From positions 9,610,001 through 9,674,000 of the forward strand of contig OZ059894.1 of NCBI GenBank assembly GCA_964057225.1: a DNA stretch of 64,000 nt, written 5' to 3'. Below, in pieces: positions 1 through 64,000 of this stretch. The position numbers were made by a program, and so were the translations under genes. This DNA is from Auanema rhodensis. Its lineage: Eukaryota > Animalia > Nematoda. Positions within the stretch are counted from its first letter, which is position 1; every line of letters starts with the position of its first letter. The notes under the pieces are model-generated. The model did not search any database and had not been told where the DNA came from. It saw only the letters and a program-made list of their open reading frames with translations.

Positions 1-370
1 AACATGTGCCGTCTTCATCGTTTGAAAGTGGTGGACCCAGATTAATTGAAAATGAAGAAATGCTGATGTAAAGCTTATCTTAACATAAGAGTAGCATTAG
101 CAAAAATAATGAGATCAGAGATAAGAGATAAGAGAAGTAGAACTCACGACTAGAGAGGTCGCGATAAAACACACGGTTTGCTTAGAACTGCTTTTTCTCG
201 ACACCCACTGTTATTTATGACTTCGTACTATGCAGCTTTCTGTCGATTTTGCCACTAAGCTGGGACAGATAGACAGGAAAAGATATGAAAAATAATTCAA
301 AAATAAAAAAAGTACAATATGATTCACAAAATCATGTTATTGTATCGTTGTTGATATTTTTATTTCCCAG

Positions 371-3300
371 ATTCTCTTGCCCAGAATGGCAAGCTGGACC
401 ATGGTCTGCCTGTTCTGAGAAGTGTGGTGATGCTTTCCAATACAGATCCGTTACCTGTCGCTCCGAAAAGGAAGGAGAAGAAGGAAAACTCCTCCCCGCT
501 GATGTAATAGAATACATATAAGCTTCTATTTTAAAATTTCTTTAAGGCTTGTGATGCTGAAGCTACCGTTGAGACCGAAAGAACCTGTAACCTTGGACCA
601 TGCGAAGGACTCAAGTTCCAAACTTCTGAATGGAAATTGGTAAGAATTGTGGTTTCTATTATACATGTCTGCTTGTCTAACACATGAATGTGCCATAATG
701 TTGGCAGTTAGAACGAAAAAAGACTGTTTTACCAATATTAGTCAAATATGGCCCCGTGGCCTAATGGATAAGGCGTCGGTCTCCTAAACCGAAGATTGCA
801 GGTTCGAGTCCTGCCTGGGTCGAAATTTTGCATAAGCGTTTCGCTTTCATTAAGATTCCTATATAGCAGCTTTCATTAATATTCCTAACTGTTACGTTGT
901 TTCAGTGCTCCAAGTGTAACGATACTGAGGAAACTCGTGAAGTTAGTTGCACAGATACCAATGGAAGAGCCTATCCACTTGAGAAGTGCCTTGTCGACAA
1001 CACCACCGAAATCCCAATTGATACCAGGTATATTTAAAACAAATAAAAAATATTTAGCTATTGTTATTACAGATCCTGCGCCACCGTTCAGCCATGTCTT
1101 TACGAATGGACTGCCTCCCAATGGTCTAAGTGTTCCACTGAATGCGGACACGGACACAAGACTCGTCGTGTTGTCTGTGCTATTCATCAGTTGGGTGATC
1201 TCGAGGTTGTCGATGAAGGATTGTGCCAGGGAGAAAAACCAGGAGACCGTGAAGACTGTACCAACGAAGAAAAGTGTACTGGAACCTGGTACACTGGACC
1301 TTGGTCAGACTGTACTGAAAAGTGAGTTGAATAAGTTTCAAGCCTTAAAACTGTTGAGAATTATTCAGATGTGGGGGAGGAAAACAAGACCGTTTGACTG
1401 TTTGCTTAAACTACGACAAGAAGCCAGTCCCAGAATGGTGTGACGAAGCTGAGAAGCCTGCTGAATCCCAAGATTGTAACGTTGAGGAGTGCCCAAGTAT
1501 GCTGATTTTCTGAATTTATTTTACTAATTTTCTGGTTTCAGCTTGCTTTGATTCTGAGTTCGGTTGCTGCCCAGATAACTCTACTTTCGCTACTGGCGAA
1601 TATAACCTAGGATGCTCCAACTGCTCTGAGACCGAATTCGGATGCTGCGGAGATAACGTTACTGAGGCCACTGGAGCCAATCTTCTTGGATGCCCAGAAT
1701 TCGTCGAAAGTGAATTGACTGTCAGCGACTTGAAGGAAGCTGAAAGCACCAATGAAGTTGAAGGATCTGGAGATTCAGCTGCTGATGCAACTGAATGCAA
1801 TGTCACCAGTGAAGATGGAGATCAAGCTACTGTTAACTGCAAGGTTGCCAACATGACGAATGTTGAAGACCTTGAGCTTTTGGGTAATATTTCATGCTAA
1901 AACAATTGCTGTTTCAAATATTTATTTAAAGGTAATGAAACTATGGACGGTAACGCTACTATTCATTGTTCCAAGACTGAATTCGGATGTTGTCCCGATT
2001 GGTACACTCCAGCTTCTGGAAAGGGTAATGAAGGATGTGAACCATTTGTTCTCGGTATATTAAAAACTATTAAAAACTCACAAACATCTTATTTGTTTAG
2101 GAAACTGTAATGGAACTCAATATGGATGCTGTATTGATGAAGTTACTCTTGCTCGTGGACCCAACTACGAAGGATGCGGAGAACCATCTTGTGCAGCTTC
2201 CCTCTATGGTTGCTGTAAGGATCGTAAAACTATTGCTTTCGGGCCTCACTATGATGGATGTGAACGGTATTAAGGCATTATTGAAAAAACCTTCAACAAC
2301 TGCTTTATTTCAGTTCTTCTTTCCCATGTGAGCTCTCTAGCTTCGGATGTTGCCCAGATGGAGAAACTGCTGCCCTTGGAAAGAACGGAACTGGATGTGG
2401 AGAAAACTGCCTCACCACTAAGTATGCTTACTAATATGAAGATCATACTGTGAATTTGGTTGTTTAGGTATGGATGTTGCCCAGATGGAATTGCCACTGC
2501 TAAGGGACATCACAACGAAGGATGCGGATGTGAATACGCTCAATATGGATGTTGCCCAGACGGAAAGACTTCTGCCAAGGGATCTGGATTCGTTGGATGC
2601 CCAGAAAGCTGCGCTCAAAGTAATATTTATTCTAATAAAAATAAATAATTTCATACATATCATTTAGGTCAATTCGGATGCTGCCCTGATGGTAAGACCT
2701 CCGCTCTTGGACCACGCAAGGAAGGATGCCCATGCCAATACACCAGATACGGGTGCTGCCCAGACGGTGAAACCACTGCCCTTGGACCAAAGCTCGAAGG
2801 ATGCGACGACTGCCGTTATGGAAAGCACGGATGCTGCCCTGATGGAGTTACTAAAGCCCGTGGACCAAATGAACAAGGATGCCCCGCTACTACCACTCCA
2901 CCATTCATCATGGATGGAACCGTCTCACCACACAAGATTCATAGCTGCTCCCTTCCTCAACACGCAGGAGAGGTCTGCAAGGCCGGATACAAACTTGTAA
3001 GATAGAAAAAATTAATGCATGATATATACATATGAATTCAGAAATGGTCTTACGATATCAACGAGGGTCGTTGCGTTCAATTCTGGTACGGAGGATGCGG
3101 TGGAAATGAAAACCTTTATCAAACTAAGGAAATGTGCGAAACCATCTGTATCGAACCACCTGGCAAGGGACGTTGTTATCTTCCCAGAGTTATGGGACCA
3201 GAGCGTTGTGGACAAAACGTTGCAAGATACTACTACAATCCCCAAATCCACCAATGTGAGGCCTTCTGGTGGCACGGATGTCTTGGAAACGCCAACAATT

Positions 3301-5085
3301 TCGCGTCTTGGGAAGAGTGCAGCGTATGATGAAAGAAGTAGTGTGCCAAATAAAATATTATCTGTTTCAGACCTTCTGTAGAGATGTTACATTCTCAGAA
3401 GAAGCCTCAGCTCCTCCAGCTGCCCCAGTTGCTCCAATTAGCCCTGCTGAGCAACCTCGTTATGAAACTCAAACTATCGACATCGATGTAGCTGCTCCAA
3501 GCGCTGTTGACACCCGTGTTATGCGTAAGTATTAATTCTTATGAACTACTCTCATTAGTTCGTTATAGCAACCATGGAAGAAGTATGTCGTATGAATCTT
3601 GACGCCGGACCATGCCAAGATTACACTGAGCAGTTCTACTACGATGCCGCAAGAGGGACTTGTCAGCCATTCACATTCGGAGGATGTGGTGGAAACAACA
3701 ATCGCTTCCGTACTTCCGAAGAGTGTCTTCAGCGTTGTGGATTCCTCAACCCCAATGCAGCTGCTGTTGCCCAACAACACCTTCAACCAGCTCCACAACA
3801 TTCCCGCGTCGGTAAGACGATTCAAGTCATAACAGCCTTTTAAAACAAAAATATTTCAGAAGATCCAGCTCCTCCACCAGAGAGACCAGCTCCAATTATT
3901 CCCTGTATGTTCTATTTTTATTACAGAAATGATTTTTCGAAAAGAAACAATATAAAATCACAGAAAACCTAAAAATAAAAGAAAAAATTGTTTGAAAATA
4001 TCAAAAAGATGTATTGTTACATACCCTATCCCTTTGTTTCCTATGTTTTCTTAGTCTTATAGAAAGAGCACGCGTTTTTTATATATTTTCAAAATCTTTT
4101 ATCTTTTCTGTTCATGGATAGTTGATCTATGATGACGATGCATGTCTGGAATCATGTGTGTTTCAGCTACCCAAGGAAAAACTCGCGAGGCTTGCCACTT
4201 ACCAGTTGGTGTTGGAACTTGTGGTGGAAATTTCGATAGCTGGTACTACGAAGTTGCTACTGGCAGCTGTGTCAAGTTCAAGTATTCTGGATGCGGAGGA
4301 AACGGAAACAGATTCCACACTCAGGAAGCCTGTGAATCAATCTGTATTCCTGTCCCCGTTCAGCACGGTAAGTAAAGCATGTTGAAAGCCCTTAGTTTGC
4401 ATGTAAATTCTGTATTGTTCTGTTTATAACACTACTTCAACTTCAATTCCACTCCTACAGCCTTAATACTTAGCTTCAACAGCTTAATTGTAATTCAAAA
4501 ATAAAATATTTGTTTAAGATGGACCACCAGGTTCCAACACTGTTTGTGACGAGAATAAGGATTCTGGATCATGTACCGATTTCACCACCAAGTGGTTCTA
4601 CAACAAACTTGACGGTACCTGCCACAGATTCCACTATGGAGGATGCAAAGGAAACGGAAACAAATTCGACACAGAAAAACAATGCAGGGCTGCTTGCGAG
4701 AATCACAACGGTTAATCTTTAAAATATTATTTGATCTCACCCATCTATGCTCTTTTGCTTATTTATACTTTTCGAAGTCAAACTTCAAAACAAACCTAAA
4801 CTCCTTCTATTACAATTTCATATTAGTCAATTTCTTTTTTGAACTAAAATATTGAAAGAAATTTTTCATATTTTTTGAAAAACATGATCTCCATCATTGC
4901 TTCAACTTTCTTCAGATCGTTGCACTTTACCAATGATCAGAGGTCCCTGTGGTGGAAAGCACACCTACTATTATTACAACAAAGACACAGAACAGTGTGA
5001 AACCTTCACTTATGGAGGTTGTCTTGGTAACACTAATCGCTTCGCCACCATTGAGGAGTGCCAGGCTCGTTGTCCACGTAAGTAA
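371..5085 (+). CDS. mig-6: Papilin short isoform (MIG-6S-like, 6 Kunitz domains)
   Basis: After the 6th Kunitz, read-through of the donor (CCA C|GTAAGT at 5078) gives CPRK* at 5085; AATAAA at 5776. This matches the known 6-Kunitz short form of MIG-6. Confidence 0.8.
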
Positions 5086-8000
5086 GATGTTCATTCAGAC
5101 AACTTTTTCATACAATTCTACAAAATCTCTCAGTTAAAAGTCCGTTTAATTAAATTTGTTTAACTGATTCAGGTTTATGGTCTTGATATTAGAAAGTTGT
5201 TAATAGTAATTTGACAGTACAATCTTCTTTTACTTTCTTCTTCTTCTACTCTCCCAAATCTTAAAATTACACGTTGTTCATCACTTTATGCCGTTGTCGT
5301 AACTTGCCTTGAATCCTCCTCCATTGTGTTGGTACACATGCACACGCATAACGTTCTCTAGACCATTGTTATCATATTTTTTTTCCTGAAACATTTGAAG
5401 TAATGAATTCATTCAGCTCCTTCAAACATCAGGTAATGTATTCTACTCTTCTAATTCAGTTTTCTCTTTTTTTCCAATGAGGCATTGAGGACGATTTTGC
5501 GTGTGTATATGTGCGTACCCTTTTATCGAAGTATACCTTCAATCTAATAGATATTTGGTTATTTCTTCACATTTGTTTTGATTTTTCCTAATTTCCGCTT
5601 TTCTCTTTATACTTTCTGCGCTATTCATATCTTGCGCATAATGCTTACTATCATCTCTACTCTTCCAGTTTTCTCTAAATCTCTTTTTTTTCTATCTATC
5701 ACTCTATCTCGTCTTAGTATTCGTTCCTGAATGCTAATTATTGTTAAATTGATTAGCAGAAATCCATTTTTTTTCAATAAAGGTCTGTAATCGATTACAA
5801 ATTCGCTAAAACTGCAATTAAGTAAGACAGATTAAACAGCTTAACCTTTGTTCACTAACTTTTTTGTCCGCTTCATGTGTTTGCTATCCTGTTTTTAACT
5901 TTTTCGCTTTGCGTTTGTGTGTGTTGTGAATTGCTAACATTTATAGAACAACGTGAACGAGAACAACCATTAGCCAACTTGATTGCCCCGGGAGCTGCTG
6001 AGAATACTCTACTGCAACTGGTGCCTACCGATGCTAAAGATTTTCAAATAATCAACCATCAACAAAATACAGAACGATGTTTCTTACCTAAAGAAACTGG
6101 AAGATGTCGGTAAGTTAATGTTTCTGTGCTTCTACTAATTTCTGTGTGAATTCACTTCATCAGCTGAACACTATACGAACAAGAAAACACAAGTCTACAA
6201 AAATGAAAAGAACTATGAATTACAAAAGCTTATTGAAACGTTATTTACTTTCATCTTTGAAACGACAATATCAACCTGTGGACGCAAATTCCATTTTATT
6301 GTCCATTTCCGTGAATTTTCAACTCTAACGGAAGCTGCATTCGTTTTCATATCAATGACAACCAAAATTTCGACCCAGGCAGGACTCGAACCTGCAATCT
6401 TCGGTTTAGGAGACCGACGCCTTATCCATTAGGCCACGGGGCCACAAATTCCATTTTATTGTCCATTTCCGTGAATTTTCATCTCTTACGGAAGCTGCAA
6501 TAGTTTTCATATCATTGGCAACCAAAATTTCGACCCAGGCAGGACTCGAACCTGCAATCTTCGGTTTAGGAGACCGACGCCTTATCCATTAGGCCACGGG
6601 GCCACAAATTCCATTTTAAAGTCCATTTCTGTGAATTTTCAACTCTTACGGAAGCTGCATTGGTTTTCATATCAATGGCAACCAAAATTTCGACCCAGGC
6701 AGGACTCGAACCTGCAATCTTCGGTTTAGGAGACCGACGCCTTATCCATTAGGCCACGGGGCCACAAATTCCATTTTAAAGTCCATTTCTGTGAATTTTC
6801 AACTCTTACGGAAGCTGCATTAGTTTTCATATCAATGACAACCAAAATTTCGACCCAGGCAGGACTCGAACCTGCAATCTTCGGTTTAGGAGACCGACGC
6901 CTTATCCATTAGGCCACGGGGCCACAAATTCCATTTTATAGTCCATTTCCGTGAATTTTCATCTCTTACGGAAGCTGCAATAGTTTTCATATCATTGGCA
7001 ACCAAAATTTCGACCCAGGCAGGACTCGAACCTGCAATCTTCGGTTTAGGAGACCGACGCCTTATCCATTAGGCCACGGGGCCACAAATTCCATTTTAAA
7101 GTCCATTTCTGTGAATTTTCAACTCTTACGGAAGCTGCATTGGTTTTCATATCAATGGCAACCAAAATTTCGACCCAGGCAGGACTCGAACCTGCAATCT
7201 TCGGTTTAGGAGACCGACGCCTTATCCATTAGGCCACGGGGCCACAAATTCCATTTTATAGTCCATTTCTGTGAATTTTCTTCTCTTACGGAAGCTGCAT
7301 TGGTTTTCATATCAATGGCAACCAAAATTTCGACCCAGGCAGGACTCGAACCTGCAATCTTCGGTTTAGGAGACCGACGCCTTATCCATTAGGCCACGGG
7401 GCCACAAATTCCATTTTAAAGTCCATTTCTGTGAATTTTCAACTCTTACGGAAGCTGCATTGGTTTTCATATCAATGGCAACCAAAATTTCGACCCAGGC
7501 AGGACTCGAACCTGCAATCTTCGGTTTAGGAGACCGACGCCTTATCCATTAGGCCACGGGGCCACAAATTCCATTTTATAGTCCATTTCTGTGAATTTTC
7601 TTCTCTTACGGAAGCTGCATTGGTTTTCATATCAATGGCAACCAAAATTTCGACCCAGGCAGGACTCGAACCTGCAATCTTCGGTTTAGGAGACCGACGC
7701 CTTATCCATTAGGCCACGGGGCCACAAATTCCATTTTAAAGTCCATTTCTGTGAATTTTCAACTCTTACGGAAGCTGCATTAGTTTTCATATCAATGACA
7801 ACCAAAATTTCGACCCAGGCAGGACTCGAACCTGCAATCTTCGGTTTAGGAGACCGACGCCTTATCCATTAGGCCACGGGGCCACAAATTCCATTTTATT
7901 GTCCATTTCCGTGAATTTTCATCTCTTACGGAAGCTGCATTAGTTTTCATATCAATGACAACCAAAATTTCGACCCAGGCAGGACTCGAACCTGCAATCT

Positions 8001-11000
8001 TCGGTTTAGGAGACCGACGCCTTATCCATTAGGCCACGGGGCCACAAATTCCATTTTATAGTCCATTTCTGTGAATTTTCTTCTCTTACGGAAGCTGCAT
8101 TGGTTTTCATATCAATGGCAACCAAAATTTCGACCCAGGCAGGACTCGAACCTGCAATCTTCGGTTTAGGAGACCGACGCCTTATCCATTAGGCCACGGG
8201 GCCACAAATTCCATTTTATAGTCCATTTCTGTGAATTTTCAACTCTTACGGAAGCTGCATTCGTTTTCATATCAATGACAACCAAAATTTCGACCCAGGC
8301 AGGACTCGAACCTGCAATCTTCGGTTTAGGAGACCGACGCCTTATCCATTAGGCCACGGGGCCACAAATTCCATTTTATTGTCCATTTCCGTGAATTTTC
8401 ATCTCTCACGGAAGCTGCAATAGTTTTCATATCATTGGCAACCAAAATTTCGACCCAGGCAGGACTCGAACCTGCAATCTTCGGTTTAGGAGACCGACGC
8501 CTTATCCATTAGGCCACGGGGCCACAAATTCCATTTTATAGTCCATTTCTGTGAATTTTCAACTCTTACGGAAGCTGCATTCGTTTTCATATCAATGACA
8601 ACCAAAATTTCGACCCAGGCAGGACTCGAACCTGCAATCTTCGGTTTAGGAGACCGACGCCTTATCCATTAGGCCACGGGGCCACAAATTCCATTTTATA
8701 GTCCATTTCTGTGAATTTTCTTCTCTTACGGAAGCTGCATTGGTTTTCATATCAATGGCAACCAAAATTTCGACCCAGGCAGGACTCGAACCTGCAATCT
8801 TCGGTTTAGGAGACCGACGCCTTATCCATTAGGCCACGGGGCCACAAATTCCATTTTATAGTCCATTTCTGTGAATTTTCTTCTCTTACGGAAGCTGCAT
8901 TGGTTTTCATATCAATGGCAACCAAAATTTCGACCCAGGCAGGACTCGAACCTGCAATCTTCGGTTTAGGAGACCGACGCCTTATCCATTAGGCCACGGG
9001 GCCACAAATTCCATTTTATAGTCCATTTCTGTGAATTTTCAACTCTTACGGAAGCTGCATTCGTTTTCATATCAATGACAACCAAAATTTCGACCCAGGC
9101 AGGACTCGAACCTGCAATCTTCGGTTTAGGAGACCGACGCCTTATCCATTAGGCCACGGGGCCACAAATTCCATTTTATTGTCCATTTCCGTGAATTTTC
9201 ATCTCTCACGGAAGCTGCAATAGTTTTCATATCATTGGCAACCAAAATTTCGACCCAGGCAGGACTCGAACCTGCAATCTTCGGTTTAGGAGACCGACGC
9301 CTTATCCATTAGGCCACGGGGCCACAAATTCCATTTTATAGTCCATTTCTGTGAATTTTCTTCTCTTACGGAAGCTGCATTGGTTTTCATATCAATGGCA
9401 ACCAAAATTTCGACCCAGGCAGGACTCGAACCTGCAATCTTCGGTTTAGGAGACCGACGCCTTATCCATTAGGCCACGGGGCCACAAATTCCATTTTATA
9501 GTCCATTTCTGTGAATTTTCAACTCTTACGGAAGCTGCATTCGTTTTCATATCAATGACAACCAAAATTTCGACCCAGGCAGGACTCGAACCTGCAATCT
9601 TCGGTTTAGGAGACCGACGCCTTATCCATTAGGCCACGGGGCCACAAATTCCATTTTATAGTCCATTTCTGTGAATTTTCTTCTCTTACGGAAGCTGCAT
9701 TGGTTTTCATATCAATGGCAACCAAAATTTCGACCCAGGCAGGACTCGAACCTGCAATCTTCGGTTTAGGAGACCGACGCCTTATCCATTAGGCCACGGG
9801 GCCACAAATTCCATTTTAAAGTCCATTTCTGTGAATTTTCAACTCTTACGGAAGCTGCATTAGTTTTCATAGCAATGACAACCAAAATTTCGACCCAGGC
9901 AGGACTCGAACCTGCAATCTTCGGTTTAGGAGACCGACGCCTTATCCATTAGGCCACGGGGCCACAAATTCCATTTTATAGTCCATTTCTGTGAATTTTC
10001 AACTCTTACGGAAGCTGCATTCGTTTTCATATCAATGACAACCAAAATTTCGACCCAGGCAGGACTCGAACCTGCAATCTTCGGTTTAGGAGACCGACGC
10101 CTTATCCATTAGGCCACGGGGCCACAAATTCCATTTTATTGTCCATTTCCGTGAATTTTCATCTCTCACGGAAGCTGCATTGGTTTTCATATCAATGGCA
10201 ACCAAAATTTCGACCCAGGCAGGACTCGAACCTGCAATCTTCGGTTTAGGAGACCGACGCCTTATCCATTAGGCCACGGGGCCACAAATTCCATTTTATA
10301 GTCCATTTCCGTGAATTTTCATCTCTTACGGAAGCTGCAATAGTTTTCATATCATTGGCAACCAAAATTTCGACCCAGGCAGGACTCGAACCTGCAATCT
10401 TCGGTTTAGGAGACCGACGCCTTATCCATTAGGCCACGGGGCCACAAATTCCATTTTAAAGTCCATTTCTGTGAATTTTCTTCTCTTACGGAAGCTGCAT
10501 TGGTTTTCATATCAATGGCAACCAAAATTTCGACCCAGGCAGGACTCGAACCCGCAATCTTCGGTTTAGGAGACCGACGCCTTATCCATTAGGCCACGGG
10601 GCCACAAATTCCATTTTAAAGTCCATTTCTGTGAATTTTCAACTCTTACGGAAGCTGCATTAGTTTTCATATCAATGACAACCAAAATTTCGACCCAGGC
10701 AGGACTCGAACCTGCAATCTTCGGTTTAGGAGACCGACGCCTTATCCATTAGGCCACGGGGGCAAAAATCCATTTTATTGTCCATTTCCGTGAATTTTCA
10801 TCTCTTACGGAAGCTGCAATAGTTTTCATATCAATGACAACCAAAATTTCGACCCAGGCAGGACTCGAACCTGCAATCTTCGGTTTAGGAAACCGACGCC
10901 TTATCCATTAGGCCACGGGGCCACAAATTCCATTTTATTGTCCATTTCCGTGAATTTTCATCTCTTACGGAAGCTGCAATAGTTTTCATATCATTGGCAA

Positions 11001-12876
11001 CCAAAATTTCGACCCAGGCAGGACTCGAACCTGCAATCTTCGGTTTAGGAGACCGACGCCTTATCCATTAGGCCACGGGGCCTCAAATTCCATTTTATTG
11101 TCCATTTCCGTGAATTTTCATCTCTTACGGAAGCTGCAATAGTTTTCATATCATTGGCAACCAAAATTTCGACCCAGGCAGGACTCGAACCTGCAATCTT
11201 CGGTTTAGGAGACCGACGCCTTATCCATTAGGCCACGGGGCCACAAATTCCATTTTATTGTCCATTTCCGTGAATTTTCATCTCTTACGGAAGCTGCAAT
11301 AGTTTTCATATCATTGGCAACCAAAATTTCGACCCAGGCAGGACTCGAACCTGCAATCTTCGGTTTAGGAGACCGACGCCTTGTCCATTAGGCCACGGGG
11401 CCACAAATTCCATTTTATTGTCTATTTCCGCGAATTTTCAACTCTTACGGAAGCTGCATTCGTTTTTATATCAATGACAACCAAAATTTCGACCCAGGCA
11501 GGACTCGAACCTGCAATCTTCGGTTTAGGAGACCGACGCCTTATCCATTAGGCCACGGGGCCACAAATTCTATTTTATTGTCCATTTCCGCGAATTTTCA
11601 ACTCTTACGGAAGCTGCACAGTCTATTTCCGAAGAAGCCATGAAGACATGAATCAGATATCTCATTTTTTAACAATTTTTTTCAGAGCAGCTCAAGTAAA
11701 GTTCTTCTATGATGCTCCTGCCCAACAATGTCGTCAATTCTACTATAGCGGTTGCGACGGAAACGATAATAGATTTGAAACTCTCGAAGATTGTCAATCT
11801 TCGTGCATGCCTCATCAGGTAAGCTATTGTGAAACATTTTAGAAGTTTATGACAGTTTCTAGGCTTTAACACTAGATGAAAGTTTCAATATTGCTGCCGA
11901 TGAAGCTGCAAGGTCTGTTGTTGATGGTGTTGTTACTGGAAGAGCGTTTAGTGATCCACGCATGGACGAAATACAGACATATAGTGCTGAACAGAATGAC
12001 GAAAATCTTCAATTGCTTGATAAAGAAGAACGCATCGTGGTATCTAGGACCGCATTGGTAGAAATAATAATCTGAATACTTTACAGAAACAACGAAAGTC
12101 CAAATCTCATCCTACATCAGCTCTACCTGAACTATGCCAATTACCTGAAGAAAAAGGATCTTGTTACGGTAGCATCTTGAGATGGAGGTATGCTAACAGC
12201 AAATATGAATAATCACGTTTGGATTCAGATATAATCCTGAAACAAGTGCATGTGTGACCTTCCTCTACACTGGATGTGATGGAAATGCTAATCAATTCAC
12301 CAGCTTTGAATCCTGTGAAAGAGCATGCGGAGTAGATCGTGATACGGATGTATGCTCTTTACGTACAGACCCAGGAGATTGTGAAGAGTCTGTGACAAAA
12401 TGGTATTATAACAAACGATTAGGAAGGTGTCAAATGATGTTATACACTGGATGCGGAGGAAATGGAAACAGGTGAAGACTTTCTGTTCTAGAATTATCCA
12501 TCTGACTCAACTGTTTTTATAGATTCTCTTCCCGTGAAGAATGTGATTTGTTGTGTCGAGAAGAACTTTCTTGGGGTGATCAAGTCAACATCTGGTAAGA
12601 GTAAAATGAATTTTTCTCCTATAAATGTTTTATTTTAGCAAAGTCCCCCGATCTTCTGGACCATGCAATGATGCAATCTCGATGTGGTACTTCGATGACA
12701 GTACAGCTGAATGTAAACAATTCACATATTCTGGATGCCGTGGCAATAAGAATAGGTAAAATTGAAGAAATGAAAAACGAAATCTTTAACTTGAATAATA
12801 TTTCAGATTCTTCACCAAGCAAAAATGCGAAAGTAGTTGTGCTCACCTTTCCTCCAGATATGCGAGTTTATTCTAA
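371..12876 (+). CDS. mig-6: Papilin/lacunin (MIG-6), 3' part, long isoform; 5' end outside window
   Basis: Manually spliced GT-AG exons encode TSP1 repeats (WQAGPWSACSEKCG, WTASQWSKCSTECG), many (Y/F)GCCPDG lagrin repeats and 10 Kunitz domains (e.g. CRMNLDAGPC...FTFGGCGGNNNRF). The long form joins 5077 to 5947 and 6109 to 11686 and ends CESSCAHLSSRYASLF* (TAA 12874-12876); AATAAA at 12969. Confidence 0.9.
750..822 (+). tRNA. tRNA-Arg(CCT), solo copy in papilin intron 640-905
   Basis: GGCCCCG TG GCCT AATGGATA AGGC G TCGGT CTCCTAA ACCGA AGATT GCAGG TTCGAGT CCTGC CTGGGTC G: cloverleaf with A and B boxes, anticodon CCT, A20, followed by AAATTTT terminator. Confidence 0.97.
5776..5781 (+). terminator. 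AATAAA poly(A) signal of short papilin isoform
   Basis: AATAAA after a T-rich 3' UTR, downstream of the 5085 stop and before the next acceptor at 5946. Confidence 0.55.
6371..6443 (-). tRNA. tRNA-Arg(CCT) array copy 1
   Basis: Exact reverse complement of 750-822. Confidence 0.95.
6531..6603 (-). tRNA. tRNA-Arg(CCT) array copy 2
   Basis: Identical to consensus. Confidence 0.95.
6691..6763 (-). tRNA. tRNA-Arg(CCT) array copy 3
   Basis: Identical to consensus. Confidence 0.95.
6851..6923 (-). tRNA. tRNA-Arg(CCT) array copy 4
   Basis: Identical to consensus. Confidence 0.95.
7011..7083 (-). tRNA. tRNA-Arg(CCT) array copy 5
   Basis: Identical to consensus. Confidence 0.95.
7171..7243 (-). tRNA. 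tRNA-Arg(CCT) array copy 6
   Basis: Identical to consensus. Confidence 0.95.
7331..7403 (-). tRNA. tRNA-Arg(CCT) array copy 7
   Basis: Identical to consensus. Confidence 0.95.
7491..7563 (-). tRNA. tRNA-Arg(CCT) array copy 8
   Basis: Identical to consensus. Confidence 0.95.
7651..7723 (-). tRNA. tRNA-Arg(CCT) array copy 9
   Basis: Identical to consensus. Confidence 0.95.
7811..7883 (-). tRNA. tRNA-Arg(CCT) array copy 10
   Basis: Identical to consensus. Confidence 0.95.
7971..8043 (-). tRNA. tRNA-Arg(CCT) array copy 11
   Basis: Identical to consensus. Confidence 0.95.
8131..8203 (-). tRNA. tRNA-Arg(CCT) array copy 12
   Basis: Identical to consensus. Confidence 0.95.
8291..8363 (-). tRNA. 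tRNA-Arg(CCT) array copy 13
   Basis: Identical to consensus. Confidence 0.95.
8451..8523 (-). tRNA. tRNA-Arg(CCT) array copy 14
   Basis: Identical to consensus. Confidence 0.95.
8611..8683 (-). tRNA. tRNA-Arg(CCT) array copy 15
   Basis: Identical to consensus. Confidence 0.95.
8771..8843 (-). tRNA. tRNA-Arg(CCT) array copy 16
   Basis: Identical to consensus. Confidence 0.95.
8931..9003 (-). tRNA. tRNA-Arg(CCT) array copy 17
   Basis: Identical to consensus. Confidence 0.95.
9091..9163 (-). tRNA. tRNA-Arg(CCT) array copy 18
   Basis: Identical to consensus. Confidence 0.95.
9251..9323 (-). tRNA. tRNA-Arg(CCT) array copy 19
   Basis: Identical to consensus. Confidence 0.95.
9411..9483 (-). 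tRNA. tRNA-Arg(CCT) array copy 20
   Basis: Identical to consensus. Confidence 0.95.
9571..9643 (-). tRNA. tRNA-Arg(CCT) array copy 21
   Basis: Identical to consensus. Confidence 0.95.
9731..9803 (-). tRNA. tRNA-Arg(CCT) array copy 22
   Basis: Identical to consensus. Confidence 0.95.
9891..9963 (-). tRNA. tRNA-Arg(CCT) array copy 23
   Basis: Identical to consensus. Confidence 0.95.
10051..10123 (-). tRNA. tRNA-Arg(CCT) array copy 24
   Basis: Identical to consensus. Confidence 0.95.
10211..10283 (-). tRNA. tRNA-Arg(CCT) array copy 25
   Basis: Identical to consensus. Confidence 0.95.
10371..10443 (-). tRNA. tRNA-Arg(CCT) array copy 26
   Basis: Identical to consensus. Confidence 0.95.
10531..10603 (-). 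tRNA. tRNA-Arg(CCT) array copy 27 (T-stem variant)
   Basis: T-stem GCAGG>GCGGG, an A-U pair becomes G-U. Confidence 0.92.
10691..10763 (-). tRNA. tRNA-Arg(CCT) array copy 28 (acceptor-stem variant)
   Basis: G2>C breaks an acceptor pair; 5' flank altered with a 1-bp deletion. Confidence 0.8.
10850..10922 (-). tRNA. tRNA-Arg(CCT) array copy 29 (C32>U variant)
   Basis: Anticodon loop TTCCTAA; anticodon unchanged. Confidence 0.9.
11010..11082 (-). tRNA. tRNA-Arg(CCT) array copy 30
   Basis: Identical to consensus. Confidence 0.95.
11170..11242 (-). tRNA. tRNA-Arg(CCT) array copy 31
   Basis: Identical to consensus. Confidence 0.95.
11330..11402 (-). tRNA. tRNA-Arg(CCT) array copy 32 (D-loop variant)
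   Basis: D-loop AATGGATA>AATGGACA. Confidence 0.92.
11490..11562 (-). tRNA. tRNA-Arg(CCT) array copy 33
   Basis: Identical to consensus. Confidence 0.95.
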
Positions 12877-13708
12877 ATTTAAATATAATCATTTCTTGTC
12901 TTGATCTGTACATTTACTATATACCATATTCATTTCACTTTTGTTATTATCATTATACACATTGTTCAAATAAAATAATTTTGTTTTATCTTTAAAATTT
13001 TTCATTTTGACACAATCCCCAAACAGTATCCAACGCAATAATATTTCAATTTATTTAATTTTTAAAGGTATTTCAATTACAAAATCGATAAAGAATAGCA
13101 TTTGTTAAATTTAGTTTACGCAAGTTTCCATTGGAGACTTCATTTTTGTAAATATTTTTCTTCGGAGTCTCCAATTTCACAGTATGAAATATGTATTGTT
13201 TCCCTATTTTCATCAAATACTGCAATGATTGGTCAATAAATATATAAATATATTTATATATGGCAATTTTAATGATAAAATATTAAATTGATTCATAAAA
13301 ATTATTGCCACGTGGGTTACGTGACAAATTAGAATATCTTCCTCATCGGCAACAACAAGTCATTTTTCAAAATGAATATGGTTGAATGGTTGTGTTCTAG
13401 CCAACTAAGTAAATTCTGCAGAATATTACTATATACAAGGTATAATAAATATTTTATTTAAAATTTAAATATTTTTGACAATAATTAAATTAAATTTTAA
13501 ATTTTCATTTATGATCATTTACAAATTAATTGACTATTTCAATTAATTTGGAAAAGGTCCTAAGCGGAAGTAAAATATTTCAACAGCAACCTTATGAGAC
13601 GTTGTAAGCATTACATTTTTTATATATAAAAAACCTGTGTTTTACATCTGTTAGGGAAATATCATTGGTGTATTAATAAATCTTTTTATTTCCCTTTGGT
13701 TCATTACT

Positions 13709-13719
13709 TTTGGCGCCAA
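13709..13719 (+). promoter_or_regulatory. E2F-type motif TTTGGCGC(CAA) upstream of the coiled-coil gene
   Basis: Matches TTTSSCGC, about 100 bp before the TTTTCAG (trans-)splice acceptor at 13818 and the ATG at 13848; a second copy is at 15365. Confidence 0.35.
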
Positions 13720-13847
13720 TATAATAAGATGCACCCTCCTATAGCTAACAGCACACAATATTTTACCTAATACTTTATATGACACATAGTTATAGTATTA
13801 ACAATTGATTTTTTTCAGGTTGGCCTAGCAAATTATTGACAATACTA

Positions 13848-16800
13848 ATGTTGATAGCCCCTAAGGTTATGCAGGAATGTGCGAATTTTGCATCATCGTA
13901 CCTGTAAGATCAATTTATATATTCTCTTCTAGAATTATAGTATTCTAGATCTCCTAAAGTAATGAATACCACGCAATGTCATGACAGTTCTAACTCATCG
14001 ATGGAACGAAGTATTGCCGACCAAAATGAAGGTATTGAACTAGGATTCGACGCATCAGTAGTGGTAACAAATCACAAAGAAAATGATGACGGTTAGTCTA
14101 ATTTTAATTTTGTTATTAGATTTTCCACTAAATCAAAAAGTTCACTTGGCGTGGGAAAACCGCTTGAAGGGATTGAAAAATACCCTGTGGTGATATTTCG
14201 AAGTTCAAATATTATTGATTAAAATTACTCTTATAATGCGATTGAAGTAGGTTTAGTCCAGTTGTAATAAATTGGTTGGGATAGCAATTGGATTTAATCC
14301 GAATTTATTTGAATTTAAGTACGCATTTACACTGTTGGACCTATTTACGTTGGTGTGGTTACTGTTTGGGTTTTTACTAGATACTATATCCATCTCTATT
14401 TTCTTGCCCTGTGAGCTTGTCCTATGAGATGAAAATATGCCTAGACCCTAGACCAGTTGTTCGGATTATCTTGGAGTAAGAACACGGGTTTAAACACTTG
14501 TTCTGAATCAAACTTATATTACTATCACATCCTTTTTGTTAACGTTGGTTCCGACTGAACTTCAAATCCGACGAGCAATTGTATCTTCTATTTATTTGCT
14601 GAATACTTTAATGAAACGTGTGCTTCTGTGTATATCTGCTCGTTCTATTTGCGATAAGGCTTTGTTGCATAGATGAATGTTGAGAGGTTAAGACATAGAT
14701 GATCATTGTTATACTTTGTCAGTCTACGCTTAATCTTGCATTTCTAGCAATTTCCTGTTTTACGTTGTACGTTTGTTTCTCATTCTGTCGATTTCTTGCT
14801 ACTCATCAGTTATATGTATAACGGCACATAACTTGTTGCCCTTTATTTAAAATTCGAAATCTAAGCTTACCTTGTGTTTTCCATGTTGTTTTATTGACTG
14901 AAGATCAACATCTGTGTGAAAGCCATCATTCTGCAATCGACGACTTTTCAAGTTATTGAGTTGCTCTTCTCACGGCTTTAGTCTCTGTCACTGGAATAAT
15001 CTAAGGTTTGGCAATAACGTAGCTAGAGGTCAGTGCCGCCTGTTAGCAATTCATCTTTCACTTTGTGATTCTGCGACCTACCTACGATCTTTATTTGCTC
15101 CCTTGTTTCTACTTAGATATTCATTGAGTCTGTGTTTGCAATTGCTGTTTCGATTATACATCTAGTTCTGTCTCAGTTTCAGATTGCAATTTCATTTTAT
15201 GCTCTTTTCTGACTGCATGTTTCTCATCTGTTTGCTGCTGGATTTTCATTTATTGTAACATCTTCACCTGTTTTCACAGTGTCCTTTACTATCTTTGATA
15301 TTCCGTTTGCTCCATATTGGGCAGCTGCCGTATCTTCAGTTTCCTTTGTTTATCACCCGAACAATTTGGCGCCGTTTTTTCTACTTCATTTTTGCGTCGC
15401 ATTTGTCTTTAGTCTTCGTTTTTTTCTTTACATTTACCATTTTAGTTCATGTCTCCTCATGACCGGGCTTGCTCCGGGTCTATAGGAGAAAAGTTCTTAA
15501 TCCGAAGTGGTAGTGCTCGAGCATCTGTGCGAGAAACCATAAGTCGAGCATTAAAAACAACTCTTGGACTTGGCGAAAAGTCTGGTTCCAACAACCGAGT
15601 TATAGAAAAACACAGTTCACGTGAAAGCTCGGTGCGTACATCGAGTCTTCCACGATCATCTAGCGGCTCGAGTTTGAAAGGAAGTATAGTTTATCCACAG
15701 AGTTCGCACTTACCACCCCGGAGGAAGTCTCATGATGTCATGTCGTCGAGTATGTATGAAAAGTCGCAAGCGCGGTGTCATCATCAATGCAACAGTTTTT
15801 CTACTACCTATATTCCATCTTCTCCTAGCCTCACAACATTGAAAGATTTCGATATGATCGATTATGATGATACGAAATCCAGCATATCTGTGGCATCTAC
15901 TAGTAAAATATTCTCTTCTAATCCAAGGCGCGTGAAGAAACATACTCTTAGGACATTTCTGGACTCACCAGGTTTGAATTTTTCTTCTTTGTCTTTGAAT
16001 TTTCCTTTCTCTTCCTTTCACTGAGGCGTATTGTCGGCGAAACGCCTGTTACTCGATCGACAATAAATTAGTTGTGAAAGGAATGATTAATTCCTTACAA
16101 CGCCTCATTGGGCTCATGGATTTTGTTCTGATCTTTCTCTCGAGGTCCTGATGCATCCCATTATGATAGTCTGACAAATGGATTGTCGTAAATGTTCTAT
16201 TCTAAGTGGCAGCCGCGTTATTCTCTCGAGTGTTCCGTGTTCACCCCTGGTAGAAGTGCTTTTCCCTCCAGCGCTTCTACGCCAGTAGTAGCCATTTTAC
16301 GATTCTCTTAAATCTCGCTGGCTGCAGTCTTGTATGAGTATATTCAAAAAAGGTGAGTATCGTGCTATGATCGCGATCGTCTTTTATGAACATATTTTTG
16401 TTCGGTCTGTTGGACGGTTTATTAGTATAACCACAGGCACACTTGTTGTGTCATGAATACCCTGTAGTTGCTGTACTCAACCTTTGCCCATTACCAGTGA
16501 TTGTTTTGTGGGGGTCATCGTTATAATGTCTGCGCTTCTCTACATATCGTAGTCTTTTTTTGGCTTTAGTTTCTGGCACCTGCATTGCTGACCATTTGTG
16601 GAGTCGGAGACCCGCCCACTAGAACGCGCATCTGGGCTATGGTCTAAGTTTTTAGAAGGATTTTTACTAAGAATACGCTAACATGCTGTGCAGCAATTTG
16701 TTTGGAATCATGTTTCCCGGTGGTTAGTTTCAATTTATTTTTGAATTACCATATATTCATATATAGTATTATTATATTATATTTTGACCTTGTACCAAAC

Positions 16801-19800
16801 CTTGGTCTCGGTTACAGATGTTATTTTATCTAATTTATATTCATACTGTCTTTGAAATGTGAGAGTTGTTCTTGAAGAATAGTTTAGAGCAACTTTTCGT
16901 TTCAAATCTTCTCAAATTGCCGTTTTACGATAGCTCGTTAGCCCTGAATTCAGCTCTGAACTTTTTTAAGTTTCTTTGTTGAAATGTTTTTCTCAATGTT
17001 TTTTCTCTCTATTTTTTATGCTAACTGTTCTATTCTCAATGGCTGAACTGAGACTAATCATTGATTTATACTAAAACTTTTGATTTCGAATCTTACTACC
17101 CGGAAAGGTTGTGAGCAAGAGTTCCTGTCAATCGATGGCTATACGACGCCTGTTTCAGTTGACATTTGACATGTGGTGTGGTTGAGCGACCATTATATCA
17201 TATGCATTGTGGTTTCGAGATCAAATATGGCTTTAAACAATCATTATATAATGGGATTGTTGAATATTTCCTTTTATAACTTTGTTTATGCTAATTTTGT
17301 ATGGTTATAGATGAGGTTAAATGTTGAAATTCTTTCCGGTGACACAGTTTAAGACTTTTGATGAAAATCTGTAAGTCCTGGTATGGATTTCGAAGAAAAC
17401 GGTTTTTCGCGGCACTGCTTATAAAGTCTTTTGTTGCGAGAGCCTCTATCTTCCCTCCATCACCAATACAATGCGGATTATCGTCACTCCGGACAAACCT
17501 TATCTGGCCTCGATCATAGGATAAGAGAAAGGCCAATAAATTTACATACAGTGTATTTTTTTCTTAAACTTTGTGGTGTAACATAGGATCTCCACTTAAA
17601 AACTCATGTGTTCAAATAGCATCAATGTTAACGAAGAATAACAAACTGAGCTTGAATGAATATTAGCTCTCATGCTCTCCAAAAGCTTGTTCTTCTGTTG
17701 TAAATATGTTCATATATTTCTAAGGGGGCTATATCTGAAAGGCGTGTTCCTCTCTTCTCTTTATCTCTCAATTTAATTGAAATGCCAATTGATAGCACGG
17801 GTGTATCAAAACGGCGAATCTGATTAATGGATAATGGTTGATTAGTTATCTTAGTGCAAGCGCGGGGCGGTGTTGCTTTGTTCAACCTCAATGAAGCTCG
17901 AGTGATGCTATTTCGACCTAACAACAGCTCGCTGTTTTTTTACTAGTCGATATTATGCTTTTTTTATAATATTTGAATTGATTATAATTCCAATTGCGAA
18001 CGAAATGTGTGTTTTCTGCATAGCTTATTCGATATCCGATACACTTCTATATGCTATTGATTATGGTGAGCAACAAGAGGATGAACACTATTTTGTTTTT
18101 CTTTCACTTTAGACCTTTTCAAATAAGTTTGGAACTCATTTTAGCTTATTAAAAATTCAGGAGAATCAGCTCAAAAACAGCGAAAACAAATTGAAAAATC
18201 CTGGATATTCTATAATGTATATATTTTAGTTCGACTACGGCGAAGGGAGCCACAAAAAATTGATGGGGTTGAAGCTGGATTTGAGCCAGAACCACTTGTA
18301 CCTCGATGCCATTCTACTCATTCTCTGTCATATAACAGTTCTCAGTTTCAAGTAAGTGTTTATTATCAGTGCTGATTGTGGAGATGAAGATAATCTTATC
18401 AGCCCCTTTTCAGCCATCCGATTTAACTTGTGGTGACAATAGAGAAGTAGTGAGAGAATATGCGACACCCTTAGCCGTTGTTGGCCCTAGAAGGGTCCGT
18501 TGTAGGGCTACCGGTAGTTCTTCTGAGTTCAACGATATGAAAGATGCCAGAAGAAGTGAAAACAGACGTACCAGTCTACAGGCATTGAACGGTAAGTTTT
18601 CTGTATAAGTTTCGCATATCAAAACCAATTACATCTAATTGATGTGTCTCTTTCTATTTTGTTGAATAATAGTTCGGTGTAGCAACTGTGGCTTTGTACA
18701 GTTTTTTCTGATACAGTTCAATCTGAGAGGGGTGTAATGCTGGATTATTTCTAATTGTATACATTGCTTTTGCTGCGAAAATCGGGTGACTTCATAAAGT
18801 TTTAGAGAGTCATTTTTCAACTTTGCTAACAGCTGTGCGTAAATGCCCATTTTTTCTAAGTTGAATTAAGATCAATTTTATTTGAAGCCAAGTTGATTTG
18901 AAGAAAATAATTATCTGGAAAATCATTTATTCTAAAACTGGACTGCTAAATCAGCGGTACTTAGATATAATCCCACATATTTTCATTTTCCCCGTAGTTT
19001 TATTAATGGGAATGTTGAGCGAAGGACGAGAAGCTTCTTCAATCACTCAAATTCGAAATAGAAATATTTTATGAAGAGGCAGGTGTTGTGTACGACCTGA
19101 ATTCGCTTGACCGGCTGATAATCTATACAAAAGGCCGCATATGCGGAACTACTCGAAGACGCCTTTTGTTGTTGATATCCTTAAAAAAATAAGAAATTAC
19201 TGTATTGTATTTTTCCAGCTGCTCACTTGGGATATAACGGATCTAGTCAATTTGCTGCAAGTCAGGAATTGCTGCACCGACCGCCACTAACTCCTCAAAG
19301 GTATGAAAAATTTTTTCTCTACGATTAATTATGAATGACGACTGCTCTAGTCACATGGCGTATCATCATATATTAAAGTAAGCTTAGATGTTTGGGATTA
19401 ATGCTGTTGTGGTATCTCCCACATCATTCAAGACATGTGTTCCCAGTGGCCAGTTTTCCCGTCCATTCAACTGAGCTCTTGGCTATCTGTTCATGGCCTG
19501 GGAGGATATTTATGATGCCTGTCTTAGTATTGCACGCTTGCGCATACTCATTTTCCTCATATATATTGCTACCGAAAACGTTTTAATGACCCTAATGGTA
19601 ATTCATTACATTTCGCAAGGACTTAAAATTTGATTTTTATTGAATTGCCCGCTGACTTTGAGTACTTTCAACTATTCAACTGAATTATCTGGTTTGTGAC
19701 AAGCTTGTCAAGGCTGCTGCTCTCCATCTTTTATATGCGACATTTTCATTTGGAAATTTGCTCGTCTCTCGCACGCAGTTTCCTTGGCCCGTGGACCTTC

Positions 19801-22800
19801 TGGATGTGTTTTGCCGTTTTCGATCAATGACGCTCCTTCCCTTATTTAGTTGGTTCTCGAATCATCACGAGGAACCGATTCGTATTAAGTTTCATGCAAA
19901 GATTGCCGGTCTATCTGCATTGAAATATTTTTTATTTGATTACTTGAACTTTAATATCATTATTATTACAAAGAAAGACTTTGCTGGTTGACCCTGCTGA
20001 CTTCAAGCAGGCCATCCAATTAGCTCTGCGTGGTCTGTGCCTTGTTAAGCCGTATTCTTGTTCCTTACAAAGAGTACACATCTGCCATGTAGTTGCTCAT
20101 GTTTGCCAGAGTCGTGACTTTGCCTATCTAATCTTTCTTTACTTGACTATAACAGCTTTCTGTCTCCAATATTCCTTCATTTCTTAGTGTTTACAGCTTC
20201 ATGATTCATGAAAAATTTTAAATCTTTATATTATATACAAGCCTTCTTAGTCAATGGTTCAATAAGTGTCTTTCTTATTCATCTCGAGGGTCGATGTGGA
20301 GCCTATTATTCAACGCTCTCTTGATTCATATATCCGATCCTTATGTTGCCACTACGTTCCTTCTGCCATTTCGTATCTATTGACGATAGATCTGTCACAT
20401 CTTCGATTGTTTAGTTTCTCCGATTGTTGAGATGCCGAATGTATATGGATGTTCCTTCGCTTCATAAACATTAGCAAATTTCCTAAATTGGCTACAGTTT
20501 CTATAAATGCCAAAAATGCGAGGTTCGTGCTCGTGCCACGACGACCTCTTCCAAATTTCTGACACAGAATGTTCAGAAGTGGAGCTAGATAAACGTCAAG
20601 CTGACTTGAAGCGGTTTGTTCAGATTTTTTCAAAAGTTTTTATTACATAGCTTTTTATATGTTTTTGTATTATGAAAGTTTTGTTTTCAGTCATCGGCGA
20701 AGTATACAGCATGTGGATCGAGGAAATATCAACGAATCATTCAGAATTGACAGCACCGTTGTTACGAGCACGCCTGTTGGTAAAAAGGTAGGTACTATTA
20801 TTTACCTCCGTTTTCGAGTTTCTGAAAAACGTTCAGTCGATCTAGTTAGTCTAACTGGTTCTTCGATAATGAATTCATTTTATCGCGACCTTTATTCTAT
20901 TCTGTACCAAAACCTAATGATTATATTTCATCTGGGTGGCACATATGGCTAACACGTGTGGTGTATATCGCGAACTCTCGTTCACTTTGTCCTAATGCTC
21001 CCCGTTCTTTTACTCTCAGTTCTAAAGTTGTTCACTACATGCTATTATTTTGATCACTATTTCTTAATTATTTAGTTGGAATATAATTTTCTTGTATATT
21101 CCACTCTTTAGTATCTTCTCTTTATTAGTTTGAATACATAATAATCCTACTCGACATTGTCGCATCTGCTGGATAAGCCACCATGTACTATTCACAGACC
21201 TCCGTTGAAGTGTTGATCCTTTTTACATTGATGTTTCGTATTAGATGGCCTCTAGATTAATGCATTCACTTTCACATCACTGAAGGCTGCAAAAGTCTGT
21301 ATTTCCGCCCAAAATGGCTAATATGAGCGTAATGTTTAGCGTTATGATTGTCCTTCTTTAGCTAGGTTTAAAAACTTGACCAACAGATCGCAGAGTGGTT
21401 GGATAGCCTCTTAAATTCTTGTGTGCATTTCGCTAAAAAAGAAACTGCGTTCATAAAGATGATCTGTCTCTCCTCTCTCAATGTGTTTTCTTAGCCTCGT
21501 TCACTTTTTCCCGTAGGTGATTTGGATATTGAAAGGCGTCGCGCGACTGTTTGCGACGGGTCCTCCTCGTCAACCTCTCATTTCACTTTTGTCTTCTGCC
21601 TTCTAACATCATGCACACCCTATTCGACCAAAGTATTTTGTTAAAATAGCCATCATATCGATCACATTCTTCATTTGGATTTCTTTGATATATCGTCGTT
21701 GAATCTCTTTTGTCATTTGTTCTTTCAGTTGAATAGAGTTTCGTATTCCCAAAAAATATCCTAATACGTTCCTTTTTGGCCACACGCATATCTATTGTAT
21801 TCCAAACCTCCAAACCTATGCAGACTGCTCATGAGTCCTCGTTTTACGATTCTCTGCCAATATTTGCTCTGCGCTGAATTATTAGGTTTATAAATATATA
21901 TATATATATATCAGTGTTGAGCTGACTGCAATCGTAATGGCGTTTATTTTGCATGTTTTCAATTGGGTAGTTGCAACATCTTCTGTGTCAAATATGGTTT
22001 GAGCGTTGAATTGAAAGTTTTCATATCTCTCCATACAGAAACGGAACAATATTAATGATGACTGAATAATGCGCCATGTCCTCCGATTATTTGCGCTCCG
22101 GTATCAATGATCATGATGTTATTTGTTCCTTTTATCATAGTTTTGTACATTAAACAGCTCTATACTACATACCAGCATACTTATAATCATTGTTGACCAC
22201 TCCATCAATATTCTTCGCTTAGCATTTCAGTCTTTAACCTTTTCATACATGTCAAGCTCTTTAATTTGAATACGTTTGTCCTACCACTCTTGCTTACGTT
22301 ATCTGATATGAAATACACGAGACCGAACAACAATCTAACAACCAGTTTGTCTTTTCTGGCTACCCCCTACCGTGGGTGCGTCCTAATCGCCTAGTATTGT
22401 GCGCTCTTCCTTCTATCTGTTTCTTTATTGTATTCGGGATTCGGTTTTATCTGGCATGATTACTGCGGCTCTTCCCGTATGTTCGTAAAGAAGAAAAAGG
22501 AGAAGACGTCGATGATGAAGTAAAAGATATTGCGTCGTTCACTTTCTTCTAATATAATAACCAGCTCAACACGCGCCTTCGTCTTATGTTATATGACGAC
22601 TGCAATCTCCATCAATATAGATCTAAATCACCATTTTTATGATCCTCTTCTTCCTTGTTTCCTAAATTTGTCCTAGTTGTGCTCTGGTGTTGAATAGAAG
22701 TCGCAAATGTTGTTAAACAATTCTTTCTCATGGCCGTCAAAGCATGAACCATCATCACATACCATTGACAAATGTGTTATCCAACGGCCCATAGAATTAC

Positions 22801-25800
22801 GTATGGTTGTGGTTCATGTTTGATATTTGTTCTAAGTAGCTGTCAATTCGACTCTTTTCTTCGGGGATCAAGATTCCAGCTTGTACATGTCAAGCGTCTT
22901 TTGATTTCATTTCTGTGATTCACTATTCTCTGTCAATTTTCTGTTGTTTCTCTCCTCACAAAAAATCGATGGTAGTTAGAGGAGCGTTGTCTGTCTGTCT
23001 GTCTGTGCGTCGCCGGTGCGTAGATGAATACATGTTTGACAGTGAGTGTCCTCTCTATTCATTGCCTCTCATGTACCCACTGTAATCAACTGCGTGAATG
23101 AGGTTCGGTTCGTCAACAGTGAAGAATGAGTCTATTGGAAGGTTCCTTGTAATTTATTCATTCATATCCCATTCGTCAATTATATTCTCAAGATCGCGAT
23201 GCGTATATTTCATTCATTTGCATTGTCATTTGTTTTTTATTCGCAATGTTGCCCAACGTATTTCACAGTTTTTTTTCAATACAGCTTGTAGCTTCGCACA
23301 TTTTTTTGCTAATACAATCTATACAACAGGTTCCATCTTTCTTAATGGCTTTTTGAATTATATTGTTTTTTCATAGCCCACCTAGGGTTGCCAAAATAAG
23401 TTTATGACCATCGTTCTCGTTTTAATATCTCATAATCATTCTTTTAATAATTTCATTTTTCACGTCACTCCCTTTTTCAGCGAATCGAAGCTAACGACTT
23501 TAATTTGGGAAGTAACTTAGTCACCCTTTAGGGTAAAACTTTTTCAATGTCGGTTGTTTGTATGTAATATGAACTGTTGTTGTGGAATGAGTAGACTATA
23601 TAATAAGATTACTGAACGCTTTGGAGCTTCTACAAGCTCTAAACCCAAACATAACCCAACACCTCCTTCCACACCTGGTGTTTCAAAAAAGAAACCTGAG
23701 GTAGAAATTGAAATATCGATTCCCCGACTTCCCTTTACAAACAATATCATTCAGTTCTGATTTTTTAGGTTGCCGTAGCTCCGATACCGCACAAGCAGAG
23801 GAATCATAGCTACAGAGAAGATCAAAACAGACAATTGTATGTTTATTTCTTATACATATATATTATGTTCTATATTCCAGTCATTCCAACCATGATTCGT
23901 CGCGTCATCATGTGATGTATTCAAATGAACGATTAGGTAAACTTTTATTGTCTTTTAGCTCTGTTTTTTACGATCAAATTATGTAATTGTAATACCTTTC
24001 TTGTTTTATTTTGAAATATGCACTCTAATCTTTTCATTTCTATCCGTTTTTTGTTCAATTTGCGTTCCTTTTTAGTTGATGGGCCTTCTTCTCCATCAAG
24101 AGTAGCTAGTTTGGAACAACGAGTGAAAGAGCTTGAGGCTGCAATGATTGGTAATGGCACATCAGTCGTTATTCCAGTTACTCCAACTCTTCAATCAAAA
24201 CGTAAGTTGTTTTCTGTTTTGGGTCATCGTGGGTGAAATCAGCATGATTTCTAGCTAAGTACAGAGACCTTGATTCACGTTTTGTACTGCTGATAAATGA
24301 CACGGTTCTGTTTTATCTGTTCTTAAGTTCTTCTCCGATCTCATTAACATTGTTTAACGATCGTTTATCAAAAGATTGCGATGGAACACTATTATTTTTT
24401 TTAATTCCTGAAATACTGTTAATTCTTCTCATAATTGCTCTTAATCATCTTTCGTTTTCAGATGCCCACAACAGAAGTTCTAATGGAGCTTCTACTCAAC
24501 TTATTTTTTCTTCTCCCACACCCGTTACCCAGCAAATAATGGCTAAGAATATCGTGGAGAAGGAAGTTGAGATTGAACGCCTTCAGGTATTTTGATATTC
24601 AATGCCTTTTTTACTCATGAATAATGTTTAGGCTCAATTGAGAAAGGCATATGATCAAATGGAAGTTCAACAACGAGAATACGATGATAAGCTCAGACGA
24701 TTCAAGCGGGACTCAGATTCCTCCAAAGATGAACTACGTCAAGTTATGAACAAGTATGATCATTTCAAACACAAATTGAACATAAATTAGATTTCTTCCA
24801 GATTGAACTCTCTTGATCAGGAATATGTGAAGTACCGTGAGCAAGCTGCTCAAATGGCTGATATGCCTTCTGAAGCTTTTGATGAATTAAATCATAAGCT
24901 AAGTGAGCAAGAAATGAAGATGGCTAAATTACGAGAAGAAAAGGATATTATTGAACGACAGTGCTCAAAACTCCAACGAGAATTGGAATACTTAGAACTT
25001 CAAAATTCTACTTTGAATAAAGATTTGGATTCTAAAGAAGACAGTCTCAAGAGAATGGAGCAAAATCTTTTGGTTTGTTGCTGCTTCATTTAGGAATTCC
25101 TATTTGTTGATTTCAGACTCTTCAAAAAGAAGCTTCTATGTATCATCAGTCGTGTTCCTCAGGATCAACGCCGTTGGCAGAAGACACTGAGTCACTAGTT
25201 GATATTCGTTCTCCATATTATAGTCAAACCAAGCCTTATACTAAGGTATAATAATCTATATTATATTATATTTGATTAGTGATTTTCTCAGGCTCATTCA
25301 ACTCTTGGTACCAATATGAGCCCTCTTCCCACGCAGAAGAGTAATCTACGGAAAAGTCTTTCAAACTTTACTATTGACGCCACCAAGAAAGACGATATAA
25401 CTCCAGCTATGAGTCAAAGTCTCAGATGCCAGCAAAAGAAACTGGCTGATACCAGAGTACTCACAAAGTGTCTTAGGGACGTTTTATCTGAATGTGCTAG
25501 TGGTAAAACGCCTGATGTTCGAAAATTCCTTGGAATCAGAGGTTTGCTATAATGGCATTTGTTATGAAACTCATTTTCGCATTCTTTAAAGGTGATTCAA
25601 TGTCTGAAAGTGAAGCTGAATCAATTGAGTTTGACTCTACTCCCCTGTCCATGGCCTCAGCGGAAAGAATGGTTTGTTTTTAGTATCATTCTATTATAAA
25701 AACCACGTTTTGCAGATTCTGAAGCAAGAAGAGTCTATTAAGAAATTAGAACAAGATATGGAACACATGCGTTATCTCATTCATGAAGTGTATTGCTCAA

Positions 25801-25841
25801 AAGTAGAAGAAAAGGGAGAAAACCCATGTGCCATTCAATAG
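13848..25841 (+). CDS. Coiled-coil protein with Ser-rich disordered N-terminus, CEP85/CEP85L-like C-terminal block and CaaX end (CAIQ)
   Basis: Phase-compatible exons at about 13848-13903, 13949-14091, 18229-18351, 18414-18591, 19219-19300, 20691-20787, 23769-23836, 23881-23936, 24077-24201, 24463-24586, 24632-24753, 24803-25072, 25117-25245, 25292-25541, 25592-25671 and 25716-25841. Heptad-rich core (SLEQRVKELE, LQRELEYLELQNSTLNKDL); ends DMEHMRYLIHEVYCSKVEEKGENPCAIQ*. The family assignment is inference. Confidence 0.75.
15449..15971 (+). CDS. Probable alternative first exon of the coiled-coil gene
   Basis: TTTTAG acceptor 3 nt before the ATG, a long Ser-rich ORF, and a phase-1 donor CCAG|GTTTGA compatible with the exon at 18229. 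Confidence 0.6.
23569..23700 (+). CDS. Possible alternative first exon (MNCCCG...) of the coiled-coil gene
   Basis: ORF MNCCCGMSRLYNKITERFGAS...KKKPE with a phase-0 donor GAG|GTAGAA matching exon 23769; TTTTCAG upstream at 23480. The donor is weak. Confidence 0.45.
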
Positions 25842-27576
25842 GTTGTTAATCATCACTTTAATCAATTCTGTATATATCTATTCACACTTGACTCGGGCTA
25901 ATTCACTGTTGTCGTTTTGAAGTTCAACAGTTTGAACTCCTCAAGTTGTACGTGTATTCTTGGCTGCCTTGCATGTTCCGCATAATCGCATTTGTTGGAA
26001 GTGTTTGTCTTCTTTTGATTTCTTCTACCATAATAAGACTATTAATTGTCATTCATATATCTTTCGCTTCTGTATATAAATGTTGACTATCACGGTTCAG
26101 CCCTCTTCTGTAATATTACTTGTGAAATAATAAAGACTTCCGTTCTTTTTTTATCTTTTTATGTTCATTTGTCATTTGGCGACCGATTAACTAGCCTGAG
26201 AACCCTTTGAAGTTGATGTTGGACATCGATATCGGTCAGCATTATTTTGTTGTTACGAACAGCAATCAAGGTTGGGATTAGATGAATACGATACTTGTGT
26301 TTGTGGGAAAATTCCTAAGATTCATCTGTTACCTTTTGTTCCGAAATTTCTATTCATCCATGGTATTTCACACAAAAAATGAAACCTTGTGCTGAGAGGT
26401 CTGAAACAAGAAAAGATATACACAGGCTTCATGATTTTGATCTAAATAGTTCGGCGGCGATTTTTGATCAAAAAGATAGCTTTAGATAGTTTTTAAACGG
26501 TTACAAAAGATTTATGGATAATAAAAACAATGTTTTTTGTTTGTTTTTTCTCGCTTTCTTCAGAAAAAATGGACTTCTTATGTGAACATGCTAAACATGA
26601 GAATGTCAATATTACTTAGAAAATGACAATCCTTCAGTCATATGATGGAAGTAACTCTAAGATAATTGATGAGAACATTGCTTGCAACCGGTTCATCCGT
26701 ACACGGATGTACAACTAGCGGCATCTTTGATATTATATCGGAAAGGTATGCGAAAACGAACATAAAGCTCTCAAAGCTACTTGAAGTGTACGGCAGCGGC
26801 TAGCCAGGCCGTTGTGTACTCGTTGGGAGATTGAACCTTCAAGGATATGCAAACGAAAAGCCGATTGATCCTTTGATTTGATGCAAAAAGCTGCAGAACT
26901 TTCGTTATCTTTTGGCTGTGGGGTAAACGGAAAAAATAGTTTTTTTCTTGTTCGTCAGTGGAAGAACAACCATTGACAGCATCCAATCAATGAGAAATGA
27001 ACTTGTAAAATCATTTTGACTTAAAAACTGAAATATAAGAGATGATTGTTGTTCATTACTTAGAGTAAATGCTTATCAGATCATCAGAATAAGTATTATT
27101 TAATTGTAAATTTATGTATATTTGAAGAATTTCCAAAAAAAGGTATTCGTTAAATGAAAACATAACTAATCAATATATTTTATTATAGAATAACTTTTTT
27201 TCATAGAAATCTATACAACAATAAACAGTACACATGATTTCTGAGAACCATAAAATTGATTCTAATTTTTAATTAAAAAATGAGATATAATACACATATG
27301 ATTAAGCCAAACATCACAAAAATTTGATAATTCTGATTAATGTGCACATGAATATCCACGTAGCACAATGAATTGTGGCACCAATTTGAAAAAACATAAA
27401 GGAATATTGAGCAGAAAATCTGAAAATAGCAAACGTCTTAGAAGGAAGTAGTTGTAATGCGATTCCGAATCATCTTTCAGGAATTGCATAGTTGAAAATG
27501 CATGCATGTATGAATATTAAGCTTACCTTATGAATGATTTTGTCTTGCAGCTAGACAATTTCATACATATCATGAT

Positions 27577-64000
<36,424 letters not shown>

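What the first reader, a model, noticed from the sequence alone, without database searches (positions are those of the whole stretch)
6285..11618. Intronic tandem array of 33 intact tRNA-Arg(CCT) genes on a 160-bp repeat
Seen: 33 head-to-tail units, each a complete Pol III gene (A box, B box, TTTT terminator 3 nt after the 3' end) plus an 87-bp spacer. They fill 5.3 kb of a 5.58-kb papilin intron, antisense to the host, and 29 of 33 tRNAs are identical. Known: AGG is a rare Arg codon in rhabditids, and nematode tRNA genes are usually dispersed. Satellite-like tDNA arrays are known mainly from other lineages such as Entamoeba, and clustered tDNAs can act as TFIIIC/condensin chromatin boundaries. 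In the highly expressed-looking exons here Arg is mostly CGT/AGA. Inference: 34 copies of the rarest Arg isoacceptor at one locus exceed plausible decoding need. The array may be a tDNA satellite with a structural role, a dosage-variable or stage-specific tRNA/tRF source, or a neutral recent amplification.
Basis: partly seen in the sequence, partly recalled or inferred. Interest (0 to 1): 0.88.

Follow-up and report, generated by a model that had tools for sequence, protein, structure and literature searches.

The report
Intronic tandem array of tRNA-Arg genes
A nematode papilin intron really is filled by 33 head-to-tail, intact-looking arginine tRNA genes, but this genome (most likely Auanema rhodense, reported to carry about 19,500 tRNA genes) holds many such arrays, so this is one well-preserved, copy-number-variable example and not a unique oddity.

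Summary
There are 33.3 units of 160 bp at 6285-11618. Each unit is a 73-nt tRNA-Arg(CCT) on the minus strand plus an 87-nt spacer. 29 of the 33 tRNAs are identical, and an identical single copy lies at 750-822 (+). A spliced RNA contig joins 6109 to 11686, so the array fills 96% of a real 5,576-nt intron that splits a Kunitz domain of the long papilin isoform.

Independent DNA runs carry both array junctions and multi-copy word depth, so it is not an artefact. Spacer depth relative to flank differs between samples (about 8-11x, 8-20x and 56-133x, against 33 assembled), which suggests copy-number variation.

Within the array the spacers are 17 times more diverse than the tRNAs. All 11 shared variants lie in spacers. 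New singleton variants hit tRNA and spacer about equally, which is the pattern expected under purifying selection on the tRNA.

The "excess over decoding need" argument loses force. Earlier notes of this scan list arrays for at least ten other tRNA kinds in the same genome. A 2026 preprint on Auanema rhodense reports 19,554 tRNA genes and tandem tRNA blocks.

Best reading: an unequal-crossover tDNA array in soma-retained DNA, probably still a working Pol III gene cluster. Transcription is untested. The scan found such arrays before on other DNA of this genome.

The parts
6285..11618 (-). Tandem array of 33.3 units of 160 bp (87-nt spacer plus 73-nt tRNA-Arg(CCT)). It starts at spacer position 1 and ends at spacer position 56.
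   Evidence: TRF; ARAGORN; Rfam; unit table
6371..6443 (-). First tRNA-Arg(CCT) gene of the array. The others follow every 160 bp, up to 11490-11562.
   Evidence: Rfam RF00005, 64.4 bits, full-length model
10531..11402 (-). Stretch of the array that holds the only four variant tRNAs (units 27, 28, 29, 32: A51G, C32U, D-loop U>C, G2C). All are singletons.
   Evidence: (60.2-63.9 bits)
750..822 (+). Single tRNA-Arg(CCT) gene identical to the array consensus, in an upstream papilin intron and in sense with the host. Its flanks are unrelated to the array spacer except for the trailer AAATTTTG.
6110..11685 (+). Host intron (GT...AG, 5,576 nt) that carries the array. It splits a Kunitz domain.
   Evidence: RNA contig of run X11 covers 5947-6109 and continues with the letters of 11686 onward. 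Sequence. Kunitz profile positions 14-53 lie in the downstream exon.
5947..6109 (+). Long-isoform exon upstream of the array intron. It is spliced from donor 5078 and ends with the first part of a Kunitz domain.
   Evidence: RNA contig junctions; frame; sequence
11686..11818 (+). Exon downstream of the array intron (rest of the Kunitz domain). Its 3' donor at 11819 is inferred from GTAAG.
5079..5794 (+). Probable 3' end of the short papilin isoform. Read-through of donor 5078 gives Arg-Lys-stop. AATAAA lies at 5776-5781, and the RNA contig (depth 250, against 32 for the long-isoform exon) ends at 5794.

Best explanation
This is a genuine, locally amplified tandem array of intact tRNA-Arg(CCT) genes. 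It was built and is continually reshuffled by unequal exchange between 160-bp units. It sits in an intron of the long isoform of a papilin (mig-6-like) gene, in the gene-bearing and therefore soma-retained part of what is most likely the Auanema rhodense genome. It is one of many single-isoacceptor tRNA arrays in that genome. Its copy number appears to differ between sequenced samples.

The tRNA part has been kept free of any variant that spread, while the spacer diverged. I therefore infer that the copies are, or recently were, transcribed by RNA polymerase III from their internal A and B boxes, terminated at the T4 run, and used as a multi-copy source of tRNA-Arg(CCT), much as a 5S rDNA array works. 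The intronic, antisense position is most likely incidental.

Shown: structure, integrity, intron, multi-copy state in independent data, and the diversity contrast. Inferred: unequal-exchange mechanism, purifying selection, transcription, soma retention and species.
For: Structure and integrity.

Real and not an assembly product: in run X4 a 5,514-nt contig crosses the left junction, and a 25,193-nt contig ends at the right junction with the loose end CAGTCTATTTCC, which is window 11619 onward. In X1 and X2, contigs of about 1 kb cross the left junction. Spacer word depth is 8-133 times the flank.

Unequal exchange: there are 14 spacer haplotypes in a mosaic order. Exact repeats of 602, 466 and 424 bp occur at offsets of 5, 2 and 3 units. 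Neighbouring units are no more alike than distant ones.

Constraint on the tRNA: pi is 0.33% in the tRNA against 5.6% in the spacer. Shared variant sites are 0 of 73 against 11 of 87 (Fisher p=0.001; binomial p=0.0012). Singletons are 4 to 6, close to the neutral 46%. The singleton-versus-shared contrast gives p=0.035. No tRNA-body variant reaches 10% in any of four runs, whereas five spacer sites do.

Genome context: this scan holds notes of Ile, Ala, Arg(ACG), Tyr, Asp, Val, Trp, His, Pro and Thr arrays. The preprint 10.64898/2026.08.27.747507 reports 19,554 tRNA genes, only 215 of them pseudogenes, and tandem tRNA blocks.

Host gene works across the array: a spliced long-isoform contig is present.
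Against: No direct evidence of Pol III transcription. The RNA contigs over the array (summed depth 4-42, against 32 for the exon) include spacer and run past the T4 terminator. They fit pre-mRNA or DNA background multiplied by copy number as well as pre-tRNA.

The terminator is only four T. Every copy has a C6:U67 mismatch in the acceptor stem.

Homogeneity of the tRNA part could also come from gene conversion with dispersed tRNA-Arg(CCT) copies, which exist (distinct flanks appear among the loose ends), without any selection on the array.

Clustered tRNA genes are silenced in Arabidopsis (PMC7544208).

Word depth of contigs is declared by the tool to be no copy number. X1's 56-133x could reflect further arrays of the same unit elsewhere.

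Species identity rests on literature fit and on other agents' notes, not on a sequence comparison made here.
Confidence: 0.6

Rival explanations
1. Inert or epigenetically silenced tDNA minisatellite. The array is a by-product of this genome's general tendency to amplify tRNA units. It is not transcribed, and dispersed copies supply tRNA-Arg(CCT). The tRNA part stays uniform through gene conversion or because the array is young.
For: The genome-wide excess of tRNA genes makes most copies dispensable. Arabidopsis tandem tDNA clusters are silenced in most tissues (PMC7544208, PMC12308677, listed). Other tRNA-Arg(CCT) loci with different flanks exist. In run X4 the exact tRNA 3' part is at about 34x the flank while this spacer is at about 10x. 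There is no clear pre-tRNA signal.
Against: An inert repeat should let tRNA variants spread as spacer variants did, yet 0 of 11 shared variants lie in the tRNA (p about 0.001). Spacer diversity of 5.6% argues the units are not all recent. A box, B box, terminator and cloverleaf are intact in all 33 copies.
Confidence: 0.27
2. Regulatory or structural element. The antisense tDNA array acts through TFIIIC, Pol III or condensin as a roadblock or boundary that tunes the short/long papilin isoform ratio or local chromatin. This is the reading of note s1-391455 and the first reader's 'structural role'.
For: The array lies only in the long-isoform part, downstream of the short isoform's poly(A) site at about 5794. 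In run X11 the short-isoform 3' end has 8 times the depth of the long-isoform exon. tDNA repeats have been proposed as boundaries in human 1q23.3 (PMC4041453).
Against: The long isoform is made and correctly spliced across the array. An 8:1 ratio needs no roadblock, because alternative polyadenylation alone can give it. The apparent copy number varies about ten-fold between samples, which is hard to reconcile with a tuned element. Other arrays of this genome sit in introns in either orientation (unverified notes).
Confidence: 0.08
3. Assembly artefact. A single tRNA gene, or a few, was expanded by the assembler.
For: The number of units cannot be read from short-read contigs. No spanning read was seen here.
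Against: Word depth on the spacer is 8-133 times the single-copy flank in three DNA runs. Both junctions are recovered in independent contigs. The mosaic of 14 spacer haplotypes is not what a collapse or expansion error produces. 5.3 kb is well within long-read length.
Confidence: 0.02

Closest known systems
Tandem tRNA blocks of Auanema rhodense (bioRxiv 10.64898/2026.08.27.747507, Aug 2026)
   Same: Probably the same genome. The preprint counts 19,554 tRNA genes, nearly all intact by tRNAscan-SE, and reports tandemly repeated blocks of several tRNA loci.
   Different: The preprint describes them among germline-restricted (eliminated) repeats and only in summary. This array lies inside an expressed somatic-type gene, so it should be retained in body cells. 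Its intronic position, unit structure, diversity pattern and copy-number differences are not described in the text I could read (tables are held only as images).
Arabidopsis thaliana chromosome 1 tRNA-Ser/Tyr/Tyr (SYY) cluster and tRNA-Pro clusters (PMC2886086, PMC7544208, PMC12308677)
   Same: Head-to-tail array of tens of intact tRNA genes, evolved by unequal crossing-over, and far above decoding need.
   Different: The Arabidopsis unit is about 1.5 kb with three genes and lies in methylated heterochromatin, silent in most tissues. Here the unit is 160 bp with a single gene, lies in a euchromatic intron, and nematodes of this group generally lack cytosine methylation (background knowledge).
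Entamoeba tRNA gene arrays (PMC2652664)
   Same: Satellite-like arrays that hold much of the tRNA complement. Spacers evolve fast while tRNAs stay constant.
   Different: Entamoeba units carry up to five different tRNAs with microsatellite-like spacers and hold almost all tRNA genes. Here there is one isoacceptor per array, and dispersed copies coexist with it.
Human 1q23.3 tRNA variable-number tandem repeat (PMC4041453)
   Same: A tandem repeat carrying tRNA genes, with 9-43 units per allele and strong copy-number variation.
   Different: The human unit is 7.3 kb, GC-rich and CTCF-bound with several tRNAs. It has been proposed as a boundary. No such protein motif was examined here.
Nematode 5S rDNA arrays (PMC8961926)
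   Same: A Pol III gene in a short tandem unit, homogenised by unequal exchange and variable in copy number. This is the working model for how this array would function.
   Different: Different gene and promoter type (type 1 against type 2). 5S arrays are the sole source of their RNA.

Membership tests
Homogeneous tandem tRNA gene array (tDNA cluster) | Several tRNA genes of one isoacceptor, head-to-tail in one orientation at regular spacing | tested here: met
   33 genes, all on the minus strand, 160-bp period
Homogeneous tandem tRNA gene array (tDNA cluster) | Copies are full-length tRNAs with cloverleaf, A box, B box and a downstream T-run | tested here: met
   RF00005 at 60-64 bits over model positions 1-71 for all 33. 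Boxes and AAATTTT trailer read from the sequence.
Homogeneous tandem tRNA gene array (tDNA cluster) | Transcribed by RNA polymerase III | tested here: inconclusive
   RNA contigs cover both tRNA and spacer at low summed depth and carry no strand information
Satellite / minisatellite DNA evolving by unequal exchange | Mosaic of unit variants, multi-unit exact duplicates, and copy number differing between individuals | tested here: met
   14 haplotypes; 602-bp exact repeat at a 5-unit offset. Spacer/flank depth is 8-11, 8-20 and 56-133 in three runs. Depth is only a rough proxy.
Satellite / minisatellite DNA evolving by unequal exchange | Sequence evolves without constraint on content | tested here: not met
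   The tRNA part carries no shared variant, against 11 in the spacer
tRNA-derived SINE | Dispersed copies with a tRNA-related head, an unrelated body, a tail and target-site duplications | tested here: not met
   Copies are tandem, not dispersed. The tRNA is intact. The spacer matches nowhere else in the window. The array flanks carry no decayed copies or duplications.
tDNA insulator / TFIIIC-condensin boundary | TFIIIC binding and barrier or roadblock activity | not testable with these tools
   Needs ChIP and genetics. The only relevant datum is that the host long isoform is spliced across the array.
Papilin (host gene) | TSP1 repeats followed by multiple Kunitz domains | tested here: met
   Pfam TSP1_ADAMTS 1.7e-9 and Kunitz_BPTI 7e-15 to 7e-22 in five exons. 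Ig and PLAC parts were not examined.
Germline-restricted (eliminated) repeat of Auanema rhodense | Lies beyond a break-site palindrome and is lost from somatic DNA | not tested
   Unverified notes place candidate borders 351 kb before and 8.3 Mb after the window. The array is inside an expressed extracellular-matrix gene. Nematode elimination works by breakage and not by excision, so retention is inferred.

The most novel reading that the evidence does not exclude
In an animal that discards about 60% of its germline genome, including most of its roughly 19,500 tRNA genes, from body cells, small arrays lodged in introns of retained genes, like this one, would be the somatic tRNA gene set. Soma and germline would then run on different tRNA gene dosages. 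The strain-variable length of this array would tune AGG decoding, and possibly, through convergent Pol III/Pol II traffic or antisense-tRNA sequences in the pre-mRNA, the long papilin isoform.
Probability: 0.15. Interest if true: 0.7.

Novelty: new member of a known kind. Interest (0 to 1): 0.4.

Why it matters
Tandem tRNA arrays are known from Entamoeba, plants, frogs, fish and humans. For the likely species the huge tRNA count is already in a preprint, so the array as such is not a new kind of thing.

Three points are worth keeping. First, this is a clean example, confirmed by spliced RNA, of a tRNA array nested in an intron of an essential matrix gene that must survive programmed DNA elimination. 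Second, the within-array contrast (spread variants only in spacers, fresh singletons in both) is a cheap sequence-only sign that array copies are under selection. It could be applied to all the arrays of this genome to sort working arrays from decaying ones. Third, the apparent ten-fold copy-number differences between samples make it a tractable locus for asking whether tRNA gene dosage matters in a genome that has far too many tRNA genes.

Tried and rejected
1. Decayed array copies or target-site duplications in the 175-nt and 67-nt intron remnants. Local alignments were no better than shuffles (p=0.16-0.95). An 11-nt match of the right flank to unit 33's spacer variant was dropped as not significant after allowing for the variants tried.

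2. Common origin of the singleton (750-822) and the array unit. The flanks are unrelated apart from the 8-nt trailer.

3. Spacer copies elsewhere in the window. Only chance 10-14-nt hits were found.

4. A strict higher-order repeat. None was found; identity is flat with distance.

5. Species identification by protein. A K-channel exon only placed the genome among clade V nematodes (94% to Ancylostoma).

6. Literature on nematode tRNA arrays. Five searches found none before one search found the Auanema preprint. The Caenorhabditis tRNA surveys (PMC13010820, PMC2888827) describe no such arrays.

7. Using RNA contig depth as evidence of expression. Rejected, because the signal is compatible with background multiplied by copy number.

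8. An upstream TATA-like motif (TATAAAA at -17 to -11 in 14 units, variant in the others). Noted, but too close to the gene for a standard TATA position, so it was not used as evidence.

9. The claim that AGG is the rarest Arg codon. Not borne out in 49 Arg codons of the window; the sample is too small to settle it.

Full report
**1. The observation**

ARAGORN reports 34 tRNA-Arg(CCT) genes in the window. Thirty-three are on the minus strand between 6370 and 11563 at 160-bp steps, and one is on the plus strand at 749-823. Tandem Repeats Finder gives a single array at 6285-11618 with period 160, 33.3 copies, 96% matches and no indels.

Rfam's tRNA model matches all 34 over its full length at 60.2-64.4 bits, against a gathering score of 29. 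The alignment marks one non-standard pair, C6:U67 in the acceptor stem. Every copy has it, including the singleton.

The 73-nt gene is identical in 29 of the 33 array copies and in the singleton. Read from the sequence, each copy has:
- A box TGGCCTAATGG
- B box GGTTCGAGTCC
- discriminator G
- a trailer AAA followed by TTTT (a run of only four T)

The spacers are 87 nt, except one of 86.

**2. The host gene and the intron**

Exons on the plus strand encode a TSP1 repeat and at least five Kunitz domains (Pfam), which is the architecture of papilin.

Contigs from an RNA run (X11) give the splicing directly:
- One 1,183-nt contig covers 5947-6109.
- That contig is preceded by the end of the exon that stops at 5078.
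- It is followed by the letters of 11686 onward.

The array therefore lies in a GT-AG intron, 6110-11685, of 5,576 nt. The array makes up 5,334 nt of it (96%). The intron interrupts a Kunitz domain: the profile's first 13 positions lie upstream and positions 14-53 lie downstream.

A second RNA contig of 747 nt runs unspliced through donor 5078 and ends at 5794. That is 13 nt after an AATAAA at 5776-5781. Read-through gives Arg-Lys-stop. This looks like the 3' end of a short isoform, at about eight times the depth of the long-isoform exon (250 against 32). The array is thus confined to the long-isoform part, antisense to it. The long isoform is nevertheless made and correctly spliced.

**3. Is it real, and how many copies?**

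Contigs of three DNA runs labelled as three organisms match the 715 nt of unique intron and exon to the left of the array without a single difference. They are therefore the same species or near-identical lines.

All three runs cross the left junction. In run X4 a 25-kb contig also ends at the right junction, with a loose end that equals window 11619 onward.

Word depth on the spacer interior, relative to the single-copy flank, is as follows:

| Run | Spacer depth / flank depth |
|---|---|
| X4 | 7.8-11.2 |
| X2 | 8.3-20.2 |
| X1 | 56-133 |
| Assembled window | 33 units |

The tool warns that summed contig depth is not a copy number, so these are rough figures. They still rule out a one-to-three-copy artefact and suggest roughly ten-fold differences between samples.

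The differences do not follow the depth of the tRNA body, which also collects related Arg tRNAs. That depth is about 400x in X1, 1,100-1,900x in X2 and 160-220x in X4. A simple difference in germline content of the samples is therefore not the obvious cause. Extra copies of the same unit elsewhere in the genome cannot be excluded.

In X4 the exact 3' part of this tRNA is at about 34x the flank, while the spacer is at about 10x. Several contigs also carry the tRNA with other flanks. Dispersed tRNA-Arg(CCT) genes, or other arrays of them, therefore exist.

**4. How the array evolves**

The spacers fall into 14 haplotypes arranged as a mosaic. Exact repeats of 602, 466 and 424 bp occur at offsets of five, two and three units. 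Adjacent units are no more alike than distant ones. This is the pattern of repeated unequal exchange involving one to several units, without a fixed higher-order repeat.

The flanking intron remnants contain no decayed units. The singleton's flanks are unrelated to the spacer apart from the trailer AAATTTTG. The array ends in mid-spacer, at position 56.

**5. Constraint on the tRNA**

Nucleotide diversity is 5.6% in the spacer and 0.33% in the tRNA.

| Variant class | In tRNA (73 nt) | In spacer (87 nt) | Test |
|---|---|---|---|
| Sites shared by two or more units | 0 | 11 | Fisher p=0.001; binomial p=0.0012 |
| Singletons | 4 | 6 | close to the 46% expected from length |

The contrast between singletons and shared variants is itself significant (p=0.035). 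New mutations thus hit both parts, but only spacer mutations have spread.

Three of the four tRNA singletons are structurally mild: A51G makes a G-U pair, and C32U and the D-loop U-to-C change lie in loops. The fourth (G2C) turns the G2-U71 wobble pair of the acceptor stem into a C-U mismatch. All four lie in units 27-32, near one edge of the array.

In the four public runs, no site in the tRNA body varies at 10% or more, whereas five spacer sites do.

The simplest reading is purifying selection on the array's tRNA copies. That implies they are expressed, or that variant copies are harmful. The alternative is gene conversion limited to the tRNA part, with dispersed copies as donors.

**6. Expression**

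Expression is not settled. RNA contigs cover the array at a summed depth of 4-42, while the unique intron beside it shows none. With 33 or more copies, a per-copy signal far below the contig threshold would add up to this. One contig also runs 12 nt past the tRNA 3' end, through the T4 run. Pre-mRNA, DNA carry-over and Pol III read-through all fit. Contigs carry no strand information.

**7. Context that changes the interpretation**

The scan's earlier notes on the same genome list tandem arrays of tRNA-Ile, Ala(AGC), Arg(ACG), Tyr, Asp(GTC), Val, Trp, His, Pro and Thr. Some exceed 60 kb and several lie in introns. These are unverified notes. The several-hundred- to almost two-thousand-fold depth of the Arg-like tRNA body is at least in line with them.

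A literature search led to the preprint 10.64898/2026.08.27.747507 on Auanema rhodense. It reports:
- a 180.9-Mb germline assembly
- 61% of the genome eliminated from the soma
- 19,554 tRNA genes, of which only 215 are pseudogenes
- tandem blocks of 5S, several tRNA loci and U2 among the germline-restricted repeats

Other agents of this scan identified the genome as A. rhodense from its break-site palindromes. The 2019 DNA and RNA runs that hold the window fit the 2019 genome paper of that species. I did not compare sequences myself, so the species is a strong inference and not a result.

The argument that 34 copies of one isoacceptor exceed need applies to the whole genome and does not single out this locus. 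In the window's exons AGG is 6 of 49 Arg codons, more than CGC or CGG. That sample is small.

**8. Soma retention**

Papilin is an extracellular-matrix gene, and it is spliced in whole-animal RNA. Nematode DNA elimination acts by chromosome breakage and telomere addition, not by excision and rejoining (preprint). Candidate borders noted by others lie 351 kb before and 8.3 Mb after the window. The array should therefore persist in body cells, unlike the large arrays in eliminated DNA. This is inference.

**9. Verdict**

The finding is real and well described, but it is a member of a known kind: a tandem tRNA gene array. The genome is one where such arrays are the rule and are already reported in summary form.

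Most likely (about 0.6) it is a working, copy-number-variable Pol III gene cluster maintained by unequal exchange and selection. A silenced by-product is the main rival (about 0.27). A regulatory role on papilin isoforms is possible but unsupported (about 0.08). An artefact is essentially excluded.

Noticed in passing
window 750-822 (+) versus 6371-11562 (-): The sense singleton and the 33 antisense copies lie in introns of the same long-isoform pre-mRNA. That transcript therefore contains a perfect 73-nt inverted repeat many times over, and 33 stretches complementary to mature tRNA-Arg(CCT). It is a possible source of double-stranded RNA.
   Followed up: no
window 5079-5794 (+): Short papilin isoform made by not using donor 5078: Arg-Lys-stop, AATAAA at 5776-5781, RNA contig end at 5794. 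Its depth is about 8 times that of the long-isoform exon in run X11.
   Followed up: partly
window 6444-6530 and every spacer, positions 11-17 on the plus strand: An upstream AT-rich motif lies 11-17 nt before each tRNA and occurs in three alleles: TATAAAA in 14 units, CAATAAAA in 11 and CTTTAAAA in 8. The most variable spacer sites fall inside it.
   Followed up: no
window 6400-6431 in public runs X1, X2, X4: The 5' half of the tRNA (D arm to anticodon stem) has word depth about 160 to 1,900 times the single-copy flank at 90% likeness, far above the spacer. Hundreds to thousands of related Arg-type tRNA copies therefore exist elsewhere in these samples, and the ratio differs about nine-fold between runs.
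   Followed up: partly
window 59297-60034 (+): Large exon of a voltage-gated K+ channel (Ion_trans, 1.8e-33), 94% identical to an Ancylostoma caninum protein. It was useful only to place the genome among clade V nematodes.
   Followed up: partly
window 37829-37910, 43258-43324, 46598-46658: Simple (AG)n, (TC)n and (ATG)n microsatellites. These are the only other tandem repeats in the window.
   Followed up: no
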